Shown: positions 1 through 64,000 of the stretch, piece by piece
Position numbering within the stretch: position 1 is the first letter of the stretch
How the letters are laid out: the number at the start of each line of letters is the position of its first letter
DNA from: an uncultured Clostridia bacterium
GTDB taxonomy: Bacteria; Bacillota; Clostridia; Christensenellales; CAG-917
Direction of reading: 5' to 3'
Length of the DNA stretch: 64,000 bases
Assembly: GCA_944363035.1 (NCBI GenBank)
Contig: CALVTS010000001.1
Location: 64,691-128,690, forward strand
The notes under the pieces: generated by a model
The model's input: only the letters and a program-made list of their open reading frames with translations
Told to the model about the DNA's origin: nothing
Database searches by the model: none
Position numbers and translations under genes: made by a program

Positions 1-1569
1 ATCCGGGAGATGACGGATGAAGGCGTCGGCATTGGCTAGGCGCGCCGCCTCTTCCACCTGCTCGTCCGTGGCGGTGAGATTGCCGTAGCGGATATTTTCG
101 CGCACGGTCCCCGTGAAGAGGTGGGTGTCCTGCAACACCATGCCGAGGGAGCGGCGAAGAGCGGGTTTTTGTATCTTCTTGATGTTGATCTTGTCGTAGC
201 GGATCTTGCCGTCCTCAATGTCGTAGAAACGGTTGATGAGGTTGGTGATGGTGGTCTTGCCCGCGCCCGTCGAGCCGACGAGAGCTATCTTTTGACCGGG
301 TTCCGCCACCAGGTCGATGTGTTTGAGCACCGTCTTTTCGGGGACGTAGCCGAATGTGACGTCCTCAAATTCCACCTCTCCTTTCCACTTGACGTATGTG
401 GTGGTGCCGTTCGCCTTGTGGAAGTGCTTCCACGCCCACTTGCCGGTGAATCCCTCCGCCTCGACGAGGTTGCCCTCCTCGTCCTCGTCGGCGTTGACGA
501 GGGTGACGTAGCCTTCGTCCGTCTCGGGCTCGGCGTCGATGAGGGCGAAAATGCGCTCCGCACCTGCGAGAGCCATCAGGATGCTGTTCATCTGCTGGGA
601 CATCTGCCCTATCGGCGCGCTGAATTGCCTGGAAAATTGCAGGAACGCGATGAGGTTGCCGAAGTTCATTATCCCGCCTATCTCTATGCCCGTGGCGATG
701 AAAAAGGCGCCCGCGATTGCGGTGATGGCATAGTTGATATATCCCAGATTGCCCAGGATGGGCATGAGTATGTTGGCATAGGTGTGCGCCTTGCGGGAGG
801 CGAAGCGCAGTTTCCCGTTGATGGCGTCGAAAGCCTCCTTTTCGGCGTCCTCATGGCAGAACACCTTGACGACGCGCATACCCTCGATGTGCTCTTCCAC
901 ATAGCCGTCCAGCACGCCTATCTCCTTTTGCTGGCGCACGAAGTGTTTGCCGGATTTGCCCCCGACATACTTGACTATGAAGAACATCAGCACCAGCATG
1001 ACCACGATGAAGAGGGTGAGGAGCCAGTTTATCACCATCATGGCGATGAAGATGCCCAGCACCGTGAGCCCGTTGGAGATGAGATAGGGCACGCCGTTCG
1101 CCATGAGTTCGCGCAGGGTGTCCGTATCGTTGGTATAACAGCTCATTATGTCGCCGTTGGCGTGGGTGTCGAAAAAGCGGATGGGGAGTTTCTGCATCCT
1201 CTCGAACATCTGATCGCGTATGGTGCGCTGGATGAGAGTGGTCATGTTGACTATTATCCAGTTGTAGCAGTAGTGCAACAGCGCGCCCACAAGATACAAC
1301 GTCGCCATCACTCCCGTCATGAGCGCGAAATCCGCGACGGTGACCCCTGCGGCGTGAGTGGCGAGAGGCATGATGTAGTCGTTGATGATGACCGAGAGCA
1401 TGAAGGTGCCGCCCACCGTGCATCCCACGTTGAGCACCAAGGAAATGCCCGCGAGTATCACCCTGCCCTTGTAGGGCTTGAAGTAGGACAGTATGCGCAT
1501 GAAGGTCTCGAAAGGATGACCCGCGCTGTACTTTGCGGACAGTTTTTTCGCGACGGAACCCTTTTTCAT
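1..1569 (-). CDS. ABC transporter ATP-binding/permease protein (multidrug-exporter type); C-terminus runs off the window
   Basis: Hand translation of a minus frame missing from the ORF track (no stop inside the window). It starts MKKGSVAKKLSAKYSAGHPFETFMRILSYFKPYKGRV at 1569 and reads LGMVLQDTHLFTGTVRENIRYGN...ADAFIRHLPD near 1-160. ATGA start/stop overlap with the upstream partner gene. Confidence 0.85.
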   Translation of the reverse strand, partial: MKKGSVAKKLSAKYSAGHPFETFMRILSYFKPYKGRVILAGISLVLNVGCTVGGTFMLSVIINDYIMPLATHAAGVTVADFALMTGVMATLYLVGALLHYCYNWIIVNMTTLIQRTIRDQMFERMQKLPIRFFDTHANGDIMSCYTNDTDTLRELMANGVPYLISNGLTVLGIFIAMMVINWLLTLFIVVMLVLMFFIVKYVGGKSGKHFVRQQKEIGVLDGYVEEHIEGMRVVKVFCHEDAEKEAFDAINGKLRFASRKAHTYANILMPILGNLGYINYAITAIAGAFFIATGIEIGGIMNFGNLIAFLQFSRQFSAPIGQMSQQMNSILMALAGAERIFALIDAEPETDEGYVTLVNADEDEEGNLVEAEGFTGKWAWKHFHKANGTTTYVKWKGEVEFEDVTFGYVPEKTVLKHIDLVAEPGQKIALVGSTGAGKTTITNLINRFYDIEDGKIRYDKINIKKIQKPALRRSLGMVLQDTHLFTGTVRENIRYGNLTATDEQVEEAARLANADAFIRHLPD

Positions 1570-3431
1570 GCCTGCACCTCCTCTTCCGCGTAGACAGCCG
1601 CCGCCTCATCCGAGCCGCGCTGTTGAGAATAGTAGACGTCCTGATATATCCTGTTGCCCGCGAGGAGCTCCTCATGAGTGCCCACGGCGTCGATCTTCCC
1701 GTCGTTCATGACGATGATCTTGTCCGCGTCCTGCACAGAGCTTATGCGCTGGGCGATGATGAACACGGTGGTGGAGCCGAACTCCTCCCTGAGCCCCTTG
1801 CGTATCGCCGCGTCCGTAGCGGTGTCCACCGCCGAGGTGGAATCGTCAAGTATCATGACTTTGGGAGATTTCAGGAGAGCGCGGGCTATGCACAGCCTCT
1901 GTTTCTGACCGCCCGAGACGTTGACGCCCCCCTGCCCCAGCTCGGTATCGTAGCCGTCCGGGAAGGAGGTGATGAAATCGTGCGCCTGCGCCGCGCGCGC
2001 CGCGTGCTCTATCTGTTCCTCGGTGGCGTCTGGGTTGCCCCATTTCAGGTTATCGCGTATGGTGCCCGAGAAGAGCACGTTCTTTTGAAGCACCATGGCG
2101 ACCGCGTCGCGGAGGGTGTTGAGCCTGTAATCCCTGACGTCCACTCCGCCCACCTTGACCGCGCCCGAATCCACGTCGTACAGTCTCGGGATGAGCTGGA
2201 CGAGGGTGGTCTTTGCCGAACCCGTGCCTCCTATCACGCCCACGATCTCCCCGCTTTTGACGTGCAGGTCTATGTGTTCGAGGTTGAGCACGTCGCTCTT
2301 TTCGGAGTAGGAAAAGTCCACGTTCTCGAAATCCACGCTGCCGTCCGCGACGCTCTCCGCCGCGGGAGAGGGATTGTCCGCGATGTCCGGCACTTCGCGG
2401 AACACCTCGGCTATGCGCCCCGCAGACGCGCGGGAAAGCACCAGCATGACGAACACCATCGCCACCATGCCGAGGGACATCAGTATCTGCATGATGTAGT
2501 TGAGGAATGCCGCGAAAGAGCCGTAATACATATCCCCCGCGATGATATTGTTGCCGCCGAACCACACCACCGCGATTATGCACGCGAACGCCACGCATTG
2601 CATGAGCGGCATCGCGATGACCAGTATCTTTTCGGCAGAGAACTGGAGCTTTTGCACCAGCGCGCTTATCTTCTTGAATTTTTTCGTCTCGTGATCCTCT
2701 CTGACGAAGGTCTTGACGGTGCGTATCGCGATGAGGTTTTCCTGAGTGATCTCGTTCATGTCGTCGTACTTTTTGAGCATCTTGGTGAAGCGGGGGAAGA
2801 CGACGACTATGCCCACGATGAGCCCCACCACGATGACGGGAAGGGCGACCGCGAACACTATGGCGAGCTCCGCGTTGATGGATATAGCCATGCCCAGCGC
2901 GAGGGCGAGCATGACGGGAGCGCGCACCAGCACGCGGATGACCATCATATAGGACATCTGCACGTTGGTGATGTCGGTGGTGAGACGGGTGACCAGCCCC
3001 GCCGTGGTGAATCTGTCAAGATTGGCGAAGCTGAAATCCTGCACTTTGTAGTATATCTTCTGCCTGACGTTGGAGCCGAATCCCGTGGCGGCATAGGCGG
3101 CGAATTTGCCCGAAAGCACGCCGAAAAGCAGGGAAAACAGGGCCATGACCACCATCATGACGCCGCATATCACGATGAAATCCGTGTTGGAATGCACAGT
3201 GAATATCGGGGTGTGCGACGCTCCGAGCTGCAAGGTAAAAGTGTACTCCGAAAGTCCCTCTTCAAGTCCCACGTCGATGATCTGGGACATGATGATGGGG
3301 ATGAACACTTCCAGCACCACCTCGAACACCACGAAGACGGAGGTGAGCACCGAAGCCAATTTATACTCGCCCACGCACCCCGCAAGCGCGCCGAGCACGT
3401 TCATATCCTTTTTTTTCTTTTTCTTCGACAT
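1566..3431 (-). CDS. ABC transporter ATP-binding/permease protein (partner of the heterodimeric exporter)
   Basis: ORF 1566..3488 trimmed to MSKKKKKKDMNVL, preceded by GGAGAG. N-terminal TM domain, then Walker A GGTGSAKTT, signature VSGGQKQR and Walker B ILDDSTSAVD. Confidence 0.9.
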   Translation of the reverse strand: MSKKKKKKDMNVLGALAGCVGEYKLASVLTSVFVVFEVVLEVFIPIIMSQIIDVGLEEGLSEYTFTLQLGASHTPIFTVHSNTDFIVICGVMMVVMALFSLLFGVLSGKFAAYAATGFGSNVRQKIYYKVQDFSFANLDRFTTAGLVTRLTTDITNVQMSYMMVIRVLVRAPVMLALALGMAISINAELAIVFAVALPVIVVGLIVGIVVVFPRFTKMLKKYDDMNEITQENLIAIRTVKTFVREDHETKKFKKISALVQKLQFSAEKILVIAMPLMQCVAFACIIAVVWFGGNNIIAGDMYYGSFAAFLNYIMQILMSLGMVAMVFVMLVLSRASAGRIAEVFREVPDIADNPSPAAESVADGSVDFENVDFSYSEKSDVLNLEHIDLHVKSGEIVGVIGGTGSAKTTLVQLIPRLYDVDSGAVKVGGVDVRDYRLNTLRDAVAMVLQKNVLFSGTIRDNLKWGNPDATEEQIEHAARAAQAHDFITSFPDGYDTELGQGGVNVSGGQKQRLCIARALLKSPKVMILDDSTSAVDTATDAAIRKGLREEFGSTTVFIIAQRISSVQDADKIIVMNDGKIDAVGTHEELLAGNRIYQDVYYSQQRGSDEAAAVYAEEEVQA

Positions 3432-3488
3432 AATTCTCTCCGAACGCCGACCGTCGCAAAACGCGACACGTGTCGTATACAATACCAT

Positions 3489-3517
3489 ATTATATGGTAG
3501 CTAAATTATAAAGTCAA
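3489..3517 (-). promoter_or_regulatory. sigma-70-type promoter for the ABC exporter operon
   Basis: Minus strand reads TTGACT, a 17-nt spacer, then TATAAT, about 55 nt upstream of the 3431 start. Confidence 0.6.
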
Positions 3518-3529
3518 CAGATGAAAACA

Positions 3530-3564
3530 AAGGAAAAGAGGCTTTTCACGGGTCGAAAAGCCTC
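3530..3564 (-). terminator. rho-independent terminator after the small gene 3601..3783
   Basis: Minus strand: GAGGCTTTTC, 7-nt loop, GAAAAGCCTC, followed by TTTTCCTTTG. Confidence 0.7.
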
Positions 3565-3600
3565 CGTTTGCTTTTTTCGTCTCGCGGGCGTCCTCCGCCC

Positions 3601-3783
3601 TCACCCGAAGAGGGAGAGCAGATACTCTTTGGCGTCGTCAAAGGAGGAGAAGGTCTTCTCCCCCTCCCCCGCCTCCACGCGGACGGGATAGTGCTCGAAC
3701 GCAAGCTCCGAGAGCAGGTCTCGCGCTTCTCCTTCCACCGCTCTGCCGTTCAGCAGGACGCGAACTCTCCCTTTCTCAGGCAT
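3601..3783 (-). CDS. hypothetical small protein (60 aa)
   Basis: ORF with ordinary amino-acid composition (MPEKGRVRVLLNGRAVEGEARDLLSELAFEHYPVRVEAGEGEKTF...). It overlaps the upstream membrane ORF by 8 nt and is followed by a terminator. No family recognised. Confidence 0.5.
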   Translation of the reverse strand: MPEKGRVRVLLNGRAVEGEARDLLSELAFEHYPVRVEAGEGEKTFSSFDDAKEYLLSLFG

Positions 3784-4000
3784 CGAGCAACCGCCAAATG
3801 GATTTCTTGCATATCATCATCACGAGGTCTATCACCCACACGATCCAGAAGCCGGTGAATATCCTGACTACGCCAGCCACGGGCTTGCCCTCACGGAACC
3901 TGGTGATAAAGCCGCATATCCACGCGGTGATCGGAATGATCGCAAGTATCACGCTGACAACGCGTGACAACCCGAAATAGTCTTTCTTTCCTTTTGCCAT
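3776..4000 (-). CDS. small membrane protein (2 predicted TM helices)
   Basis: ORF 3776..4048 trimmed to MAKGKKDYFG, preceded by GGGAGG. Hydrophobic stretches VVSVILAIIPITAWICGFI and FTGFWIVWVIDLVMMIC. Confidence 0.55.
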   Translation of the reverse strand: MAKGKKDYFGLSRVVSVILAIIPITAWICGFITRFREGKPVAGVVRIFTGFWIVWVIDLVMMICKKSIWRLLDA

Positions 4001-4122
4001 AACGGACCTCCCTTTTTTGTGCGCCGTGCGGCGCTTTTTTCCTAACATATTCGGCGACGTACGCGAATATCCGCTTTATCCGCCGAGATGCCGACGTTCG
4101 ACATATCCCGCGCCCTTTCGGC

Positions 4123-5547
4123 TCAGAGTTCCTCCTTCACGACGGGGTCTCTCGCCGCGCCCGCCTCGTCGGGTCTGCGTATCGGCGTGGTGTGCGGCGC
4201 TGAATGCAACGCGTCGGGATCGGTGTACGCCAGTTCTATGACCTCTTTCAGCGCGTCCGCCGCCGCGTCCAGCGTCTCCTTGCTCGCGGTCTCGGTGGGC
4301 TCGAACATGAGCGCGTCCTCCACGATGAGCGGGAAATACATGGTGGGAGGATGTATGCCTCTGTCGATGAGCCCTTTGGCGACGTCCGCCGCCGTGACCC
4401 CCGTCTCCTCCCGCAGTTTGCGCATGGAGAGGACGAATTCGTGCATACATCTGCCCTCTCCCACGGGATAGAAATAGCTGATCTTCTCGCGCAGATAATT
4501 GGCGTTGAGCACCGCCGTCACCGCCGCCTCGCGGAGTCCCTTGCCTCCCAGCGTAACAATGTACGCGAGAGCCTTGACATATACCCCGAAGTTGCCGTAA
4601 AACGCGGTGACCCGCCCTGCCGACCAGTCGCTCCTGCCGAAGCGGAACCCCCTTTCGGTGCGGGTGACCTGCGGATCTGGAAGGAATGCCGCGAGTTCCG
4701 CCTTGCAGCACACGGGACCGGACCCGGGACCGCCGCCGCCGTGAGGCGCAGAGAAAGTCTTGTGCAGATTGAGGTGCACCAGGTCGAACCCCATGTCGCC
4801 GGGACGCACCACCCCCATCACCGCATTGAGGTTCGCGCCGTCGTAATACATCAGCGCGCCCGCCTCGTGCACTATCTCGGCGATCTTCAGGATGTGCTTC
4901 TCGAATTTGCCGAGGGTGTTGGGATTGGTGAGCATGAGCGCGGCGGTGTCCTCACCCGCTTTCAGGCTGAGGTCGGCAAGATCCACAAGCCCGTCCGCGT
5001 CCGACTTCACGGTGACCACCTCGAAGCCCGCCATCGCGGCGGAAGCGGGATTGGTGCCGTGCGCGCTGTCGGGGATGAGCACTTTGACGCGCTTTTCGTC
5101 ACCGCGCGCGCGGTGATAAGCCCTCACCATGAGGAGCGCCGTAAACTCACCGTGCGCCCCCGCACAGGGTTGCAACGTCACGGCGTCCATGCCTGTTATA
5201 CCCGCAAGATAGGCGCTTAAAGTGTCGATTACGGCAAGTGAACCTTGCATTTTGTCGGCACGCGCCAGAGGATGCGCATCCCTGAACCCGGGGAGCGCGG
5301 CAATGACCTCGTGCAATTTGGGGTTGTATTTCATAGTGCACGAGCCGAGGGGATAGAACCCGTCGTCCACACCGAATGTGCGCTTTGAAAGCGCGGTGTA
5401 ATGCGCCACCACCTCGGGCTCTGAAAGCTCGGGGAGTCGGAGTGAACTGCGGAGCGCGCCCGCCTCGAAATCGTATTTTTCCACATCGAGGGCGGAGACT
5501 TCAAAGCATCGCCTGCCCTTCACGGACTTTTCGAAAACAGTCTTCAT
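4123..5547 (-). CDS. gcvPB: glycine dehydrogenase (aminomethyl-transferring) subunit 2
   Basis: MKTVFEKSVKGRR...GFYPLGSCTMKYNPK...HLNLHKTFSAPHGGGGPG (PLP-lysine region typical of GcvPB). ATGA overlap with gcvPA. Confidence 0.93.
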   Translation of the reverse strand: MKTVFEKSVKGRRCFEVSALDVEKYDFEAGALRSSLRLPELSEPEVVAHYTALSKRTFGVDDGFYPLGSCTMKYNPKLHEVIAALPGFRDAHPLARADKMQGSLAVIDTLSAYLAGITGMDAVTLQPCAGAHGEFTALLMVRAYHRARGDEKRVKVLIPDSAHGTNPASAAMAGFEVVTVKSDADGLVDLADLSLKAGEDTAALMLTNPNTLGKFEKHILKIAEIVHEAGALMYYDGANLNAVMGVVRPGDMGFDLVHLNLHKTFSAPHGGGGPGSGPVCCKAELAAFLPDPQVTRTERGFRFGRSDWSAGRVTAFYGNFGVYVKALAYIVTLGGKGLREAAVTAVLNANYLREKISYFYPVGEGRCMHEFVLSMRKLREETGVTAADVAKGLIDRGIHPPTMYFPLIVEDALMFEPTETASKETLDAAADALKEVIELAYTDPDALHSAPHTTPIRRPDEAGAARDPVVKEEL

Positions 5548-6836
5548 AAAACCTCCTCCGCGATGCTCACGACCTCGTCCATATCCGCCTTGCCCACGCA
5601 CTCGGTGCAACACCAGAGTATGCGGTGTTCGTCAAGGGGAAGTCCGCCGAGGATGCCCTTCCTTTCCAAAGCCGCGGTCAATGCCGACGCCTTGCCGGGA
5701 GTGATGGTGACGAACTCGTGGAAAAATTCCTTTTCGTAAAAGAGCTTCGCGCCCACGCGCGTGAGTTCTCGCGCGAGGTAATGCGCGTTGGAGGCGCATT
5801 TCGTCGCAAGGTCTTTGAGCCCGCGCGCGCCCATCAGGGAGAGATATACCGCCGCCGTCAGAGCGCAATGCGCCTGATTGGAACAGATGTTCGACGTGGC
5901 TTTCTCCCTCCTTATATGCTGTTCGCGGGTCTGCAAAGTGAGCACGAACGCGCGATCGCCTTCCGCGTCCTTGGTCTCCCCCACTATGCGGCCGGGGAGC
6001 TTGCGCATGAATTCCCTTTTCGCCGCCATATATCCGAGATAAGGTCCGCCGAAGCTGACGGGGAGCCCGAAAGGCTGAGCGTCGCCGACGGCGACGTCCG
6101 CGCCGCATTCGCCGGGGCTCCTGAACAGCGCGAGAGCGAGCGGGTTGCCGCCCACCACCACTTTCATGCCCTCCGCCTTTGCCGCCGAGACGAGCAGAGA
6201 CACATCCTCGACGATCCCGTAATAGTTGGGGGATTGTATGTAAAGGACGCTCCCGCCCGTCCCGCTTTTCAGGACGGCGTTGCCGTTGTCTGCCGAGAGC
6301 ACCTCGAGGGCTATGCCGCGCGCGCCGAGATAGGTGCGCAGAGTGTCGAGGGTGTCGGGGTCTATATTTGAGAAAGTGACCACCTTCCTCCCCTTGCCCG
6401 CGCACATGACGCACGCTTCCGCCGCCGCCGTCGCGCCGGAATAGTGAGAGGCGGTGGCGACGTCCATGCCCGTGAGCTCGCACATCATGGTCTGAAACTC
6501 GAACGTCGCTTGCAGGATACCCTGGGATATCTCGGGCTGATAGGGAGTGTACGAGGTGAGGAATTCCTCCCTGGAAGTCACGCTCGTCACCGCCGCGGGG
6601 ATATAGTGCACATAGCTCCCCGCGCCTCTGAACACGCTCTTATACGTCGCGTTGCGGGATGCGAGCTCAGCAAGAGCCTTGTATGTTTCCTGCTGGGACC
6701 TGCCTTCGGAGAGCGCGAATTTTTTGCGTCTGAGCTCTTTCGGAAGATCGGAAAAGAGCTCCTCCGCGCTCGTCAGTCCGAGGAGGTCCAGCATCTTGCT
6801 CCTCTCTTTTTCGGAAATGGAAAGATAATCCGCCAT
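5544..6836 (-). CDS. gcvPA: glycine dehydrogenase subunit 1
   Basis: MADYLSISEKERSKMLDLLGL...FRGAGSYVHYIPAAV...TPYQPEISQGILQ, typical of GcvPA. Lies between gcvH and gcvPB. Confidence 0.93.
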   Translation of the reverse strand: MADYLSISEKERSKMLDLLGLTSAEELFSDLPKELRRKKFALSEGRSQQETYKALAELASRNATYKSVFRGAGSYVHYIPAAVTSVTSREEFLTSYTPYQPEISQGILQATFEFQTMMCELTGMDVATASHYSGATAAAEACVMCAGKGRKVVTFSNIDPDTLDTLRTYLGARGIALEVLSADNGNAVLKSGTGGSVLYIQSPNYYGIVEDVSLLVSAAKAEGMKVVVGGNPLALALFRSPGECGADVAVGDAQPFGLPVSFGGPYLGYMAAKREFMRKLPGRIVGETKDAEGDRAFVLTLQTREQHIRREKATSNICSNQAHCALTAAVYLSLMGARGLKDLATKCASNAHYLARELTRVGAKLFYEKEFFHEFVTITPGKASALTAALERKGILGGLPLDEHRILWCCTECVGKADMDEVVSIAEEVL

Positions 6837-6838
6837 GC

Positions 6839-7186
6839 TCACCCCAAAGTAGCCAGATATTCGGCTTCGCTCATGAGCCCGTCGGCTAGGACGGGATCGG
6901 CGACGGCGAAGATCCACACTCCCTCCTCGCCCGCCTTTTCGGGAGAATCGGCGAGTTCGTCGTTGACAGCTCCCACTCTGCCGCTCGCGGGAGAGTTGAC
7001 CTCCGCCACGGCTTTTACGGATTCCAGTTCACAGCAAGGTTCCCCCGCCGTGACCTCGGCGCCCGTCTCGGGCAGATCGACATAGACCACTTCGCCCAGC
7101 TCCTCCGCCGCGTGTGCGCTGATGCCGACATACGCCATACCGTCGCGAAGTTCCACCCATTCATGTGTGCCAGTGTATTGTTTCAT
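6839..7186 (-). CDS. gcvH: glycine cleavage system H protein
   Basis: MKQYTGTHEWVELRDG...CELESVKAVAEVNSP (lipoyl-lysine motif ESVKA). RBS AAGGAGAAGG. Confidence 0.92.
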   Translation of the reverse strand: MKQYTGTHEWVELRDGMAYVGISAHAAEELGEVVYVDLPETGAEVTAGEPCCELESVKAVAEVNSPASGRVGAVNDELADSPEKAGEEGVWIFAVADPVLADGLMSEAEYLATLG

Positions 7187-7219
7187 ATCCTTCTCCTTCA
7201 TGCGTGCAAAAGCCCGCAC

Positions 7220-8278
7220 TTATTTACGTCTCACAAAGGGGAGCTCCGTCCTCGCTACGGACACCGATCTCCCTCTCACGTCGGCGGAAAGCTCTCCCTC
7301 CGCGCCCTTTTTCAGCCTGAGCATGGCTATGCCGCACCCGAGGGTGGGTGAATGCGTGCCCGATGTGCTCCGTCCGACCACGACGCCGTCCGAATACACG
7401 TCGCAATGTTCGCGCACTATGCCCTTCCCCGTCACCCTCACGCCCACGCGCTCGTATTCGGGCGCGTGCGCCAGGATGGCTTGCTTCCCTACAAAATCCT
7501 CTTTCCCGAGCTTGACGGCGAAGTCCAGCCCGACCTCGTTGACGGGGATGTCCTCATCCAGTTCGTGCCCGTAAAGGGGCATACCCGCTTCCAGACGCAA
7601 GGTGTCCCTCGCGCCCAGCCCGCAGGGGATGAGCCCGAATTCTTTCCCCGCCTCGTACACCGCGGCGTACAGCGCCTCGGCGTCGCGGACGGCGGCGTAG
7701 AGCTCGAAGCCGTCCTCCCCCGTATATCCCGTGCGGGAAAGCAACACGGGGATGCCTGCGACCTCCGTCCTCTCCACGAAAGTATAGTACTTCATCGGGA
7801 TGTCGCGGGCAAGTTTTTCCATTATCCTTTGGGAGGCGGGACCCTGCAACGCTATCTGACACACCTCTTCGGACACATCCGAAAAGTCGCACCCCGAAAG
7901 ATATTTCCCGACGTGCGCCGCGTCCTTTTGCACGTTCGCGCCGTTGACCACCACCAAAAATTTGCGGGCGTTCATCCTGTACACCAACACGTCGTCCACC
8001 GCGCCGCCATTTTCGTTGGGCAGGAGGGAATATCTCACCCTGCCGTCCGTCATGCCGCGGATGTCGTTGGTGAGCAACATATTGAGCGCCGCCTCCGCGC
8101 CATCGCCCTCAAAGAGGAATTCCCCCATATGCGAGACGTCGAAGAGCCCCGCCGCGTTCCTCACCGCGCGATGCTCTTCCAGGATGCCGGAATACTGCAC
8201 GGGCAGTTCGTACCCCGCAAACTCCACCATCCTGCCTCCGAGCGCGAGATGCGTGTCGTAAAGCGCAGTCCTTTTCAT
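7220..8278 (-). CDS. gcvT: aminomethyltransferase (glycine cleavage T protein)
   Basis: MKRTALYDTHLALGGRMVEFAGYELPVQYSGILEEHRAVRNAAGLFDVSHMGEF, a canonical GcvT N-terminus. Confidence 0.93.
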   Translation of the reverse strand: MKRTALYDTHLALGGRMVEFAGYELPVQYSGILEEHRAVRNAAGLFDVSHMGEFLFEGDGAEAALNMLLTNDIRGMTDGRVRYSLLPNENGGAVDDVLVYRMNARKFLVVVNGANVQKDAAHVGKYLSGCDFSDVSEEVCQIALQGPASQRIMEKLARDIPMKYYTFVERTEVAGIPVLLSRTGYTGEDGFELYAAVRDAEALYAAVYEAGKEFGLIPCGLGARDTLRLEAGMPLYGHELDEDIPVNEVGLDFAVKLGKEDFVGKQAILAHAPEYERVGVRVTGKGIVREHCDVYSDGVVVGRSTSGTHSPTLGCGIAMLRLKKGAEGELSADVRGRSVSVARTELPFVRRK

Positions 8279-8287
8279 ATCTCCTCC

Positions 8288-9607
8288 TCAACGCTTGTGG
8301 GAGGCAAGCCCGAACACGTCCTCGCACGCCTCCGCCACGCTTTCGTACAGCGTGGGATGCGCGTGGACGACGTTCGCGACCTCCTCTGCCGTGAGCCCTC
8401 TACTCACCGCGAGAGAGAGCTCTCCCGCAAGTTCCGTAACTCCGTCGCCGAAACCCTCTGCCCCCACAATGACGTTTTTATCATCACAATATATCTTAAT
8501 AAACCCTCTGTTTGAACCGTTTATCAAATTTTTGCCGTTTGCACCCAACAGAAATTTGCCCGTCCTACACTCCCCGTCAACGCGCCCCACCGACACTATC
8601 TCGGGAGAGGTGTAGACCAATGACGGCACCGTTTCGAGGTCTATCTCGGAGGAGACCCCCGCCATATGGGAGACCGCTTTCAGCGCGCAGGCGGAGGCGT
8701 AATGCGCAAGCTGTATCCCGCCCGTCACGTCCCCTGCGGCGTAGACCCCTGCGGGGGAAAGCATATTGCCGTCCGTCGCAATGGGGAACGCGGGGAGCCC
8801 CAGCCTTTCCAGCCCTATGTTTTCGATGTTGGCGCGTCTGCCGGTGGCGGCTATGACGGCGCATCCTTCGGCGCGCCCCTCCTTCCCTGCGCATTCATAG
8901 AGAGCGTACTCCCTGCCCACCTCTTTCACGCGGGCGGAGGTCACGATGTCCACTCCCCTCTTCTTCAATGCGGAAGAGAGCTGTATGGAGAGTTCCCTGC
9001 CGAAAAAGGGAAGGACTCTGTCGGCATATTCCAGCACCGTCACGCGACGACCCGAATCCGCAAAATAGCACGCGAATTCCATGCCTATCACCCCGCCGCC
9101 CACAATAACGACGTCCCCCTCGGGCAGAGGGGAGGAAAGCACGTCGTCAGAGCTCAGCGCGTTTTCGCCGCCGCTCACGTTGAGTCGGGCGGGACGTGAC
9201 CCCGTTGCGACGAGGAGGTTTTTGCACTCTATCCTCTCGCCGTCCGCAAGGAGAGCGTGCGCGTCCGCGACCTCGCCGCGTGAGCGCAGTATCTTCACCC
9301 CGCAGGATGAAAGGAGCTTCTCGACGCCGCCGCGCAGGGAGGAGACTATGCCCTCCTTCCTCGCGTATACGGCGGCTTCGTCAAACGTGACTTCGGAGGC
9401 GGAGACCCCGTGCTCCCGCCACGTCGCGCGGGAGGCGTAAAGGGAGGAGGAATGCAGGAGACATTTTGTGGGTATGCACCCTCTGTTGAGGCAGGTGCCA
9501 CCCGTCTCTCTCTCTTCCACGAGTAGGACGCTCATCCCCAGTTTCGCGGCGCGTATGGCTCCCACATATCCCGCAGGACCTCCGCCCAGCACGGCAAGAT
9601 CAAACAA
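8288..9607 (-). CDS. lpd: dihydrolipoyl dehydrogenase (L protein)
   Basis: FDLAVLGGGPAGYVGAIRAAKLG...GGTCLNRGCIPTK (FAD-binding motif and redox disulfide). TTG start overlaps the lplA stop. Confidence 0.9.
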   Translation of the reverse strand: MFDLAVLGGGPAGYVGAIRAAKLGMSVLLVEERETGGTCLNRGCIPTKCLLHSSSLYASRATWREHGVSASEVTFDEAAVYARKEGIVSSLRGGVEKLLSSCGVKILRSRGEVADAHALLADGERIECKNLLVATGSRPARLNVSGGENALSSDDVLSSPLPEGDVVIVGGGVIGMEFACYFADSGRRVTVLEYADRVLPFFGRELSIQLSSALKKRGVDIVTSARVKEVGREYALYECAGKEGRAEGCAVIAATGRRANIENIGLERLGLPAFPIATDGNMLSPAGVYAAGDVTGGIQLAHYASACALKAVSHMAGVSSEIDLETVPSLVYTSPEIVSVGRVDGECRTGKFLLGANGKNLINGSNRGFIKIYCDDKNVIVGAEGFGDGVTELAGELSLAVSRGLTAEEVANVVHAHPTLYESVAEACEDVFGLASHKR

Positions 9608-10571
9608 TGCCTCCCTCCTTCACCGACGCGAGCAGGCGTTCCGCCTCCTCTCTCGCGCCCGAAATATTTTCAAAGATATCCGCCTCGTCGTTTTCTCCCA
9701 ACGCGGCGTTGACCGCGCTCACCGCGTCGGCGTCAAGGCTGTCGGAATACACTCTTTTCAGACGCCCGTCGGAGGATATCTCCGCCACGGCGCGCTCCCC
9801 GAACAAAGTGACCGGCACGCGTTTCGAGCCCTTTTCCTTCCTGCCGTATCTCCACTCCTCGCGGGAGAAGAAGCCCGTCCATCGCATGATCTTCTCGGCG
9901 CCGATCGCGACGGGAGAAAGCGCCGAGACCTCCGCCCCGGGACGCGCCGCGAAAAACGCCTCTTTGAGAGCGGCGGCGACCCTTTCCGCAGAGACGCCTT
10001 CTAATATATCCCTCAAAGAGGTCACCCGCGAAGCCACGCTACGCACTCCTTTGCCCGCAAACTTTTCGTCGGGAGGGGTGAGGAATCTTGCCACTCTTTC
10101 GGGAGATGTGGAGACCAGTATCGTGCCGTGATGAAGCTCCGTCCCTCCCCTCTTATAGTAGGCGTTGCCCCCCAGCTTCCCTCCCTCGAACATGAGGTCG
10201 TTCCTGCCGCCGAGCTCCGCCCCGACTCCGAGGGAGGAGAGCGCGGATATCACCGTCGAATAGCCCTCTTCGCGGGAAAAGGCGCCCTCGCGGTATACAA
10301 AACTGAAATTGAGGTTGCCGAGATCGTGCCACACCGCTCCGCCGCCCGACGTCCTGCGCGCAAGCAGACCGCCCTCGCTTTCGAGAGCGTTCACGTCGCA
10401 TTCGGCGTAGGCGTCCTGATTGCGCCCTATGACGACGCAATCGGAGTTGCGCCAAAGATAGAGCGCGATCTCATCCTCCTTCACGGTCTCTGCGATCGCC
10501 GCCTCTATCGCCTGATTGACAAACACGTTGTCACCGGCGCTTTCCGAAACGAGAAGTCTGCCGACGTCCAT
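9600..10571 (-). CDS. lplA: lipoate-protein ligase A
   Basis: LYLWRNSDCVVIGRNQDAYAECD...ARRTSGGGAVWHDLGNLNFSF, typical of the LplA catalytic domain. First gene of the gcv operon. Confidence 0.88.
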   Translation of the reverse strand: MDVGRLLVSESAGDNVFVNQAIEAAIAETVKEDEIALYLWRNSDCVVIGRNQDAYAECDVNALESEGGLLARRTSGGGAVWHDLGNLNFSFVYREGAFSREEGYSTVISALSSLGVGAELGGRNDLMFEGGKLGGNAYYKRGGTELHHGTILVSTSPERVARFLTPPDEKFAGKGVRSVASRVTSLRDILEGVSAERVAAALKEAFFAARPGAEVSALSPVAIGAEKIMRWTGFFSREEWRYGRKEKGSKRVPVTLFGERAVAEISSDGRLKRVYSDSLDADAVSAVNAALGENDEADIFENISGAREEAERLLASVKEGGIV

Positions 10572-10656
10572 AAAATAAGTATATAACGCTTATCGTACAT
10601 AATCAAGTGCGGAATTTCTCGTACGGGCGGATATCCCGCGTTTTTTTTCGGAGGAG

Positions 10657-10686
10657 ACAAAAAATATCCGCCGACTGTGTCGGCGG
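10657..10686 (-). terminator. rho-independent terminator after the P-II/DUF1538 operon
   Basis: Minus strand: CCGCCGAC, ACA loop, GTCGGCGG, followed by ATATTTTTTGT. Confidence 0.7.
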
Positions 10687-10726
10687 ACATCCGTATGCTC
10701 TCTTTCGGTTTCGATGTCGGCGGGGT

Positions 10727-11059
10727 TCACTCCTCTTCTCCCCGCTCGTCGATGCCCATAGTGACGCCCAGCACGCTGTCCACGGGCAGGGTGAAACAGA
10801 TCCCCGCGCCCGCGGTGTTGAGCCCCGCTTTCGCGACCACCGCGCGCATGATATCGGCACACTTCTCCTCGGGAGAGAGTATGAGCACCACCTCCTTCTC
10901 GGGCTGGACGGCGATGCCGAACGCCTTTTCCGCCTCCCGCGCGCCCGCTCCGCGAGCGTTGAGCAAAGTGCCTCCCGTCGCGCCGGCGCTCCTTGCCGCG
11001 TCCATAGCGGCGGTCTCGAAACCTCTGTTGACTATGCTGACTATAAGCCTGTAACTCAT
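10727..11059 (-). CDS. P-II family (GlnB-like fold) regulatory protein
   Basis: 110 aa. The beta-alpha-beta pattern IVSIVNRGFETAAMDAARSAGATGGTLLNARG...VVLILSPEEKCADIMRAVVAKAG...GICFTLPVDSVLGV parallels GlnB. ATGA overlap with the preceding P-II-like gene. Confidence 0.75.
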   Translation of the reverse strand: MSYRLIVSIVNRGFETAAMDAARSAGATGGTLLNARGAGAREAEKAFGIAVQPEKEVVLILSPEEKCADIMRAVVAKAGLNTAGAGICFTLPVDSVLGVTMGIDERGEEE

Positions 11060-11400
11060 ACTTTCACCTCCCCTGCGGGCATCCCCGCAAGCAACGCAAG
11101 CGTGGCGGGTCCCCCCACGCTCCTGACAGGCACCGTGAAGGCAATGCCCGTGTTCTTTTCCTCAAACGCGAACTTCTCTTTCAGGACGGAATACAACGCG
11201 GGCACATCCTCCTCCCGCGCCGTCCCGATGAGGAGGACTTTCTCTGTCTCCCCCGTGCCCATGAGTTCCGAAAGCGCGGTGGGAGCCGTCCCCGTCCCCG
11301 GCATGGCTTGCGGATGACGCAACCCTGCCTCGGCGAGAGCTCTGAGAGCCTTTTCCGCCTTTGCCTTGTCCAGGATGACGAACATCAGTTTCAGTCTCAC
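11056..11400 (-). CDS. P-II-like protein (second copy)
   Basis: 114 aa. LMFVILDKAKAEKALRALAEAG...VLLIGTAREEDVPALYSVLKEKF...GIAFTVPVRSVGG. GTG start directly after the DUF1538 stop, with GGAGG 5 nt upstream. Confidence 0.7.
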   Translation of the reverse strand: MRLKLMFVILDKAKAEKALRALAEAGLRHPQAMPGTGTAPTALSELMGTGETEKVLLIGTAREEDVPALYSVLKEKFAFEEKNTGIAFTVPVRSVGGPATLALLAGMPAGEVKV

Positions 11401-12924
11401 TCAAACCTCCGCATCCAGCTCTATTATCTCGCCTTCGCGGGCGAGCAGAGCCCTGTATTGTTCTGCCGCGACGCGGGACGCCGCAGTCTTCTTGACCTTG
11501 TAGACCAATCCCATGACCTGTATCGCGACAAGTGGGGTCATGGCGACGAACGCCACCGTCCCGAATGCGTCGTTGATGATGGAACCGCCGAGCTCTGCGG
11601 TGGCTCCCATCGCAAACGGGAGCAGGAAGGTCGCCGTCATGGGTCCCGACGCCACTCCGCCTGAATCGAACGCTATCGCGGTGAATATCTTGGGCACGAA
11701 GAAGGAGAGCGCGAGCGCCACGACGTACACGGGCAGGATGATCCACCATATGGATATCCCCGTCGCCACGCGCACCATGCTGAGCGCAACGGCGATCGCC
11801 ATGGAGATGACGAACACGGCAAGCATATTCTTCCTGCTTATCGCGCCGCCCGTTATCTGCTCCACCTGTCTGTTGAGGACGTGCACGGCGGGTTCGGCAA
11901 GCACGATGAGAGAGCCGACGAGCGCGCCTATCGGGATGACCAGCCATCTGCTCACTCCCGCCACCGCGCCGCCTATGAAAGTGCCCGCCTGCATGAATCC
12001 GACATTCACTCCCGCAAGAAAGAGGGTGAGCCCTATATAGGTGTACACCGCACCGATGAGCATCCTTAAAAGGCTTTTAACGGGCAGTTTCAGCATGGTA
12101 AACTGGAAGAACAGAAAAACAGCGATTATCGGCGCAAGCGCGATACCCACTTCTTCGAGGTATACGGGCAGGGCTTTGAGATAGGTCATGACCACTTCGC
12201 CGAACCCCGAAAACGAGGTGAGGACGCTCGCCTCCGCCTGCGCGTCCGTCTTGTAGACCATACCGAGGATGAGCACCGCGATGATGGGACCCACAGAGCA
12301 TATCCCCACCATGCCGAAGCTGTCCTCCTGAGAGCGCGATCCGCCGACCGCACCGGAAATGCCCACGCCCAGCGCGAGTATGAAAGGCACGGTGATGGGA
12401 CCCGTCGTCACTCCGCCCGAATCGAAGGAGAGGGGGACGTAGCCCTCAGCCACGAACGCCGCCATCACGAACACCACCGCATAGAGCGCGATGAGAAGGG
12501 CGTTGAGGCGCACTTTCAGCAGTATCCTCAGCACCGCCACCACCATGAATACGCCCACGCCCGCGCCCACGCACGCGATGAGCACGATGTTGGGGATGCT
12601 CCCTATCTGAGTCGCGAGCACGGTGAGATCGGGTTCCGCCACCGTCACCACCACGCCCACCACGAACGCCACGATGAGGATGAACCACACCTTGCGGGTG
12701 GAAGTGACTTTCGCGCCTATGTGCTCTCCCGCAGGCTCCATGAATATGTTGCTGCCGAGAGTATAAAGAGCCATGCCGAAGATGAGAAGCACCGCGCCGA
12801 CCGCAAAGGACGCCAGATTGAGCGCGGGCATACTCCCCAACGCGAAGTTGAGGATGAGCACCAACGCCGTGATCGGCAGGACGGCGACAGCCGCCTCTTT
12901 GAGTTTGAGCGCGAAATTCTTCAT
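11401..12924 (-). CDS. DUF1538-type polytopic membrane protein (two fused repeats)
   Basis: ORF trimmed to MKNFALKLKEAAVAVLPITALVL, preceded by GGAGGGAG. About 507 aa and highly hydrophobic, with the internal duplication FDSGGVTTGPITVPFILALGVG / FDSGGVASGPMTATFLLPFAMG. Confidence 0.8.
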   Translation of the reverse strand: MKNFALKLKEAAVAVLPITALVLILNFALGSMPALNLASFAVGAVLLIFGMALYTLGSNIFMEPAGEHIGAKVTSTRKVWFILIVAFVVGVVVTVAEPDLTVLATQIGSIPNIVLIACVGAGVGVFMVVAVLRILLKVRLNALLIALYAVVFVMAAFVAEGYVPLSFDSGGVTTGPITVPFILALGVGISGAVGGSRSQEDSFGMVGICSVGPIIAVLILGMVYKTDAQAEASVLTSFSGFGEVVMTYLKALPVYLEEVGIALAPIIAVFLFFQFTMLKLPVKSLLRMLIGAVYTYIGLTLFLAGVNVGFMQAGTFIGGAVAGVSRWLVIPIGALVGSLIVLAEPAVHVLNRQVEQITGGAISRKNMLAVFVISMAIAVALSMVRVATGISIWWIILPVYVVALALSFFVPKIFTAIAFDSGGVASGPMTATFLLPFAMGATAELGGSIINDAFGTVAFVAMTPLVAIQVMGLVYKVKKTAASRVAAEQYRALLAREGEIIELDAEV

Positions 12925-13143
12925 TCTCCCTCCGACGGCGGCGCGACCGCGCCGCAAAACGCCGCAATAAAACAAATAACTACTTAAAATGATTTTATGG
13001 CAGAAACATTAAAAGAACATTATTTCTGCGACAAAAATATCTCTTTCCGTACATCCGTACATCGGAGAAAACGCCTCATGTCGGTAAGCATGCCGGAACG
13101 GAATAAGGCGTGTCGTATACTACGGCGCAGCTCCCGAAGAGCG

Positions 13144-14094
13144 TCAATCCGATATGCTCTTCACAAAAAATCCCAGCGAAAGGTCGTTGACCCGCTTTGA
13201 TTCCTCCCACTCGTATCGGACTATGTTGTAGACATGGCGGAGCTTTCTCGTCTCCTCGGCGGCGGGCACGAAATCGAAGAGGAACTTCTCGCATCTGCCC
13301 TCCCTTTCCAGCTCGGCAAAGAGGTCGGACAGAAGCAGACTGTGACGGGAGTATACATCGCGCTCACAGCCTATCAGCATGACGTACGGGAAGCGCACTC
13401 CGCGGGAATACTGCGTGAACGCGGAAAAGTCGTATATATCGTTGTCGCGGGGGTGCGCGCCGAACATCAGCTTCTCGAAAACGCGTTGTACCGCCCCGCC
13501 GCCCTTTGCGGGCTTGCCCTCGGCGTCCAACAGCACGGAGTGCACCTCGCACACGGGATGGCTCATGACGAGACATCTCACCGTCATATCGGGAGGCGTC
13601 ACGCCGTAGCGCGCCGCAAGCTCCGGCGACAGCATCACAGAAAGCGCGAGAGAGGAAAGATGTCCGCCCGCAGAGTCCCCCGACAGCATGACGCGTCCGA
13701 CGTCCGCGCCCAGCTCCTCCTTATGGTCGCAGATAAAACCCATGGACGCGATGACATCCTGCACCTGCTCTTTCAGGGTGACGTCGGGCATGAGTCTGTA
13801 CCCCATCCCCACCACGCAAAACCCTTTGGAGGCGAGATACATACAGTAATAAGCGTTGAGGTCCTTGTCGCCGTAAGCCCATGCCCCGCCGTGCACGTTG
13901 ACGATGAGAGGAAGAGTCCCGCTCTCCCCTTCGGGACGATACACGTTGAGTTTGTGCATGGGGTCGCCGTCATCGAGATAGACGTACTCCCTCACGCTCA
14001 CTCCGGGAGGAGGGGTCTGACTCGCGATACGCGCCCTGTCATGCCTTCCGGTATCCCATCTCATATATGCCACGGCAAGTTTTCCTATGCACAT
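13144..14094 (-). CDS. alpha/beta hydrolase (HSL-type esterase/lipase)
   Basis: ORF 13144..14616 trimmed to MCIGKLAVAY. Motifs VNVHGGAWAYGD and LSGDSAGGHL (nucleophile elbow). The upstream part of the listed ORF overlaps the MBL gene and is R/G-rich. Confidence 0.85.
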   Translation of the reverse strand: MCIGKLAVAYMRWDTGRHDRARIASQTPPPGVSVREYVYLDDGDPMHKLNVYRPEGESGTLPLIVNVHGGAWAYGDKDLNAYYCMYLASKGFCVVGMGYRLMPDVTLKEQVQDVIASMGFICDHKEELGADVGRVMLSGDSAGGHLSSLALSVMLSPELAARYGVTPPDMTVRCLVMSHPVCEVHSVLLDAEGKPAKGGGAVQRVFEKLMFGAHPRDNDIYDFSAFTQYSRGVRFPYVMLIGCERDVYSRHSLLLSDLFAELEREGRCEKFLFDFVPAAEETRKLRHVYNIVRYEWEESKRVNDLSLGFFVKSISD

Positions 14095-14096
14095 AT

Positions 14097-14912
14097 TCAC
14101 CTCACCTGACCCGGGAACGCCCACACCGTGATCTTCCCCGCCCCGCCGTATTTCCCGACGTGCACGAGGATGGGCTCTTCCGCGCCTTTGAGTTTTATTT
14201 TTTTGCAGTTCTCGGGGTTTACATCCCGCAAAGCGGCGACAAAACCCTCGATAAAGCCGATTTCGAGCGGTTTTCGAGAGTGGGATATCCACATCTCGCG
14301 GTAGGATATCAGCGAGGGGGAAAGCCTCTCCCAACGCTCGGCGTATCCCGCGGTCGTGGAGGCTGCGTCGGTGAACAGCCATTGCGCTCGTCCGATCGCG
14401 TCCCCGGTGAAAAGCAGCTTCTCCTTTTCGTCCGCAAAGATGACGCTCCCCTCGGTATGCCCCGGGCAGTCTATCCTGCGCACCACCCTGCCGCCGAGGT
14501 CTATGCTCGCGCCGAGAGGAGAATATCTCTCCTCGCCCGTAACTACGGTGTAGAGTTTTTCCAGCTTCCCGACGAGGGGACGGAGCAAGGGCGAACTCTC
14601 CCGATACGCCGCGCAAAGGGACGCCACCATGTCGTTGGAGGGGATGCCGCGCTCGGGCAGATCCCCCTCCCCGAGCAACACTTCTTCAAAGAACTTGTTG
14701 CCGTTGCTGTGGTCGGGATGCAGGTGGGTGTTGACTACGACGAGAGGTAGCGAGGTGAGCTTCTTCACCTTTTTCAAAAGCGACTTTTTGCCGTAGCCCG
14801 TGTCGATGAGGAGGGCGCGCTCGCCGCCCAAAAGCAAAAACTGACTGACGCCCAAAAGGGTGTCCGTCAGCATATAGGTGTCTCTTGCGATACGCTTTGC
14901 GGCGGTGCCCAT
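14097..14912 (-). CDS. MBL-fold metallo-hydrolase
   Basis: Trimmed to MGTAAKRIARDTYML, preceded by GGGAGGGAAG. Motifs VVNTHLHPDHSNGN (HxHxDH) and CPGHTEGSV. Confidence 0.88.
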   Translation of the reverse strand: MGTAAKRIARDTYMLTDTLLGVSQFLLLGGERALLIDTGYGKKSLLKKVKKLTSLPLVVVNTHLHPDHSNGNKFFEEVLLGEGDLPERGIPSNDMVASLCAAYRESSPLLRPLVGKLEKLYTVVTGEERYSPLGASIDLGGRVVRRIDCPGHTEGSVIFADEKEKLLFTGDAIGRAQWLFTDAASTTAGYAERWERLSPSLISYREMWISHSRKPLEIGFIEGFVAALRDVNPENCKKIKLKGAEEPILVHVGKYGGAGKITVWAFPGQVR

Positions 14913-15124
14913 ACTTCCCTCCCGACTACTCTTTTCATACGGATTATAACCTTTATCCCCCGTTTTTGTCAATGAGTGGCTCGGAGCATACGCAGGTATG
15001 ACATAGCCGCAAAAGGCAGGATGCAAACAAGACCGCGCCCTGAGGCGCGGCAATACACATAAGGCTCGGGGGACCGCCGCGCGCGGCAGTCCCCGTCGTC
15101 TTTCTCCCCATTCTTTACCGAGAG

Positions 15125-15898
15125 TCACATCCCCTCGAACAACATCTCTCTCGCCGAGTTGAGCGCGTTGAACAGCCTCGGGATGCCCATATACGGCATG
15201 GCGTGCACCAGCGCGCACACCACCTCCTCACGGCTGTTGCCCGCTTTCATCGCGCCCGCGACGTGGGACCTCACCTGCACCTCGGTCCCGCCCATAGCGG
15301 CGAGCATGACCACGGTGAGGAGCTCTCTCTCCTTTGTCACGAGCCCTTTGCGGGAGGCAAAGTCGCCGAAACACAATTCCGTCAGAAAGCGCGGCACCGC
15401 ATCCGAAAACTCGGCGGGCAGACCCGCATATCTTTGCTTTATCTCGTCGCCGTAAAGCTCCGTCTGCGCCGCAAGCCCTTTCTTGAAGCGATCTTCCTCC
15501 GTCACGGTGGCGGCATCTTCGAGGGGCAAAGATATCCCCCTCTCCTCAAACGCCTCATTCATGGCGGCGATGGCGTTCAGCGTCTTGGGAAAGCCTATGA
15601 AAGGCGCGCATTGATACACCGTCTCCCTCACTTCGAGAGGGCTCGCTCCTATGTTGAGGCACGCCGCCGTGTGCGCTTTTAGCTGTGGCAACGCCTGCAC
15701 GACCGCAAGCACGGTCAGGGTGACGAGCTCCCTCATCCTGTCGTCGAGAGACCCCGTGTAGCTCACCTCGCCGAAAATGAACCTTTGCAGGATGCGCATG
15801 AATTCCGGGTCCCGTCCCTCGTTGCGCACGGGCTCCGACAAAAAGAGTTTTTTCACCTTTTCTCTGCATTTTTCCGTCCTGTTTTTTTCCGTTTCCAT
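15125..15898 (-). CDS. carboxymuconolactone decarboxylase (CMD/AhpD-like) family protein, two domains
   Basis: 257 aa. Two CMD-like repeats (LVTLTVLAVVQALPQLKAHTAACLNIGASPLEVRETVYQCAPFIGFPK and LLTVVMLAAMGGTEVQVRSHVAGAMKAGNSREEVVCALVHAMPYMGIPR). Confidence 0.8.
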   Translation of the reverse strand: METEKNRTEKCREKVKKLFLSEPVRNEGRDPEFMRILQRFIFGEVSYTGSLDDRMRELVTLTVLAVVQALPQLKAHTAACLNIGASPLEVRETVYQCAPFIGFPKTLNAIAAMNEAFEERGISLPLEDAATVTEEDRFKKGLAAQTELYGDEIKQRYAGLPAEFSDAVPRFLTELCFGDFASRKGLVTKERELLTVVMLAAMGGTEVQVRSHVAGAMKAGNSREEVVCALVHAMPYMGIPRLFNALNSAREMLFEGM

Positions 15899-16101
15899 GA
15901 CGCCGCCTCCTTTTCGAACGCGATCTCAGACATACCTAATGAAAAAGACCGCCTTTCACCCAAAATTATATCGGCAATGCCATGCCATGTCCAATATTTA
16001 TTTTTTATGCCATCCATGCCAGACAGGAATAATATCCCCCGTCAAGCGTAGCGCGAGCCTATCCTTCCCGCACCCGAAGCAGAGCGCATGGATAAATTCT
16101 C

Positions 16102-16129
16102 TTGCGTTCGGAGAATAATATGCTATAAT
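16102..16129 (+). promoter_or_regulatory. promoter for ssrA
   Basis: TTGCGT, 16-nt spacer, then TGC-TATAAT (extended -10), about 30 nt upstream of the mature tmRNA 5' end. Confidence 0.6.
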
Positions 16130-16159
16130 CTCTTTGCCTGCGTCGCGTACCCACGGCGT

Positions 16160-16522
16160 GGGGGTGTACCGGCTTCGACAGTCGGTTTGAGACGGGGTAA
16201 GCATGCCGCAGGCTCGTCTGCGTCAACAACGGAAATAAAAAATAAACGCGAAAAATACGCAAAAGAACTCCACCATGGAGTTCGCCCTCGCTGCATAATT
16301 TAGTCAGCGTGTCGCCCTCGGGTTTTCTGTTCCCCGAGCAAGCGGCATCATAAAAACAGACAACGCGGTCCCATCGCCCGGTAAGACCGCTGTCATCACG
16401 GGCTAGTCGATCCGAGGCTCGCCGCCGTGCCGAAGTGAGAGACCCCTAAACGTCGGATAAGCATGTAGAAATCACCGCCAACGGCCGGTTGGACCGGGGT
16501 TCAACTCCCCGCACCTCCACCA
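16160..16522 (+). ncRNA. ssrA: tmRNA (transfer-messenger RNA)
   Basis: 5' GGGGGUGUACCGGCUUCGACAG and 3' GGACCGGGGUUCAACUCCCCGCACCUCCACCA. 7-bp acceptor stem with a G3:U pair, T-arm and CCA encoded. The internal tag frame ends ...FALAA-TAA (tentative tag AKNTQKNSTMEFALAA). Confidence 0.95.
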
Positions 16523-16910
16523 CAAAAAGCGCTTGCTCTGCAAGCGCTTTTCTTGTCTGAGAGCGGGGAGTTTTACCTCTCGCTGACGCGATTTTACGCC
16601 CTGCGTGAACTCCGCACGCAGATCAGACGGCGCAAAATTCGCTATTCCGTCGCGCTTTGCGCTCCTTACGACTCCCCGCACCTCCACCACAAAAAGCGCT
16701 TGCTTTGCAAGCGCTTTTCTTGTCTGAGAGCGGGGAGTTTTACCTCTCGCTGACGCGATTCTTTGCCCCACCGAAAATTCTTTCGGCGGGGACCCCGATG
16801 TTTACCCCACCGAAAATTCTTTCGGCGGGGACCCCGAGGCGCCCTGCGTGAACTCCGCACGCAGATCGTATGGCGCAGAATACGCTATTCCGTCGCGCTT
16901 TGCGCCGCAA
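16504..16910. repeat. nested direct-repeat block including a duplicated tmRNA 3' end
   Basis: A: 16504-16593 equals 16671-16760 (90 nt, 1 mismatch; the last 19 nt of ssrA plus its terminator and 40 nt beyond). B: 16598-16662 approximately equals 16841-16905 (hairpin CTGCGTG/CACGCAG). C: 16766-16798 equals 16805-16837 (tandem, hairpin CCGAAA/TTTCGG). Order is A-B-A-C-C-B. Confidence 0.9.
16527..16555 (+). terminator. rho-independent terminator of ssrA
   Basis: AAGCGCTTG, ctctg loop, CAAGCGCTT, then TTTCTT. Confidence 0.8.
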
Positions 16911-16980
16911 TGCACACGGGGCAGGCAGTTTGAAAAACAGTAGCCGTATGAGATCGGCTCCCTGTCGGTGGCGGGGAGGG

Positions 16981-17823
16981 TCACGGGGTGGAGGGGGTGG
17001 AGGGATAGAGAGCGGCGAGGAGGGAGGAGACGCGTTGACGGGTGAGGGGGTGGATGGCGTTGGGTGCGAGCTCGGCGAGGGGGGCGAGGACGAACTCGCG
17101 TTTGGTCATCTCGGGATGCGGGAGGATGAGATCCCCCTCCCCTCTCGTCTCGTTGCCGAAGATGAGGATGTCGAGGTCGAGGGTCCTGTCACCCCAATGC
17201 AGGTCGCGCGTTCTGTCGCACTCGTTTTCGATGCGGCGGATGAGGCGGAGCAAGCCGTCCGCGTCGTGCAGGGTGACCACTTGCAATGCGGAATTGAGGA
17301 ACTCGTTTTGCGCCGCGCCGCCGTAGGGAGCGGTGCGGATGCGGCGGCTCTCCCTGACGGAAAGCACGAGCCTGTCCTCCGAAAGGAGGCGCACCGCCTT
17401 GTCCATATACGCGTCCCTGTCACCTATGCTCGACCCCATGCCGAGATACGCGGTGGTACGCCTGACCTCTGCGCGCACGGCGACGGAGCGGAACACCCCT
17501 TTCATGGGCGCGTCGGGCTTGTCAACGGTGACCTCCGCGCGAGCGAACGCGGGGAAAGAGAGCATGATCTCTCTTGCGAGAGAGAGCGCGAGGCACTCCA
17601 ACAGATTTTTGCTTTCCCGACACAAAAAGGCTTTTATCAGCTTGCAAACGGCGGCATAACTGACGGTTTTGTCAATATCGTCGCATTCTGCGGCTTGCGT
17701 GAGATCGAGGTCCAACACAGCCGAGACCAAGAATCTCTGCGCATCCGTCTTTTCTTCGGGGTTGACGCCGTGGCAGGCAGTCACTTCGTAATCGCGGATC
17801 AAGATGCTTCCGTTCACGCTCAT
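16981..17823 (-). CDS. folB-folK: bifunctional dihydroneopterin aldolase / 2-amino-4-hydroxy-6-hydroxymethyldihydropteridine diphosphokinase
   Basis: N-terminal FolB-like region (ILIRDYEVTACHGVNPEEK...DDIDKTVSYAAV). C-terminal HPPK region (AYLGMGSSIGDRD...RTAPYGG...WGDRTLDLDILIFGN...LILPHPEM). Confidence 0.88.
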   Translation of the reverse strand: MSVNGSILIRDYEVTACHGVNPEEKTDAQRFLVSAVLDLDLTQAAECDDIDKTVSYAAVCKLIKAFLCRESKNLLECLALSLAREIMLSFPAFARAEVTVDKPDAPMKGVFRSVAVRAEVRRTTAYLGMGSSIGDRDAYMDKAVRLLSEDRLVLSVRESRRIRTAPYGGAAQNEFLNSALQVVTLHDADGLLRLIRRIENECDRTRDLHWGDRTLDLDILIFGNETRGEGDLILPHPEMTKREFVLAPLAELAPNAIHPLTRQRVSSLLAALYPSTPSTP

Positions 17824-17831
17824 ATCCTCTC

Positions 17832-18617
17832 CTATCGGCGGCGGGCGAGAGCCCTTATCGCCATCAGATTTTCTTTGACGTCGTGTACGCGCACAAACAG
17901 CACGCCCATCCTCGCCGCGTCCGCGCTGGTGCGCATGGTCGCCGTGAGCCTGTTTTCGGGCTCGCCGCCGAGGAATGACTTTCTGGACGCGCCCAGAAGC
18001 AAAGGATAGCCCGTCGCCGCAAGGAGGTCATAATGCTCCAACAAAAATCTGTCCTCCTCCGCTCCGCGGTTGAACCCGATGCCGCCGTCCAGGATGATGT
18101 GCTCGGGAGGAACGCCCGCGCGCACCGCCTTTGCCGCGGCGGCGGAGAGTCCCGTGAGTTTGTCCGTCATAAGGTCGGCGACCGTGCTATGCCGTCTGTC
18201 GTGCATGATGCACAGCGACGCGCCGTATCTTGCCACTACTTCCGCCATCCCGGCATAGCGCAGGCAGGACACGTCGTTTATCATATCGGCGCCGGCGCCG
18301 AGAGCCGCCTCTGCGACTTCGGGATAGAACGTATCCACCGAAAGCGGCGCGTCGGTCGCGGCGCGTACTCTTTCCAAGGCGGGCAAAAGCAAACTCATCT
18401 CTTCCAGGGCGCTCACGGTCGCGGCGCCGGGACGAGTGGATTGCGCGCCGATATCCAGAATCTCGGCGCCGTCCGCCGTCATCTCGACGGCGCGTGCCGC
18501 GATATCCTCCCTCGTGACGCGGCTAGCCGCCCAAAAGGAATCGGACGTGACGTTGAGGATGCCCATGACGTGCGTCCCCTCGCAGAAAGTCCTGCCGCGC
18601 ACCGAAAAAGCGTTCAT
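17832..18617 (-). CDS. folP: dihydropteroate synthase
   Basis: VMGILNVTSDSFWAAS...AEILDIGAQSTRPGA...INDVS...GIGFNRG, canonical DHPS motifs. Confidence 0.92.
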   Translation of the reverse strand: MNAFSVRGRTFCEGTHVMGILNVTSDSFWAASRVTREDIAARAVEMTADGAEILDIGAQSTRPGAATVSALEEMSLLLPALERVRAATDAPLSVDTFYPEVAEAALGAGADMINDVSCLRYAGMAEVVARYGASLCIMHDRRHSTVADLMTDKLTGLSAAAAKAVRAGVPPEHIILDGGIGFNRGAEEDRFLLEHYDLLAATGYPLLLGASRKSFLGGEPENRLTATMRTSADAARMGVLFVRVHDVKENLMAIRALARRR

Positions 18618-19171
18618 CTCCTCTCCCCCGCATAGGCCATGAGCATGGCGACGACCGAGGAAGGTATCTCCCCTCGCACGGCGTAGCTCACGGTGGTCGA
18701 GCCTATCTTTTTGACGCCGCGCGCAGTCATGCAGGTATGCTCCGCCTCCACGACCACCGCGACCCCTTTTGGCGCGAGATGCAAAAAGAGCGCGTCGGCT
18801 ATCTCTGCGTTCATCCTCTCCTGCAATTGGAGACGGCGGGCGTAGACGTCCACCGTGCGCGCGAGCTTGCTGAGCCCCGCGACCCTGCCGTCGGGGACGT
18901 AGGCTATGTGCACCCTGCCGAAAAAGGGCATGAGATGATGCTCGCAGGTGGAGGAGAATGAGATGTCCCTCTCCACGACGAGGGCGCTGCCCCCCTCGGA
19001 AAAAGTCTTTGAAAGATGCTTTTCCGCGCTGTCGGAATAACCGGCGGTCAGTTCCTCCAACATACGCGCGACTCTGGCGGGAGTATCTTTCAACCCCTCG
19101 CGACCCGCGTCCTCGCCCATAGCGGCGATGAGCTCACGAACGGCGTTTTCCGCCCTTTGTTTATCCACCAT
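18614..19171 (-). CDS. folE: GTP cyclohydrolase I
   Basis: Trimmed to MVDKQRAENAVRELI, preceded by GAGGTG. Motifs GLKDTPARVARM, FSSTCEHHLMPFFG, QLQERM and EAEHTCMTARG. Confidence 0.92.
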   Translation of the reverse strand: MVDKQRAENAVRELIAAMGEDAGREGLKDTPARVARMLEELTAGYSDSAEKHLSKTFSEGGSALVVERDISFSSTCEHHLMPFFGRVHIAYVPDGRVAGLSKLARTVDVYARRLQLQERMNAEIADALFLHLAPKGVAVVVEAEHTCMTARGVKKIGSTTVSYAVRGEIPSSVVAMLMAYAGERR

Positions 19172-19203
19172 ATACACCTCGCGGGCAGACTGCCCGAATG
19201 ATA

Positions 19204-20511
19204 TCAATTTTTTGTCAGCTCGTGAAAGAGGGTGAGCGAACCGAACACGACGACGACGTCCGCATCCGAGGATAGCGCGGCGCGCACGCCGTCGGGTACC
19301 CTCCCGCACACCCGCACCGAGAGCCCCCCTCCCGTCGCCTCGGCAAGCGCCTCTGCGGGAAGGGCGCGGGGGGAATCCGGAGTGACGGCAAACGCCTCCG
19401 TAAGCAGAGGCGACACCTCCCCGAGCACGCCGCGATAGTCCTTGTCCGCAAGCACACCGACCACGCCCGCTATCTTCGCGCCGGGAAAATACTCCCTGAG
19501 CGCGTTCGCGAGCGTCGCCGCGCCCTGAGGATTGTGCGAACCGTCCAAAACGACGGTTTTCCCGTGCGGAATGTATATATCATACGGCGAATCTGCAACA
19601 TCGTCTTCGGTGAGCACCTCGAATCTCGCGTGCCATACCGCCCTTTTCAAACCCTCTTTCACCGCGCTTTGCGGGATGGGATAGCCCGCCTTGCGCACGG
19701 ACTCCGCCGCCTCTATCGCCAATGCGGCGTTGAGGAGCTGGTGTTCGCCGAGAAGACGGATCATGTACTCTTCGCCCTTATATTCGAAACGCTGTCCCGC
19801 AGGGGAACGCGAGATGAGACGGGGCACGCCCGAAACGCGCGCCAAGGGATACAACACCTCAGCCGCCTCTCTTTCCTGAGGGCAGGTGACCGCCTTCCCC
19901 TTTATTATCGCCGCCTTTTCGGCGGCTATCTCGCCGAGGGTATCGCCGAGAAGGGCGCAATGATCCAGACCTATTTTCGCTATCACGGCGAGGAGCTTGT
20001 CCGAAACGGCGTTGGTGGCGTCCCATCTGCCGCCTAGCCCCGTTTCCAGCACGGCGAGGTCGCATCCTTCGGCGGCGAAAGCGGAGAGCGCGAGAGCGGT
20101 CTCCTGCTCGAACGCGGTGGGGCGGAACTCTTTCATCGCGCGCGCTCTGCCCTCCCCGTCGGGGGCGGAGGAACGCAAACCGCGCTCCCGCAACACCGCG
20201 TCGCGGACGGCGGTCATATACGCCGCCACTTTGTCATCCGAAAAGGGAACGCCGTCCAGCAAAAAACGCTCGTTGTAGCGGAGCACGGAGGGGGAATTGT
20301 ACGTCCCCGTCCTGTACCCCGCCGCGACGAACACCGAGGTCAGCATCGCACAGACGGAGCCCTTCCCGTTTGTCCCCGCGACGTGCACAATGCCGAAAGA
20401 GCGGTCGGGAGACCCCATGGCGTCCAGGAGCTCACGCTCCCTTTCCAGCCCGTAATCCGACCCGTCCGACTCTATGCGGCGGATATAATCGACGGCTTCT
20501 TCGTAAAACAA
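19204..20511 (-). CDS. folC: bifunctional folylpolyglutamate synthase / dihydrofolate synthase
   Basis: VHVAGTNGKGSVCAMLTSV (P-loop) and LETGLGGRWDATN. I prefer the in-frame TTG at 20511 (AGGAGG 6 nt upstream; gives MFYEEAVDYI) over the GTG at 20565, which lies inside the riboswitch. Confidence 0.85.
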   Translation of the reverse strand: MFYEEAVDYIRRIESDGSDYGLERERELLDAMGSPDRSFGIVHVAGTNGKGSVCAMLTSVFVAAGYRTGTYNSPSVLRYNERFLLDGVPFSDDKVAAYMTAVRDAVLRERGLRSSAPDGEGRARAMKEFRPTAFEQETALALSAFAAEGCDLAVLETGLGGRWDATNAVSDKLLAVIAKIGLDHCALLGDTLGEIAAEKAAIIKGKAVTCPQEREAAEVLYPLARVSGVPRLISRSPAGQRFEYKGEEYMIRLLGEHQLLNAALAIEAAESVRKAGYPIPQSAVKEGLKRAVWHARFEVLTEDDVADSPYDIYIPHGKTVVLDGSHNPQGAATLANALREYFPGAKIAGVVGVLADKDYRGVLGEVSPLLTEAFAVTPDSPRALPAEALAEATGGGLSVRVCGRVPDGVRAALSSDADVVVVFGSLTLFHELTKN

Positions 20512-20541
20512 AAAGCACCTCCTCAGAAGCACTTCTCGCAA

Positions 20542-20641
20542 GTGAAGCGGGAGTGACGTATGCACCGCAAGTCATCAGACTTTTCGTCCGCGAGCACCCC
20601 CCGTCTCCACGGCACTTGACGCGCATATGTCTACAACTTCC
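20542..20641 (-). promoter_or_regulatory. THF (tetrahydrofolate) riboswitch, class I
   Basis: Minus strand: GAAGUUG-UAG-ACAUAUG-CGCGUCAAGUG-P3(CCGUGGAG..CUCGCGG, loop GGGGGUG)-ACGAA-P4(AAGUC ugau GACUU)-GCGGUG-CAUACGU-CACUCC-CGCUUC. All helices, the conserved joining strands and the loop/CACUCC pseudoknot match the known THF-I architecture. Confidence 0.8.
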
Positions 20642-20665
20642 AAGTTGATATGGGGTAGTGAGGAA

Positions 20666-20694
20666 ATTATAGCACGCGGGAGGAAAAGGAGCAA
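20666..20694 (-). promoter_or_regulatory. promoter of the folate operon
   Basis: Minus strand: TTGCTC, 17-nt spacer, then TGC-TATAAT (extended -10), about 25 nt upstream of the riboswitch P1. Confidence 0.65.
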
Positions 20695-20802
20695 CAGAAT
20701 CGCGGGACAAAATCGGCGCGGAAGGAGCATCGGGTCTCCCCTGCCCTCCGAGCGGGCGTTGGTGACGCGCCTAAAAGCGCCCGAAATGTTTTGCCGATAA
20801 CG

Positions 20803-20870
20803 AAGCGTCCGAGCATAATGTCGGACGCTTTTGAAAGCGCCCGCAGGACATCCTGCGGGCGCGCTTTTTC
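20803..20870. terminator. two tandem GC-rich hairpins (terminator-like) downstream of gene 20901..21812
   Basis: AAGCGTCCGA..TCGGACGCTT then TTTG, followed by GCGCCCGCAGGA-ca-TCCTGCGGGCGC then GCTTTTTCC. The T-runs are better on the plus strand, although only minus-strand genes flank them. Confidence 0.5.
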
Positions 20871-20900
20871 CGTCTGTCGGAGGGGGATCGGGGGCGAGCG

Positions 20901-21812
20901 TCATTTGTCGGAGAGCTTCTGCTCCTCGACGTCCTCTATGACGGCGTCTATGACCTCTGCCGCGGCTTCCTCTCCCATCTCGGAGGGAGCCTCCTCTGCG
21001 GGCTTTGCCGCTTCGGGGTGCGCGTCGAGATACTGCGCGCGCTCTATGGAGACCACCTTTTCATAGGACATACCTGCGGCTATGGCTTCCAGGCGCTGTC
21101 TCTCCTCCTTTTCGCGGAGCTTCTTCTTTTCGCGGAATATCTGCATCACCGCGAAGATGAGGCACACCGCGATGCCGACGAAGAGATACGCCGAGCCGGG
21201 ATCCCACAGCCCCGTGAGCCCGAGCACCACGGAGAGTACGACCACGATGACGATGGGGAATGCCGCGAGTTTGGGATTCTTGACTATATACTTGCCGCCG
21301 AGGGACCCGAAGAGCGCGTACACGACGCACCCGAACGCCGGGGTGAGATAGGGCGCGTCCTCTATCATCTGCGTGAGGTTGGGTATCACCGCAAGGCAGA
21401 GCACGATGACGCCGATGATGAGTATCGTGACGAGGGAACTCGTTGCCACGGCGATGGTGGCGACTATCTCGTCCTCCTCCGTGCCTCTCTTGGTGCCCGC
21501 AATCTCCTGGGATTTGACGACGCAGGGGATCTTGAGGTTGGATAGGTTGCCCGTGAGGAAGGACAGATACATCCCGTTGACTCCCACCATGGGAGAATAT
21601 ATGATGGGCTCGGCAACGCCGGAAAGCGCCATTATTATCATGGGAGAGATGACCGCCCACTCGCCGAACACCGTCCAATCGGGAGACACGCCGTAATCCA
21701 GCGCGAGCCAGAGAGGTATGGTGCAGATCAAGATCATGCCGGTGGTGAGCCACAGTCTGCCTATGAGATGCATACGTGCGTTTTGATCGGCTGTAGTCCT
21801 GAGTTTTTTCAT
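20901..21812 (-). CDS. hypothetical polytopic membrane protein with a charged C-terminal tail
   Basis: Trimmed to MKKLRTTADQ, with GGAGG 7 nt upstream. At least 6 hydrophobic segments, then a KKKLREKEERQRLE...EE-rich tail. No family recognised. Confidence 0.7.
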   Translation of the reverse strand: MKKLRTTADQNARMHLIGRLWLTTGMILICTIPLWLALDYGVSPDWTVFGEWAVISPMIIMALSGVAEPIIYSPMVGVNGMYLSFLTGNLSNLKIPCVVKSQEIAGTKRGTEEDEIVATIAVATSSLVTILIIGVIVLCLAVIPNLTQMIEDAPYLTPAFGCVVYALFGSLGGKYIVKNPKLAAFPIVIVVVLSVVLGLTGLWDPGSAYLFVGIAVCLIFAVMQIFREKKKLREKEERQRLEAIAAGMSYEKVVSIERAQYLDAHPEAAKPAEEAPSEMGEEAAAEVIDAVIEDVEEQKLSDK

Positions 21813-21823
21813 ATCCCGCCTCC

Positions 21824-22681
21824 TCACATCAGCGCGGCGAGCGCGTTGACCGCCGCAGAAACCTCGTCGGGGTCGGGTTTAAGAGGCCAGCCGTTCTCAT
21901 AGGAGAAATAGCTGATCACTGCGACCACCGCCATCGCGATGAGCATACTGAACGGCGTGGAGAAGCTGTCCAGCCAGGTCTGTCCGCACTTGTTGATGAG
22001 CAGATCGAACACATACATACACAATGCGGCGATGACTATCGCGAGGAAGTTGTAATAGTTGTCCACATATCCCGCGCCCGAAGCTATCGAGGTGAGACTC
22101 ATGGCGAGATAGCCGAGTATCATGCCGATGAACACCACCTGGAAAAGCAGGTCGCCGATGTTGATGCCGCCGCTCGAGGTCGCGCTGGTCTTGGAGGAGA
22201 GCATCTGCACCTTGGGCTGGAACTTCTTGTAAAAGAAGATGACGACGATGGGACCCGTGACGATGGGGATGGTCATGACCGTCGCGATGGTGACGAAATC
22301 CTGCGCGGTGATGTTGCCGCCTATGAACTCCTCCATACTGCCCGCAATCGCGCTCGCCGCGCCGTCCGCCATCATGGTCTCGTACTGCAAGGAACCTATG
22401 ACAGAAAGACGTATCGCGGGAAGGGCTATGCCGATGGAGCCGATGAGGGTCACCACGCCAATCCCTATGCCTATGGCGGGCAGGATGGAGAACACCGCCG
22501 AAGTGGTGAACACCTTCTTTATCTTGCCCATGTCCATGTTGAGCGCCTTGGCGCGGCGGACGGAACGCACTATGTAATATAGGGACATAGCCACGACGAA
22601 CGCCACCACCGCGCCGTACAATCCGTAAATGAGAGGACTGTTCGGCGTGAAACCGCTGAATGCGGAAAGTGTCGAGATCAT
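21824..22681 (-). CDS. hypothetical polytopic membrane protein (possibly DUF5058-like)
   Basis: 285 aa and hydrophobic throughout (ILPAIGIGIGVVTLIGSIGIALPAIRLSVIGSLQYETMMADGAASAIAG). The family assignment is from memory only. Confidence 0.7.
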   Translation of the reverse strand: MISTLSAFSGFTPNSPLIYGLYGAVVAFVVAMSLYYIVRSVRRAKALNMDMGKIKKVFTTSAVFSILPAIGIGIGVVTLIGSIGIALPAIRLSVIGSLQYETMMADGAASAIAGSMEEFIGGNITAQDFVTIATVMTIPIVTGPIVVIFFYKKFQPKVQMLSSKTSATSSGGINIGDLLFQVVFIGMILGYLAMSLTSIASGAGYVDNYYNFLAIVIAALCMYVFDLLINKCGQTWLDSFSTPFSMLIAMAVVAVISYFSYENGWPLKPDPDEVSAAVNALAALM

Positions 22682-22875
22682 TGTTTTCTCCTACAAACTT
22701 CTCCGAGGAAATCCTCGGGATGCCAAACGTCGGAAGCCCGACAGAATGACTAAATCAACGAGCATATTACCTAAAACAATGATAACCCGCTTCAAACGAT
22801 TTTTCAAGTGCGGATTTAATCTTCCTTTAATTTAACCGCAGACAAGTATGCTCTTCTCGATATCTCCGCCGCCTC

Positions 22876-25800
22876 TCACGCCCATCTGTCTGCGGGAGAG
22901 ATGAAGGAATACGCCTTGCCCGAAGCCAGCGCCTCCCTCTGCGCCGCGTAGCTCGACTCGCTCTTCGCGTCGTACATGAAGAAGCGGAAATCCTGCGTAC
23001 CCGCCGCGAGCGGGAGCATCTCCCCCTGCATATTGAGTATGCTGTCCGCGTCGTCGTCATCGCTCATGAGCACGGAGAGGTTGACGGAATACTCTGTCGG
23101 GAGTTCCCCTTCAAACGCCGAAAGATCCACCACGCTGTAATTCTTGCCGCCGCCGTAAAACGCGATGCCGCCGTGCACGTATTCTCCGCCGTCGGCGGGA
23201 CAGATGATGTCGGCGTAATCCTCGCCTGCGCGTTTCAGCATCTCGCCGAGGTCGAGCTGCAAGAACGCGTTGGACTCCGTGATGCCTCCCGAGACCTCTA
23301 TGAGTGTGGAGCTGTCCACGTCCGAAAGTTCCTTCCAGTCGTATAGCCTTACGTCTCCCTCAAGCCGCAGGAGCGCGGGATAGGAAGTGCCTGCAAGCCC
23401 GCGCCAGGTGTAGGGCGCGAGCATCTCGCCGTCCAGCATGGGTCCCGCAAAGGAGCACTCCAACCCCACCGAGAAAAGCCCGGAGTGTGTGAGCGCGCAA
23501 TCTTTCAGCGTGACTTCGGTGAGCACCAGTTCGGACATGAAAGCCTCGTCGGCAAGATTGCCGTCATCCCTCGGCGCGTAAGTCACGCCGCCGAGAGAGA
23601 GGGAGGGCTCCATGGCTTCGAGGTCGTATGCCGTCCCCTGCTTTATATATTCCCCGCGCACCTTGCGGTTGGTGCCCATCTTCAATATGAACTCGCGCGC
23701 GTTGGAAAGCACCGAACTCTCCAACGAGACCTCTATCTTCTCCTTTTCGGCATCTACGGGAGAGCTCTCGCTCACTATGTTCTCCACGCCGTATCTCCCG
23801 AAGGCGCGCACGCAGGTCCTGCCGTTCATCACGCGGCTGTTGATGACTCTGCAATCCGCCATGAGTTCGAGCACGGTGCCTACGGTGTCAAGATACCCGA
23901 GTTCCAGCTTGCCCTCATCGTAAAGGCTCTCGTCGCTACATCCGCGCAACACCACATTGTCTATGGTCACGCCGTCCGTGCGCACGAGGAAGGAAATGTT
24001 GTCCTGCGCCTTGACCGAGGCGAGCCCCGGGAATGCGGCAAGATCCAGCGGACCTTTGAACACCGCGACGGAGGAGCTGACAAGGGGCGTGACCTGAGTG
24101 ATATAGTCCGCGTCCAGCGCCTTGCCGTTGCCGTAGAGGTCGTTGCGGAACTCGATGAGATATTTGACCGTGGGATGCGCGCTCCCTCTGTTTTTATAGT
24201 AAGTCCAGTCCGCGGTGGTCTCGAGGGTCCTGACATATGGGGAAAGATCCGCCCCGTCTTTGAGATAGCCGTCCTCGCGGAACATATTTTCGCCCAGCAT
24301 GATATCATCGGTGAGCACCACGGCATAGCCCTCGTCTGTCGCGAGGCGGAGGCTCTCGTAGTCCCCGACGTTCACCCCGTCCGCCACGACGTCGAGGATG
24401 ACGGACGCCCGAACTTCCTCACGGAAAGCCTCGGCATACTTCCATGCGGCGTACACCGTCACTCTGCCCGTCCCGAGCGGCTCCACGACAACTTTTCCCT
24501 CCCTCTCGCTCACCCGAGCCAGGGAGGGATCGGACACTTCGAGTGCCGCTCCCTCTGTGATGGGGACGACCTCGAGACCGCGCATGGCTTTGAGGGAAAG
24601 GGTGTTTTCCGCCGCGACGAATCCCCCCTCTTTCACTTCGAGCCCTCCTATGGCGAGCACGCCGCCTATCCCCCACTCCTCCGCGTTTTCGGCAAACACG
24701 AAACTGTTGTAGCTTTCCGCGACGCGGAGGACTCTCCTCTCCGCTTCGTACACCGTACCGCCGCACTCCGCGTAAAGGGTGAGCACGCACTCTCCCTCCG
24801 CCGAAGCGGTGAGGGTGAACTCTCCCCTTTCCTCATCCGAGGCGACCATGCGCACTCCCTCGCCCTCTATCTCCAAACGGTAGACCGAACCCTCGGGAAT
24901 GGGGGACTCGTCGGAAACGGCATAGGTGAGCGTAGTGCCCTTCTTTTGCACAAAACATGATGTTGACGCGTCGATATAACGTCCGTAAAGTGTCGGTTTG
25001 GGGTCTTCAAAGCATATTTCAGCCGAAAGGGTCTTCCCTCCCGCAAGCAGTTTTATCTCGGTTTCGCGCCCCGAGAAACCGTCCCCGAACGCGACCTCGA
25101 CGACATATCTTCCCTCCCTCTCAGAGAGCGCCAGGACCTCTGCCGTCACCCCGTCGGGAATGGAAAGTATCTGCGGGAAGGAGGGGCTTTCGACATACAG
25201 CTCGCACTCTCTCGCGCCTGTGGGGAAAACAGTCTCGGCGCGCTCTCCCATGCCCTGCACCGAGGGCGAGGACTGCGACACCTTCACTAGCACGGTGAAC
25301 TCCTCCCACTCTCGATCGGCGGGGGTCATGGACACGGTGAGCAGATATTCTCCCGAAAACACCGCCCGCGCTCTGCCCGTGACGGGATGCACTTGGAGCC
25401 CGGTCTCGGAACCGGACAGCGTATAGCGCACGTCCGTATGCACGGATGCGGGCAACGCGTCTGCGGTGAAGACATACTCTCCCCCGCCGAGCTCTATCTC
25501 GAGATCTGCTCGCGAAGAGGGGGCGGCAAAGACCCTCTCCCCCTCCTCATCCGTGGCGAAGAAGCGCGCGCCCACCGCTTTGGAGGCGGTCACGTTGACG
25601 ATGATGCTCGCTCTGTATCCTCCGTCGCGGGTGACGGCGGTCACCTTGACCATGCCCGTCTCGCGCGGGATGATGCGTCCCTCTTTGTCAAGCTCTATCC
25701 TGCCTTGGGTCCCCCCGTCCACGGAGGAATATTCCAGGTCGTAGCCTCTGTTTTTAGCATTGAGGGGGAGCACTTCCACCCCGATGTACTTGTCGTATTC

Positions 25801-25968
25801 GTAGTCGCTTATGTCGATGTTGATCACGCCGTCTTCGGCATCCGTCTTCAACTCCACTCCCGCGACGGGGATGTCCACCGCGACGGAGGCGGTGCGGGTG
25901 AATGTCATCAGCGTGAAGAGCACGATGAGGGGGATTATCGCCATGAGCGCGATGAGCTTGTTTCTCAC
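22876..25968 (-). CDS. large N-terminally anchored extracellular protein (Ig-like repeats plus probable beta-helix region)
   Basis: 1030 aa. GTG start overlaps the permease stop (GGAGGTGAGG upstream). N-terminal TM LIALMAIIPLIVLFTLMTF. Big_2-like segment RIIPRETGMVKVTAVTRDGGYRASIIVNV. The later region DNVVLRGCSDES...CRVINSRVMNGRTCV suggests a parallel beta-helix. Confidence 0.75.
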   Translation of the reverse strand: MRNKLIALMAIIPLIVLFTLMTFTRTASVAVDIPVAGVELKTDAEDGVINIDISDYEYDKYIGVEVLPLNAKNRGYDLEYSSVDGGTQGRIELDKEGRIIPRETGMVKVTAVTRDGGYRASIIVNVTASKAVGARFFATDEEGERVFAAPSSRADLEIELGGGEYVFTADALPASVHTDVRYTLSGSETGLQVHPVTGRARAVFSGEYLLTVSMTPADREWEEFTVLVKVSQSSPSVQGMGERAETVFPTGARECELYVESPSFPQILSIPDGVTAEVLALSEREGRYVVEVAFGDGFSGRETEIKLLAGGKTLSAEICFEDPKPTLYGRYIDASTSCFVQKKGTTLTYAVSDESPIPEGSVYRLEIEGEGVRMVASDEERGEFTLTASAEGECVLTLYAECGGTVYEAERRVLRVAESYNSFVFAENAEEWGIGGVLAIGGLEVKEGGFVAAENTLSLKAMRGLEVVPITEGAALEVSDPSLARVSEREGKVVVEPLGTGRVTVYAAWKYAEAFREEVRASVILDVVADGVNVGDYESLRLATDEGYAVVLTDDIMLGENMFREDGYLKDGADLSPYVRTLETTADWTYYKNRGSAHPTVKYLIEFRNDLYGNGKALDADYITQVTPLVSSSVAVFKGPLDLAAFPGLASVKAQDNISFLVRTDGVTIDNVVLRGCSDESLYDEGKLELGYLDTVGTVLELMADCRVINSRVMNGRTCVRAFGRYGVENIVSESSPVDAEKEKIEVSLESSVLSNAREFILKMGTNRKVRGEYIKQGTAYDLEAMEPSLSLGGVTYAPRDDGNLADEAFMSELVLTEVTLKDCALTHSGLFSVGLECSFAGPMLDGEMLAPYTWRGLAGTSYPALLRLEGDVRLYDWKELSDVDSSTLIEVSGGITESNAFLQLDLGEMLKRAGEDYADIICPADGGEYVHGGIAFYGGGKNYSVVDLSAFEGELPTEYSVNLSVLMSDDDDADSILNMQGEMLPLAAGTQDFRFFMYDAKSESSYAAQREALASGKAYSFISPADRWA

Positions 25969-27644
25969 TTATCCTCACCTCCCGCGTTCCTGCACTTTTC
26001 GTCCAATCCCTTGAAGAGATAGACGAGGGACCCCGCAAAGAGCGCCGCCGCGATGACCGCCATACTGATGACGGAAGCGAGCTCGCCGAAGGATTCTCCC
26101 TTGGTCAGTTTGAGATATACGCCGTCATAGAGCATTATGCCACCTATCGCCATGGAAACGGCGAGCCCTATGAGCACGAGGACGGACACCGTGGAATCGG
26201 GCTCCTCCGCTCCCGCCTCGGTGCCGAAGCGAGGATGTCCGAGGTCCCTCCTTGTGGCGAAGCATATCTGCGCGGCGGAGATCGCCAGCGTGACGACAAG
26301 CAGGAATACCGCCTGCCAGGCGTTGACGTAGCCCAGCCCGCCCACGAGCGCGACGCTGACCGCAGTAGACACCGCCGCGCCTATGAAACAGAACACCACC
26401 TTTGCGCTTATCGCGGTGCGATAGCTCACGGGCATGGTCTTCATCATGAAGAAGAACTCCCCGTCCCTGCTGACGTTGCCCGCGCAATAGGTGTTGGTGA
26501 GTATGCCGAACATGACTATGAGAAAGACCGCGATCTCGAGGTCACAGTTGACGAACACCAGAAGCCCCGCGAGCTCCGAGAATATCTCCATGCAAAAGTA
26601 CACCATGAGGGGCATGATGACCGCCGTGGAAAAATATCTGAAAGCGTACGAGGGGGTGCGCAGTACGACAAGGAGTTCCTTTTTCATGAAAGAGGCGAAC
26701 TTAGAGCGCGGCGCGGGAAGGGAATGCCCCTTGTAGACATAACGGCTGTCCAGCGCGAAGAGCTTGTTCTGCGCGGCGGGAAGGAGCATGAGCCTGCCCG
26801 TGAGCACGCCCGCCGTGATGAGCAACGCCGTGGTGAGGAGCACCCAGCCCACCCCTTCGGGCATGGCGTCGGTGAGGAGCATATTCGAAAAGAATACGGC
26901 GGGATACATATCCGAAGTGACGCGGGCTATCTCACGCATGGTGTCCGCGTCGAAGAAGAAGCGCACGTCCCCCGTGGAGATGAGGTCGGCGATGAACCCG
27001 AGCGCCTCCGAATACAGCCAGAACGCCAGCCCCGTGAGCGCCGTCACCACGATGAGTGAGATGCCGTATCGGGAGGATACCAACGTCTTCAACGCGTAGA
27101 GCGGCAATGCCAGCACGCTCCCGAGGGCAAGTGAGATGAGGGGGAGCAAAAAGAGGATGAGCACCGTCATCCCGTAAAACTGCGCGCCGACCTCCGCCCC
27201 GCAGGTCGCGAGAGTGATGTTGACGGGAAGCACGGTGAAGAACCCGAACACAAACTGTTTCACGTACGCCACGGTCATCTTGGAGACGTACATCGCGCCC
27301 GACGAAAGGGGCAAGGTCACGAAAATGCGCAGATCCTCGCTTTCGAAAAGGGAACGGTTTATCGTGCGCACCCCTCCCACCACATTGACGAAGATGATGA
27401 GGAGGTATATCGCCGAAGTGAGTTCCCACAGTCTGCCGTACGGGTCGGGCACGCGGTTTATCTCTATCCCGACATACATTGTGCCGAAGCGTTTCAAAAC
27501 AAAACACGCCACGACCACTATCGCCACGGCGAGCAAAAGGGAAAGCAGTTTCCCCGGGATATCGGAAGTCTTGCGCGGACCTTTGAGTTCGGAAAAAAAT
27601 TCACGCGCCTCTTTTTTCAGGAGGGTCTTCACCGAGGCGATCAT
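25965..27644 (-). CDS. ABC transporter permease (large multi-span, putative exporter type)
   Basis: 559 aa with at least 10 hydrophobic segments. ATGA overlap with the upstream ATPase and 4-nt overlap with the downstream surface protein. Confidence 0.75.
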   Translation of the reverse strand: MIASVKTLLKKEAREFFSELKGPRKTSDIPGKLLSLLLAVAIVVVACFVLKRFGTMYVGIEINRVPDPYGRLWELTSAIYLLIIFVNVVGGVRTINRSLFESEDLRIFVTLPLSSGAMYVSKMTVAYVKQFVFGFFTVLPVNITLATCGAEVGAQFYGMTVLILFLLPLISLALGSVLALPLYALKTLVSSRYGISLIVVTALTGLAFWLYSEALGFIADLISTGDVRFFFDADTMREIARVTSDMYPAVFFSNMLLTDAMPEGVGWVLLTTALLITAGVLTGRLMLLPAAQNKLFALDSRYVYKGHSLPAPRSKFASFMKKELLVVLRTPSYAFRYFSTAVIMPLMVYFCMEIFSELAGLLVFVNCDLEIAVFLIVMFGILTNTYCAGNVSRDGEFFFMMKTMPVSYRTAISAKVVFCFIGAAVSTAVSVALVGGLGYVNAWQAVFLLVVTLAISAAQICFATRRDLGHPRFGTEAGAEEPDSTVSVLVLIGLAVSMAIGGIMLYDGVYLKLTKGESFGELASVISMAVIAAALFAGSLVYLFKGLDEKCRNAGGEDK

Positions 27645-28420
27645 CCCGCGTTCTCCTCATCCGAAAGGAAGAAGCGTTCCAGCTCCCTCCCCTCGCCGAA
27701 CTCCGCCGCCGGCAGATCCGCCGCGAGGCGCCCCGCGCGTATGACTATCGCTCTGTCGCAAATGCGGCGCACCGCGTCCAGATTGTGAGTGGAAAAAAGC
27801 ACCGCGCCCCCTCTGTCGGCGTAGTCCCTCATGAACCTGCACACCGAATCCATCGTGACGGGATCCAGCCCGAGCATGGGTTCGTCAAGTATCCAGAGGT
27901 CGGGATCGTGGATGAGACTGCCCATCATACATATCCTCTGCTTCATGCCGTGGGAATAGCTGCTGATGAGGTTCTTTATCTTGTCGCCGAGGGCGAAACA
28001 GCGTTGGAGTTCCTCGACGCGCGCCACGCGCTCCTCTGCGCCCACGCCGTACACATCCGCCATAAACGCGAGATATTCAAGCCCCGTCATCTTCCTGAAA
28101 ACGGCGTGATTGTCCGTCACGAAGCCGAAGCGCATCTTTGCCGCCAACGCCTCCCCCTTCATGGGTTCGCCGAATATCTCGATCTCGCCCTCCTTATAGG
28201 GGAGCATCCCCGTGAGGCACTTCAAAGTGGTGGACTTGCCCGCGCCGTTGTGTCCGAGCAATCCCACGATCTCCCCTCGGCGCACCTCGAAAGAGATGCC
28301 GTTCACGGCATATTCCGAAGCGCGGGGATACCGCTTTTTCAGCCCGTCCACTCTGACGGCGACCTCTTCCTCTGCGCGGGGATACGCTTCCGGTTTTGTC
28401 ATCGTTGCGACCTCTAACAT
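27641..28420 (-). CDS. ABC transporter ATP-binding protein
   Basis: Walker A GHNGAGKSTT, Q-loop, signature-like SYSHGMKQR, Walker B LWILDEPMLGLD. Start is either 28420 (MLEVAT) or 28402 (MTKPEAY). Confidence 0.9.
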   Translation of the reverse strand: MLEVATMTKPEAYPRAEEEVAVRVDGLKKRYPRASEYAVNGISFEVRRGEIVGLLGHNGAGKSTTLKCLTGMLPYKEGEIEIFGEPMKGEALAAKMRFGFVTDNHAVFRKMTGLEYLAFMADVYGVGAEERVARVEELQRCFALGDKIKNLISSYSHGMKQRICMMGSLIHDPDLWILDEPMLGLDPVTMDSVCRFMRDYADRGGAVLFSTHNLDAVRRICDRAIVIRAGRLAADLPAAEFGEGRELERFFLSDEENAG

Positions 28421-28633
28421 ATGTATGCCGCAGAACGCGCGTTTGCTCCGACTCGGCTCCTCGACCAGGGATGCCGGCGGCGATGACGCGCGTCCACGCG
28501 ATAGTTTATCCTTCGTAAACAGTAAATTACACTTCCGCCGCCCGCCGTGTCAAGCGTTATCTATACACACCCGCGAAATAAAGGGTGCGCGCGGGGCTTC
28601 GGAAGAGGCGCGGCGGACTACTGCCCTTTTAGC

Positions 28634-28662
28634 TTGATTTCTTACGGATACTATTGTATAAT
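28634..28662 (+). promoter_or_regulatory. promoter for the suf-like genes
   Basis: TTGATT, 17-nt spacer, TATAAT, 78 nt upstream of the 28740 start. Confidence 0.65.
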
Positions 28663-28739
28663 ACTCAAATCCGCGAAAAAGACGCTTCCCCGCGACATCC
28701 CGCGCGAAAGCGCCCGACGCGGCGCGGAAAGGAGAACGT

Positions 28740-29468
28740 ATGCTCGAACTCAAACACATATGCTACGACGTGGACACGGATCGTCCCGACAAAGCCAGGC
28801 GTATCCTCTCGGACGTTTCGCTGGGATTCCCCAAAGGGACGGTCACCGTCATCACGGGACACAACGGGAGCGGGAAGTCCACCCTCATAAAGCTCATCAT
28901 GGGCATTGACAAGCCGACTTCCGGGCGCATACTCTTTAACGGCGAGGATATCACCGACGCCTCCGTCACCGAACGCGCGCTGAAAGGCATGACCATAGCC
29001 TTCCAACAGCCCGTGCGCTTCAAGGGCATCACGGTGCGCAACCTCCTCGACGCCGCCTGCCGCAAGACCTGCACTACGGGCGAAGCGTGCAAGTATCTCT
29101 ACTCGGTGGGGCTCTGCGCCAAGGACTATATCGACCGTCCCGTGGACGACACCCTCTCGGGCGGGGAGCTCAAACGCATAGAGCTCGCCACCGCGCTCGC
29201 AAAGGGAGGAGAGGTGTTCCTTCTGGACGAACCCGAGGCGGGCATAGACCTTTGGAGCTTCGACGAGCTGGTGAGCGTGTTTGAAAAGCTCAGGGACAAG
29301 ACCGTGGTGATAGTCAGCCACCAGAGCAAGATCTTGCAGGCGGCGGACAGGATAGTGGTGCTCAATTCCGCCGCACAACCCGTCGTCGGGAGCAGAGACG
29401 AGATACTGCCCTCCCTCACGGACGTCGGCGCGCCCTATTGCATGAGAGGAGGGATGGCAACCGAATAA
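28740..29468 (+). CDS. sufC: SufC-like ABC ATPase
   Basis: GHNGSGKSTLIKLIMG, LSGGELKRIELATAL, FLLDEPEAGIDL and VSHQ. Followed 2 nt later by a SufB/D-family gene. Confidence 0.8.
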   Translation: MLELKHICYDVDTDRPDKARRILSDVSLGFPKGTVTVITGHNGSGKSTLIKLIMGIDKPTSGRILFNGEDITDASVTERALKGMTIAFQQPVRFKGITVRNLLDAACRKTCTTGEACKYLYSVGLCAKDYIDRPVDDTLSGGELKRIELATALAKGGEVFLLDEPEAGIDLWSFDELVSVFEKLRDKTVVIVSHQSKILQAADRIVVLNSAAQPVVGSRDEILPSLTDVGAPYCMRGGMATE

Positions 29469-29469
29469 T

Positions 29470-30387
29470 ATGGAAAAACTGGATCGCGAATTGTTGGAAA
29501 AGATAGCCGAACTCCACTCCGTCCCGGAGGGGAGCTTCAATATACGCAAAAACGGCGAACGCCTCGCCGCCAATTCCACCGAGGAGATAAGCATAGTCCA
29601 AAAGACGGACAAACCCGGCATAGACATCATCGTCGCGCCCGGCGTCAAAAACAAGAGCGTGCACATCCCCGTGATACTGACGGTGGGCGACTTCACGGAC
29701 ACGGTGTACAACGACTTCTTCATAGGAGAGGACGCGGACGTCACCATAGTCGCGGGGTGCGGCATACACAACCCCGGAAAGGGCAAGGCGGAACACGACG
29801 GCGTGCACACTTTCCGCCTCGGGAAACATTCCCGCGTGAAATACGTCGAACGCCACTACGGCGAGGGCGTGCAAGGGAGCAAGCGCGTCTTCGACCCCGT
29901 CACCAACGTCTTTTTGGAAGAGGGCGCGGTGCTCGAGATGGACACCACTCAGCTCGGCGGGGTCACGTTCACGGACAGGATGACGGACGCCGTCATAGGG
30001 GACGGCGCGAAACTGCTCGTCAAGGAAAGACTGCTGACCGACGGCGAGGAAAAGGCGATCTCCCGCTTCCGCGTCCTGCTGAAAGGCAAGGACAGCACCT
30101 GCGACATAGTGAGCCGCAATGTCGCAAGAGGCAATTCCCGTCAGGAATTCTACTCCGACGTGGTGGGTGAAAACAGCTGTTTCGGACACGTGGAGTGCGA
30201 CGGCATACTGCTGGACGGAGCGCGCATACTCTCCACCCCGCAGATAGACGCCGCGCACCCCGACGCCAGCCTCGTGCACGAAGCGGCGGTGGGCAAGATA
30301 GCGGGAGACCAGCTCACAAAACTCATGAGCCTCGGGCTCACCGAAAAGGAAGCTGAGGACGCCGTAATAAAAGGATTCCTGCACTGA
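29470..30387 (+). CDS. SufB/SufD family Fe-S cluster assembly protein (short form)
   Basis: 305 aa. The C-terminal part LVHEAAVGKIAGDQLTKLMSLGLTEKEAEDAVIKGF is typical of the SufB/SufD family. Beta-helix-like repeats lie upstream. Confidence 0.75.
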   Translation: MEKLDRELLEKIAELHSVPEGSFNIRKNGERLAANSTEEISIVQKTDKPGIDIIVAPGVKNKSVHIPVILTVGDFTDTVYNDFFIGEDADVTIVAGCGIHNPGKGKAEHDGVHTFRLGKHSRVKYVERHYGEGVQGSKRVFDPVTNVFLEEGAVLEMDTTQLGGVTFTDRMTDAVIGDGAKLLVKERLLTDGEEKAISRFRVLLKGKDSTCDIVSRNVARGNSRQEFYSDVVGENSCFGHVECDGILLDGARILSTPQIDAAHPDASLVHEAAVGKIAGDQLTKLMSLGLTEKEAEDAVIKGFLH

Positions 30388-30440
30388 CGTCACCATTCGG
30401 AACAAAAAGGTTTTTGCACAAAATCCGCATTTCATGTTTC

Positions 30441-30468
30441 AAAAACGCCGTATAAAACGGCGTTTTTG
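30441..30468. terminator. bidirectional rho-independent terminator
   Basis: AAAA-ACGCCGT-ataaa-ACGGCGT-TTTTG. Confidence 0.75.
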
Positions 30469-30710
30469 TTGTTATCGGCATACTCTGCTCCGAATGCGGA
30501 CGAAAGGCGCGAAGCGCGCGTCACGACGGGGCGGGCTCCCTCGGCGTGCCGAACGAAGATGGCGCGAAGAGCGTCGGGAGCCTCCTCCCGAGCCGCGCCG
30601 TCCGCTCCGCCGAACGCGGATTTTAAGGGAAATGCGCGCGCGTCGTCACAATACGCTTGCGCGGAACGCGCGCCTTATGTTATAGTTGATATATCAATTT
30701 TCAGTGGTGG

Positions 30711-33164
30711 ATGATGCAAGAGCGCGACCTCATTGCCGAAGCCGCGGACGCGGCGGAAGAAGGGACTTGTTCAGGGGAATTTTCGGGGCTCACCTCGGAG
30801 GAGGTAAGGGAGCGTATCGCCGAGGGGAAAGTCAACGGCGAACAGACCGTGCGCACCAAAAGCGTGGCGCAGATCCTGCGCTCCAACATCCTCACTTTCT
30901 TCAACTTCGTATTCGTGGTGCTCGCCGTGTTGCTCGCGGGCTTCGTGCCAGACGGCATGGACGGCATAGGGAATTTCGGCTTTCTCATCCTCATCGTTTT
31001 CAACACCCTGGTGGGCATATTCCAGGAACTTCGCGCAAAGCGCACGATGGACAGGCTTTCCCTGCTCTCCGCGCCCAAGGCGGTGGTCATCCGCGACGGC
31101 GAGGAACAGGAGATCGCGATAGAGGAGATAGTCCTCGACGACCTCACAGAGCTTGCCGCAGGCAGGCAGGTGTGCGCGGACGGCGTCATCGTGGAAGGGA
31201 GCTGCGAAGTCAACGAATCCCTCGTGACGGGGGAACCGGACGCCATAGTCAAAAACGTGGGCGACAAGGTGATCTCGGGAAGTTTCGTGGTGTCGGGAAA
31301 GGCGAAATGCCGCGTGGAGCACATAGGCGCGGGCAACTTCGTGATGAAGATATCTTCGGGCGCGAAATATTTCAAAAAGCCCACCTCCGAGATATGGCGC
31401 GCGCTCATGCTCATAGTCAAAGTGATGAGCATAGTCATCGTGCCCGTGGGCATCGCGCTGTTCTGTTCAAAATACTTCCGCGACACCTCCCCTCTCGACG
31501 ACACCGTGGTGACCACGATAGGTTCCGTGATAGGCATGATACCCTCGGGGCTGGTCGCGCTCGCGAGCACGGTGTTCTGCGTGAGCGTGATACGTCTCTC
31601 CCGCCGCAAGACGCTGGCGCAGGATCTCTACTGCGTGGAGACGCTGGCGCGCGTGGACGTGCTCTGTCTCGACAAGACGGGCACCATCACGGAAGGGAGC
31701 ATGGAAGTGAGCGGGGTCATCCCGAGAGAGGGACTGACCGAGGAGGGATTCAAGTCCGTCCTGCACGACGCGGTGACCGCGATAGACGACGACAACGCCA
31801 CGGCGGTCGCGCTGAAAGAATATCTGAAAGACATCCCGACCGTGCTGGGCGCCGAAAAGACGGTGCCTTTCTCCTCCGCCCGCAAGTGGAGCGGAGCGCG
31901 GCTGGACGGCGTGAGCTATGCGCTGGGCGCGGTGGAATTCACCCTCGGACACGGGGAGGGAGAAGTGTTCCGCACCGCAGAGAGATATGCCGAGGACGGC
32001 TATCGCGTGCTCGCGCTGGTTTCCTCAAAAGAGGACTTCATCGACCAGAAATTGCCTGATAAACTTTCGTTTGAGGGGTTTGTGCTCATCACGGACAAGA
32101 TACGCGACGAGGCTCCCGCGACCCTCGCCTTCTTCCGCGAACAGGGGGTGGACGTCAAGATAATCTCAGGCGACAATCCCTCCACGGTGCGCGCGGTCGC
32201 AAAGCGCGCGGGGCTGAAAAAGTGCGACGACATCATTGATATGTCCACCCTCACCACAGAGGAAGAGGTGCGCGAGGCGGCGGAAAAATATACCGTGTTC
32301 GGGAGGGTGTTGCCCGATCAGAAGCTCATGCTCGTCAAGGCTCTGAAAGCTGCGGGACACACAGTTGCGATGACGGGGGACGGCGTCAACGACGTCCTCG
32401 CGCTCAAAGAGGCGGATTGCTCCGTCGCCATGGCTTCGGGATCGGACGCGGCGAAGAACGTGAGTTCCCTCGTGCTCATGGATTCCAATTTCGCGTCCAT
32501 GCCCCACATCGTCGCCGAGGGTCGCCGCTCCATCAACAATCTGGAAAGGAGCGCCGCCCTCTACATCATGAAGACGGTGTACAACGTCCTGCTCGCCCTG
32601 CTCTTCATGTTCGTCAACGAACCTCTCCCCTTCGAGCCAAAGAACCTCACCCTGATAGGCGGTGTGACGATAGGGATGCCCTCCATAGTGCTCGCACTTG
32701 AACCCAACAACGAACTGGTGCGCGGGCGGTTCCTCACCAAAGTGCTCTGCTACGCTATCCCCGGCGGGATAATAGTCATGCTGGGCGCGGCGGGAGTCAT
32801 GGTGGCGGGCAGATATTTTCTGGACATCTCCCCCGAGGAGATGCGCACGATGTATTGCATCGTCACCACCTTTGTCGGGCTCATATATCTCTTCCGCATA
32901 TCCCTGCCGCCCACCCTCATCCACATAGGGCTGTGCCTGCTGATGGTGGGGATATACGTCGCCTGTTATGTCACAGAGATACCATTGATAATAGATTTCT
33001 TCGGGGTCAACAACAACATCTCGGCAGAAACGGGAGAGGCGATCGCGTCGATCTGCGCCGTGCTTGCGGCGATGTATGCCGTGGCGGCGTTCTTCACTCG
33101 GGATCTGCACACCGAGATAGACCGCGCATTGAACTCCCGCCTGAAAAAGAAAGTGAGCGTATGA
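30711..33164 (+). CDS. cation-translocating P-type ATPase (HAD-IC)
   Basis: 817 aa. Phosphorylation motif CLDKTGTITEG and hinge MTGDGVNDVLALKEADCSVAM, with about 10 TM segments. Ion specificity cannot be determined from the sequence. Confidence 0.9.
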   Translation: MMQERDLIAEAADAAEEGTCSGEFSGLTSEEVRERIAEGKVNGEQTVRTKSVAQILRSNILTFFNFVFVVLAVLLAGFVPDGMDGIGNFGFLILIVFNTLVGIFQELRAKRTMDRLSLLSAPKAVVIRDGEEQEIAIEEIVLDDLTELAAGRQVCADGVIVEGSCEVNESLVTGEPDAIVKNVGDKVISGSFVVSGKAKCRVEHIGAGNFVMKISSGAKYFKKPTSEIWRALMLIVKVMSIVIVPVGIALFCSKYFRDTSPLDDTVVTTIGSVIGMIPSGLVALASTVFCVSVIRLSRRKTLAQDLYCVETLARVDVLCLDKTGTITEGSMEVSGVIPREGLTEEGFKSVLHDAVTAIDDDNATAVALKEYLKDIPTVLGAEKTVPFSSARKWSGARLDGVSYALGAVEFTLGHGEGEVFRTAERYAEDGYRVLALVSSKEDFIDQKLPDKLSFEGFVLITDKIRDEAPATLAFFREQGVDVKIISGDNPSTVRAVAKRAGLKKCDDIIDMSTLTTEEEVREAAEKYTVFGRVLPDQKLMLVKALKAAGHTVAMTGDGVNDVLALKEADCSVAMASGSDAAKNVSSLVLMDSNFASMPHIVAEGRRSINNLERSAALYIMKTVYNVLLALLFMFVNEPLPFEPKNLTLIGGVTIGMPSIVLALEPNNELVRGRFLTKVLCYAIPGGIIVMLGAAGVMVAGRYFLDISPEEMRTMYCIVTTFVGLIYLFRISLPPTLIHIGLCLLMVGIYVACYVTEIPLIIDFFGVNNNISAETGEAIASICAVLAAMYAVAAFFTRDLHTEIDRALNSRLKKKVSV

Positions 33165-33214
33165 CTCTCTGAGGATACGCCCTCCTCCCGCAGGATAAAA
33201 CCAAATCAAACGCG

Positions 33215-33245
33215 TCCCTCCCTCGGGAGGGATCTTCCTTCTCTC
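33215..33245 (+). terminator. probable terminator after the P-type ATPase
   Basis: TCCCTCC-ctcg-GGAGGGA followed by the pyrimidine-rich TCTTCCTTCTCTC (weak U-tract). Confidence 0.45.
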
Positions 33246-33374
33246 GGAGCGAAGATCCCGTGACGACGGGGCTCGTCGGACAGAAAGCAAGGGTCGGCGT
33301 GACTTCTCCTCTTCAAACTCAATATTGATTTTCTTTGCCTATTACTTTATCATTGTTTTATCGGAGGGTCGAGG

Positions 33375-34916
33375 ATGATAAAAGAAGGTTACGTGAGAAA
33401 GGACGCGTCTCTCTTTGTGGGCGCCGAACGTCCCAAGCTCCCGCCGCGCACGATAGAGGTCTCCAAAAAGGCGATCCTCATCTCGGTGGTGATAGTGCTG
33501 GTGCTGGTCATCGCGTCCATAGTGCTGACGCAGGTGCTCCCGCGCGGCGCGTACGAACGCGGCACGGACGCGGACGGCAACGAATATATCGTGGAGGATT
33601 CCTACCGCGAGGACGAAAGTCTGCCCTCCCTCAAATGGTGGCAAGCCGTATTCGCGCCCGTACTGGTGCTGGACCCCGGGATGGACGGCTCCCTCATGGT
33701 GTGGGCGCTCATCGCCCTTCTCCTCGTCATAGGCGCGGTATTCACCGCCCTGGACAACACGGGAGTGCTGGTCTATATGGTGGAATCTCTGCGCAACCGC
33801 TTCAAGGGCAAGAAATACGTCCTGCTCTTCCTCCTCCCCTTCGCATTCATGTTCCTGGGCTCTTCGGCGGGGATGTTTGAGGAACTCATCCCCCTCGTCC
33901 CCGTGGTGGTGCTCCTCTGCTACGCGCTGGGCTGGGACGCGCTCGTCGGATTGGGCATATCCGTCCTGGCGGCGTGCTTCGGTTTCGCGGCAGGGGTGGT
34001 GAACCCGTTCACGGTGGGCATCTCCCAAAACCTCATGGGCATACCGATGTTCTCGGGGATAGAGATGAGACTGCTCACTTTCGTGGTCGCCTACATCATC
34101 CTGATGGCGTTCATCTTCCCGTACGCGCGCAGGATAGAAAAGAAACCTCAGGTCTCCCCCGTCTATCTCGAGGACACCCACAAAAAACACGGCTTCGACT
34201 TCGCCAACACGGATTTCGTATATGACGAGGGCAAATCAAAAGCTCTGAAATGGTTCGCGTGCTGGATGCTCGCCGTGGTCGGCATCGCGGTGCTCTCCAT
34301 CTTCATACAACCCACCTACATCCCCGAGCTCGGGGATTTCGCCCTCGCGGACTATGTGCTCTACATCACCGTGGCGATATACGTCGTCGCGGGCATAGGC
34401 GCGTGCGTGATGTGCGGATTGAAAGGCAAAGCGCTCTTCACCCAACTCGCCAAAGGGCTGGTCACCCTGCTCCCCGCCGTCGCCATGATACTCATCGCCA
34501 GCGGAGTGCGCTACATCATGGAATCGGGCAGCGTGATGGACACCATACTCTACAAGGTCATCGCCGCCTGCGAAGGACGCTCGCCCGCAGTCATCATACT
34601 GCTTGTCTATCTTGTCATCTTCGTCTTCGAGATGTTCATCCCATCGGGGTCGGCAAAGGCGTTCCTCCTCATGCCGATGATAGGCGCGATGTGCTCCCAG
34701 CTCGGGGTGGACGGTCAGGTGGCGGTGCTCGCCTTCGCGTTCGGGGACGGTTTCGCCAACGTGCTCCTGCCCACCAACGCGGGACTTTTGCTCATCCTGG
34801 GCATGACCACGGTCAATTATCCCAAGTGGATAAGGTGGAGCGGTCCCATACAGCTCACCCTCTTCGCCGCCACCGTAGGCATACTCATGCTGGCGCAATA
34901 CGTGATATACGCCTGA
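33375..34916 (+). CDS. YfcC / C4-dicarboxylate-anaerobic-carrier-family membrane transporter
   Basis: 513 aa. A single N-terminal TM, then an extracytoplasmic loop and a polytopic core (FLGSSAGMFEELIPLVP...GFAAGVVNPFTVGISQ) as in YfcC-type carriers. Confidence 0.75.
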   Translation: MIKEGYVRKDASLFVGAERPKLPPRTIEVSKKAILISVVIVLVLVIASIVLTQVLPRGAYERGTDADGNEYIVEDSYREDESLPSLKWWQAVFAPVLVLDPGMDGSLMVWALIALLLVIGAVFTALDNTGVLVYMVESLRNRFKGKKYVLLFLLPFAFMFLGSSAGMFEELIPLVPVVVLLCYALGWDALVGLGISVLAACFGFAAGVVNPFTVGISQNLMGIPMFSGIEMRLLTFVVAYIILMAFIFPYARRIEKKPQVSPVYLEDTHKKHGFDFANTDFVYDEGKSKALKWFACWMLAVVGIAVLSIFIQPTYIPELGDFALADYVLYITVAIYVVAGIGACVMCGLKGKALFTQLAKGLVTLLPAVAMILIASGVRYIMESGSVMDTILYKVIAACEGRSPAVIILLVYLVIFVFEMFIPSGSAKAFLLMPMIGAMCSQLGVDGQVAVLAFAFGDGFANVLLPTNAGLLLILGMTTVNYPKWIRWSGPIQLTLFAATVGILMLAQYVIYA

Positions 34917-35054
34917 CGGACAGGAGGAACAAAAGAACCCGAAACCACGCTCCCGAACGCATTTTGTGGGATATCCTTTCCTGCGGTGTTGACTGCGGCG
35001 GAAAATTGCCCCATAATATAATGTGAGGTCGCTTATCGGTCTCACGGAGTGGAT

Positions 35055-35582
35055 ATGGAACTTGCTCTCAAAGCCAAAAAAAGAAATTTCATCTTCGCTG
35101 TCGTGCTTACGGTGGCGCTCGCGGCAGGCATACCCTGCATAGTGATGGGCGCGATAGGGCTCAAACCGCCAAGCCACGACAACGCGGGATATATAGTCCT
35201 CCTGACATTCGGCATAATATGCGTGGTGGCGGGGTTTTACGGCTCGCCCATCGCGTGGTCACGTCTCGCCATCCTCAATCAGGAGCTCACCCTCGTGAAA
35301 GCGGTCACGGAGGAACACCTCCACACCGTGGCGGACCTTGCCCAACGGCTCTCCGTCAACGGGAAGACCGCTTCCGCCACACTCAACAACTGCATAAGAA
35401 AAGGATACCTCGTGGGATTCATCCGCGAAGGAGACGCCCTCGTGCTCAACGAAAACCGCGCCCTAGCCCCCACCGAATATACGACGGAATGCGCGCATTG
35501 CGGGGCGACGGTCACCCTGCAAAAAGGCGAAAGGAGCAAATGCCCGTACTGCGGCTCCCCCCTCTCTCTCCCCGAAAAATAA
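35055..35582 (+). CDS. membrane-anchored protein with winged-helix-like segment and C-terminal zinc ribbon
   Basis: ATG at 35055 with GGAG 5 nt upstream. 2 TM helices (FIFAVVLTVALAAGIPCIVMGAI, YIVLLTFGIICVVAGFYGSPIAW). HTH-like LHTVADLAQRLSVNGKTASATLNNCIRKGYLVGF. CxxC...CxxC (CAHCG...CPYCG). Confidence 0.7.
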   Translation: MELALKAKKRNFIFAVVLTVALAAGIPCIVMGAIGLKPPSHDNAGYIVLLTFGIICVVAGFYGSPIAWSRLAILNQELTLVKAVTEEHLHTVADLAQRLSVNGKTASATLNNCIRKGYLVGFIREGDALVLNENRALAPTEYTTECAHCGATVTLQKGERSKCPYCGSPLSLPEK

Positions 35583-35602
35583 TAACACCCCCAAAATGTC
35601 GC

Positions 35603-35632
35603 AAAAGCCGCTCGCCCGAGCGGCTTTTTTGT
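35603..35632 (+). terminator. rho-independent terminator
   Basis: AAAA-GCCGCTC-gccc-GAGCGGC-TTTTTTG. Confidence 0.8.
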
Positions 35633-35643
35633 TGTATGCTACG

Positions 35644-35804
35644 TTTTACTCCCACGTGAACTTTTTCGGGGCGTGCTTGACTCACACATAAACCCATTCG
35701 GAGTGGAGCCTGAACTTTACGTTTCTTTTCGGGGTGTGCTCGATTCCCACGTACACTTATTCGGAGTGTGCTTAAACACGACGTACACTTATTCGGAGTG
35801 GAGC
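35644..35804. repeat. left arm: 5 contiguous 30-33 bp units
   Basis: Units at 35644-35676, 35677-35709, 35710-35739, 35740-35771 and 35772-35804, e.g. TCGATTCCCACGTACACTTATTCGGAGTGTGC. They are the reverse complement of the right-arm units. Confidence 0.9.
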
Positions 35805-36536
35805 CGCCTAGCCAAACTTGCACAGGGCGTAGCCCTCTTGCAAGTCGGCGGCGACGAAGTGAGTGCCGAGGGCGAGACGTAAAGTGCGTCGGCAATGCGC
35901 CATTCTCTTCGCGAAGCGGGCGCATTGCAAGCGGCATAACATGGCGGCGCCGCAGAGGCGCCGTCCTCGGTAGCCCTCATGCCCGAGCGCCGAAGGTTTC
36001 CCCCAAAATGGTGGGTTCCCTTTTAAGGGGGAACGATTTTGGGGGAAACCCGCAGGAAGGGGGCAAAAATATTTCCCTGTCGCGGGGACGTAACCCTCAA
36101 ATTAAATTAGATTGAATCCCACGCACACTTATTCGTCGAGTTCGGGGACGCTCTGAATAAGTTTACGTCGTATTCAGGCTAGTTTAATGGGGTATACGTC
36201 CCCTAATATGGTAATATTGCTCCCCCTCCTCCCCTTCGGGACTCCTCCCCCACTCGGAATAGAGGACTGTCCTCCTAAAATGCGGGATATACTTTTTCAT
36301 AAAGGCGCATTCTGCGCCTTTATGAAAACACCTCTTGAAAAAGGTTTGAATCTCGCACTTGCATAATCAAGCGGATACCAGTATAGACTGAACGTCGCTC
36401 GCGGGGCGAGGAGGGCGACTCGACGCGCACCGAGCCCGTGTCTACTTAATTATCCGTCTAGCTTGCGAGGTCGCAGATACGCGCCGCGACTTGCAAGAGC
36501 GGGCGCAAACGCCCGCTGTGCAAGTTTGGCTAGGCG

Positions 36537-36731
36537 GCTCCACTCCGAATAAGTTCACGTGAAGTTCAAGCACACTCCGAATAAGTATACGTGGGAGTCA
36601 AGCTCCACTCCGAATGAGTGTTCGTGGGGTTCAAACACGTCTCCGAAAGAGAGACGTAAAGTTCAGGCTCCACCCCGAATAAGTGCACGTGGGAGTCAAA
36701 CACGCTTCGGACGAGTGCACGTGGGGTTCAA
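36537..36731. repeat. right arm: 6 contiguous 32-33 bp units
   Basis: Units at 36537-36569, 36570-36601, 36602-36634, 36635-36666, 36667-36699 and 36700-36731. Consensus GCTCCACTCCGAATAAGTGCACGTGGGAGTCAA alternates with a diverged variant, giving a period of about 65 bp. Confidence 0.9.
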
Positions 36732-36879
36732 AATTGTCCTCACCCAAACGCCTGTTGAAAACGTCGCCATTTGGATGCAGAATGCGAAAGCGCCCCTGTC
36801 GAGAGGCGGAGCTTACTTGATAGTAAGTGAGCATCTACGGCAGGGACGCTGACAAAGTTCTGCGCCAAATGGCGGCGTT

Positions 36880-38697
36880 TTAGGATTTTTTGGATTGCAA
36901 CTTCAACCTCTCACTCCCCGACAACACCAACTTGCGTATGCGCAGATGTTGGGGGGTGACTTCGAGCATTTCGTCGTCGTTGAGGAATTCGAGGGATTCT
37001 TCAAGGCTGAATTTGCGGGGGGTGTTGAGGCGGAGGGCTTCGTCGGAGCCTGCGGCGCGCATATTGGTGACGTGTTTGCGCTTGCAGACGTTGACGCGGA
37101 TGTCTTCGGCTTTGGGAGACATCCCGACCACCATCCCCTCGTACACCATGGTCTGCGGGTCGATGAACAGGGTGCCGCGATCCTGGGCGTTGAAGAGCCC
37201 GTAAGTCGCCGCCTCACCCGTCTCGAACGCAACGAGCGACCCCGTGAATCTGCGCTGGATGGGTCCCTTGTAAGGCGCGTATCCTTCGAAGAGCTGGTTC
37301 ATGACGCCCTCCCCCTTGGTGTCGGTGAGGAACTCGTTCTTGAACCCGAACAGCCCGCGTGAGGGCACGATGAATTCCATCCTTATGCGGCTGCCTTTGG
37401 GCTCCATGGTGACGAGCTCCCCTTTGCGCACTCCCATGCGCCCCATGACCGACCCCACGCACTCCGAGGGGACGTCGATGAACAGCCTCTCCATGGGCTC
37501 GCATTTTTCGCCGTCTATGGTGCGGAAGATGACCTGCGGAGTGCCCACGCCGAATTCGTATCCCTCGCGGCGCATGGTCTCGATGAGGATGCTGAGGTGC
37601 ATCTCTCCCCTGCCGCACACTTTGAAGGTGTCCGGGCTGTCCGTCTGATAGACGCGCAGGGAGACATCCTTCAACAGCTCGCGGAAAAGTCTGTCGCGGA
37701 GTTGTCTGGACGTGACATACTTCCCCTCCTTGCCCGCAAACGGGCTGTCGTTGACGGAGAAGTTCATTTCTATGGTGGGCTCGCCTATCTTGACGAAGGG
37801 GACGGGATCTATCTTGCCGGGGACGCAGAGGGTGTTGCCTATCGTGATGTTCTCAATGCCGCTGAAACACACGATGTCCCCCACTTCCGCCTCCTCGACG
37901 GCGGCGCGCTTCAAGCCCTCGATCTGGAAAAGGGTGACCACCTTGCTCTTGTAGGGCGAGAGCCCGGTATAGTCGCACACCATGACCTCTTCGCCCACCC
38001 CGATCTTGCCGCGCTCTATCTTGCCGATGCCTATGCGCCCGACGTAATCGTTATAGTCTATGGCGGACACAAGCAGTTGCAGATCGCCGTCGGGATCTCC
38101 CTCGGGAGGCTCGATGTAGTCGAGTATGGTCTCGAAAAGCGGAGTGAGATCGGTGCCCGGGACGTTGTAGTCTCGGGTGGCGGTGGCGTTCTTGCCGGAG
38201 CAATAGAGGATGGGGCTCATGAGTTGCTCGTCGTCCGCGCCGAGGTCGAGCAAAAGTTCCAGCACCTCGTCCCCCACCTCAGAAAGTCTGGCGTCGGGAC
38301 GGTCTATCTTGTTGACGACTATGATGATCCTGAGCCCGAGTTCCAACGCCTTTTCCACCACGAATCTGGTCTGAGGCATGGGACCCTCAGCCGCGTCCAC
38401 CAAGAGGATGACCCCGCTCACCATTTTGAGCACGCGCTCCACCTCGCCGGAGAAATCGGCGTGTCCCGGGGTGTCGATGATGTTGATCTTCACTCCCCCC
38501 CAATGCACGGAGGTGTTTTTGGCAAGGATGGTGATGCCGCGCTCGCGTTCGAGCGCGCCGGAATCCATGACGCAGGTCTGCACCTGCTGATTGTCACGGA
38601 AGGTGCCCGACTGACGGAGCATACCGTCCACCAAGGTGGTCTTGCCGTGATCGACGTGAGCGATTATTGCGACGTTTCTGAGGTCATGTCTTATCAT
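36880..38697 (-). CDS. typA: translational GTPase TypA/BipA
   Basis: Trimmed to [31 protein letters not shown]...[16 protein letters not shown]...[10 protein letters not shown]. Confidence 0.95.
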
Positions 38698-38806
38698 ACT
38701 CTTCCTTCGGCGCGCCTGCGCCACTTTTGCGTTCTTGCGTGCACAAAGTGCACAAATACAATGTTTATTGAGATATTTTCGCGCTTTCAAACGCGGTTTT
38801 TGTCAT

Positions 38807-39964
38807 TCATTCCACATCGCGGGAGAGGACGAAATAGTATTTTTTCTCCTCGTCTGCGAAGCGTCCGGCAAGCTCTTTTTCGATGTCCGAAAGGGTGAGC
38901 TTGCTTTCAAACGGCATCTCCACGTCGAAGATGAGGTTGGTGTGGGTGTTCCCCCTCACCAGCCTGAAATCGTGGAGGGAGAGCCTCTCGTCCATGCCCT
39001 TCAACACCTCGGCGCATTTGGCTTTGAGGCGCAGGGTCTCCTCGTCCTCGTTGTCGATGGGGTCGATGTGGAGGGTGAGCTGTATGCCGAGCTCCTCTTT
39101 CACCTCCCTCTCGATGTTGTCGGCGAGCTCGTGCGCGAACATGATGTCGTCGCGAGCAGGGACTTCGAGGTGCGCCACCGCGAAATATCTTCCCTCGCCG
39201 TAGGAGTGCACTGCAAGGTCGTGCACGCCTATCACTCCGTCATAGGACAGGATCTTCCTTTTGAGGGCGTCCACCACCTCCTCGGGAGGACGCGTGCCAA
39301 TGAGAGGATTTGCCGCTTCCAGGATATATTTGAAGCTGGACAGCACGATGAACAGAGACACCGCGAGCCCGAAATACGCGTCCACGTTCACCCCGGCGGT
39401 GTCCATGACGATGGCGGCAACGAGAACCGCGCCGGTTGCTATCACGTCGTTGCGGCTGTCCGCCGCGGCGGCTTTGAGCGCGCCCGAAGAGATGCTCTTG
39501 GCAAAGTCCAGATAAAGCGCCATCTGCACCAGCTTCATCAATATGGAGACGGAGAGCACCACATACGTCCATACGTCCACGGTCACGGGCTCCGGGGAAA
39601 CTATCTTCTCCACCGAGGACTTGCACAACAGCACGCCCACGATGAGGATGATGACCGCCACCACTAGCGCGCCTATATATTCGTATCTGGCGTGTCCGTA
39701 GGGATGTTCGCGGTCGGCGGGTCTCGAAGCCAGCTTGAATCCCGCCACGGTGACCGCGCTGCTTCCCGCGTCCGAAAGATTGTTGACCGCGTCCGCGATG
39801 ACCGTCACGCTCCCGCCGATGAACCCAACGACGAGTTTGAGCGCGCAGATGACGGCGTTGGAGCATATGCCGAACACACCCGCCGCCACGCCGTAGCGCG
39901 TGCGCACCGCGGGATCACCCGTGGACTCATAGTCCTTGACGAACAGCCGCTTGAACCACTTCAT
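38807..39964 (-). CDS. cation diffusion facilitator (CDF) family transporter
   Basis: MKWFKRLF...IADAVNNLSDAGSS...DREHPYGHARYEY...HLEV...HIDP. The ATG overlaps the upstream small-ORF stop by 1 nt (TTG/GTG alternatives at 39970/39967). Confidence 0.88.
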   Translation of the reverse strand: MKWFKRLFVKDYESTGDPAVRTRYGVAAGVFGICSNAVICALKLVVGFIGGSVTVIADAVNNLSDAGSSAVTVAGFKLASRPADREHPYGHARYEYIGALVVAVIILIVGVLLCKSSVEKIVSPEPVTVDVWTYVVLSVSILMKLVQMALYLDFAKSISSGALKAAAADSRNDVIATGAVLVAAIVMDTAGVNVDAYFGLAVSLFIVLSSFKYILEAANPLIGTRPPEEVVDALKRKILSYDGVIGVHDLAVHSYGEGRYFAVAHLEVPARDDIMFAHELADNIEREVKEELGIQLTLHIDPIDNEDEETLRLKAKCAEVLKGMDERLSLHDFRLVRGNTHTNLIFDVEMPFESKLTLSDIEKELAGRFADEEKKYYFVLSRDVE

Positions 39965-40143
39965 CACCAATCCTCTCTGTGCGAGATCTTCACGTCGTCG
40001 TAAAAATCGAAGTACTTGCGCTTGAACGCCTGAGTCTCCTGCCTTCTGCGTTTGAGCTCCTCCCGCGCCTGTTTGAGCGCCTCGGTGGAGGGCTCTTCGA
40101 CGGGCTCGTTTTGGGGAGTGAGCTTGGTCTTGTCCTCTCTCAT
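39964..40143 (-). CDS. hypothetical small charged protein (59 aa)
   Basis: MREDKTKLTPQNEPVEEPSTEALKQAREELKRRRQETQAFKRKYFDFYDDVKISHREDW. It starts 5 nt after the yhbY stop and its stop overlaps the CDF start. The rest of listed ORF 39964..40344 is the out-of-frame overlap with yhbY. Confidence 0.5.
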   Translation of the reverse strand: MREDKTKLTPQNEPVEEPSTEALKQAREELKRRRQETQAFKRKYFDFYDDVKISHREDW

Positions 40144-40147
40144 GATC

Positions 40148-40441
40148 TCAAAATTCCAAGTGTTTGACGCCCTCTTTGGAACTTCTCCTGAAAAGGACGA
40201 TCTTGTTGCCCACCGCCGCCACTTCCTCGGCGGCGAGCTTCCGAGAAAGGGTGCGCAACACCGCTTTGGGCTCCTCTCCCGCAGTTTTAAGGACGGTGAG
40301 TTTGACGAGCTCGTGCGCGTCGAGCGCCGCCGACACGTCCGCAACGAGATTGTCGTTGACGCCGCCCTTGCCCACCTGAAACCAGGCGGGAAGCCCGTTT
40401 GCCGCCGCGCGAAGCGCCGCCCTCTGTTTGCCGTTCAACAT
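40148..40441 (-). CDS. yhbY: YhbY-family (CRM domain) RNA-binding protein
   Basis: MLNGKQRAALRAAANGLPAWFQVGKGGVNDNLVADVSAALDAHELVKLTVL...VAAVGNKIVLFRRS. Confidence 0.85.
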   Translation of the reverse strand: MLNGKQRAALRAAANGLPAWFQVGKGGVNDNLVADVSAALDAHELVKLTVLKTAGEEPKAVLRTLSRKLAAEEVAAVGNKIVLFRRSSKEGVKHLEF

Positions 40442-40887
40442 CCCGACCTCCTCTCCGCCGCGCCGAGGGAGGGAAAGATACCGCTCTCCTCCACTATGGA
40501 CGCCGCGAGTCCGACAAGTTTTTTGCAATAGGGTTTCATGGAGTTGTGCGTATCCCCGTGCGGATGCGCCGCGACGAGATCGCGGCAGACTATACTGCCC
40601 GCCCTTTCACGGAACTTTTCGGCAAGCTCTCTCTCAAAGGCGTAAAGCTCCTCCTTCTCGGACTTGTCGAGGGTGTCCCACCCTCGGGAAAGCCCCAGGA
40701 GCATCGCCATGCCGCTCACCGCGCCGCACACCTCGCGGAGCCTGCCCATACCTCCTCCGAAAGGCGCCGATATCCTTTCGAGGACGGCGGCGTCCACGCC
40801 CGTGACATCGGCAAACGCCAGCACCACGGACTGCGCGCAGGTATACCCCTCGAAAAACAGCTCTTCCGCTTTTTGCGCTCTTGTCAT
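40435..40887 (-). CDS. C_GCAxxG_C_C family (putative redox-active) protein
   Basis: FFEGYTCAQSVVLAF...FGGGMGRLREVCGAVSG...CRDL...C, matching the C-GCAxxG-C-C cysteine pattern. Confidence 0.8.
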   Translation of the reverse strand: MTRAQKAEELFFEGYTCAQSVVLAFADVTGVDAAVLERISAPFGGGMGRLREVCGAVSGMAMLLGLSRGWDTLDKSEKEELYAFERELAEKFRERAGSIVCRDLVAAHPHGDTHNSMKPYCKKLVGLAASIVEESGIFPSLGAAERRSGC

Positions 40888-41025
40888 ATCCTCTCCTCTC
40901 GCGCGCCTCTGCGTGCACGCGCTCGGAATTATTTCACAATGATATCACATCGCAAAAACAAACGCAACAAAACGAAGGGCACAAAAAAAGGACGTCAGGC
41001 GACGTCCTTTTCCCTCAAAACGGCG

Positions 41026-41892
41026 TCAGTCGGGCTTTTTTTCGATCACCTCTTTTCTGCTCTTTTTCGTGAGGAGGATGGGGTCGGGACGCTTGCCCTC
41101 GTGCACGTCCACCTGGAGATTGGGAGTGAGATATCCCTCCCCTTTCAGGGCGTTGTACACATTCTCGGTCATGCGGTATTTCACCGTCCAGTAATCTTCC
41201 GTGAGAGTGAAACATTTGAGTTGCATCTTGACGCAATTAGTATCCTGACCGCTCATAACGATGCTGTGATCCCTCTCTTTTGACAAAAGCGGCTCTTCTT
41301 CGGCGACGGCGGAGACTATCCTGCGCACCTCGTCGGGGTCGCATCCTTTGTCCACCGCGATGTCAACCACCACTCGCCTGAATTTGCATCCTTCGTAGTT
41401 GATGATGGGGTTGTTGACCGCCTCGGAGTTGGGGACGATGATGACGGTGTCGTCATCCGTTTTCAGGGTGGTGTTGAAGAGGTTTATCTGCGTGATCCTG
41501 CCCTCCTCCCCCGCTATCTCAACGAAATCGTCCTTTTTGAAAGGTTTGTTGAAAATTATCATTATCCCGCTCGCGATGTTGCCGAGGCTGTCCTTCAACG
41601 CGAGACCTATCGCCACGCCGCAGGTGCCTATCACCGCGATGATGGACGCCGTATTGATGCCCATGGTCGCAAGCGCGGTTATGAGCACGACCACTTCCAG
41701 GATTATGTTGACCAAGGACACTATGAAGCTGGACATCGCCTCATCCCTTTTCGCCTTGCGGAGTATCTTTTTCAGCACCAGCTTGATGAGTTTGACGATG
41801 ATGAGCCCTACGATGAGGATGATGAGCCCGTAAAGGATGTTGAGCCCGGCATTCTTGAAAAAGTCCACTATGCCCTTCCAGAATTCTTCCAT
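41026..41892 (-). CDS. mscS: small-conductance mechanosensitive channel (MscS family)
   Basis: Only the C-terminal 288 codons of ORF 41026..43122 are protein-like: MEEFWKGIVDFFKNAGLNILYGLIILIVG...GVAIGLALKDSLGNIASGIMIIFNKPFKKDDFVEI... Confidence 0.88.
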   Translation of the reverse strand: MEEFWKGIVDFFKNAGLNILYGLIILIVGLIIVKLIKLVLKKILRKAKRDEAMSSFIVSLVNIILEVVVLITALATMGINTASIIAVIGTCGVAIGLALKDSLGNIASGIMIIFNKPFKKDDFVEIAGEEGRITQINLFNTTLKTDDDTVIIVPNSEAVNNPIINYEGCKFRRVVVDIAVDKGCDPDEVRRIVSAVAEEEPLLSKERDHSIVMSGQDTNCVKMQLKCFTLTEDYWTVKYRMTENVYNALKGEGYLTPNLQVDVHEGKRPDPILLTKKSRKEVIEKKPD

Positions 41893-42171
41893 ATCGACCT
41901 CGCTTCGGTTTGATGAGGATATTATAACACATCCTGCGCCGAAATCAACCTTGCTACCGCGGGTCGCCGAGAGGGATACGTGCGAAAGCGGCTTGCTTGG
42001 CGCGGGAGTGTATGGTATAATTTTCCTTGCGGACGCGCGCCCCTGTCCGAGCCGCGAAAAGCGCGGGAGAAAAGGCGGCGCGCCCGTCTGTCGTGTTCGG
42101 ACAGCGTCCCGCCGCACCTCAAAAAAAAGAGGAACGCCAAAAAACGCACAACATATTTTCGGAGGCAAAAC

Positions 42172-43131
42172 ATGAAAGTCATCATCCCGAAAGGTTTCAC
42201 CGTAGGCGCCGCCCAGGACGAATTCACGGGAGTCACCGTGATACTCTCCGAAAAGGGCGCGATGGGAGGAGCGGACTGCCGCGGCGGCGCGCCGGGCACC
42301 CGCGAGACGGACCTCCTCCGTCCCGAAAAAATGATGGACAAGGTGAACGCCGTCGTACTCTCGGGCGGCTCGGCATACGGGCTCGCCTCCATGACGGGAG
42401 TGTCCGATTGGCTTGCGGCAAACAACTGCGGATTCAAGTCCATGGGCAAGCTCGTCCCCATCGTGACGGGGGCGGTGCTCTTTGACCTCAACCAAAAGGA
42501 GATACACTACCCTGATGCAAAAATGGGGTTTCAAGCGTGCGAAAACGCAGGTAAGACCCCGTTTTTGGGACAATACGGCGCGGGACGCGGCGCGACGGTG
42601 GGCAAGATACGAGGGTTGAGATACGCCTCGAAATCGGGGGTGGGAGCGTACACCGTCAAGGTGGCGGGAGTCACGGTGACAGCAATAGTCGCCGTCAACG
42701 CGCTGGGGGATGTCTTCGACCCCGAAAAGGGGGTCATAGTCGCGGGCGCGAAAGCGAACGACGGCAGTCTGCTCGACACAGAGAAGCACATCGTCTCGGG
42801 CGGGCTCATGAAACTCTTTATGGGCACCAACACCACGATAGGGTGCATACTCACGGACGCCAAACTCACCAAGCCTGCGGCAAACAAACTCGCCTCGGCT
42901 TCGCATGACGGGCTCGCGCGCGCCATCCGTCCCGTGCACACGGACTACGACGGCGACACGATGTTCTGTCTGGCTTCGGGACACCGCCCGGTGGCGAACA
43001 TCATGCTCTTGCAGACCGCCGCCGCATACGCCGCCGAACGCGCTGTGGTGAACGCGGTGTCCGACTCGGGCTCCCTCACCGTGATATACGACGAGACTGA
43101 CCCCGAGACGGACGTGTGGCAATGCGACTGA
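42172..43131 (+). CDS. P1/DmpA-family (S58) aminopeptidase
   Basis: Trimmed to MKVIIPKGFTVGAAQDEF, preceded by GGAGG. Motifs GVTVILSEKG, GGAPGTRETD, LSGGSAYGL and GTNTTIGCILTDAKL. Confidence 0.85.
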   Translation: MKVIIPKGFTVGAAQDEFTGVTVILSEKGAMGGADCRGGAPGTRETDLLRPEKMMDKVNAVVLSGGSAYGLASMTGVSDWLAANNCGFKSMGKLVPIVTGAVLFDLNQKEIHYPDAKMGFQACENAGKTPFLGQYGAGRGATVGKIRGLRYASKSGVGAYTVKVAGVTVTAIVAVNALGDVFDPEKGVIVAGAKANDGSLLDTEKHIVSGGLMKLFMGTNTTIGCILTDAKLTKPAANKLASASHDGLARAIRPVHTDYDGDTMFCLASGHRPVANIMLLQTAAAYAAERAVVNAVSDSGSLTVIYDETDPETDVWQCD

Positions 43132-43203
43132 CTCCCGAGCGACAGTCCGCGCGACAGGCGCGGCGCGTCATATCCGCCCGAGCGGCAAAAAAGGAATACT
43201 TTA

Positions 43204-43815
43204 ATGGAAATCGCGATAATACTCAATTCCGGCGTGCCGGTCACAAGAAAGATCGACGCCGACAAAGTGATATGCACGGACGGCGGCTATCTGCTCTCCC
43301 CCGTGCGCCCCGACTATCTCGTCGGCGACCTGGACTCTCTCGGCGAGCCGCCCGAGGGGATACCCCTCCTGAAACACGACTCCCACAAAAATTTCACGGA
43401 CGGGGAATCCGCCGTCTATTTCGCAAAGGAGCTGGGCGCGGACTCTGTGACCCTGTACGGCGTGACGGGAGGAAGGTGCGACCATTTTCTTGGAAACCTA
43501 GCAGTCATGGCGCTTGCGATGAAGCTCGGCATGAGGGTGCGCTCCTACGACTCGGACGCCGAGATATACGGCGTCTCGGCTGAGCTGGATCCCGAATTTT
43601 CGATAGAGCTCAAAAAGGGAGAGACTTTCTCCATACTTCCCCACGGCGGTGCCGCCACCGTGACAGAGGCAAAGGGCACGGAATATCCCCTCGACGACCT
43701 CACTCTCACCCCCACGGACACGCGCGGCGTCTCCAATCTCGCCGTCGCCGACAGAGTGAGCTTCCGCGTGACGCGAGGCAGAGTGTTTTTCATCCGCGAT
43801 CTGTATTTCAGGTGA
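43204..43815 (+). CDS. thiN: thiamine pyrophosphokinase
   Basis: ICTDGGY...YLVGDLDSL...HKNFTDGESAV...LYGVTGGRCDHFLGNL, typical TPK motifs, with the C-terminal thiamine-binding domain. Confidence 0.88.
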   Translation: MEIAIILNSGVPVTRKIDADKVICTDGGYLLSPVRPDYLVGDLDSLGEPPEGIPLLKHDSHKNFTDGESAVYFAKELGADSVTLYGVTGGRCDHFLGNLAVMALAMKLGMRVRSYDSDAEIYGVSAELDPEFSIELKKGETFSILPHGGAATVTEAKGTEYPLDDLTLTPTDTRGVSNLAVADRVSFRVTRGRVFFIRDLYFR

Positions 43816-43896
43816 CAGGCGTCGGGGGCGCGGACATCCCTCATCCGCTATATGACGGCTTTGCGAAGGATTTACCGAACAGACGAAAAGGCAGAC

Positions 43897-43926
43897 AAAA
43901 AAGAGCGGCAAGCGCCGCTCTTTTTT
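43897..43926. terminator. bidirectional terminator between thiN and thiT
   Basis: AAAAAA-GAGCGGC-aagc-GCCGCTC-TTTTTT. Confidence 0.85.
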
Positions 43927-43959
43927 GTGATGTAGGAAGGCTTACGCCAAGAAAAAGAC

Positions 43960-45138
43960 TCAGTTTGCCTCTCCGTTCGCCTCGCCGCCCTCTTTGTGAG
44001 AACCGCCGTCGTGGGTGTAGATGTCGTCCTCTTCATCGAGGTCGTCCTCGATCGCCGCGCCCGCGGTGGGCTGAGTGGCGATGTCCATCTGCCTGCGGAA
44101 GGAGGGCGACAGCATGAGCAGTATGCCCGCCGCAAGGTCGATTGCGAGATCCACCACGGTGAAGGAGTTGTACGCCAAAGAGTAATAGAAGAACTGATCC
44201 ACGCCGTATCCCCCGTCTATGGCATACGCGCCGAACGCGAACGTACCGGAGAGGAGGTGGCACAGATAACGCAACACCACGGCGACGGTCGCACCCACGA
44301 CGAATGCCGCTATCTTATTCTTCCTGATGGGCGTGCGTTCGAAGAAGAGACCGCTTGCCGCGATCATACCGAATGCGAGCGGATAATCCAGCATGAACTG
44401 CACGGGGTGGATAATGTAGGTATCTTGAAGTGCTTGCAGGAAGCCGTAAATGAGGCAGACCATCACGCCCCTGCGGGTGCCGAACATCGCGCAGTAGATC
44501 ATGAGGGGCAGGAGGCTTGCGAACGTCACGCTGCCGCCCTGGGGCAGATCCACGAGTTTGACGTAAGAGAGCGCGAAGGACATGGCGATGGCGATCGCGC
44601 CGTAGACCACGGACTTGGTTTCGTTGACTTCCCTCTTCTTGCCGACAAAGTAGATGGCGATGAGCGCGACCAGCATTGCCACGAAGGAAATGATGAGCGC
44701 GGTGTCGTTCATGTAGGGAGAATAATATTCATCGCCCGATATGTTCTCTTTGAAGTAATTCGCCAACACCACCATGAGTGCTATGAGTCCGCCCAACAGC
44801 CCCAGCCCGGTGATGACGGTCGCCACCTTGGTGAGGAACTTGTTGAATACGGACGCAAGCCCCATAAGGCAGCCGCCGCAGAGCGCGATGAGCACGAGCG
44901 CGAGTATCGCCGGGAAGTAAGGCATGAAAGAGTCATCCGCCTCCATCTCGTAGAACGTCGCTGCCGCGAGCAGCGCGGTGGCGGTCAGGGCGACCCCGAT
45001 CAAGGTGCCTATCGCCACTTTGGAAAAGTCTTTGAGCTTTTCTCTGCGGAACTTATACAGCAGTAGCGTGATGATGCCGAACGCCGCTATGAGAGCCACG
45101 ACCGTATAAAGCAACGCAAAGCCCAGTTCTTCCGTCAT
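43960..45138 (-). CDS. thiT: energy-coupled thiamine transporter S component ThiT with a ~170-aa N-terminal membrane extension
   Basis: The C-terminal half (SVVYGAIAIAMSFALSYV...FGTRRGVMVCLIYGFLQAL...LDYPLAFG...LRYLCHLLSGTFAFG) is ThiT-like. A TPP riboswitch lies upstream. The N-terminal half has about 5 extra TM helices, and there is an acidic C-terminal tail. Confidence 0.75.
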   Translation of the reverse strand: MTEELGFALLYTVVALIAAFGIITLLLYKFRREKLKDFSKVAIGTLIGVALTATALLAAATFYEMEADDSFMPYFPAILALVLIALCGGCLMGLASVFNKFLTKVATVITGLGLLGGLIALMVVLANYFKENISGDEYYSPYMNDTALIISFVAMLVALIAIYFVGKKREVNETKSVVYGAIAIAMSFALSYVKLVDLPQGGSVTFASLLPLMIYCAMFGTRRGVMVCLIYGFLQALQDTYIIHPVQFMLDYPLAFGMIAASGLFFERTPIRKNKIAAFVVGATVAVVLRYLCHLLSGTFAFGAYAIDGGYGVDQFFYYSLAYNSFTVVDLAIDLAAGILLMLSPSFRRQMDIATQPTAGAAIEDDLDEEDDIYTHDGGSHKEGGEANGEAN

Positions 45139-45179
45139 AGTTGTATCCTCCGTAAAAAGTATTTTCGTTTTGCGCGGGG

Positions 45180-45310
45180 AATGAAAAACCCCGAACGTAT
45201 GCTCGGGGCGTTCAACAAAGGAATAAGGCTCGTATGCTTCCTTACGCGAGGATTATCTCACAAGTTGAAGGGTATGATCTCAGCCTTTCGGCACCCCTAG
45301 CGCATTTATC
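45180..45310 (-). promoter_or_regulatory. TPP (THI-box) riboswitch with terminator expression platform
   Basis: Minus strand: CUAGGGGUGCCGAAAGGCUGAGAUCAUACCCUUCAACUUGUGAGAUAAUCCUCGCGUAAGGAAG. It is followed by CCCCGAGC-auac-GUUCGGGG-UUUUU, 45 nt before the thiT ATG. Confidence 0.9.
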
Positions 45311-45336
45311 CTATCACCGCCCTCCCCTTCTGTCAA
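45308..45336 (-). promoter_or_regulatory. promoter of the TPP riboswitch-thiT unit
   Basis: Minus strand: TTGACA, 17-nt spacer, TAGGAT, immediately upstream of the aptamer. Confidence 0.6.
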
Positions 45337-45433
45337 GCGTGTTTTCATTCCAAACTCAAATTAATCCGAGACCTTCCGCTCTCTTTTCCTCCTCACTCGC
45401 GCACCCGCATTTTCTCCAAATGTATAAAAATGC

Positions 45434-45462
45434 TTGCATATGCGCGCGCGTTATACTATAAT
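45434..45462 (+). promoter_or_regulatory. promoter of mscL
   Basis: TTGCAT, 17-nt spacer, TATAAT. Confidence 0.65.
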
Positions 45463-45547
45463 TCAACAAGCCTTGCGCGTAGGCACGCGAAAGGCAGATG
45501 ATAACGGGAAGAACAAGAGAAGAACTATCGCTCATGAGGATATCCGA

Positions 45548-46168
45548 ATGAAAAAACTCAAAATGCCCAAGCTCTTCACCGAATTCAAGGAATTCATCAC
45601 CCGCGGCAACGTCATGGGGCTTGCAGTAGGTATGATCATCGGCGCCGCTTTCACGGCGATCGTGAACGCGCTGGTCAACAGCATCCTCAAACCCCTCATC
45701 AACGCCATCCCCATCGGCGACGGCGTGAGCGGACTTGTGACGATGCTGGTTTACAAGGACGCCGCCGGCACCATCCTTACGGGTGATTTCGACCGCGCTC
45801 TCATTGATATGACCAAGTCCGTCTACATCGACTGGGGCGCCTTCATCATGGCGATCATCACCTTCCTGCTCACCGCGCTGGTGCTCTTCTTCATCCTGAA
45901 AGCCATCGCCTCCGCGCAGAAGGGCTTCGGCGGATTGAAGAGCGACATGGAAATGCTCTCCTCCGAAGAGGCGGAAGAGCTCCGCAAACAGGGCAAGAGC
46001 CGCAAGGAGATCAAAGCCATCATGCAGGCTCGCGCCGAGGAAGCCGCGGCAAAAGCGGCGGCGGAAGCGGAAGCCAACAAGCCCGAGACCACGGACGATA
46101 TCCTCAAAGAGATACGCGACCTTCTGCGCGCACAGGCGGCAAGCAAACAGGACGCCGCAAACGAGTGA
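45548..46168 (+). CDS. mscL: large-conductance mechanosensitive channel with extended charged C-terminus
   Basis: MKKLKMPKLFTEFKEFITRGNVMGLAVGMIIGAAFTAIVNALVNSILKPLI (canonical MscL TM1). It has an inserted periplasmic loop and a ~60-aa Ala/Glu/Lys-rich tail. Confidence 0.88.
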   Translation: MKKLKMPKLFTEFKEFITRGNVMGLAVGMIIGAAFTAIVNALVNSILKPLINAIPIGDGVSGLVTMLVYKDAAGTILTGDFDRALIDMTKSVYIDWGAFIMAIITFLLTALVLFFILKAIASAQKGFGGLKSDMEMLSSEEAEELRKQGKSRKEIKAIMQARAEEAAAKAAAEAEANKPETTDDILKEIRDLLRAQAASKQDAANE

Positions 46169-46249
46169 CCTATTTATCTTTTGTACGGAGAGCGTTTTTG
46201 TTGGACAACACGCAAAAATGTGTTAGACTAGCTGTACGGAGACATTCGT

Positions 46250-47644
46250 TTGGACAATATGACTGAAAATACCATCGCCGCCGAGCGACCTCGGCGGCGC
46301 CAACTCAAATGGAAGCCCTCCACCATGCAGATACTCGTGCTCGGGTATCTCGGCATAATATTGGTGGGGACTTTCTTTTTATGTCTGCCCATCTCGGCGA
46401 AGAACAACGGCTGGACTCCCTTCATCGATTCCCTGCTCGTCGCCACCTCCGCCACCTGCGTGACGGGGCTCATCACGGTGGACACCTACATCCATTGGAC
46501 CACTTTCGGACAGATCGTCATCCTCCTGCTCATCCAGATAGGCGGGCTGGGGTTCATGACCTTCGTCACCCTCTTTTCTCTCGCGCTCGGCAGACGCATA
46601 GGGCTCTTCGAACGCGGGCTCATCGCGCAGTCGGCGGGCGCTTTCGGCAAGGGCGGCATACTCAGGCTCATCAAGCGCATCCTCATCTTCACATTCTCGG
46701 TGGAAGCGATCGGCGCGTGTATGCTCATGATAAGTTTCGTACCCGACTTCGGCGCGCAGGGGGTATGGTTCGCCCTCTTCCACTCCGTCTCGGCGTTCTG
46801 CAACGCGGGCTTCGACCTGATGGGCGTAGGCGGGGAGGAATTCGTCTCCCTCACCTCCTACGCAAACGATTGGGTGGTCAACCTCACCATATGTTCCCTC
46901 ATCCTGATAGGCGGGATGGGCTATGTGGTGTGGAGCGACATCTGGGACAAACGCTTCCGTTACAGGCAGTACCGTCTGCACACCCGCATAGTGCTGTGGG
47001 CGACCGTGCTCCTGGTCTTCCTGCCCGCCCTGCTCCTCTTCGCGTTTGAGCAGAACGGCGGCGTCATAGAGGGCAAAAACTCCGCGGACAGCTTCCTCAT
47101 CTGCCTCTTCCAGGCGGTCACTCCGAGGACGGCGGGGTTCAACACCGTGCCCATAGGCGAGCTTTCGGACAGCAGTATCCTCCTCATGCAGATACTCATG
47201 TTCATAGGCGGCAACAGCGGTTCGACCGCGGGCGGCGTGAAAGTCACCACCATGGTGGTCATCCTCTTCGGATTGTACTCCTCGGTGCGCGGACACAAGG
47301 ATATCGTGATAGGCAAACGCTCGCTGGACCTCTCCCTCGCGAAACAGGCGATGTCCCTTTTCACCATCTATCTCATCTTCGTGCTGACGGCGACGCTCAT
47401 CATCTGCGCGATCGAACCCGCGCACATCACCCTGCGGGACGTCAGTTTCGAGTGCGTCTCGGCGATAGCGACGGTGGGGCTCACCACGGGGATAACCCCC
47501 TATCTGCACGCGGCGTCCAAGTTCATCGTCACATTGCTCATGTTCTCGGGCAGGCTCGGAGTGCTCACTCTTGCTTCCGCCATGATGAACGCTAAGGTCC
47601 AGCCCGCCACCAAACGTCCGACGGAAAAAATATTGATAGGATAG
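46250..47644 (+). CDS. trkH: TrkH/KtrB-family potassium uptake membrane subunit
   Basis: SATCVTGL, IQIGGLGFMTF, TPRTAGFNT and GGNSGSTAGGVK selectivity-filter-like repeats. TTG at 46250 (GGAG 7 nt upstream) or ATG at 46259. Confidence 0.9.
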   Translation: MDNMTENTIAAERPRRRQLKWKPSTMQILVLGYLGIILVGTFFLCLPISAKNNGWTPFIDSLLVATSATCVTGLITVDTYIHWTTFGQIVILLLIQIGGLGFMTFVTLFSLALGRRIGLFERGLIAQSAGAFGKGGILRLIKRILIFTFSVEAIGACMLMISFVPDFGAQGVWFALFHSVSAFCNAGFDLMGVGGEEFVSLTSYANDWVVNLTICSLILIGGMGYVVWSDIWDKRFRYRQYRLHTRIVLWATVLLVFLPALLLFAFEQNGGVIEGKNSADSFLICLFQAVTPRTAGFNTVPIGELSDSSILLMQILMFIGGNSGSTAGGVKVTTMVVILFGLYSSVRGHKDIVIGKRSLDLSLAKQAMSLFTIYLIFVLTATLIICAIEPAHITLRDVSFECVSAIATVGLTTGITPYLHAASKFIVTLLMFSGRLGVLTLASAMMNAKVQPATKRPTEKILIG

Positions 47645-47668
47645 CCGTAACGCGGCAAAGGAGTATAT

Positions 47669-48313
47669 ATGAAATCCATACTTGTCATAGGAATGGGACG
47701 CTTCGGCACCTACCTCGCTCTGAGGCTCACCGAACTCGGCAATCAGGTCATGATCGCCGACAAGGACGAGGACAAGATAAACCGCCTCTCCCACAACTTC
47801 ACCGACGCGATAATCGGCGATTGCAGTCGCGAGGATGTGCTGGAAGAGATCGGCGTCAACAATTTTGACATCTGCTTCGTCACCATGGGCGAGAGTTTCC
47901 AATCCTCCCTGGAAGTCACCTCTCTTTTGAAAGACATGGGCGCAAAGTACGTCGTGTCCAAGTCGGGGAGCGAGATCCAGACCAAATTCCTCCTGCGCAA
48001 CGGCGCGGACGAAGTGGTGTACCCCGAGCGCGACCTGGCATATAAGACCGCCATCCGCTTCAACGCGGACAACATCTTCGACTTCATACAGCTCGGCACG
48101 GACTACGGCGTGTTCGAGATCAAGGTCCCCCGCGAGTGGGTGGGCAAGGACGTCGTGCGCGCCAATGTGCGCAAGGAATACGGGCTCAACGTGCTCGCGG
48201 TCAAGAAGGGAGACTCCTCCTTTGCGCTCGTCTCGGGCGATTACATCTTCGAGAGCACGGATCACGTCATCGTCGCGGGCGCGTTCAAAAACGTGGACAG
48301 ACTGAAAGACTGA
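47669..48313 (+). CDS. trkA: TrkA/KtrA potassium uptake regulatory subunit (RCK)
   Basis: MKSILVIGMGRFGTYLALRL (Rossmann GxGxxG) followed by a C-terminal RCK_C-like domain. Confidence 0.9.
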   Translation: MKSILVIGMGRFGTYLALRLTELGNQVMIADKDEDKINRLSHNFTDAIIGDCSREDVLEEIGVNNFDICFVTMGESFQSSLEVTSLLKDMGAKYVVSKSGSEIQTKFLLRNGADEVVYPERDLAYKTAIRFNADNIFDFIQLGTDYGVFEIKVPREWVGKDVVRANVRKEYGLNVLAVKKGDSSFALVSGDYIFESTDHVIVAGAFKNVDRLKD

Positions 48314-48370
48314 AAAGGAGAGCCCTCCCGAAAACAAGCTCCTCTCCCCCTCCGGCGCTCGGAGGAGGAT

Positions 48371-48408
48371 AAAGCAAAGGATCGCTATGTAGCGGTCCTT
48401 TGCTTTTG
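48371..48408. terminator. terminator between trkA and the convergent ade gene
   Basis: AAGCAAAGGAtCGCT-atgt-AGCGgTCCTTTGCTT followed by TTG. Confidence 0.75.
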
Positions 48409-48554
48409 TAATGTATCATACTGTTAAGTACAACTGCCGAGAGGTCAGGTTTTCTTGTCCGAACTCGGTCGTGACGCGCCGCAGTCAACGCGTCGGCATA
48501 TCGAAAGGTCAAGACCGAAAGCCCTCCCTCGAAAGGGGAGCCCGCCTTTGCGGC

Positions 48555-50201
48555 TTACAGAAATCTCCCCTCCTCCACGTCATACAGCCCGGTGTCCAAC
48601 AGTCTCATCCGAGGGATGACGGGGAGCGCGACAAAGGAAAGGGTCGTGAACGCGTCCACTCCCTTGTTGACGCCCATGGCGTGCGCCATCTCTTCCAGGC
48701 GGGCTATCGCCGCCGAGACCTCCTCGGCGTCCCCCGTCGCCATGAGCCCGAACGCGGGCATGGAAAGTTCGCCCGCCACCTTGCCCTCCGAAACTATGAC
48801 GTAGCCGCCGCCTATCTCCCTCAGCCTGGCGAGGGCGATGGACATATCCCGTCCGTTGTCCCCCGCGCACACGGCATTGTGGGAATCATGCGAGACAGAG
48901 GTCGCGATCGCGCCGCCGCGTATGCCGTAACCTTTCAGACGGCACACCGCGAGGTTGCCGTTTTTGTCGTGTCTTTCCGCCGTGGCGAGGAGGTCCTCTC
49001 CCTCCGAAAGCTGCTCGCTTTCAAACTCCTCTTTCACCGTAAGGAGCTGTCCGTCCACCAATCCGATCCCCGTCTTTTTCAGTCTCTCGGGGAGGACGAA
49101 CGCCTCGGGAGGGATATCTTTGAGATGCACCGTATTTTCAAAAACAGCGTGTTTATCATCACGTTTTGTATTTGCTGACACGAGTTTCTGCGATCTTGCG
49201 ACAAGTTCACCTTCCTTGAACACCAGCTCGACGCGGGTCCCGTCCTCCCTCATCGCGACGACGTCCGCTCTGAGCCCCGCGCGCACGTTCCCTCTGTCCG
49301 ACAGCCCGTAATAGCGGCAAGGATTGAAGGACACCATGGCGGCTATCTCCCCCCAGCCGAAGCCTTTGCCGAGAGCCATGGACGCGATATAAGAGATGTG
49401 TCCCTCAGCGGCTATGGTCGCAAGATGTTTGTCGTCCGTACAGAAAGCGAAACGGGAGATGTCAAGCCCTCTCTCCTTCACGCCGTCCAAGAGGTCGGAG
49501 GCGTTGCGCGCCGCGCTCCCCTCCCTGATATAGATGTTCATCCCCATGTCGTAACGGGCGAACATACTCTCCTTGGAGGCGCATTCGTGGTCGTTTTTCA
49601 CGCCTGCGGCGACGTAGGCGGCGAGCATATCGTCAGGCATACCCGAAGTGTGACCGTCCACCGTCCTGCCCTTGAAGAGCGCGAGTTTTGCCGCCATCTC
49701 GGGCTCGCCGTTCGCCGCGTCCGCAAAGCGCATGACCTCTCCCAGCCCCACCACGCGGGGATGGGAAAGGAAGGGTCGCATATCCTCCGCGAGGAATTTG
49801 CCCCCTCCGTTGGTGTCCAGCGGCGTGGCGGGCACCCCGGACGGCAGACATACGAACACGTCCACGCGGGAGAGCTCGCACTCCTCCAAAAAGAGGGAGA
49901 GCCCCTTCGCGCCGGCGACGTTGACCACCTCGTGGGGGTCTGCGATGACGGCGGTGGTGCCGAAAGGAAGTATTGCCTCCCCGAACGCTCGCGGGAGCAC
50001 CATGCTCGATTCCACGTGTACGTGCGCGTCCACGAACCCCGCCGTGATCACGCATCCGCCGCAGTCCAGAGTCTCGGCGTCCTCTGCCGAGAGCCCCTGC
50101 CCTACTGCGGCTATCCTGCCTCCTATCATCAACACATCGGCGGGGAACACCGTCCTACTTTCGCCGTCCGCGACAAATCCGCCTTTGAGCAGATATTTCA
50201 T
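48555..50201 (-). CDS. ade: adenine deaminase
   Basis: ITAGFVDAHVHVESSM...IADPHEVVNV...GLGEVM...VDGHTSG...DHECAS...IREGSAARN, canonical adenine deaminase motifs. Confidence 0.9.
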   Translation of the reverse strand: MKYLLKGGFVADGESRTVFPADVLMIGGRIAAVGQGLSAEDAETLDCGGCVITAGFVDAHVHVESSMVLPRAFGEAILPFGTTAVIADPHEVVNVAGAKGLSLFLEECELSRVDVFVCLPSGVPATPLDTNGGGKFLAEDMRPFLSHPRVVGLGEVMRFADAANGEPEMAAKLALFKGRTVDGHTSGMPDDMLAAYVAAGVKNDHECASKESMFARYDMGMNIYIREGSAARNASDLLDGVKERGLDISRFAFCTDDKHLATIAAEGHISYIASMALGKGFGWGEIAAMVSFNPCRYYGLSDRGNVRAGLRADVVAMREDGTRVELVFKEGELVARSQKLVSANTKRDDKHAVFENTVHLKDIPPEAFVLPERLKKTGIGLVDGQLLTVKEEFESEQLSEGEDLLATAERHDKNGNLAVCRLKGYGIRGGAIATSVSHDSHNAVCAGDNGRDMSIALARLREIGGGYVIVSEGKVAGELSMPAFGLMATGDAEEVSAAIARLEEMAHAMGVNKGVDAFTTLSFVALPVIPRMRLLDTGLYDVEEGRFL

Positions 50202-50260
50202 CTTTCCTCCTTAAAACGGGTCCGAGGCAATCCTCGGACCCGCGTCATTATGCCGCTTTT

Positions 50261-50830
50261 TCACTTGATGTTCTCTTCTATGAGCGCGTCGAGATAAGTT
50301 TCCAGCTTTCCGTCCGCAAGCACGCTCGGATTGTCGAGCAACCATATCAGAAGACTGACCAGCGCGCCCGCATAGCATATCGCCGTCATCTGCGAGGGCA
50401 CGGCGGAGGGATGTGTGGCTTTGAACTTGCCGAGCTGATAGCGTATGGACTGCGCGAGAGAATCCGTGAGCGTGTGCACCACTTTCTCGTTGCGGTTGTA
50501 TTCCACTATCCGCGCGACATGGTTGTGCTTGTCGGAAAGATACTCCACCGCCATGAACAGCAACTTGCGGTAAAGCTCCTTGGGAGAGGCGGCGGGCACC
50601 TCCTTCGTGAAGCTCTCATAAACGGAATCTTTGAGCTCCTCGAGCGCAAATGAGAGCAAATGATATTTGTCCTCGAAGTGGGCGTAGAAAGTGGCGCGGT
50701 TGACCATCGCCCTCTTGCAGAGGTCGATGACGCTTATCTTTTCGATGGAGCACTCCTCCATCATGTCCAGCAAAGTGGCGCTGAGCAACTTGCGCGTGCG
50801 GATTATGCGCAGATCTTCCTTATATTCCAT
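50261..50830 (-). CDS. TetR/AcrR family transcriptional regulator
   Basis: Trimmed to MEYKEDLRIIRTRKLLSATLLDMMEECSIEKISVIDLCKRAMVNRATFYAHFEDKY (TetR HTH). Confidence 0.88.
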   Translation of the reverse strand: MEYKEDLRIIRTRKLLSATLLDMMEECSIEKISVIDLCKRAMVNRATFYAHFEDKYHLLSFALEELKDSVYESFTKEVPAASPKELYRKLLFMAVEYLSDKHNHVARIVEYNRNEKVVHTLTDSLAQSIRYQLGKFKATHPSAVPSQMTAICYAGALVSLLIWLLDNPSVLADGKLETYLDALIEENIK

Positions 50831-50860
50831 AGCGAATTTCCCTTTCGTATGATTTGGAAT

Positions 50861-50889
50861 ATTATCCCACACATGAGCCGTGCTGTCAA
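50861..50889 (-). promoter_or_regulatory. promoter of the TetR gene
   Basis: Minus strand: TTGACA, 17-nt spacer, TGG-GATAAT. Confidence 0.6.
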
Positions 50890-51187
50890 GATAAAATACA
50901 CAAGTCTGTTATCATACACGGATTTGGTCTACTTCCTATCCTATCTCCGCGCGCGGGAAAAGAGCCGGCTTTACCGATTATGTTCTTTCTTATCAATATA
51001 TATTTCATCCTACGCGCGTACGCGGGGAAAGAGCTCGGAGAGGGTGAAAGCCCTCCTCGCGAAGAAAAATGTCGATGAAAACCCGCAAATCTCGTCAATT
51101 TGTTGTAATATGCACGATAATCTGTTATAGTTGTTGAATGAAGTGCTTTTACGGGCATGAGCCCGCAGGCAAAAGGAGCGGAAGGAT

Positions 51188-52426
51188 ATGAGAGTTTCAA
51201 AGGATATCCGAGAAGAAGCGGTGGATTACAGCTTCCGATCCATCAAATATATCTGCGATGAGATAGGTCCGCGCGAATCGGGTATGCCCGCCGAACGCAA
51301 GGCGCAGGAGTGGCTGAAAAAGGAGCTCCTCGACAACGGTTGGGCGGATGAAGCCGAGATCGAGCCTTTCACCGTCTCCCGTCACGGACTGGTGGGATTC
51401 ACAAAGATAGTGTCCGTCATACTCGTGATCGCGGCGGCGATACAGTTTGCGGCATATTTCGCGGGCGGCGCCGCAAATCTTGCCGCAGGCATCGTGACCA
51501 TAGTGCTCTGCGCGCTCGCGTTCACCGTCACGGTGGCGGAGTTTTTGATGTACAAACCCTTCATCGATCCCCTCCTCCCCAAGACGGAATCGGGCAATGT
51601 CTACGCCAAATATAAGAGCAGCGGCGAGACAAAGAGGCGGATAGTGTTTTCGGGACACTGCGACTCCGCCTATGAGTGGACGCTGATGAAGATAAAGCCC
51701 GCGTTCATGATCGCGGTCATAGCGCTCTGCGTGGTGGGCGTGCTCGCCTCCGTCGCGCTGTGCATAGTCAACCTCGCAAAGGGCAGGACGGAGGTGTGGA
51801 GCCTCGTGGTGACCTCCGCGTTCATCCCCTTCTACATCCTGCTCTACTTCTTCTGCACCTTCAAAGTGGTGGTGCCGGGCGCGAACGACAACCTCACGGG
51901 CGTGCTCGCCTCCGTCGCGGTGCTGAAATGCCTCAAAGAGAGCGGGATACGCTTTGAGCACACCGAAGTCGCGGTGCTTCTCACCGGCTCCGAAGAGGCA
52001 GGGCTCAGGGGCGCGTTCGCGTGGGCGCGCAAACACAAGAAAGAGATACTCTCCGACGGCACCGAGACGGTGTTCGTCGGGTTGGAGACCCTGCGCGACT
52101 GGGATCACCTCAACATCTACAACCGCGACCTCACGGGCACCGTCGCCCATGACGCCGGCGCGGTGAAGCTGCTGGACAAGGCGTCCGCCGCCTGCGGCAG
52201 ACCTCTGAAACATTTCTCGGTGTTCTTCGGCGCGTCCGACGCCGCCGCCGTCACCAAGGAAGGGCTTCGCGCCACCTGCCTCGCGGGCATGGATCCCACC
52301 CCTGCGGATTACTATCACAACGTCAAAGATACTGCCGACAATATGGACAGAAAGACTTTCTCCCTCGGGCTGGACATCGCGATCGAAGCCGCAGAGATAT
52401 TTGACAGAGAAGGTGCGCCGGAATGA
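51188..52426 (+). CDS. membrane-embedded M28-family metallopeptidase
   Basis: 412 aa. FSGHCDSAYEW, VVPGANDNLTGV, LLTGSEEAGLRG and ASDAAAV motifs, interrupted by 4 TM helices. Confidence 0.8.
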   Translation: MRVSKDIREEAVDYSFRSIKYICDEIGPRESGMPAERKAQEWLKKELLDNGWADEAEIEPFTVSRHGLVGFTKIVSVILVIAAAIQFAAYFAGGAANLAAGIVTIVLCALAFTVTVAEFLMYKPFIDPLLPKTESGNVYAKYKSSGETKRRIVFSGHCDSAYEWTLMKIKPAFMIAVIALCVVGVLASVALCIVNLAKGRTEVWSLVVTSAFIPFYILLYFFCTFKVVVPGANDNLTGVLASVAVLKCLKESGIRFEHTEVAVLLTGSEEAGLRGAFAWARKHKKEILSDGTETVFVGLETLRDWDHLNIYNRDLTGTVAHDAGAVKLLDKASAACGRPLKHFSVFFGASDAAAVTKEGLRATCLAGMDPTPADYYHNVKDTADNMDRKTFSLGLDIAIEAAEIFDREGAPE

Positions 52427-52530
52427 GTCGTACTTTCGTGAAAGAGATGATCAAAAAGACCGCATACGTCCTGGCAACGGCGTTGCTGGTCGCGGGATTT
52501 GTGGCAGTACTTCTCACCTGCGCCGCCTGA
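52423..52530 (+). CDS. 35-aa single-TM micro-protein translationally coupled to the M28 peptidase
   Basis: Hand-found ORF below the track cutoff. The ATG overlaps the peptidase TGA (ATGA). MSRTFVKEMIKKTAYVLATALLVAGFVAVLLTCAA. A strong terminator follows 28 nt later. Confidence 0.45.
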   Translation: MSRTFVKEMIKKTAYVLATALLVAGFVAVLLTCAA

Positions 52531-52557
52531 TACGGGGTGGGGCGCTTCAAAGACAGT

Positions 52558-52591
52558 CAAAACGTCCGCCGTTGACGGCGGACGTTTTTTC
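52558..52591 (+). terminator. rho-independent terminator
   Basis: AAA-ACGTCCGCCG-ttga-CGGCGGACGT-TTTTT (10-bp stem). Confidence 0.85.
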
Positions 52592-52638
52592 TCGCTTTGC
52601 GTCGGCAAAGTTAGCCGACCGAGGACAGAGAAGGAGGG

Positions 52639-53232
52639 TCACTCCTCCCCTCTTTCTTTCTCGCGCAGAAGCAGGGCGCGGAGCAGGATGACGACTGCGG
52701 GGACGAGCGCCGCTTGGAGCAACAAACCGACCAGCCCCGTCTCTATCTGCGACCATGCGGTCGCCGCAGAGAGCGGAGACACGCTTTGGAACACGGCGGC
52801 AAGCGTGAGGAAGGAGAGCCTGCCCGCGATCCCTGCAAGGAGCACCGCAGGGAACGCCGCCCACGCATTTTTGACTATCAGGGAGGAAAAGGCTCCGCTC
52901 ACGGCGGCAAACACCGCGAGTTCCGCCATCATATACGGCAATCTCGTTGCCGCAGGCATCGCGTTCCCCGCCGCAGACGTGATGAGAAAGCTCACCACGG
53001 GCGCGAGCAGTCCTGCGCACACACCCCATCTCACTCCGAGGATACATCCTCCGAGGAGCACGGGCAGATACATCGGGAGCCATTGCATCCCGCCCGCCGC
53101 TCCCGCCGCGGCGTGGACTATCTGCGGGAGCGCGACCGCCAGCGCGACTATCGCCAGCGTAACGGCGGACTTCACCGTGAACCTCGCGCCCGCCGCGATC
53201 TCTTTTCTTTCAAAATACGCATTAAGCAACAT
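52639..53232 (-). CDS. ECF-transporter S-component-like membrane protein (substrate unknown)
   Basis: 197 aa, about 6 TM helices, Ala/Gly/Leu-rich. Lies 12 nt downstream of the Fe-S aldo/keto reductase, with RBS AAAGGAGAAAG. Confidence 0.6.
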   Translation of the reverse strand: MLLNAYFERKEIAAGARFTVKSAVTLAIVALAVALPQIVHAAAGAAGGMQWLPMYLPVLLGGCILGVRWGVCAGLLAPVVSFLITSAAGNAMPAATRLPYMMAELAVFAAVSGAFSSLIVKNAWAAFPAVLLAGIAGRLSFLTLAAVFQSVSPLSAATAWSQIETGLVGLLLQAALVPAVVILLRALLLREKERGEE

Positions 53233-53244
53233 ACTCTTTCTCCT

Positions 53245-54381
53245 TTAACCTTTCAGCCTCTCGGAAAAGTCTTTCATGACTTCGGATATCTTGATCTGCT
53301 GAGGGCACACCTTTTCGCAACTCCTGCAACCTATGCACGCGCTCGGACGTTTTTCCTCGGGCAGAGTGCCGACCGCCATGGGCGCGATGAATCCCCCTCC
53401 CGTGAATCTGTGCTCGTCGTACAGCTTGATGAGCGCGGGGATGTCCAGATGCTTGGGGCAATGCGTGGTGCAATAGCGGCAGGCGGTGCAAGGGAGCACG
53501 GCGGAGGATATCATCCCGTCCGCAACGCCGAGCAAGGTGTCCCACTCCTTTTCGGAAAGGGGGAGCTCACGCTCGAATATCGCGATGTTCTGAGAGAGCT
53601 GTTCCATGTTCGACATCCCTGAGAGGATCATGGTGACCTCCGGGATGGTCTGCAAGAATCTGAACGCCCACGCGGTCACGCTCTCCTCGGGACGCAACGC
53701 GCGAAGGGGCGCGCTCTCCTTCTCGGAGAGGTTGACCAGCCTCCCGCCGCGAAGGGGCTCCATGATCCAGACGGGGACTCCCCTCTTTTTCATCATCTCC
53801 ACCTTCGCTTTCGCGTTCTGGAACTTCCAGTCGAACCAGTTGACCTGGAGCTGGCAGAACTCGATGACGTCGCCGTATCTGTCCATGAAGCGTTCCATCA
53901 CATCGAGATCCCCGTGGAAGGAGCAACCGAGATGACGTATCTTGCCCTGGTCGCGCATCCTTTTGAGGAAGGAATAGGTGCCGTATCTCTCCTCGTCGAG
54001 ATAGGAGTCGATGTTGAGCTCGCACACGTTGTGGAAGAGGTAGAAATCGAAATAGTCCACCCTGCACTTTTCAAGCTGTGCGGCGAATATCTCCTCCGCC
54101 TTGCCGAAGTTGGCAAGATCGTAGCCGGGGAATTTGCTGGCAAGATAGAAGCTGTCGCGGGGATAGCGGGAAAGCAGACTGCCTATGACCCGCTCGGATT
54201 CGCCGTCATGGTAGCCCCACGCGGTGTCGTAATAGTTGATGCCGTGCGCCATGGCGTAGTCCACCATCTCAGAGGTGAGCTGCACATTGATGTCCGCGTC
54301 CGCTTCGCTGTTGCGCGGGAGGCGCATACACCCCAATCCCAGCGCGGAAAGTTTGATGCCCTGAAAATCTTTGTAAACCAT
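53245..54381 (-). CDS. aldo/keto reductase with C-terminal 4Fe-4S ferredoxin domain
   Basis: LGLGCMRLP...YYDTAWGYHDGESE (AKR) plus CTACRYCTTHCP and CIGCRSCEKVCP cluster motifs. Confidence 0.88.
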   Translation of the reverse strand: MVYKDFQGIKLSALGLGCMRLPRNSEADADINVQLTSEMVDYAMAHGINYYDTAWGYHDGESERVIGSLLSRYPRDSFYLASKFPGYDLANFGKAEEIFAAQLEKCRVDYFDFYLFHNVCELNIDSYLDEERYGTYSFLKRMRDQGKIRHLGCSFHGDLDVMERFMDRYGDVIEFCQLQVNWFDWKFQNAKAKVEMMKKRGVPVWIMEPLRGGRLVNLSEKESAPLRALRPEESVTAWAFRFLQTIPEVTMILSGMSNMEQLSQNIAIFERELPLSEKEWDTLLGVADGMISSAVLPCTACRYCTTHCPKHLDIPALIKLYDEHRFTGGGFIAPMAVGTLPEEKRPSACIGCRSCEKVCPQQIKISEVMKDFSERLKG

Positions 54382-54414
54382 GTTCCCTCCTTTGCCCGCA
54401 AGGAGCTCGACTCA

Positions 54415-54443
54415 ATGCTACCACACCCGCCCGAAAATGTAAA
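54415..54443 (-). promoter_or_regulatory. promoter of the AKR/ECF-S operon
   Basis: Minus strand: TTTACA, 17-nt spacer, TGG-TAGCAT, about 30 nt upstream of the start codon. Confidence 0.5.
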
Positions 54444-54512
54444 ATGACAATATTTCATCACCCGTCATTCCGCGCGGGAATGATGCCGCGATATGTGCCA
54501 CGGACGGAGGCT

Positions 54513-54690
54513 TCAAAAAAGTCTCCGTATGGTCGGAGACTCAAGCACCTTGTCGGTGCGGGATATGCGGCGTCATTTGCGTCTGTCGGTAATTTTTCCG
54601 CCCTCTTTCGGAATCCGTCCGACCGCGGCACAAATGACTTTGGACAAAGCTCCCTATTGCCGCTCGATCGCGGCGGTCCGCTCTGTCTAT
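54513..54690 (-). ncRNA. candidate ~180-nt small RNA or leader (unclassified)
   Basis: Minus strand: promoter TTGAAA-17-TATCAT (54697-54725) and terminator GTCTCCG-accata-CGGAGAC-TTTTTTG (54513-54540). No RBS-preceded ORF lies between them. I see no match to any riboswitch, 6S or SRP motif I know. Confidence 0.35.
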
Positions 54691-54975
54691 GTCTATATGA
54701 TACACCCGTTATTTTCACATTTCAACCCCTTTTTCAACAAGATATGCCCCTCTTTTCGGGATGTATGTCGGATCGGAAGGATACGGATCGAGTCCCGCGC
54801 CGCCGATTTCCGCCCGAGGCGCGTCATTCGCCTTGCCGATGCGGCGGGGCTCTCTTTCGGGGATGCCACGACCAAACTGCGCGGAGCTCTGAAAGCAAGG
54901 TCTCATTCCCGCATCCGAGCGGTATCTCTTTGCGGCGGGCGCGCATGACCTCCCCCTCTTCCGTAAAATATAATA

Positions 54976-55004
54976 TTGACAATATCCGTCCTTGCGGTTA
55001 AGCT
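54976..55004 (+). promoter_or_regulatory. promoter of the zinc-ribbon membrane protein gene
   Basis: TTGACA, 17-nt spacer, TAAGCT, then GGGGAGGTG RBS and ATG at 55025. Confidence 0.55.
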
Positions 55005-55024
55005 GTACTTGGGGAGGTGATATC

Positions 55025-55435
55025 ATGACTTGTACAAATTGCGGACAAGAGATCAGCGACAGCGCGTACGTCTGCCCGTATTGCGGGGCGCGCACTCCGA
55101 TCTCCTATCAACAGCCCGTGGCGCCGCCCGCCAACAACGACATGGCGATAGCGGGGCTCATTCTTGCCTTTTTCATCCCCATCGTGGGTCTCATACTGAG
55201 CTGTATCGGGTTGCACAACTCCAAACAGATGAACGGCGCGGGACGCGGCATGAGCATCGCGGGCATCGTCATATCCGTGGTGCTGATGGTGTTTGCGATA
55301 ATTTTCGTCATCGTCTACGTGGTCGTCCTGATAGAGGTGCTCAACGCCGTGGCAGACGGCATAGGCGACCAACTCAACGACCCGAACACCTATGTCGGGC
55401 TCGCCGCGATGGTGAGGGCGAAATTACCATTCTGA
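55025..55435 (+). CDS. zinc-ribbon plus DUF4190-like small membrane protein
   Basis: MTCTNCGQEISDSAYVCPYCGA, then two TM helices (AIAGLILAFFIPIVGLILSCIGL, SIAGIVISVVLMVFAIIFVIVYVVVLI). Confidence 0.75.
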   Translation: MTCTNCGQEISDSAYVCPYCGARTPISYQQPVAPPANNDMAIAGLILAFFIPIVGLILSCIGLHNSKQMNGAGRGMSIAGIVISVVLMVFAIIFVIVYVVVLIEVLNAVADGIGDQLNDPNTYVGLAAMVRAKLPF

Positions 55436-55462
55436 GCATTTCATCCCGAAAAAACGCATCAT

Positions 55463-55494
55463 AAAACCCCGAAACCGTGCGTCTCGGGGTTTTA
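55463..55494. terminator. terminator between convergent genes
   Basis: AAAA-CCCCGA-11-nt loop-TCGGGG-TTTT. Confidence 0.7.
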
Positions 55495-55584
55495 TACGAT
55501 TTGTCATATCCTCAAATGCGCAGTTTGCGGCGACATCCGCTCGCCTGCGTTTTTAACGCTCCGGGCGCATACGCCGAAGCGGAC

Positions 55585-55890
55585 TCATTCCTCAAAGCGG
55601 TATTTTGCGAGATCCACGGTGAAGTCCTCCCGCACTTCCACCCCTTCATCCCTGAGCAGACGGGCTTGCACCTCCCGCCCTCCGAAAGCGAACGCGGGGG
55701 CGAGCGCGCCGAAGCGGTCGACTATCCTGTGGCAGGGGATGACCCCGGGACGGGGATTGCAATGCAGGGCGTAGCCCACCGCGCGGGAGGCGTGCGGAGA
55801 ACCGCACATCAGCGCTATCTGACCGTATGTCGCCACTCTCCCCTTGGGGACGCGCATCACCTGTTCGTACACTTTGTCGTAAAAGCTCAT
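55585..55890 (-). CDS. MGMT-family (methylated-DNA-protein-cysteine methyltransferase DNA-binding domain) protein
   Basis: Trimmed to MSFYDKVYEQVMRVPKGRVATYGQIALMCGSPHASRAVGYAL...IPCHRIV (PCHR active-site motif). Only the C-terminal domain is present (101 aa). Confidence 0.85.
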   Translation of the reverse strand: MSFYDKVYEQVMRVPKGRVATYGQIALMCGSPHASRAVGYALHCNPRPGVIPCHRIVDRFGALAPAFAFGGREVQARLLRDEGVEVREDFTVDLAKYRFEE

Positions 55891-56028
55891 ATCCTTATTT
55901 TGCCTCGTTTCGCGGTCTATCATCCATAAAGCCATGCCCGCCCATCATCGCGGCTCTTTCGGCGCCGACGCGCTCGGCCGCGCCCCGTCATCCGCTTTTT
56001 CGACGTATGGCGCGACGGGATGGAGATC

Positions 56029-56829
56029 TCAGCAAGAAAGCCCGAGCAGTTTTTCAGCCGAGACGTGGAGTATCTTCTGTTTGTCCTCCTCCGACAGATC
56101 GCAGGAGCGTATCATGTCCGCCGCCTCGGCGGTGTCGCTCCACGGAGAATCGGAGGCGAAGAGTATCCTGTCCGCGCCGTGCTTTTTAACGATGAACTCG
56201 AAAAGATCCTTCGGGCAGTATTTGGTCGCCATGGAGGTGTCCATATAAAGGTTCTTGCCCGCAAGGAACTCGGCGGTCTCCACCCATTGTTCCTGCCCGC
56301 CGAGATGCGCCACCACCATTTTGCCGCCGTCGAACCTCTCGGCAAGCGCGGCGAATCTGCGGGGATTGCTCCTGTACGGAGGGGTGCCTATGGGGTCGTA
56401 CCCCGCGTGCCAGAGCACGATGAGCCCCTTGGACATCGCGTACTCGTAGAGAGGGAACATCCTCTCGTCATCGACATAAAAGTCCTGATACTCCGGGTGC
56501 AGTTTTATGCCTTTGAGCCCGCGCGCCACTATGTCGTCCACATCCTCTTTCCAGCTTTCCGAAAAGGGATACACCGCGCCGAACGCGATGAGCCTGTCGT
56601 CGTTTATCTCGGACGCCCACGCGTTTATCTTCGCGGTCTGAGAGGGCTTGGTAGCGATGGAGAGCACCACGCTCTTGTCTATGCCGTGCGCGTCCATATA
56701 GCCGAGCAATCCCGCACGGGTCATATCCGTGCAATGGGTGTACGCTCCGTGGGAGTTGCGGATGAGCGCGGCGCGCGCCTTGGGCGCGAGATCGTCATTG
56801 AAAATGTGAGTGTGAAAATCTATTACCAT
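56029..56829 (-). CDS. amidohydrolase-2 family (TIM-barrel metal-dependent hydrolase)
   Basis: MVIDFHTHIF...KLHPEYQDF...LWHAG...VAHLGG...LFASDSPW. Start is ATG 56829 or TTG 56838, both with a weak RBS. Confidence 0.8.
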   Translation of the reverse strand: MVIDFHTHIFNDDLAPKARAALIRNSHGAYTHCTDMTRAGLLGYMDAHGIDKSVVLSIATKPSQTAKINAWASEINDDRLIAFGAVYPFSESWKEDVDDIVARGLKGIKLHPEYQDFYVDDERMFPLYEYAMSKGLIVLWHAGYDPIGTPPYRSNPRRFAALAERFDGGKMVVAHLGGQEQWVETAEFLAGKNLYMDTSMATKYCPKDLFEFIVKKHGADRILFASDSPWSDTAEAADMIRSCDLSEEDKQKILHVSAEKLLGLSC

Positions 56830-56944
56830 ACCACGCAATTTTACTCTTTCGCGCCCTCTCTGTAAAGCGCTTTTTTAAAAACGCAAAGCGGAGAAAATTT
56901 TTCCGCCCGATCCGCGCTCGCCTCATCCGAACGCTCCGGTCTCA

Positions 56945-57718
56945 TCACAAAAGATCCTTGACCGCCTTGTAGTTGTAGTTCTTTTTCAGCACGCGGTAGA
57001 ATGTGGGGATGGAGGAGAATCCGCTTGCGAGCGCCGCCTCGGACGCCGTGCATCCCGTATTTTTCATCACGTCCAGCGTGTGCATGAGCCTGACTGCGGA
57101 GACGTAATCCGTGATGGAAGTGCCGAGAGCCGCGTTGAAGAGCCTGGAAAAATAGTACTTGCTGTAACCGAAGTGCTCCGCCATACCTTCCAGGGTGATC
57201 TCGTCGGCGTAATGTTCGCCGATATATGCGAGTAGCTCGTCCACGAACCCCTGTCTGCCGCGCACTCCGTCGGCGTACCCCAGCTTGTCGGCGACCTTTC
57301 CCAGGAGCATATCGCAGTGCGCCTGCGCGAGGAGCCTGTTTTCCCCTCCCTCGGCGAGCGCGACGAAATGAGGATACACTCCCCTTGCGAACTCCTCGTC
57401 GTCTATGACGCAACCGTTCATCAGCTTGTCCCCGAACACGTCGTAAAAGTCGCGGAGCATATTGTTGGGAAAGACGATGACGGTCTGCCTGCCTCCGTCG
57501 CTCTCCTCGTAGCCGTGCATCTCGTAGCTGTTGGCGAAATAGATGTTGTCGGGGCGCAGGATGAGCTCCTTCCCGGAGGCGAAGACCTTTTTCTCCCCCG
57601 CGAGGACGTACATCACCTCCACCTTTCTGTGGAAGTGCACGGGGCACACGTTGTCGCGGTCCGCCCCGACGAACATATTTTCGTCCCGTTCTCTGTTTAT
57701 CTCATAGCGTGCCAGCAT
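56945..57718 (-). CDS. AraC family transcriptional regulator (cupin N-terminal domain)
   Basis: C-terminal HTH pair ITLEGMAEHFGYSKYYFSRLFNAALGTSITDYVSAVRLMH...ASEAALASGFSSIPTFYRVLKK. Confidence 0.88.
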   Translation of the reverse strand: MLARYEINRERDENMFVGADRDNVCPVHFHRKVEVMYVLAGEKKVFASGKELILRPDNIYFANSYEMHGYEESDGGRQTVIVFPNNMLRDFYDVFGDKLMNGCVIDDEEFARGVYPHFVALAEGGENRLLAQAHCDMLLGKVADKLGYADGVRGRQGFVDELLAYIGEHYADEITLEGMAEHFGYSKYYFSRLFNAALGTSITDYVSAVRLMHTLDVMKNTGCTASEAALASGFSSIPTFYRVLKKNYNYKAVKDLL

Positions 57719-57892
57719 GACGACCTCCTCCCCGAAAATTTACAATTTCGGGCTCATCATCGCAATATATGAGAATAGTATAACCAAAAATTTAATGCGC
57801 GTCCAGCGAATGAGAGCTAAAATGTCGGCGAAAAATAAAAGAGAAGAAAAACGCCGGGCGTATCGCGTTCGGCAAACACAAGGAGGTGCATC

Positions 57893-57988
57893 ATGAAAAA
57901 CGTCAACGCAAGACATCCCCGCGACAACAAGAGCACGGGCATTGCAAAGCGCATCGGCGAAGCCCTCTTTTGGGCGACCCGCAGATGA
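57893..57988 (+). CDS. possible 31-aa basic peptide
   Basis: Hand-found ORF: AGGAGG, 6 nt, then ATG. MKNVNARHPRDNKSTGIAKRIGEALFWATRR. A hairpin AGCGTCCGCAG/CTGCGGGCGCT-TTTC follows about 55 nt downstream. No homology recognised. Confidence 0.3.
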   Translation: MKNVNARHPRDNKSTGIAKRIGEALFWATRR

Positions 57989-58200
57989 GCGGGATCCGAT
58001 CGACTATCACGCGAAAGCCTCGGGAAAGCCCGCGGCTTGCATCAAAAAAGCGTCCGCAGAGCCTGCGGGCGCTTTTCATCACTTTTTTCAAAGAGGCTTT
58101 GGTCATCCTCCATCGGAGGTCATCCGCCTTTTCGGCGCGCTTGTCCGTTCTCATGCGCGGCAGAGCGTCGCTCTCCGTTTTCGGCGCGTTTCGGACGCGC

Positions 58201-58686
58201 TCACATCTCCTCTTCGGAGACAGCCTTTTCCAGCTTTGCCGCAAGCTCCTCAAGGTACACCTTGATGACGCTCATCACTTTGTCGTATTCCTCCTGCGAC
58301 TTGTAGAGGAAGGGATCGGGGATGGGAGTGTATTTCCCCTCGGCGGCTTCCGAAAGGGTGACGAATTTTTTGCGGTATTTGCGCGGAGTCAGCCACTTGT
58401 GCATCTTTGACATCCCGACGATGACGTCCGCGTCGCGGAATTTCTCGGGCTCCGTCCATTTGAAGGAGGGCTTGAACGCAGCTATCTCCTCCTCGGAAAA
58501 CCCCTCTCTTTTCAGACTGACGGCGGCTTTGGGGAAGATGACCTTACTGCGATTGAAAACGGCGGAAGAGCTCACCTCGATGTTTTTACGGGAGAGCACG
58601 GGGCTGTTTTTCACTATGCGGCGGAACACGAGCTCCGCAAAGGGGCTCCTGCACACGTTGCTGGAACACACAAAGAGTATCTTCAT
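58201..58686 (-). CDS. low-molecular-weight phosphotyrosine phosphatase / ArsC-like family protein
   Basis: MKILFVCSSNVCRSPFAE (CX5R-S P-loop) and the later IPDPF (DP loop). ATGA overlap with the upstream oxidoreductase. Confidence 0.8.
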   Translation of the reverse strand: MKILFVCSSNVCRSPFAELVFRRIVKNSPVLSRKNIEVSSSAVFNRSKVIFPKAAVSLKREGFSEEEIAAFKPSFKWTEPEKFRDADVIVGMSKMHKWLTPRKYRKKFVTLSEAAEGKYTPIPDPFLYKSQEEYDKVMSVIKVYLEELAAKLEKAVSEEEM

Positions 58687-59741
58687 ATCACCTCCGCCGC
58701 AGGATCCTGCGGCACGCTTATCTCCATATCGCTCTCGGGATAGGTGCAACAGGGGTGCACTATCCCGCGCCGTACATCCTCCGAAGACCTCTCGTCATGC
58801 TCGGGATGCACCGAATACCTCCCCGCCGTCACCGTGCTTCGGCAGAACCCGCACTCCCCCACCCTGCATTGCGAGAGCGCGCCGAGCCCCGCTCTTTCCA
58901 TCGCGACCATGAGGGTCTCCGAAGCCCGCGTGGGGATGACGTACTCCCTGCCCGCGAGGTGCACCGAGAGTGAAAACATCCTGTCGTCCTCCCTGTCCGT
59001 GACGGAGTTTTGAGAGAATTTCATGCCGCGGACGCTCCCGTCTCCCGCAAGCTCGCGCAGGATGTGACCGTAGAGCTCGTTGCCTCCGCAGGCAAAGAGC
59101 GTAGTTGCCTCATTCACGTATTTATGCAACAATTCGCGCGTAAAAACTCCGCTTTCCGCAAAATCGGGCGCGTCGCTCTCCACGACATAGACCACCTGCA
59201 CGCGTCCGCTCTTCATGCCGTCCAGCACGTCGCGGAAGAGAAACTCGTATGCGTTCTTCACGCAGAAGAAGAGGGTCATGCGGTAGTTCTCGCTCCCCTC
59301 CTCCGCCGCCTTCGCCATGGAGAGCATGGAGGTGATGCCCGCGCCTCCCGCCACTCCCGTGACGTGCGCGCAGTCCTTTCCGCGCTCGTAGACGAATCTG
59401 CCGGCGGGACGGCTGACTTCCAGCACATCCCCCTCCTTCACTTCGTCCACGAGATAGGAGGAAAGTATCCCCGCCTTCTTGACGGTGGAGATATATATGC
59501 CGCTCTCCGCCTCCTTGGGCGAGGAGGCGAGAGTGTACGCCCTCGTGACGCGGCTCCCGCCCACGTCTGCGGTGATCGCGATATAGTTGCCCGCGCGCTG
59601 GGGCGCGAGGGTCTTCGTCCTCTCTCCGTCCGCCCGGAACACGAAAGTCCTGAGCCCCGGGAAATGCTCGATGACTCTCTGCACTCTTACAAATTGTTTG
59701 CCGCCGTCGGCGGGCGCGAGGGAAACGTCCGTATACTTCAT
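58683..59741 (-). CDS. FNR-like flavin reductase fused to a 2Fe-2S ferredoxin domain
   Basis: RAYTLASSP (RxYS FAD motif), GVAGGAGITSMLSM (NAD-binding), and C-terminal CRVGECGFCRS...C (plant-type 2Fe-2S). Confidence 0.85.
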   Translation of the reverse strand: MKYTDVSLAPADGGKQFVRVQRVIEHFPGLRTFVFRADGERTKTLAPQRAGNYIAITADVGGSRVTRAYTLASSPKEAESGIYISTVKKAGILSSYLVDEVKEGDVLEVSRPAGRFVYERGKDCAHVTGVAGGAGITSMLSMAKAAEEGSENYRMTLFFCVKNAYEFLFRDVLDGMKSGRVQVVYVVESDAPDFAESGVFTRELLHKYVNEATTLFACGGNELYGHILRELAGDGSVRGMKFSQNSVTDREDDRMFSLSVHLAGREYVIPTRASETLMVAMERAGLGALSQCRVGECGFCRSTVTAGRYSVHPEHDERSSEDVRRGIVHPCCTYPESDMEISVPQDPAAEVI

Positions 59742-59742
59742 A

Positions 59743-60819
59743 TCAATCCATCGCGAGCACTATCCTGTTGTAGAGGATCTCGCTCCAAATGTCATACAAG
59801 AACATGAACGGCCACAGCACGAAATTGCAAATGCCCGTGATGAGGGTCCCTACCCTCCGCGTCTCGAAAAATCTGATGATCCGCAACAGCCAGGGCATGA
59901 TGAAACAGAACATCAGTATCAATATTATTTTGAGCAACATCGGATACTTCTCGAAACGCTGGGTGGGAGTGGTCTCGTCGGGGAGCTCGGGGATCCTGAC
60001 GCTGAAAACGGAGCCCTTCCCCTTTTTGGAGCGCACCCTTATCTCTCCGCCGTGACGGTGCGCGATCTGTTGCGCGACGTAAAGCCCCAGCCCGGAGTTT
60101 TTGGAATCCGTGCGGGAGGATTCCTCCATAAAGAACTTGTCAAAGACGTAAGGGAGATTTTTCTTTTCGATGCCCCTCCCCGTATCCTTGACTTTCGCGA
60201 TGAAAAATTTGCCGTTGTGCTCGAAGGAGACGGTGATCTTCCCTCCCTCTTCGGTGTACTTCACGGCGTTGGAGATGAGGTTTTGAAACACCCTTTCCAG
60301 CTCCCGCCTGTCGGCATATATCTCCACGGAAGGGATGCGCCTGACTTTGTAGGAGATGTTCTTGGCTCTGGCGAGCGACTCGAATTTGTCCAGCACCGCG
60401 CCGAGGAACATCCTGGTGTCCACCTTTTCTTTGAGGGAATCTATCTCGTCTATCTCGTGCTTTGAGGTCTCCACGAGTTTGAGGACGAGCCCGTTGAGCT
60501 GTTCCGTCTTTTCGGTGATGAGGGCGAGATAATCCTTGTCGTCCATGCCGTCCTGCAAACACTCCGCGTACCCCGAGATGAGCGCGAGCGGAGTCTTGAC
60601 GTCATGGGCGACGCTGGCGATGGCGAGCTTGTTCTGCTCTATGGCGCGGGCATGGGCGATCTGTTGCTCCAACGTCGTGACGCGGAGCTTTTCGAGGGCG
60701 CGCAGTATCTTCCTCTGCAACGCGGTGCCGCAAGGCTGTATGGGCGTGGAGTAGTCGCCCGCGTTCAACGCGTCGACCGCCGCCTGCACATAGTTTTTGC
60801 GACCTCTCAATCCTGCCAT
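59743..60819 (-). CDS. sensor histidine kinase with C-terminal transmembrane anchor
   Basis: H-box SVAHDVKTPLALISGY, N-box NLISNAVKY, G-boxes DTGRGI and GLGLYVA. Two TM helices after the ATPase domain (MLLKIILILMFCFIMPWLL, LITGICNFVLWPFMFLY). No N-terminal TM or sensor domain. Confidence 0.88.
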   Translation of the reverse strand: MAGLRGRKNYVQAAVDALNAGDYSTPIQPCGTALQRKILRALEKLRVTTLEQQIAHARAIEQNKLAIASVAHDVKTPLALISGYAECLQDGMDDKDYLALITEKTEQLNGLVLKLVETSKHEIDEIDSLKEKVDTRMFLGAVLDKFESLARAKNISYKVRRIPSVEIYADRRELERVFQNLISNAVKYTEEGGKITVSFEHNGKFFIAKVKDTGRGIEKKNLPYVFDKFFMEESSRTDSKNSGLGLYVAQQIAHRHGGEIRVRSKKGKGSVFSVRIPELPDETTPTQRFEKYPMLLKIILILMFCFIMPWLLRIIRFFETRRVGTLITGICNFVLWPFMFLYDIWSEILYNRIVLAMD

Positions 60820-61481
60820 TTATATCCGAGCCCCCATACGGTCACCACGTTTTCGATGCCGTACTTGGAAAGTTTTTCTCTGAGGCGCGCCACGGTGACC
60901 GCGACGGTGTTCTCGTCGATGTAATCGTCATATCCCCACACCACGTCGATGAGCTTCTGTTTGCTGAATATCTGATTGGCGTTTTTGGTGAGGAAGTCCA
61001 GCAGATTGAACTCTTTCAGAGTGAGAGGCACGCTCTCGCCGTCCACCTTGACCTCGTGGCGGGTGGAGGAGATCTTCATGTTGCCGTACACTCTCTCGCT
61101 CCTCTCCTGGGTGTTGAGTTCGTAATAGCGGCGGAGCTGGGCGTTCACCCTGCCCACCATCTCCTTGAAGGAGAAGGGTTTGGTCATATAATCGTCCGCG
61201 CCGAGCTCGAACATCCTGAGCTTCTCGTCCTCGCCCACTATCGCCGAGACCACGATGACGGGGATGCTGTATTCGCGGCGCAGAGACTTGCACACCTCAT
61301 AGCCGTCGATGACGGGCATCATGATGTCGAGCAACACGAGGTCGGGCTGCATGGTGCGCGCGTATTCCAAAGCCTGCGCTCCGTTGAACGCCTGATAGAC
61401 AGAGTGCCCCGCCTTGATGAGGTAGTTGCGCATCATGTCGTTGAGTTCGGTGTTGTCTTCGGCTATGAGTATCTTTCTCAT
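60807..61481 (-). CDS. OmpR-family response regulator
   Basis: MRKILIAEDN...DLVLLDIMMP (receiver Asp) and a winged-helix C-terminal domain LTLKEFNLLDFL...VWGLGYKW. Confidence 0.92.
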   Translation of the reverse strand: MRKILIAEDNTELNDMMRNYLIKAGHSVYQAFNGAQALEYARTMQPDLVLLDIMMPVIDGYEVCKSLRREYSIPVIVVSAIVGEDEKLRMFELGADDYMTKPFSFKEMVGRVNAQLRRYYELNTQERSERVYGNMKISSTRHEVKVDGESVPLTLKEFNLLDFLTKNANQIFSKQKLIDVVWGYDDYIDENTVAVTVARLREKLSKYGIENVVTVWGLGYKWQD

Positions 61482-61490
61482 ATTCCCCTC

Positions 61491-62354
61491 CTACTTCTTT
61501 TTGAGATCTATGCCGTGTTCTCGGAAATATCTCACATACACTCCGCGCCAGTAGGCGCAGACGTCCTTTCTCGTCAGTCCCTCGCGGGGCGGCGCGAACT
61601 TGTATGCGCCGTTCACCCTCCAACCGTTGAGTATCCCGATGGAGATGGCGTCCGTGGGACAGTTGAAGGAACACGCTGTGCACCCTATGCAATCCTTGCC
61701 GAAGGAGGGCGTCCCGTCCTTCATCTCTATGTTGAGCATGGGGCACAGCTTGGCGCACTTGCCGCAGGACACGCACTTTTCCTTGTCCGCCTTGAACAGT
61801 CTGCCCATATAGGGCATGGCTTTGTGCTCTATCGCCACGACAAAGCGGGTCGCTACCGCGAGCGGGCTCGCTTTCAACTGCCTCTCCTCCCCCGCGAATA
61901 TCGCGTCCGCGTCCGAGGGCGCGGTGTTTTTCGCCGCCTGCCAGAGGAGTGAAGCCATGTCGTCGGAGTGGCGGAAGATCATGTTGTAGGGCATGACGTA
62001 ATGGAATTCTCCCTTTTTGACATACCCTTTCTTTTTCAGCGCTCTGTCCATCACTCGGGAGGACGCGTCGTTGACGTGCAACGGCTCGCCGCTGGTCTTG
62101 ACTACATAATACACTTTATCCTTGCATTCGGGCAAGTCTTTTGCGAGATCCACCACGTTTTGAGGGGCGTTGAACCCGTGCACGGGATATCCGATGACGA
62201 GAACGTCCGCCGCCGCGACGTCGGGGGCGCTCATATCCTTGCGGATACGCACCGTCTCGCACTCTGCGCCGCGCTCTTTCAATCTGTCCGCAAACAGCCC
62301 GCACACCTTCATGGTGTTGCCGCTCGCCGAAAATACGACAAACAGAACTTTCAT
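61491..62354 (-). CDS. EFR1-family ferredoxin (flavodoxin-like domain plus 2x 4Fe-4S)
   Basis: Trimmed to MKVLFVVFSASGNTMKV. CVSCGKCAKLCP and CIGCTACSFNCP motifs. The ATG overlaps the upstream stop by 1 nt. Confidence 0.82.
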   Translation of the reverse strand: MKVLFVVFSASGNTMKVCGLFADRLKERGAECETVRIRKDMSAPDVAAADVLVIGYPVHGFNAPQNVVDLAKDLPECKDKVYYVVKTSGEPLHVNDASSRVMDRALKKKGYVKKGEFHYVMPYNMIFRHSDDMASLLWQAAKNTAPSDADAIFAGEERQLKASPLAVATRFVVAIEHKAMPYMGRLFKADKEKCVSCGKCAKLCPMLNIEMKDGTPSFGKDCIGCTACSFNCPTDAISIGILNGWRVNGAYKFAPPREGLTRKDVCAYWRGVYVRYFREHGIDLKKK

Positions 62355-63916
62355 CAGTACCTCCTGTACATGGCTTTGTCGCCCTTGAAGAAATATTCGG
62401 TGTTCTCCTCCCTCGCGTGAGTGTCGTACCACACCTGAGCGTAGAAGGGCATGAACTTGGCGAGCCTGTCGAAATCCCAGGGTTCGGGCTGACAGCACAC
62501 GGGGCACCAATGTCCTGCTTTGAGCACGGTGTAGGGAGAGGCGTAGAAGGTGTGACCGTCATGGCACTCCCACTGCAATTTGGTGTAAAGGTCGCCTTTT
62601 GTCATGCTCTCGCTGAGGCACTTCCCTCCGCGATACGCCGCGGCGGAACGCATATCCTCGATGTCGAGCTCGCTGTCCGGCTTGCTTTCGTCATAGCCGT
62701 GATTGAGCAGGAAACCGTACTTTTTGATGTTCTCCGCCTTGCGCATGGCGTCGTAATCAATGTTGCCGTCCGCCACCTCGCCCTTTGCGAGCACGGGGAA
62801 TTCCTTCCAGCTCTTTGCCATACATTTGAGGTTGTCCTCGCTCCCGAAAAATGCACGAGTACGCCCTTTATCTCCCGATTTGACCCATTCAAGCGGTGAA
62901 TTGATGTGTTTGAGCAGTCTTTTGAACCCTATCGCCGAGATCACCCCCGACGGCACCACCGCCGCCGCTTTGTAGATGGGAAACTTCTCCACTATCGCTT
63001 TGCAGAACTCGTCGATGGTCTGGTGCTGATAGTCGAACATATCGTTGAGCACGTGTCCGTCCGCAAACCACAGCCCGTGGAAATTGCGTATGGAGTTCCA
63101 GCCCGGACTCATCACCTTTTCTATGTCGCTGCCTATCGTGGTGAGGAGCTTCTGATAGGTGTCGAAACCCGTCACGCGGTTGACTTCGCCGCCGCCGAGG
63201 TTGTAACACTTCTTCCAGAATGCGTCCACCTCTCCTTTGAGGTCGCGCTCCACTATGCGTTTGATGAGCAGACCGCTGTCCGGCGCGGTGGACCACTCCA
63301 AAGGCACGTTGACGCAGGTGTGGAACATCAGCCCGTCGCTCATGTTGTCCTTCATCATGTTGTAGTGGAGCATGGCGGTCTGACGTATGACAGCCCAATT
63401 TTTGAGCCCGCTGTCCAGGACGTATCTCTCCCCTTTCAGCTTGCTTGCCGCGTACACGTCGTAGACGCTGGGCAGGAGAGGATCGCCCACCCTCCCCCAG
63501 GGGTGCAGATAGTTGCGGTGACCGTACAGCGCGACGGTGGAGATGTGCACGAACTTGGGCTGTGCCTCCCCCATCCCTTCGACGGCGTCCACCATGTTGC
63601 GGGTGCCGAGATGATTGGCGCGTTTCGCCCCCTCGGGATCGTGATCGGACGCGGGAGGGATGACCGCTCCCACATGGAACACATATTGCGTCCCCGCCAC
63701 GAGCTCGCGGCAGGACTCCGCGTCGGCAAGGTCGCCGAAGACTATCTCCGCTCTTTTCCCGTACGCACGTTTTGCCGCGGACGCGAACTGTTTATCCTTG
63801 TTGCTGCGGCGGAGGAGTATCTTGACCTTTTCCACTTCCTCCAATTCCAAAAGCTGCCTCAGGCACTCTCTTCCCATATTGCCGCTTGCTCCCGTGAGCG
63901 CTATTACGACGGACAT
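62354..63916 (-). CDS. NAD(P)-dependent epimerase/dehydratase-like (extended SDR) protein with a large C-terminal extension
   Basis: MSVVIALTGASGNMGRECL (Rossmann TGxxGxxG) and YAASK (catalytic YxxxK). The C-terminal ~200 aa are of unknown fold and end in HWCPVCC. Confidence 0.8.
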   Translation of the reverse strand: MSVVIALTGASGNMGRECLRQLLELEEVEKVKILLRRSNKDKQFASAAKRAYGKRAEIVFGDLADAESCRELVAGTQYVFHVGAVIPPASDHDPEGAKRANHLGTRNMVDAVEGMGEAQPKFVHISTVALYGHRNYLHPWGRVGDPLLPSVYDVYAASKLKGERYVLDSGLKNWAVIRQTAMLHYNMMKDNMSDGLMFHTCVNVPLEWSTAPDSGLLIKRIVERDLKGEVDAFWKKCYNLGGGEVNRVTGFDTYQKLLTTIGSDIEKVMSPGWNSIRNFHGLWFADGHVLNDMFDYQHQTIDEFCKAIVEKFPIYKAAAVVPSGVISAIGFKRLLKHINSPLEWVKSGDKGRTRAFFGSEDNLKCMAKSWKEFPVLAKGEVADGNIDYDAMRKAENIKKYGFLLNHGYDESKPDSELDIEDMRSAAAYRGGKCLSESMTKGDLYTKLQWECHDGHTFYASPYTVLKAGHWCPVCCQPEPWDFDRLAKFMPFYAQVWYDTHAREENTEYFFKGDKAMYRRY

Positions 63917-64000
63917 AATGACCTCCTCGATGTTTCTGAGGTCAGTATAGCTCGGGGAAATTACCCTGTCTTGACGAAAATCTTACAGTTTTCTTACATT

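What the first reader, a model, noticed from the sequence alone, without database searches (positions are those of the whole stretch)
16504..16910. tmRNA 3' end duplicated 167 bp downstream (att-like) within an A-B-A-C-C-B repeat nest, but no island
The last 19 nt of ssrA, starting in the T-loop, plus its terminator and 40 further nt (16504-16593) recur at 16671-16760 with a single mismatch in the terminator loop. Duplication of a tmRNA 3' segment starting in the T-loop is the classical attL/attR signature of integrase-mediated island insertion at ssrA.

Here only 77 bp separates the copies. That spacer is itself repeat B (hairpin CTGCGTG-aactccg-CACGCAG plus a GCGCAAA/TTTGCGC stem), which recurs at 16841-16905. 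Two tandem 33-nt hairpin repeats (C, period 39) lie between the second A copy and the second B copy.

This could be the scar of an excised or deleted island, a tandem att array, or a tiny integrative satellite. All ORFs listed by the track here are repeat-derived artefacts.
Basis: partly seen in the sequence, partly recalled or inferred. Interest (0 to 1): 0.6.

Follow-up and report, generated by a model that had tools for sequence, protein, structure and literature searches.

The report
Stacked repeat units behind tmRNA gene
The duplicated tmRNA 3' end is real, but it is the two-unit form of a small gene-less repeat family that stacks behind the tmRNA gene in some gut Clostridia and varies in copy number between strains, much like the long-unexplained "tRNA-linked repeats" of E. 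coli, and is not the scar of a lost genomic island.

Summary
tmRNA lies at 16160-16522. Its last 19 nt, its terminator and 43 further nt recur 167 nt downstream with one mismatch. B occurs twice and C twice, with a 39-nt period.

It is not an assembly artefact. Three independent assemblies and Logan contigs from three runs carry the same junction.

It is polymorphic. Among 11 same-species samples, 8 have the single form A-C-B and 3 have A-B-A-C(-C)-B.

The segment between the two tmRNA-end copies (16523-16689, "Y") is a conserved unit, not a fresh duplication. Related human- and chicken-gut Clostridia, whose tmRNA is 94.5% identical, carry 1 to at least 2 homologous 210-nt units. These have the same head (a terminator with compensatory changes) and the same tail (...GCGCTCCTTAC plus the tmRNA end). 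One relative also carries a different 279-nt unit that ends the same way.

This is the architecture of E. coli tRNA-linked repeats (TLRs), which I re-verified at tyrT/tyrV, but the units show no homology to RtT.

C is a dispersed, multi-copy REP-like hairpin. B is not dispersed in the window.

I found no island, no integrase in the 64 kb, no phage or plasmid match, and no stable RNA from the units.

Unit number most likely changes by recombination between the repeated heads. How the first unit arose is unresolved.

The parts
16160..16522 (+). tmRNA gene (ssrA), tag AKNTQKNSTMEFALAA. The mature 3' end is at CCA 16522.
   Evidence: ARAGORN. Rfam RF00023, 146.7 bits. Metatranscriptome contigs cover 16167-16522, and sequencing adapters abut 16519-16522.
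16504..16522 (+). Core copy 1: the last 19 nt of tmRNA, A58 of the T-loop to CCA. This is the segment repeated at the end of each unit.
16523..16689 (+). Full repeat unit Y1 (167 nt). It consists of a head (terminator plus A-rest), a middle and tail (B1), TCCTTAC plus G, and core copy 2.
   Evidence: Unit boundaries come from core positions. It is homologous to the 210-nt units of L120, L260 and L267: head 80% identical, tail arm 85%, middle about 36%.
16525..16551 (.). Intrinsic terminator hairpin 1 (AAAAGCGCTTGC-tct-GCAAGCGCTTTT). An A-run lies before it and a T-run after it, so it should work on both strands.
   Evidence: Inverted repeat I6. Fold. RNA depth falls from 34-270 to 0-2 just after 16522. 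Two stem pairs changed on both sides in L120 and L260.
16563..16571 (+). GCGGGGAGT, the exact reverse complement of ACTCCCCGC (16504-16512) in the core. It is conserved in the units of relatives.
   Evidence: Inverted repeats I2 and I4. Alignment A1.
16597..16662 (+). B1, the middle and tail of unit Y1: hairpin CTGCGTG/CACGCAG and stem GCGCAAA/TTTGCGC.
   Evidence: The tail part CGCTATTCCGTCGC..GCGC is conserved in L120, L260 and L267.
16663..16670 (+). TCCTTAC plus G, the junction between the unit tail and core copy 2. It is shared with units of other species, so it is not filler from a recent duplication.
16671..16689 (+). Core copy 2, a fragment of the tmRNA 3' end that lacks the 5' half of the T-arm.
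16690..16905 (+). Distal, decayed unit Y2*: head (terminator 2 at 16692-16718 plus A-rest to 16760), two C hairpins, and B2. It has no terminal TCCTTAC plus core.
16762..16837 (+). Two tandem C units (16762-16798 and 16801-16837). C is a REP-like hairpin with a GGGGACCCC core. Strains carry 1 or 2 copies.
   Evidence: Logan contig depth is 300-1200 over C against 13-28 in the flanks, with many different flanks. One copy in L013-L019, two in the window, L020 and L024.
16840..16905 (+). B2, the second copy of B. In this window it carries the alternative population haplotype (GTAT..AGAATAC).
16942..16959 (-). Terminator-like hairpin of the convergent folC-folE-folP-folBK operon.
   Evidence: The FolB-HPPK ORF is 16981-17823 on the minus strand.

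Best explanation
**What it is**
The A-B-A nest is the two-unit allele of a family of gene-less, hairpin-rich repeat units. These units stack directly behind the tmRNA gene in a small clade of gut Clostridia.
- A full unit here is 16523-16689 (167 nt).
- It starts right after the tmRNA CCA with its own bidirectional intrinsic terminator.
- It ends with a copy of the tmRNA's last 19-21 nt, from the T-loop to CCA.
- This is the architecture of E. coli tRNA-linked repeats (TLRs).
- The distal unit (16690-16905) is a decayed copy. It has lost its terminal tmRNA-end copy and has picked up one or two copies of a dispersed REP-like hairpin (C).

**How it varies (inferred)**
Unit number changes by homologous, unequal recombination between the 90-nt or longer repeated heads. 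A-by-A recombination removes exactly 167 nt and gives the common single form.

**What the units do**
- Shown: the DNA anatomy and that the units give no abundant RNA.
- Inferred: each unit adds a redundant terminator between the very strongly transcribed ssrA and the convergent fol operon.
- I found no other function.

**What remains open**
How the first unit was made is unresolved. The candidates are site-specific recombination in the T-loop, or some process guided by tRNA structure.
For: **Shown: anatomy and significance**

**Shown: polymorphism within the species (98-99% identical contigs)**
- Single A-C-B form in L014-L019, L021 and L026-L028.
- Double form with the identical junction, but reshuffled SNPs, in L013/L023, L024 and L029.
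- Logan contigs that skip exactly 167 nt in X5 and X15, and contigs that carry the B-to-core junction in X2, X6 and X39.

**Shown: Y is a family**
- L120 (tmRNA 94.5% identical) reads ssrA, X (279 nt), core, Y (210 nt), core.
- L260 has at least 2 tandem Y units that are 91% alike.
- L267 reads ssrA, Y, core.
- L261 reads ssrA followed by the start of Y.
- The head is 80% identical, the tail arm 85%, and the middle about 36%. Two terminator stem pairs changed on both sides.
- TCCTTAC plus core is shared across these loci.

**Shown: vertical context**
The left-flank synteny (gcv, lplA, P-II, DUF1538, esterase, MBL) is kept in relatives.

**Shown: TLR architecture, checked on the E. coli K-12 tyrT/tyrV locus**
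- There are 178-nt units, each ending in the last 19 nt of tRNA-Tyr, from A58.
- The trailer is repeated after each copy, and the array ends on a copy.
- The TLR definition is taken from PMC8144298.

**Shown: rarity**

**Shown: no stable RNA**
Depth is 0 over 16523-16990 against 34-690 over tmRNA.

**Shown: no island signals**
Against: - **Recombination not observed.** Recombination as the cause of unit gain and loss is inferred from allele structure, not seen directly.
- **Signs that still fit a site-specific (integrase-type) process.**
  - The repeat starts in the T-loop.
  - Unit ends are conserved while the middle is replaced.
  - L120 stacks two different units, X and Y.
  - AT-rich DNA (25-29% GC against 58-62%) starts right after L120's last core.
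  - The ssrA 3' side is a synteny break in every relative and is even inverted between L120 and L267.
- **No RtT homology.** There is no match to Rfam RtT at E up to 1.
- **Transcription differs.** E. coli TLRs are transcribed, whereas no RNA contig covers these units.
Confidence: 0.6

Rival explanations
1. The units are miniature integrative elements, consisting of attP arms only (CIME- or satellite-like). A tyrosine integrase encoded elsewhere inserts and excises them at the tmRNA T-loop. The array is then a tandem att array built by successive integrations.
For: - Each unit is bounded by the tmRNA 3' segment starting in the T-loop.
- Unit ends next to the core are conserved across species while the middle is replaced.
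- L120 stacks two different units, X and Y, whose pre-core arms are about 60% alike.
- AT-rich, foreign-looking DNA follows the last core in L120.
- A short Logan contig in X40 joins the tmRNA end directly to a flank like the distal flank of L260, which would be a possible empty site.
- The unit size of 167-280 nt is within the range of a complete attP (own knowledge).
Against: - No integrase was found in the 64-kb window.
- No full-size occupant occurs in about 14 same-species contigs.
- No phage, plasmid or viral contig carries the arms.
- Identity begins at nt 56-58, so it does not cover the whole 7-nt T-loop, which a T-loop crossover would need (inference).
- The sequence left of the fragment copies (GCGCTCCTTAC) has no dyad symmetry with CCCCGCACC.
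- In the window, identity continues 71 nt beyond the gene.
Confidence: 0.22
2. The nest is the scar of a genomic island or prophage that integrated at ssrA. The island was later deleted, leaving attL and attR 167 nt apart.
For: - A direct repeat of a tmRNA 3' segment starting in the T-loop is the standard island signature (Islander papers found; own knowledge).
- The ssrA 3' flank is rearrangement-prone in this clade.
- L262 has a partial ORF resembling a large serine recombinase 330 nt after ssrA (weak, E = 0.004).
Against: - What lies between the copies is a copy of the native trailer (A-rest plus B), not foreign DNA.
- The same unit, with the same junction, exists in other species in 1 to at least 2 copies. 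Independent island deletions would not reproduce that.
- No occupied site was seen.
Confidence: 0.08
3. The nest is a recent, one-off tandem duplication of native sequence by replication slippage or illegitimate recombination, with 7 nt of filler. A boundary in the T-loop would then be a coincidence.
For: - The two A copies differ at 1 of 90 nt, and B at 8%.
- Only the strains of one species were initially seen with it.
Against: - The supposed filler TCCTTAC and the whole tail-plus-core junction are shared with units of other species whose tmRNA is 5.5% diverged.
- Tandem units in L260 are already 9% diverged.
- L120's unit X ends in the same way.
Confidence: 0.04
4. The nest is an assembly artefact of a repeat-rich metagenome bin.
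For: - The source is a chicken-gut metagenome.
- Contigs often break in this region (L020, L029, L261).
Against: - The same junction occurs in three assemblies from different studies and assemblers, with different SNPs.
- It also occurs in Logan contigs of X2, X6 and X39.
Confidence: 0.02

Closest known systems
tRNA-linked repeats (TLRs) of E. coli: the 178-bp tyrT/tyrV repeats (Egan and Landy 1978; Rudd 1999, as cited in PMC8144298), Rfam RtT RF00391, and rrA/rrB/rrF behind 5S rRNA
   Same: - Units sit immediately 3' of a stable-RNA gene.
- Each unit ends with the gene's last 18-19 nt. Here it is 19-21 nt, starting at T-loop nt 56-58; in E. coli tyrT it starts at A58.
- The gene's trailer is repeated after each copy.
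- Arrays end on a copy, as in L120 and L260.
- There are 1-5 units per locus in E. coli. Here there is one extra unit or none in the window's species, and 1 to at least 2 units in relatives.
- Units are about 170-210 nt and hairpin-rich.
- No established function.
   Different: - The host gene is tmRNA, not a tRNA or rRNA.
- The host is a gut Clostridium, not an enterobacterium.
- There is no sequence or structure match to RtT, whereas the same model hits all four E. coli units.
- No RNA product was seen, whereas RtT and RrA/B/F are transcribed and processed (PMC8144298).
- Each unit here starts with a strong intrinsic terminator.
Genomic islands and prophages integrated at tRNA/tmRNA 3' ends by tyrosine integrases, including tandem ssrA islands (Islander, PMC4383910; Dehalococcoides ssrA islands, PMC3146451)
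   Same: - Direct repeats of the gene's 3' segment beginning in the T-loop.
- Stacking of several units at one ssrA.
- The 3' flank of ssrA is a hot spot of structural change.
   Different: - No cargo and no integrase.
- Units are 167-280 nt of non-coding DNA.
- In the window the repeat extends 71 nt beyond the gene.
- No matching attP was found in phage, plasmid or viral collections.
REP/BIME-type dispersed palindromic repeats (this applies to element C only)
   Same: - A short imperfect palindrome of 33-37 nt.
- Tandem clusters with variable unit number.
- Intergenic location.
- Many copies with different flanks in the same metagenomes.
   Different: - Its own sequence family, with a GGGGWCCCC core.
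- Only two copies in this 64-kb window.
- Association with a RAYT-type transposase was not tested.

Membership tests
tRNA-linked repeats (TLR) | The unit lies directly downstream of a stable-RNA gene in the same orientation. | tested here: met
   Unit 16523-16689 starts at the base after the tmRNA CCA. The host gene is a tmRNA, which has not been described for TLRs in the literature I read.
tRNA-linked repeats (TLR) | The unit's 3' end is identical to the last 18-19 nt of the upstream gene. | tested here: met
   Identity is 19 nt in the window (16671-16689 = 16504-16522) and 21 nt in L013 and L029. E. coli control: 19 nt in all four units.
tRNA-linked repeats (TLR) | One to several tandem units per locus, with the trailer repeated after each copy. 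| tested here: met
   Strains of the window's species carry either one extra full unit or none. Relatives carry 1 to at least 2 units. The trailer is repeated for 71 nt after core 2.
tRNA-linked repeats (TLR) | Sequence and structure homology to RtT (Rfam RF00391). | tested here: not met
   There is no RtT match at E up to 1 in 14000-19000. The model scores 133-138 bits on the E. coli units.
tRNA-linked repeats (TLR) | The unit is transcribed with the upstream gene and processed to an RNA. | tested here: inconclusive
   Metatranscriptome contigs stop at 16519-16522 and depth is 0 downstream. However, contigs drop rare read-through transcripts.
Integrase-made island at a tDNA (att duplication) | A direct repeat of the tDNA 3' segment marks both ends. 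| tested here: met
Integrase-made island at a tDNA (att duplication) | Cargo, including an integrase gene, lies between or beside the repeats. | tested here: not met
   148 nt of non-coding DNA lie between the cores. No recombinase family was found among 42 of the 45 ORFs of at least 180 aa in the window; the ABC permease, the large Ig-like protein and one wrong-strand ORF were not scanned.
Integrase-made island at a tDNA (att duplication) | Occupied and empty sites occur among related genomes. | tested here: inconclusive
   Units are present or absent with exact boundaries. No gene-bearing occupant was seen in about 14 same-species contigs. L120 has AT-rich DNA after its last core that I could not extend.
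Integrase-made island at a tDNA (att duplication) | A matching attP exists on a phage, plasmid or ICE. | tested here: not met
   No match in phages or plasmids. There were 0 viral contigs with core plus trailer. The 5 fragment-type viral hits are unlike the unit.
REP/BIME-like dispersed repeat (element C) | A short palindromic unit in many copies with different flanks. | tested here: met
   Hairpin fold. Depth is 300-1200 against 13-28 in the flanks, with at least 6 different flanks per run. Variants occur in L002 and L022.
REP/BIME-like dispersed repeat (element C) | Many copies within this one genome, and a cognate RAYT transposase. | not testable with these tools
There are only 2 copies in the 64-kb window.

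The most novel reading that the evidence does not exclude
TLR-type units may be a cross-phylum class of protein-less elements that colonise the 3' flank of stable-RNA genes (tRNA, 5S rRNA, tmRNA). They would spread by a mechanism that reads the tRNA-like T-arm. The evidence is that in E. coli tRNA-Tyr repeats and in these unrelated Clostridial tmRNA units, the copied gene end starts at the same place (T-loop nt 56-58) and ends at CCA. Unit ends next to the copy are conserved while the middles are replaced. If so, the Clostridial family, which is polymorphic within one species, would be a natural system for working out how TLRs form, a question open since 1978.
Probability: 0.17. Interest if true: 0.75.

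Novelty: new variant of a known kind. Interest (0 to 1): 0.5.

Why it matters
- **Annotation.** Short duplications of a tRNA or tmRNA 3' end are routinely read as integration scars. This case shows a different, recurrent cause: repeat units built around the gene's own 3' end. This matters for island-calling software and for annotating ssrA loci.
- **Reach of the TLR architecture.** TLRs have been known since 1978 only from enterobacterial tRNA and rRNA operons and remain unexplained. This case extends the architecture to a tmRNA gene in Firmicutes.
- **A tractable system.** Unit gain and loss is still segregating within one species, and diverged units can be compared between species. That makes the mechanism testable.
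- **Assembly.** The locus also breaks metagenome assemblies and marks a synteny breakpoint.

Tried and rejected

No whole-genome search for integrases, other unit copies or C copy number was possible.
- Long-read runs: none found.
- Scan notes by sequence or by relatives returned nothing.

**Searches that did not help**
- Genus-level relatives found through FolB-HPPK (L001-L012) have no ssrA next to the fol operon, so they gave no empty or occupied site.
- The spurious-ORF trick (the 99-aa ORF across A-B-A) gave only four proteins, but one led to L260.
- I tried to extend L120's AT-rich flank through phage BLAST and a viral-contig pattern, with no hit.
- A wide scan with the tmRNA 3' 27-mer mostly returned unrelated phyla, because this end is highly conserved.

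**Ideas I dropped**
- My first working idea was a fresh tandem duplication of A+B with 7 nt of filler and a later C insertion. I dropped it once the same junction appeared in other species.
- I looked for a template for TCCTTAC near the locus and found none.
- I considered that C inserts 3' of TTAC, in the manner of IS200/IS605 elements. The filled and empty sites do not differ by a clean insertion, so I left this open.

Full report
**1.

- ARAGORN and Rfam place a tmRNA gene at 16160-16522 on the + strand.
  - A is 16504-16601 and 16671-16768. The first 90 nt differ only at 16538 C versus 16705 T, and the spacing is 167 nt.
  - B is 16597-16662 and 16840-16905, 92% identical.
  - C is 16762-16798 and 16801-16837, with a 39-nt period.
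- None of these pieces has another copy in the 64-kb window at up to 3 mismatches, and shuffles give none.
- The T-loop is 16500-16506, so the repeat starts at A58.
- The locus lies between a divergent CMD-family gene (15125-15898, minus strand) and the convergent folC-folE-folP-folBK operon, whose stop is at 16981.

**2. The duplication is real and polymorphic**

The organism is an uncultured chicken-gut Clostridium near "Candidatus Limadaptatus". Exact-protein look-ups of the two flanking genes returned about 16 same-species contigs, 98-99% identical, from several studies and assemblers.

They fall into these forms:

| Form | Loci | Samples |
|---|---|---|
| ssrA-A-C-B | L014-L019, L026-L028 | 7 |
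| Same, with a 14-nt deletion in B | L021 | 1 |
| A-B-A-C-B | L013/L023 | 1 |
| A-B-A-C-C-B | window, L024 | 1 besides the window |
| A-B-A-C followed by other DNA | L029 | 1 |

- All double alleles share the junction ...GCGCTTTGCGC-TCCTTAC-(A/G)ACTCCCC.
- They differ at SNPs in both copies, including T-loop position 57, which is A/G in both copies across the population.
- Logan contigs support both states.
  - The B-to-core junction is seen in X2, X6 and X39.
  - An exact 167-nt skip is seen in X5 and X15.
- Assembly artefact is therefore excluded for practical purposes. Long reads were not available.

**3. The segment between the copies is a conserved unit**

I scanned metagenome contigs for the tmRNA 3' 27-mer and obtained 120 ssrA loci. 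Only two of them had further 3'-end copies downstream.

- **L120** comes from a human-gut sample, and its tmRNA is 94.5% identical to the window's.
  - It reads ssrA, X (279 nt), core, Y (210 nt), core.
  - Y is homologous to window 16523-16689.
  - The head is CAAAAAGC, a terminator, then TTTTCTTGTCTGAnAGCGGGG...GCTGACGCGA. It is 80% identical, with two stem pairs changed on both sides.
  - The tail is CGCTATTCCGTCGC..GCGCTCCTTAC plus core. The arm is 85% identical.
  - The middle is essentially unalignable, at about 36%.
- **L260** was reached through a spurious ORF. It has at least 2 tandem Y units that are 91% alike, each ending in TCCTTAC plus core, followed by an unrelated flank.
- **L267** reads ssrA, Y, core.
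- **L261** reads ssrA followed by the start of Y, and the contig then breaks.
- These relatives keep the window's left-flank synteny of gcv, lplA, P-II, DUF1538, esterase and MBL. The relationship is therefore largely vertical.
- More distant relatives (L262, L264) have a plain terminator and no second copy.

Two conclusions follow. The "filler" TCCTTAC is an old, shared part of a unit. The window's distal copy (16690-16905) is a decayed unit that lacks the terminal TCCTTAC plus core and carries the C insert.

**4. Comparison with E. coli tRNA-linked repeats**

- PMC8144298 defines TLRs as 22 sequences at ten K-12 loci, with one to five per locus. [quoted passage not shown] They have no known function.
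- I checked the type locus myself. Behind tyrT and tyrV there are four units with a 178-nt period.
  - All four are hit by Rfam RtT.
  - Each ends in the last 19 nt of tRNA-Tyr, from A58.
  - The tRNA trailer is repeated after each copy, and the array ends on a copy.
- The Clostridial units match this architecture point by point.
- They have no RtT homology and sit behind a tmRNA gene.

**5. The island and att reading**

Evidence against it:
- 148 non-coding nt lie between the cores.
- Identity runs 71 nt past the gene into the trailer.
- No same-species contig holds an occupant.
- No recombinase-family hit occurs among the window's large ORFs.
- Phage, plasmid and viral collections give nothing.

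Evidence that keeps a site-specific process alive:
- The repeat starts in the T-loop.
- Unit ends are conserved around a replaced middle.
- L120 stacks two different units, whose pre-core arms are about 60% alike.
- DNA of 25-29% GC starts right after L120's last core.
- The ssrA 3' side is a synteny break in every relative and is inverted between L120 and L267.

**6. Element C, RNA evidence and function**

- C is a REP-like hairpin.
  - Logan contig depth over C is 300-1200, against 13-28 beside it.
  - It has many different flanks.
  - Strains carry 1 or 2 copies.
  - Variants with the same GGGGWCCCC core occur elsewhere.
- Metatranscriptome contigs cover the tmRNA at depth 34-690. Adapters abut 16519-16522 and depth is 0 downstream. 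The units therefore give no abundant stable RNA.
- Each unit head is a hairpin with an A-run before it and a T-run after it. It should terminate both ssrA and the convergent fol operon. This is inference.

**7. Verdict**

This is a TLR-like, ssrA-linked repeat-unit family, and the window carries the two-unit allele. Copy number most likely changes by recombination between the repeated heads. This is inferred from the alleles that differ by exactly 167 nt and from the reshuffled SNPs. The way units first arise is open. The finding is a new variant of a known but poorly understood kind, of moderate interest.

Noticed in passing
L030 and L033 (= L022, L025), about 6080-6590; compare L031-L037: In one lineage of the same species (98.8% identical up to 16530), ssrA is followed 8 nt after CCA by the downstream flank of tRNA-Ala(GGC), next to adh_short, coaE and polA, instead of the fol operon. 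This is a rearrangement between the 3' ends of two tRNA-like genes. Two independent assemblies show it. In that lineage polA is split into two ORFs.
   Followed up: partly
L035 6400-6560; L030 6080-6220; L267 4150-4290: A unit of about 130-200 nt is bounded by 16-nt inverted ends, CAAACGCAATGAGGGG and CCCCTCATTGCGTTTG, and starts with a terminator. It sits right after CCA of tRNA-Ala(GGC), after ssrA in the rearranged lineage, and after the last core in L267. It looks like a MITE.
   Followed up: partly
L120 2460-2873: GC content drops from 58-62% to 25-29% immediately after the last tmRNA-end copy. This may be the start of a foreign island. The locus could not be extended.
   Followed up: partly
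L262 13066-13719 (minus strand): A partial ORF lies 330 nt downstream of a relative's ssrA and resembles the zinc-ribbon and coiled-coil end of a large serine recombinase. The Zn_ribbon_recom match has E = 0.004, below Pfam's cutoff.
   Followed up: partly
L267 4296-4936 versus L120 1540-2459: The ssrA plus Y segment is inverted relative to the neighbouring BNR-repeat gene between two contigs whose BNR genes are 96.6% identical. A degenerate, oppositely oriented core-like string (AACCCCGCACTTCCATTA) lies near one end, at L267 4082-4099.
   Followed up: no
window 16606-16615 and 16849-16858: The loop and 3' arm of B's first hairpin read AACTCCGCAC, which is the tmRNA-end core AACTCCCCGCAC with 2 nt missing. 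TCCGCAC also occurs in the middle of the L120 and L260 units. B may contain the relic of an older core.
   Followed up: no
L031 5875-8022; L037 1638-3785: A DNA methylase plus an NgoFVII-like restriction enzyme pair is inserted between adh_short and tRNA-Ala(GGC) in some strains and absent in others.
   Followed up: no
L035 about 6480-6520 (minus strand): There is a 19-nt tandem duplication (GCGCCCTTTTTGCGTGTCT twice) in the terminator behind tRNA-Ala(GGC). I did not check that note.
   Followed up: no
L153 540-640: An unrelated metagenome contig has a 69-nt unit behind its tmRNA gene, consisting of a terminator followed by a copy of the last 15 nt of the tmRNA.
   Followed up: no
L029 1-375 (locus coordinates; downstream of the C hairpin on the ssrA strand); Logan runs X6 and X15: In some strains the DNA after the C hairpin is not B and folBK but another sequence (TGTTTGCGTCGTGAAAATGC...). 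This suggests rearrangement through dispersed C copies.
   Followed up: no

Follow-up and report, generated by a model that had tools for sequence, protein, structure and literature searches.

Between the gene for a 175-aa protein and typA, in an uncultured Clostridia bacterium, lies about 1.1 kb of DNA that raises a simple question: what is a stretch with two opposed arrays of tandem repeats and no credible gene? The window analysed here is the whole 64,000-nt stretch of DNA around this locus. A preliminary description, made from the letters alone, left three readings side by side: a non-autonomous transposon with multi-site ends, iteron or centromere-like protein-binding arrays, or a large RNA closed by an imperfect helix of about 190 bp. 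The reading we prefer, with a probability of roughly 0.55, is that the element belongs to a new foldback-like or BOX-like family of non-autonomous, modular intergenic repeats, and that its arrays are substrates for recombination. Its features suggest selfish or structural DNA more than a gene for an RNA.

Two opposed arrays of direct repeats

The arrays and the left boundary of the element are as follows.

35603–35632, plus strand: intrinsic terminator of the upstream 175-aa gene, in the flank and outside the element, marking its left boundary
35644–35805, no strand assigned: left array, five tandem units of 30–33 bp, alternately of A type and B type, in the TTATTCGGAG sense
36536–36731, no strand assigned: right array, six tandem units of 32–33 bp running opposite to those of the left array; higher-order period of 65 bp

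Both neighbouring genes of the locus are convergent and terminated.

Five left and six right units of 32–33 bp in opposed orientation had been proposed, and conserved cores, tandem repeat analysis (TRF) and inverted pairs all place them at the same positions. Cores of the TTCGGRG type start at 35665, 35697, 35728, 35760 and 35792 in the left arm (spacing 32, 31, 32 and 32), and six cores follow one another in the right arm at spacings of 32, 32, 33, 33 and 32. On 36536–36730, TRF returned a period of 32/33 (4.8–5 copies) and one of 65 (2.6–3 copies), the latter bearing out the higher-order period of about 65 bp. On the left arm it found just 2.3 copies of period 32 (35728–35800), because the outer left units are more diverged. 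An inverted-repeat search paired 35738–35825 with 36516–36603 (88 nt, 90% complementary) and 35644–35729 with 36647–36732 (86 nt, 78% complementary). With arms that are 78–90% complementary over about 200 bp, the element has terminal inverted repeats. This complementarity continues inward for about 48 nt past the limits first given to the arms (35805–35853 with 36480–36536). Global arm-to-arm alignment also reproduced the mirror pairing L1-R6, L2-R5, L3-R4, L4-R2 and L5-R1, which leaves R3 unpaired.

The units are confined to this locus within the 64-kb window. The 25-nt unit core (at most 3 mismatches) occurs four times against an expected 0.00, and CTCCGAATAAGT (at most 1 mismatch) seven times against an expected 0.15. 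All of these occurrences fall within the locus. Units are contiguous, without spacers, and neighbours are 62–76% identical to each other. A CRISPR array, which the preliminary description had already set aside, is ruled out because no spacers separate the units and the repeats are not near-identical. Folded as single-stranded DNA, the right array does no better than its shuffles (z = -0.61). This marks the units as direct repeats, unlike the palindromes of REP sequences. Clear hairpins among units are limited to the B-type units and to a solo form found in contig L001.

Short-read contigs usually break inside the element: nearly all contigs encoding the same 175-aa protein or TypA end there. 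Such breaks could be taken to mean that the locus is a unique local minisatellite expansion, as the preliminary description had allowed, or an assembly artefact. Either is scarcely credible, and both are refuted by evidence from several loci and several assemblies. Contig L003, of the same strain but from another sample, is 100% identical to the window up to 36269. L129, again the same strain from another sample, is 99.6% identical from 36015. These two independent assemblies overlap at 36015–36269 and match the window, which excludes faulty assembly as the source of the arrangement. Contig L151, from another strain, crosses a full-length copy, and homologous copies at other loci and in another species rule out a local expansion.

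An inverted dimer of a 390-nt module

The interior, about 730 bp between the arrays, consists of two diverged inverted copies of a hairpin-rich module of about 390 nt, here called H. With the right half (36150–36544, plus strand) as sole query, nhmmer matched 35797–36134 on the minus strand (model positions 6–395, E = 2.7e-11). The parts of the interior, and one module beyond the right array, are these.

35797–36139, minus strand: module H type N, the left interior half, running outward from the centre; homologous to the right half but diverged, by nhmmer and by alignment A1 (18 H copies)
36101–36188, no strand assigned: central hairpin, the tail-to-tail meeting of the H modules; inverted repeat of 34 nt, 79% complementary
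36150–36544, plus strand: module H type M, the right interior half
36219–36258: C-rich block of type M, conserved in H, with the pattern CCCCCTCCTCCCC TTCG GGACTCCTCCCCC
36294–36328: perfect 16-bp hairpin, confined to the type M copies of this species
36391–36450: invariant G-rich block within module H type M
36478–36541: outer three-tier hairpin of module H, abutting the array
36755–36884, minus strand: T2 module, a long hairpin with arms at 36758–36774 and 36865–36881, beginning at the typA stop codon

The two H copies meet tail to tail at the central hairpin. The complete element is therefore one large degenerate palindrome, in the order array, H, centre, inverted H, inverted array. Unit-like sequence also lies at its middle: the arms of the central hairpin are copies of the array unit, as direct-repeat matches show, and the inner end of H is unit-like.

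T2 looks like a terminator stem with a palindromic insert of about 100 nt in its loop. At the same position the sister species has a plain terminator hairpin only. T2-like copies accompany the family elsewhere, on contig L161 and at the sister-species locus, and T2 is a dispersed repeat that travels with the family as part of the same mosaic. The preliminary description had missed both features, the inverted dimer in the interior and the inclusion of the typA terminator hairpin in the mosaic.

Searches for genes and known RNA families

Open reading frames of 59–141 aa overlap the region on both strands. None of them had a Pfam match, in keeping with the earlier view that the locus holds no credible ORF, and six-frame translations of the element's ORFs had no match in a protein database. 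The reading frame of a 59-aa ORF across the C-rich block is kept neither in type M2, a further H type described below, nor in the sister-species copies. On these two grounds, the Pfam result and the lost frame, coding potential was rejected.

A domain search of the window genes examined found no transposase, integrase or rep gene, as had been noted before. The roughly 74 kb examined contain no gene for a transposase, a recombinase or an HUH protein. Among the genes scanned, up to about 30 kb to the left and to the right of the locus, none has a recombinase domain, and no coding copy was seen at any locus examined. Nor was any rep, par or rtp-like gene found near the locus. A replication origin or terminus was rejected, since there is no GC-skew switch at the locus.

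The Rfam search that the preliminary description had called for gave nothing at E <= 1 in the window, and permissive thresholds (E <= 1–5) on the window, L139 and L151 brought up no relevant family. Two specific RNA functions were also considered and rejected. A type I toxin, or an mRNA whose Shine-Dalgarno sequence is sequestered, would need a start codon after the GGAGG tracts, and there is none. Against a CsrA sponge, an idea prompted by the GGA that every unit contains, stand an unsuitable motif context and the excessive variability of the family. Literature searches with the unit and module sequences returned chance primer matches only.

Copies at other loci and in a sister species

The element is not confined to this locus. 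A second copy lies about 34.5 kb to the right of the first, at about 70.7 kb, just outside the window and upstream of a peptidase M28 gene. It is present in five contigs (L162–L166). L162, which crosses it, carries a single H and six units, and L163 carries an N+M dimer and nine units; L164–L166 terminate inside it. Both loci are found on one 71-kb contig, which holds the full copy L151 at locus 1 and L166 at locus 2. A scan of metagenome contigs with a 20-base unit pattern gave L161 as its sole match. On this short contig the interior, the right array and T2 lead up to a different gene, and homology stops exactly at the stop codon of that gene, which suggests a third context.

Two related species, with TypA 96% and 91% identical to that of the host, have simple terminators only at the corresponding site, which is bordered by typA and a homologue of the 175-aa gene. 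A hidden Markov model (HMM) of H nevertheless found copies elsewhere in the 96% species, in 10 of 10 contigs, in the intergenic region between MS-channel and C_GCAxxG genes. These copies are accompanied by diverged 32–33-nt units and T2-like hairpins and stand in either orientation, each in five of ten strains. The host species has a plain terminator at this MS-channel/C_GCAxxG site, empty of the element. The host gene content (a THF riboswitch, ThiT/YuaJ and C_GCAxxG), taken with the sample names, would fit a bacterium of the gut belonging to the Firmicutes or Clostridia.

Altogether three or four loci of the family were seen. Scans of viral contigs and of plasmid and phage collections found no copy. 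A scan of genome contigs with a three-fold TTCGGRG pattern matched at least 120 loci, dominated by short-period tandem repeats of other kinds; of the 120 listed, none is related. The element is intergenic, placed directly behind stop codons and beside or nested in terminator hairpins.

A preliminary suggestion had been to look for further copies, empty sites and target-site duplications. More loci came to light, as did an empty site in the sister species, but a target-site duplication did not: the flanks read at the two host loci and at that of the sister species contain no direct repeat, the true termini being uncertain, and none of the loci examined has sharply defined termini. Of the three original readings, that of a non-autonomous element with multi-site ends comes nearest in spirit. 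Several loci, different ones in two species, and variation both in presence and in structure speak for it; no target-site duplication, termini or transposase were found to go with them. Mobility is thus suggested by the distribution of the copies.

Strains differ in orientation, unit number and modules

Among strains whose TypA is essentially identical, the element at locus 1 takes several forms. Contigs L153, L154, L155 and L156 have the orientation of the window. L151, which crosses the entire element, and L002, L004, L157 and L160 have the inverted one. In L001 the arrays are absent, and a solo perfect 31-nt hairpin made from both outer tips stands in place of the element; that this hairpin arose by assembly collapse was judged unlikely on de Bruijn-graph reasoning. 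L169 is a single-H deletion variant in which the microhomology TAAGTG marks the junction of the centre with the inside of T2. Unit number per arm ranges from 2 to 7 at locus 1 and reaches 9 at locus 2. Between strains the element is 71–92% identical, compared with 95–100% for its flanks.

L151 shows how orientation and unit content are connected. Its left arm begins with units 3–4 of the window's left array (100% and 91% identical), continues with units 2–4 of the window's right array (91%, 100% and 88%) and then enters module M. This arm is the product expected of an inversion with a crossover inside the arrays. Some of the orientation differences could instead be independent replacements rather than inversions in situ. 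The type or orientation of the H beside the flanking gene varies at locus 2 and at the sister-species locus as well.

Such variation might point to a programmed inversion switch, in which a distant recombinase uses the units as shufflon-like crossover sites, flips the M/N interior and so changes the module that faces the neighbouring gene. Both orientations are common among strains at locus 1, H type or orientation varies at locus 2 and at the sister-species locus (at the latter with five of ten strains in each orientation), and the one crossover that was mapped falls within the arrays, in register with the units. However, the roughly 30 kb to each side of the locus contain no recombinase gene, inversion would switch neither a promoter nor a coding segment, and the neighbours are convergent and terminated. 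Arms of 200 bp that are 78–90% complementary could also invert by homologous recombination, and the two orientations are known from comparing strains rather than from within one clone. We regard a programmed switch as unlikely.

The arrays may equally be seen as platforms for a protein, be it as iterons, a centromere or a replication-fork barrier serving chromosome replication or segregation. Units of 32–33 bp span about three turns of the helix, the opposed layout recalls polar terminators or centromeres, and arrays that do not fold by themselves fit a double-stranded DNA site. What makes this very improbable is the way the arrays are distributed and built. Several loci lie within about 71 kb of one genome, the arrays are absent at this site in L001 and in the sister species, unit number varies between 2 and 9, and neighbouring units share only 62–76% identity; there is no GC-skew switch and no rep, par or rtp-like gene. 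The earlier iteron or centromere reading is likewise not supported. We return to the reading of the element as a modular repeat family, in which the arrays may act as recombination or binding sites.

Module lineages probably older than the species

Besides N, the H modules include two types, M and M2, with about 60% identity between them. Compared with its sister-species counterpart, either type is 77–83% identical. Fourfold-degenerate sites of typA, taken as a neutral proxy, are 66% identical between the two species, so that within-type identity across species exceeds the proxy. From this comparison, the lineages either arose before the two species separated or were exchanged afterwards. Within the species, the M copies of loci 1 and 2 are intermingled, at 88–96% identity. 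Modules constrained in blocks and shuffled between loci fit the pattern of a long-lived multi-copy family.

Pairing at the level of DNA or RNA

Constraint of this kind could also come from an RNA. H might be a family of structured non-coding RNA genes (for example a C-rich sRNA of the anti-Shine-Dalgarno type) with paralogues M, M2 and N, often in convergent or divergent pairs, the arrays lying in the transcript or serving as a regulatory platform. The folding of H gives this reading its strength. Type M as single-stranded DNA folds far better than its shuffles (z = -7.0), and RNAalifold on alignment A1 predicts 48 pairs, 15 of them with compensatory changes. The outer three-tier hairpin exchanges CUUGCA/UGCAAG for CGUUCA/UGAACG and CGGGCG/CGCCCG for GCGGC/GCCGC around a conserved AGAG/CUGU internal loop, and a long-range pairing joins conserved C-rich and G-rich tracts, CCCCCUCCUCCCC-type with GGGGCGAGGAGGG-type. 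Some stretches of about 50 nt do not vary between species, the module types seem to predate the divergence of the two species, and cross-species identity is above the neutral proxy.

The same helices can be read on either strand, however. The reverse strand of the H alignment folds equally well. In the 35 helix pairs predicted on both strands, 610 of 630 cells (97%) are Watson–Crick, and wobble cells number two G.U on the plus strand and four on the minus strand. Mismatches between the arms are of no particular kind either (7 G.U, 11 A.C and 13 others). Neither the shared helices nor the arms thus have the strand-specific tolerance of G.U that conserved RNA helices would have. Helices that are almost purely Watson–Crick, with no strand bias, place the palindromy at the level of DNA and give no sign of RNA.

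Other features of H agree with this. A promoter scan of the element and inspection of alignment A1 found no conserved sigma-70-type promoter. The sole terminator-like hairpin in H is missing from type M2 and from the sister-species copies, and H is found facing either way with respect to its neighbouring genes. Variation of H within the species is far greater than that of the flanks, no Rfam family matches it, and templated correction of quasi-palindromes can mimic covariation. A non-coding RNA gene family is therefore rather unlikely. The large RNA closed by a 190-bp helix, the third of the original readings, is contradicted by the absence of G.U bias, an interior that inverts, Watson–Crick pairing on both strands and the lack of a promoter. 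We infer that the palindromy is kept as single-stranded DNA hairpins or cruciforms, or through templated quasi-palindrome correction, and not in RNA; the element probably has no RNA product. The invariant blocks (up to about 50 nt across species) and the 15 compensatory pairs would also fit a selected structure of RNA or of single-stranded DNA.

Relation to known repeats

The pneumococcal BOX elements offer one comparison. They have the form boxA-(boxB)n-boxC and are mobilised by an enzyme that is inferred at most (PMC3049150). Like the element here they are modular, gene-less and intergenic, join a variable tandem array to modules that pair with each other, vary in unit number between strains and cluster with other repeats near gene ends (PMC3049150). 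They differ in size and layout: BOX elements measure 100–300 bp and have a single central array, the present element about 1.1–1.3 kb, with two outward-facing, opposed arrays around an inverted H dimer; inversion polymorphism is not among the described features of BOX, and the host is a different one. As far as we know, the consensus of the unit and of H is unlike boxA, boxB and boxC, and the likeness is architectural only.

Eukaryotic Foldback and Galileo elements offer another. Like the element here, they have long inverted termini made of tandem short units, a variable non-coding centre and heterogeneous size, and they are linked to inversions. Foldback elements leave target-site duplications of 7–9 bp, and some of their copies are autonomous and encode a transposase. 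For the element here neither a target-site duplication nor a copy with a transposase was found, and its inverted part also includes a 390-nt module. BOX and Foldback/Galileo are the closest known architectures. The element is a member of neither, and we know of no relationship in sequence to either.

REP, BIME and REPIN sequences are intergenic mosaics mobilised by RAYT transposases. They lie after stop codons or between convergent genes, include solo hairpins and persist for long in a lineage, and in placement, solo hairpin forms and persistence the present family resembles them. The units here, by contrast, are not significant palindromes on their own (z = -0.61), module H has no counterpart among these repeats, and a reading of the unit sequences found no GTAG-type motif. 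REP-type repeats number in the hundreds of copies, whereas three or four loci were seen here.

The ends of Mu, Tn7, Tn402 and Tn552 contain several similar inverted sites of 19–22 bp, fixed in number and not strictly contiguous, and these transposons carry genes and make 5-bp duplications. Several similar sites per end, in inverted sets, are common to them and to the element, which differs in having 2–9 contiguous units of 32–33 bp, no genes and no duplication that could be found. With invertons and shufflons it shares a segment between inverted repeats, the occurrence of both orientations and many potential crossover sites; unlike them it has no invertase nearby, nothing that is switched, and arrays of 200 bp in place of sites of 10–30 bp. 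Terminal inverted repeats also recall a miniature inverted-repeat transposable element (MITE), but neither a target-site duplication nor, in about 74 kb, an insertion sequence was found. We know of no bacterial description of a foldback architecture with inverted ends of tandem units, and literature searches found no bacterial foldback architecture. The repeat family is previously undescribed.

A model of exchange between opposed arrays

In the model that we favour, a complete element consists of an array of n units, H, the centre, inverted H and an array of m units, and would be non-autonomous. It probably spreads, or is copied between loci, through a factor supplied in trans, or else by recombination and gene conversion. 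The opposed arrays would offer substrates for crossover in many registers. Exchange between a left and a right unit would invert the interior and redistribute units between the arms. Slippage, unequal exchange and deletions at microhomologies would change unit number and could reduce the dimer to a single H or a solo hairpin. The arrays are perhaps binding sites for a protein. Any effect on the host is probably incidental, with extra terminators or insulators, a recombination hotspot and breaks in short-read assemblies as the candidates.

A bolder claim would make this the first bacterial foldback-type element, self-propagating, with arrays that are the binding or crossover sites of a trans-acting recombinase or transposase which both inverts and moves it, and with M, M2 and N lineages kept since before the host species diverged. 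This we hold to be doubtful, and put it forward tentatively.

If the modular-repeat reading is true, gut Clostridia-like bacteria carry a large and dynamic class of gene-less palindromic repeats. These would reshuffle intergenic DNA through inversion, gain and loss of units and swapping of modules, replace or duplicate terminators beside housekeeping genes such as typA, and, every 35 kb or so, cause systematic breaks in metagenome assemblies from short reads. Module types shared across species, together with the invariant blocks, point to a specific molecular partner, be it an enzyme or a binding protein. On the practical side, an HMM of H and the unit would flag assembly break points, and the variable unit number and orientation could serve as a marker for strain typing.

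Insertions and deletions beside typA

In the sister species, whose TypA is 96% identical, a 544-aa GxGYxYP-family gene can occupy the interval between typA and the homolog of the gene for the 175-amino-acid protein, and its presence varies among strains.

5962-7597, GxGYxYP-family gene, present in L131, L132, L135, L137, L139 and L140, as opposed to L133, L134, L136 and L138

Because this gene comes and goes among sister-species strains, the typA/175-aa intergenic site is a hotspot of insertions and deletions in both species.

The terminator hairpin of typA (36755-36884, minus strand) was compared with the sister-species loci L133 and L134 (5820-5860). In the species of the window, its loop carries a palindromic insert of about 100 nt with the ends ATTTGG...CCAAAT. 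The insert is strongly variable, with about 70% identity across strains sharing an identical TypA, and it is also present at other loci. It looks like a separate small repeat that would insert into hairpin loops.

On the other side of the site, the 175-aa protein (35055-35582, plus strand) is predicted from its sequence to have two N-terminal membrane helices. It shows a weak MarR-like wHTH match and a C-terminal zinc ribbon, every match falling below Pfam cut-offs. Its gene stays next to typA in relatives without the element, and the protein is therefore probably unconnected to the element.

Hairpin growth and other palindromes

Copies of the family also vary internally. Within the sister-species locus, some 240 nt of L139 are duplicated in tandem (1181-1560); the duplicated stretch takes in the C-rich end of the hairpin-rich module H and two array units. 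In L163, the N+M dimer at the second locus, module M is interrupted by a hairpin insert of about 40 nt (about 505-545). These are further instances of growth hairpin by hairpin.

Near the start of contig L162 (1-300), about 3 kb past the second locus, lies an additional long palindrome, roughly 300 nt in length (GAATAATACGAACCAG ... CTGGTTCGTATTATTC). This may represent a separate hairpin repeat family of the same genome.

Among the matches listed by a pattern scan of the genome collection is a chance one, L032, from a Bacteroidales MAG. Arrays of tandem 33-35-nt units (…GCAAATGCTAATTCGGGG…) occur there at minus-strand offsets of about 5750-6400, each ending in an inverted unit copy as a cap. 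The architecture is superficially like that of the element, but sequence and phylum are unrelated.

Other features of the window

Two RNA features were annotated elsewhere.

16160-16522, plus strand, tmRNA gene, tag peptide AKNTQKNSTMEFALAA
20543-20641, minus strand, THF riboswitch, 59.7 bits

Sites adjoining tmRNA genes are often targets of integration. A 379-aa ORF lies immediately 3' of this one (16870-18009) and had no match in a Pfam search at 1e-5. The THF riboswitch is upstream of a FolC-like gene of the Mur-ligase family (19204-20565).

Follow-up and report, generated by a model that had tools for sequence, protein, structure and literature searches.

A repeat-filled gap between convergent genes

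The window analysed here is a stretch of 64,000 nucleotides from an uncultured Clostridia bacterium. It contains a 1.24-kb gap (35640-36882) between two convergent genes, and the neighbours of this gap encode DcuC, a Zn-ribbon protein, BipA and a cation-efflux protein. Per-base blast coverage against the bacterium's own genome shows that the entire gap is made of repeated DNA and that its flanks are unique. A blast search of the locus against this genome (1.61 Mb in 30 contigs) returns more than 200 matches, with the individual modules across the gap present in 20–80 copies. Altogether, the genome carries about 60 copies of a junction hairpin, referred to as J, and 344 units of 32 nt, all of which are intergenic. 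Read in its own sense, an element consists of tandem 32-nt units, a core, J, a body of about 300 nt (B or D) and a terminal unit at the 3' end. The parts of the locus are as follows.

35603..35633, plus strand: intrinsic terminator of the upstream Zn-ribbon/wHTH gene (ORF end 35582); left border, outside the repeat, with blast coverage of 0 up to 35639
35640..35805, plus strand: left array of about five tandem 32/33-nt units in sense orientation, consensus TTGAATCCCACGTACACTTATTCGGAGTGTGC
35787..35825, plus strand: left arm of the perfect 39-nt inverted repeat, comprising the last unit, the type I core and the 5' arm of tier 2
35804..35852, plus strand: left junction hairpin J, type I, with tier 1 GCCGCC/GGCGGC, loop TAGCCAAA, tier 2 CTTGCA/TGCAAG and tier 3 AGGGC-GTA-GCCCT
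35853..36113, plus strand: body B, belonging to the left (L-type) element and present about 23 times genome-wide, with a nested hairpin at 35995-36050
36084..36203, no strand assigned: central 120-nt long hairpin formed from the 3' ends of both elements, running from GGGGACGTAACCC through a forward unit (36114-36135) and a reverse unit (36151-36179) to GGGTATACGTCCCC
36114-36179, convergent: the two facing units at the centre of the composite, 23 nt apart
36181..36479, minus strand: body D, belonging to the right (R-type) element and present about 45 times genome-wide
36294-36328, minus strand: nested 35-nt palindrome inside body D, with a copy number of its own that exceeds that of body D
36480..36538, minus strand: right junction hairpin J, chimeric, with (in sense) a type I core on the 5' side, type II tier 3 AGCGGGCG-TTTG-CGCCCGCT and type II 3' arm GCGGCGCG
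36516..36554, minus strand: right arm of the perfect 39-nt inverted repeat, identical to the left arm once reverse-complemented
36536..36735, minus strand: right array of six units of 32/33 nt at a tandem period
36740..36882, minus strand: module F, a 140-nt long hairpin with about 20 copies, starting in the bipA stop codon (TAA, 36880-36882, minus strand)

The gap is occupied by a composite of an L-type element on the plus strand and an R-type element on the minus strand, placed head-to-head and meeting in the central 120-nt hairpin. This hairpin has a predicted fold of -52.1 kcal/mol (z -5.3), and the same centre is found in at least 13 composites. The arrangement of body B, a unit, a facing unit and body D (B>u><u<D) recurs at least 13 times in the genome, beside solo and tandem forms. 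Reverse-complemented D and B have their 5' junction and last ~55 nt in common. Module F is predicted to fold at -62.3 kcal/mol (z -6.1). It also rewrites the end of bipA, replacing the final codon and the stop codon. A scan of the region returned one promoter-like site, which is weak and lies outside the bodies. Additionally, a mutual-information test of internal pairing in the 32-nt units gave no clean stem, the signal being dominated by heterogeneity of the downstream sequence.

The family is a non-coding, gene-free, modular mosaic repeat whose modules have been reshuffled. The original prediction had treated the locus as a singular element with a special core; this view is not supported, as the J found here belongs to a repeat family that extends across the genus and is represented in this genome by about 60 junction modules. 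Many contigs end inside family repeats. The composite architecture has been assembled at least 10 times in this genome, and again in independent MAGs and metagenome contigs. A genome self-blast aimed at multi-copy insertion sequences yielded lipoprotein paralogues and additional families of non-coding repeats, and nothing else. The arrays face outward toward genes at 55 of 65 cluster edges. The outward neighbour presents its 3' end in 33 cases and its 5' end in 22, a difference which is not significant even after gene re-calling by GC3 and which depends on crude gene calls. If this reading is correct, several per cent of a small 1.6-Mb gut genome would consist of a structured modular repeat system. 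In practice, the repeats interrupt MAG assemblies and give genes 3' ends that are specific to a lineage.

The junction hairpin and its covariation

Two hairpins framed by CTTGCA and TGCAAG had been proposed beside the inverted core, and both lie exactly where they were placed. The left one runs from CTTGCA (35817-35822) through AGGGC-GTA-GCCCT to TGCAAG (35839-35844), and the right one from CTTGCA (36490-36495) through AGCGGGCG-CAAA-CGCCCGCT to TGCAAG (36519-36524). A third, outer stem had been overlooked, GCCGCC (35804-35809) pairing with GGCGGC (35847-35852), and the right copy has its equivalent. J is accordingly described as a three-tier hairpin of 50–66 nt, whose internal loop is asymmetric and consists of TAGCCAAA on its 5' side and TC on its 3' side. 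The minimum-energy folds computed with ViennaRNA consist of these three tiers in both copies (-29.0 and -34.1 kcal/mol, z about -2.1). J is not an intrinsic terminator; both hairpins lack a following T-run, and the terminators returned by the scan are confined to 35603-35628 and 35884-35900.

The claim that pairing is preserved while the sequence changes is borne out by 120 distinct copies, in which about 93% of the pairs are formed, compared with 27–50% in a slid register. These copies were placed in model-guided alignments and scored on the stored structure, the slid control being obtained by shifting the 3' partner. In the first alignment (A3; 40 distinct sequences), 92.7% of positions are paired vs 27–50% when slid, double changes occur at 11 of 23 pairs, and the covariation score is 0.243 vs 0.059 after shuffling, a value reached in 0 of 500 shuffles. 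The second alignment (A4), which excludes the window's genome and holds 72 distinct sequences, gives closely similar figures: 92.9% vs 27–49%, double changes at 11 of 23 pairs, and covariation of 0.241 vs 0.070 (0 of 500). The shuffle control ignores the relatedness of the copies and overstates significance, and more weight is given to the slid-register control and to the replication in A4. The test for compensatory change, for which an alignment of further copies and orthologues had been suggested, is clearly positive in both sets. Moreover, RNAalifold recovers tiers 1–3 by itself. In all three stems of J, pairing is thus maintained by compensatory change, both between copies and between species.

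The three tiers differ in the way they vary. Among the 120 pooled sequences, tier 2 exists in four variants (CTTGCA/TGCAAG, CTTTCA/TGAAAG, CGTTCA/TGAACG and CGCTCA/TGAGCG), and tier 3 in at least 30 paired variants, including AGCGGGCG/CGCCCGCT, CGTGGGCG/CGCCCACG, AGGCGGTG/AACCGCCT and AGGGC/GCCCT. No variation is seen in the five inner tier 1 pairs, in the CCAA of the loop or in the CAC that follows tier 2, and the unpaired loop (Y)NAGCCAAA is nearly invariant across copies. With 120 distinct hairpins and more than 30 stem variants, the J family represents a rich natural covariation data set.

The mismatched pairs carry information on the strand. Among the non-Watson-Crick cells of the alignment, 32 are G:U and 3 are A:C, corresponding to 10 vs 2 distinct pair/type events. 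A series from G:C through G:U to A:U can be followed from AGCGGGCG/CGCCCGCT via a form in which CGCCTGCT replaces the 3' arm to AGCAGGCG/CGCCTGCT. The excess of G:U therefore points to folding of one defined strand, in the direction from array through J to body, rather than to a symmetric cruciform or to neutral maintenance of a palindrome. The expectation of a structure recognised as a cruciform or an RNA hairpin is thus upheld in part only: the symmetric cruciform is disfavoured by the 32 G:U against 3 A:C, and a polar single-stranded hairpin, of either RNA or single-stranded DNA, fits better.

Palindrome symmetry can also persist by templated repair at the DNA level without selection. On this basis, the J hairpins might be functionless palindromic junk, their symmetry being due to quasi-palindrome templated correction or gene conversion and their apparent covariation to a few subfamily founders. 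Many identical or near-identical copies are indeed inherited within subfamilies, gene conversion among copies is clear from chimeras, and a match to a known RNA family is absent. However, at least 30 inner stems and 4 outer stems are all paired, the G:U intermediates fall on one strand only, which templated correction does not predict, and the unpaired CCAA and CAC are invariant across species while the stems vary. Furthermore, the covariation is replicated in independent genome sets. A junk origin is accordingly considered unlikely, and a J without function is given the same low probability. If the contrary reading is true, selection would clearly act on the hairpins to fold as a single strand, and this in a bacterial group with scarcely any account of REP/BIME-type biology.

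Origin of the perfect 39-nt inverted repeat

The exact inverted core that drew attention to the locus is real. The sequence ACTTATTCGGAGTGGAGCCGCCTAGCCAAACTTGCACAG is present twice in the window without a mismatch, at 35787-35825 on the plus strand and 36516-36554 on the minus strand, and a second match is not expected by chance (0 in 100 shuffles). It constitutes the inner part of a longer inverted repeat of 88 nt with 90% identity (35738-35825 / 36516-36603). The stronger divergence attributed to the flanking units is also observed, the outer 32/33-nt units being 62–79% alike.

The interpretation of this core depends on the alleles of J. The genome contains 21 type I junctions, about 35 type II junctions and 4 chimeric ones. 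A type I J reads ...CTTATTCGGAGTGGAGCCGCC[T/C]AGCCAAACTTGCA-CAGGGCGTAGCCCTC-TTGCAAGTCGGCGGCGAC, has a short inner stem and is followed by body B. A type II J reads ...CTTATTCGAAGACGGTCTCACGCGCCGCTCAGCCAAACTTGCA-CAGCGGGCGTTTGCGCCCGCTC-TTGCAAGTCGCGGCGCGT, has a long inner stem and is followed by body D or by a third body. On the 5' side, the two types have only 15 nt in common, namely GCCAAACTTGCACAG. The inner stems of the window's two hairpins are the two commonest J alleles of the genome, types I and II, and the right copy is the sole type I core found on a D body. In the three other chimeras, a type I core is joined to an inner hairpin of type II and to body B (C1:160112 and C1:217436), or a core of type II to a hairpin of type I and to body D (C5:107455).

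When the window's pair is set beside the 13 other convergent J pairs (n = 14 in all), its exceptional position becomes apparent. The perfect inverted repeat ending at CAG spans 39 nt here vs 13–17 nt in the others, and the ungapped identity over 88 nt is 79 here vs 30–37 (maximum 60). The last 60 nt of the right arm are identical to the left arm of the copy at C13:7895, and the best matches of the whole 225-nt right arm are L-type arms. Because the right copy is chimeric and the other convergent pairs have only 13–17 perfect bases, the 39-nt identity is assigned to recombination or gene conversion. The sequences thereby indicate a by-product of exchange among family copies and not a specially conserved core. 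Of the two explanations originally offered, recent homogenisation agrees with a right copy whose type I core sits on a hairpin and body of type II, and selective maintenance is contradicted, as the identity is a recombinant junction which is found at no other convergent pair.

The chimeric junction is known from one assembly, and its exact sequence has 0 matches in metagenome contigs. Inverted repeats about 690 bp apart also resemble invertons, and the repeats of this family break many contigs; the region could on these grounds be an invertible 690-bp DNA switch, or its 39-nt identity an artefact of assembly. Both ideas are highly improbable. The 1-kb composite occurs at least 13 times with only 13–17 perfect arm bases, a recombinase gene is absent among the neighbours, and the interior consists of two repeat bodies with no promoter cassette, the single weak promoter-like site being outside the bodies. 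An assembly chimera at the right junction also appears unlikely, because the overlap of the types is only 15–25 nt and the locus lies inside a 257-kb contig; the 15 nt shared by the types at the breakpoint, or 25 nt when the other chimeras are included, fall below the usual length of final assembly k-mers.

The explanation preferred here combines a modular repeat family, a recombinant 39-mer and a J that acts as a folded single strand, and it is regarded as probable. Two copies of the element converge head-to-head, the 39-nt inverted repeat being their J regions. Through recombination or gene conversion, the right, type II element has gained a type I core, and one breakpoint lies within the shared GCCAAACTTGCACAG. 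This exchange at the right J produced the perfect 39-nt identity at the window locus alone.

Distribution, possible roles of J and related systems

The family is restricted to a narrow lineage. By blast, it is present in 12 of 15 Candidatus Limadaptatus genomes and in 0 of 26 genomes that represent other genera of the same family and order. The covariance model of J is matched in 9 of the 15 genomes of the genus, with 8–106 matches each, and the J copies of the genus number more than 400. A pattern scan over one genome per species returned MAGs under two labels only, uncultured Clostridia bacterium and Candidatus Limadaptatus stercoripullorum. Candidatus Limadaptatus is a Candidatus taxon from the chicken gut (PMC8035907). 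The family is also found in human-gut metagenome contigs, some of which are long and deeply covered. Within the genus its distribution is patchy, since the genome most distant by BipA identity (G011) is J-positive and several closer genomes are J-negative. An exact-protein look-up of the upstream gene in other assemblies gave 0 records, and a literature search on repeats in the genus Candidatus Limadaptatus found no paper.

The locus itself is polymorphic. Three genomes (G003, G004 and G011) have a gap of 100–310 bp between the Zn-ribbon gene and bipA with an ordinary bidirectional terminator and no element. Three others (G002, G008 and G012) carry an extra ORF of 544 aa between the Zn-ribbon gene and bipA, and a short gap without element downstream of bipA. 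In G007 and G013, module F, units and J follow bipA, with F docked in the same way. Finally, G005 has one element in the gap, in sense orientation, between the stop codon and the terminator, and its J contains a nested hairpin within the CCAA loop. The Zn-ribbon/wHTH neighbour was considered as a cognate binder of the repeats, and a specific link is unlikely, the gene being syntenic in the three genomes with the empty gap.

These arrangements bear on the molecule in which J would fold. Under the preferred explanation, J would fold as a single strand of defined polarity from array through J to body. This strand would most likely be RNA made during transcription of the element, which might come about by read-through from a neighbouring gene. 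J may then provide a stable handle, structural or for protein docking, at the 5' border of the structured body. The RNA reading is favoured because the G005 element sits between stop codon and terminator in the sense of the gene, because the F hairpins start inside stop codons in the same sense, and because the arrays face outward toward genes at most cluster edges. Against it count the weak orientation bias relative to flanking genes (33:22) and the finding that J is not a terminator. On balance, J is somewhat likely to act as RNA. Action as single-stranded DNA during mobilisation is a plausible but less probable mode.

In kind, the element is a bacterial interspersed mosaic repeat, and the nearest known systems are BIME/REP-REPIN and pneumococcal BOX. 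It is set apart from both in that it forms composites of kilobase size, carries terminal arrays of tandem 32-nt units and has a conserved three-tier J with a sequence-invariant loop. BIME/REP clusters are known from enterobacteria and Pseudomonas, together with REPINs and their RAYT transposases (PMC3116915, PMC3337134, PMC3733652). The likeness includes high-copy, gene-free intergenic hairpin mosaics of alternating orientation, often between convergent genes; head-to-head doublets that form long hairpins; a single-copy RAYT-like Y1 gene in the same genomes; and a lineage-restricted, largely vertical distribution with differences in copy number. The high copy number and the extragenic, alternating clusters typical of REP are found here (about 60 J, 344 units and at least 13 composites in 1.6 Mb). 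Nevertheless, REP sequences measure 20–40 nt, whereas the present family has tandem 32-nt arrays and bodies of about 300 nt combined into kilobase composites. J has no GTAG/CGTC head, and the consensus of the 32-nt unit is without the tag. The host is a Gram-positive gut Clostridium, and the RAYT-like gene is flanked by another palindrome, named P, and not by J or units. A cognate RAYT gene flanked by the same repeat in inverted orientation was not found in the 8 genomes with P flanks.

The BOX elements (boxA-(boxB)n-boxC), RUP and SPRITE of Streptococcus pneumoniae are of debated function and are transcribed within transcription units (PMC3049150). Like BOX, the present family is a modular Firmicute repeat with variable tandem sub-units, strong folding, an intergenic or 3'-proximal location, reassorted modules and no ORF. 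Compared by description, it differs in having its tandem sub-units at the 5' end and not in the middle, bodies 3–6 times larger, two body types and the three-tier J, and no sequence relation to BOX, RUP or SPRITE is evident in the same comparison. IS200/IS605 elements and their ORF-less derivatives (PATEs) have strand-specific, imperfect subterminal hairpins with conserved unpaired bases, and their non-autonomous copies outnumber the enzyme gene. J resembles them in being a strand-specific imperfect hairpin with conserved unpaired bases whose copies outnumber the enzyme gene. Unlike IS200/IS605, where the ends are two different hairpins, the ends of the present element are direct copies of the 32-nt unit, and an autonomous copy with J at its ends was not found.

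Other classes can be compared more briefly. An inverton is not indicated, the neighbours being without a recombinase and the interior consisting of repeat bodies. The layout, which was the only aspect compared, is not that of a CRISPR array; the units abut at a period of 32–33 nt with no spacers. Rfam models searched over 34500-38000 at permissive thresholds gave only chance-level matches (mir-373 at 30 bits vs 69; others with E >= 0.35), and a window-wide Rfam scan returned only tmRNA and a THF riboswitch.

The single-stranded DNA reading can be tied to a candidate enzyme. J would then be a recognition hairpin, similar to those of IS200/IS605 or REP, for an HUH/Y1 transposase that moves or amplifies the elements, with module swapping as a by-product of cleavage and joining. 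The candidate is the genome's single RAYT/TIRYT-like protein, which matches PF01797 and has an HUH motif (HAH), a YIHNNP motif and a C-terminal HTH; its gene, at C1:192893-193663, is single-copy and its top NCBIfam match is 'REP-associated tyrosine transposase', albeit at 65.6 bits, below the curated cut-off of 80. Y1 enzymes such as IS608 and TnpA-REP read an unpaired loop next to the foot of a hairpin, and J has a conserved asymmetric unpaired loop in this position. The family is mobile or polymorphic and strand-specific, and all 4 chimeras break at hairpin borders, where modules swap. The Y1 gene is present in 8 of 9 J-positive vs 1 of 6 J-negative genomes, a co-occurrence which is confounded by shared ancestry. 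In the window's genome, a unit array begins 8 nt past the Y1 stop codon and an inverted R element lies upstream; this is the only genome with unit arrays on both sides of the gene. Moreover, the heptamer GGGGACG, an invariant box of the palindromes flanking the transposase gene, recurs in the 3' ends of the bodies and at the composite centre.

However, several observations speak against this assignment. The ~70-nt P palindrome with its GGGGACGG box borders the Y1 gene on either side in 8 other genomes (G002, G003, G005, G006, G007, G008, G012 and G013), and there is no J or unit within 1.5 kb. P tracks the gene better than J does, the gene being present in 7 of 7 P-positive genomes, whereas G011 has 17 J copies and no Y1 match and G006 has the Y1 gene and no J. 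As for GGGGACG, it is common in coding DNA (727 copies) and is no more conserved in the bodies than its neighbours. As a shared recognition box, it therefore counts as no more than a lead, suggestive and not discriminating, being common genome-wide with flanks that are equally conserved. A reverse transcriptase was also rejected as a partner, since PF00078 is confined to G000 and G006, a pattern which does not follow that of the family. The recognition of J by the Y1 enzyme is for these reasons a minority reading, tentative at best. The RAYT/TIRYT-like transposase nonetheless offers a directly testable candidate enzyme.

A broader scenario, which is speculative and rather unlikely, takes the CCAAAC loop of J, invariant beside freely varying stems, as a putative docking site for a trans-acting enzyme in a layered, self-propagating repeat system. 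Its layers would be the GGGGACG-headed palindromes, the 32-nt arrays as landing pads, the hairpins docked on stop codons and the ~300-nt bodies assembled as kilobase mosaics. The enzyme would be an HTH-bearing Y1 protein (RAYT/TIRYT), or spread would take place at the RNA level. The whole might amount to a Gram-positive REPIN-like system of unprecedented complexity.

With regard to the transposase itself, TIRtrons consist of a Y1 transposase with an HTH (TIRYT) between long inverted repeats (Di Nocera et al. 2013, PMC3733652), and the Y1 gene of this genome is likewise bracketed by dispersed palindromes of about 70 nt. This likeness belongs to the P family and not to J; the two are linked only by the GGGGACG heptamer and by physical clustering. 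The partner of the enzyme indicated by the sequences is accordingly P, in a TIRtron/REPIN-like system (PMC3733652), and its link to J is only a lead. In the window's genome, the P family comprises 28 dispersed hairpins.

Nested palindromes and the 3′ end of bipA

Palindromic segments were located within the junction hairpin J of the mosaic repeat family, within body D (a module of about 300 nt in the right-hand repeat element) and beside bipA, as follows:

Window 36294-36328: perfect 16+16-nt palindrome, TTTTCATAAAGGCGCA-TTC-TGCGCCTTTATGAAAA, inside body D
Genome G005, contig C1 (locus L022), some 700-760 nt ahead of the stop codon of bipA on the reverse strand: J hairpin with a nested 40-nt hairpin (GGAGCCCCGCAAAAAATC..GATTTTTTGCGGGGACTCC)
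Window 36740-36882: hairpin module F

The palindrome at 36294-36328 is more numerous than body D, with 36-40 blast hits compared with about 21-28, and the G008 version of this body lacks it. On these grounds the palindrome looks like a mini-insertion in its own right, with a terminator-like, bidirectional shape. In G005, the J hairpin occupies the orthologous site, and the nested 40-nt hairpin is inserted exactly within its conserved CCAA|G loop. Module F starts within the bipA stop codon and supplies a new last codon and stop, such that BipA ends in ..KNKS* or ..KKS* in genomes with the module, whereas it ends in ..KNKQ* in those without it. The stem sequences of F vary by species while their pairing is kept (CTGACGCTCTCATTTGG / CTGACGGTGTCATTTGG / AAAACGCCGCCATTTGG).

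Distribution of the J family and Rfam matches

With a BipA identity of 85%, no genome is more distant than G011 (Ca. Limadaptatus stercoripullorum), yet the genus-wide search found 17 copies of J in it and zero copies in G004, G006 and G010 (90-91%) and in G001 (87%). This patchy distribution suggests several losses or horizontal spread of the family. In an Rfam scan of the whole window, only two features exceeded the gathering score:

Window 16160-16522: tmRNA gene (146.7 bits)
Window 20543-20641: THF riboswitch (59.7 bits)

Y1 transposase gene, P palindromes and other coding features

Further coding features lie in the window's own genome, G000:

C1:192893-193663, beyond the window: gene for a RAYT/TIRYT-like Y1 transposase, present as a single copy
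C4:104187-104798: reverse-transcriptase (RVT_1) ORF, open frame of 550 aa
C3:99738-102782, C7:24541-27960 and C11:11368-13479: three large paralogous lipoproteins

The Y1 transposase carries an HUH motif, YIHNNP and a C-terminal HTH. In eight genomes of the genus its gene is flanked on either side by P palindromes of about 70 nt, in which the GGGGACGG box is invariant and the stems are species-specific. G000 contains 28 palindromes of this family, mostly paired, with about 237 nt between partners, and members of the family adjoin two of the three lipoprotein paralogues. Apart from these paralogues, whose N-terminal repeats are acidic and rich in Gly and Asp, G000 has no long coding repeats. 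Within the genus, the RVT_1 ORF shows no correlation with the repeats and occurs in G000 and G006 only.
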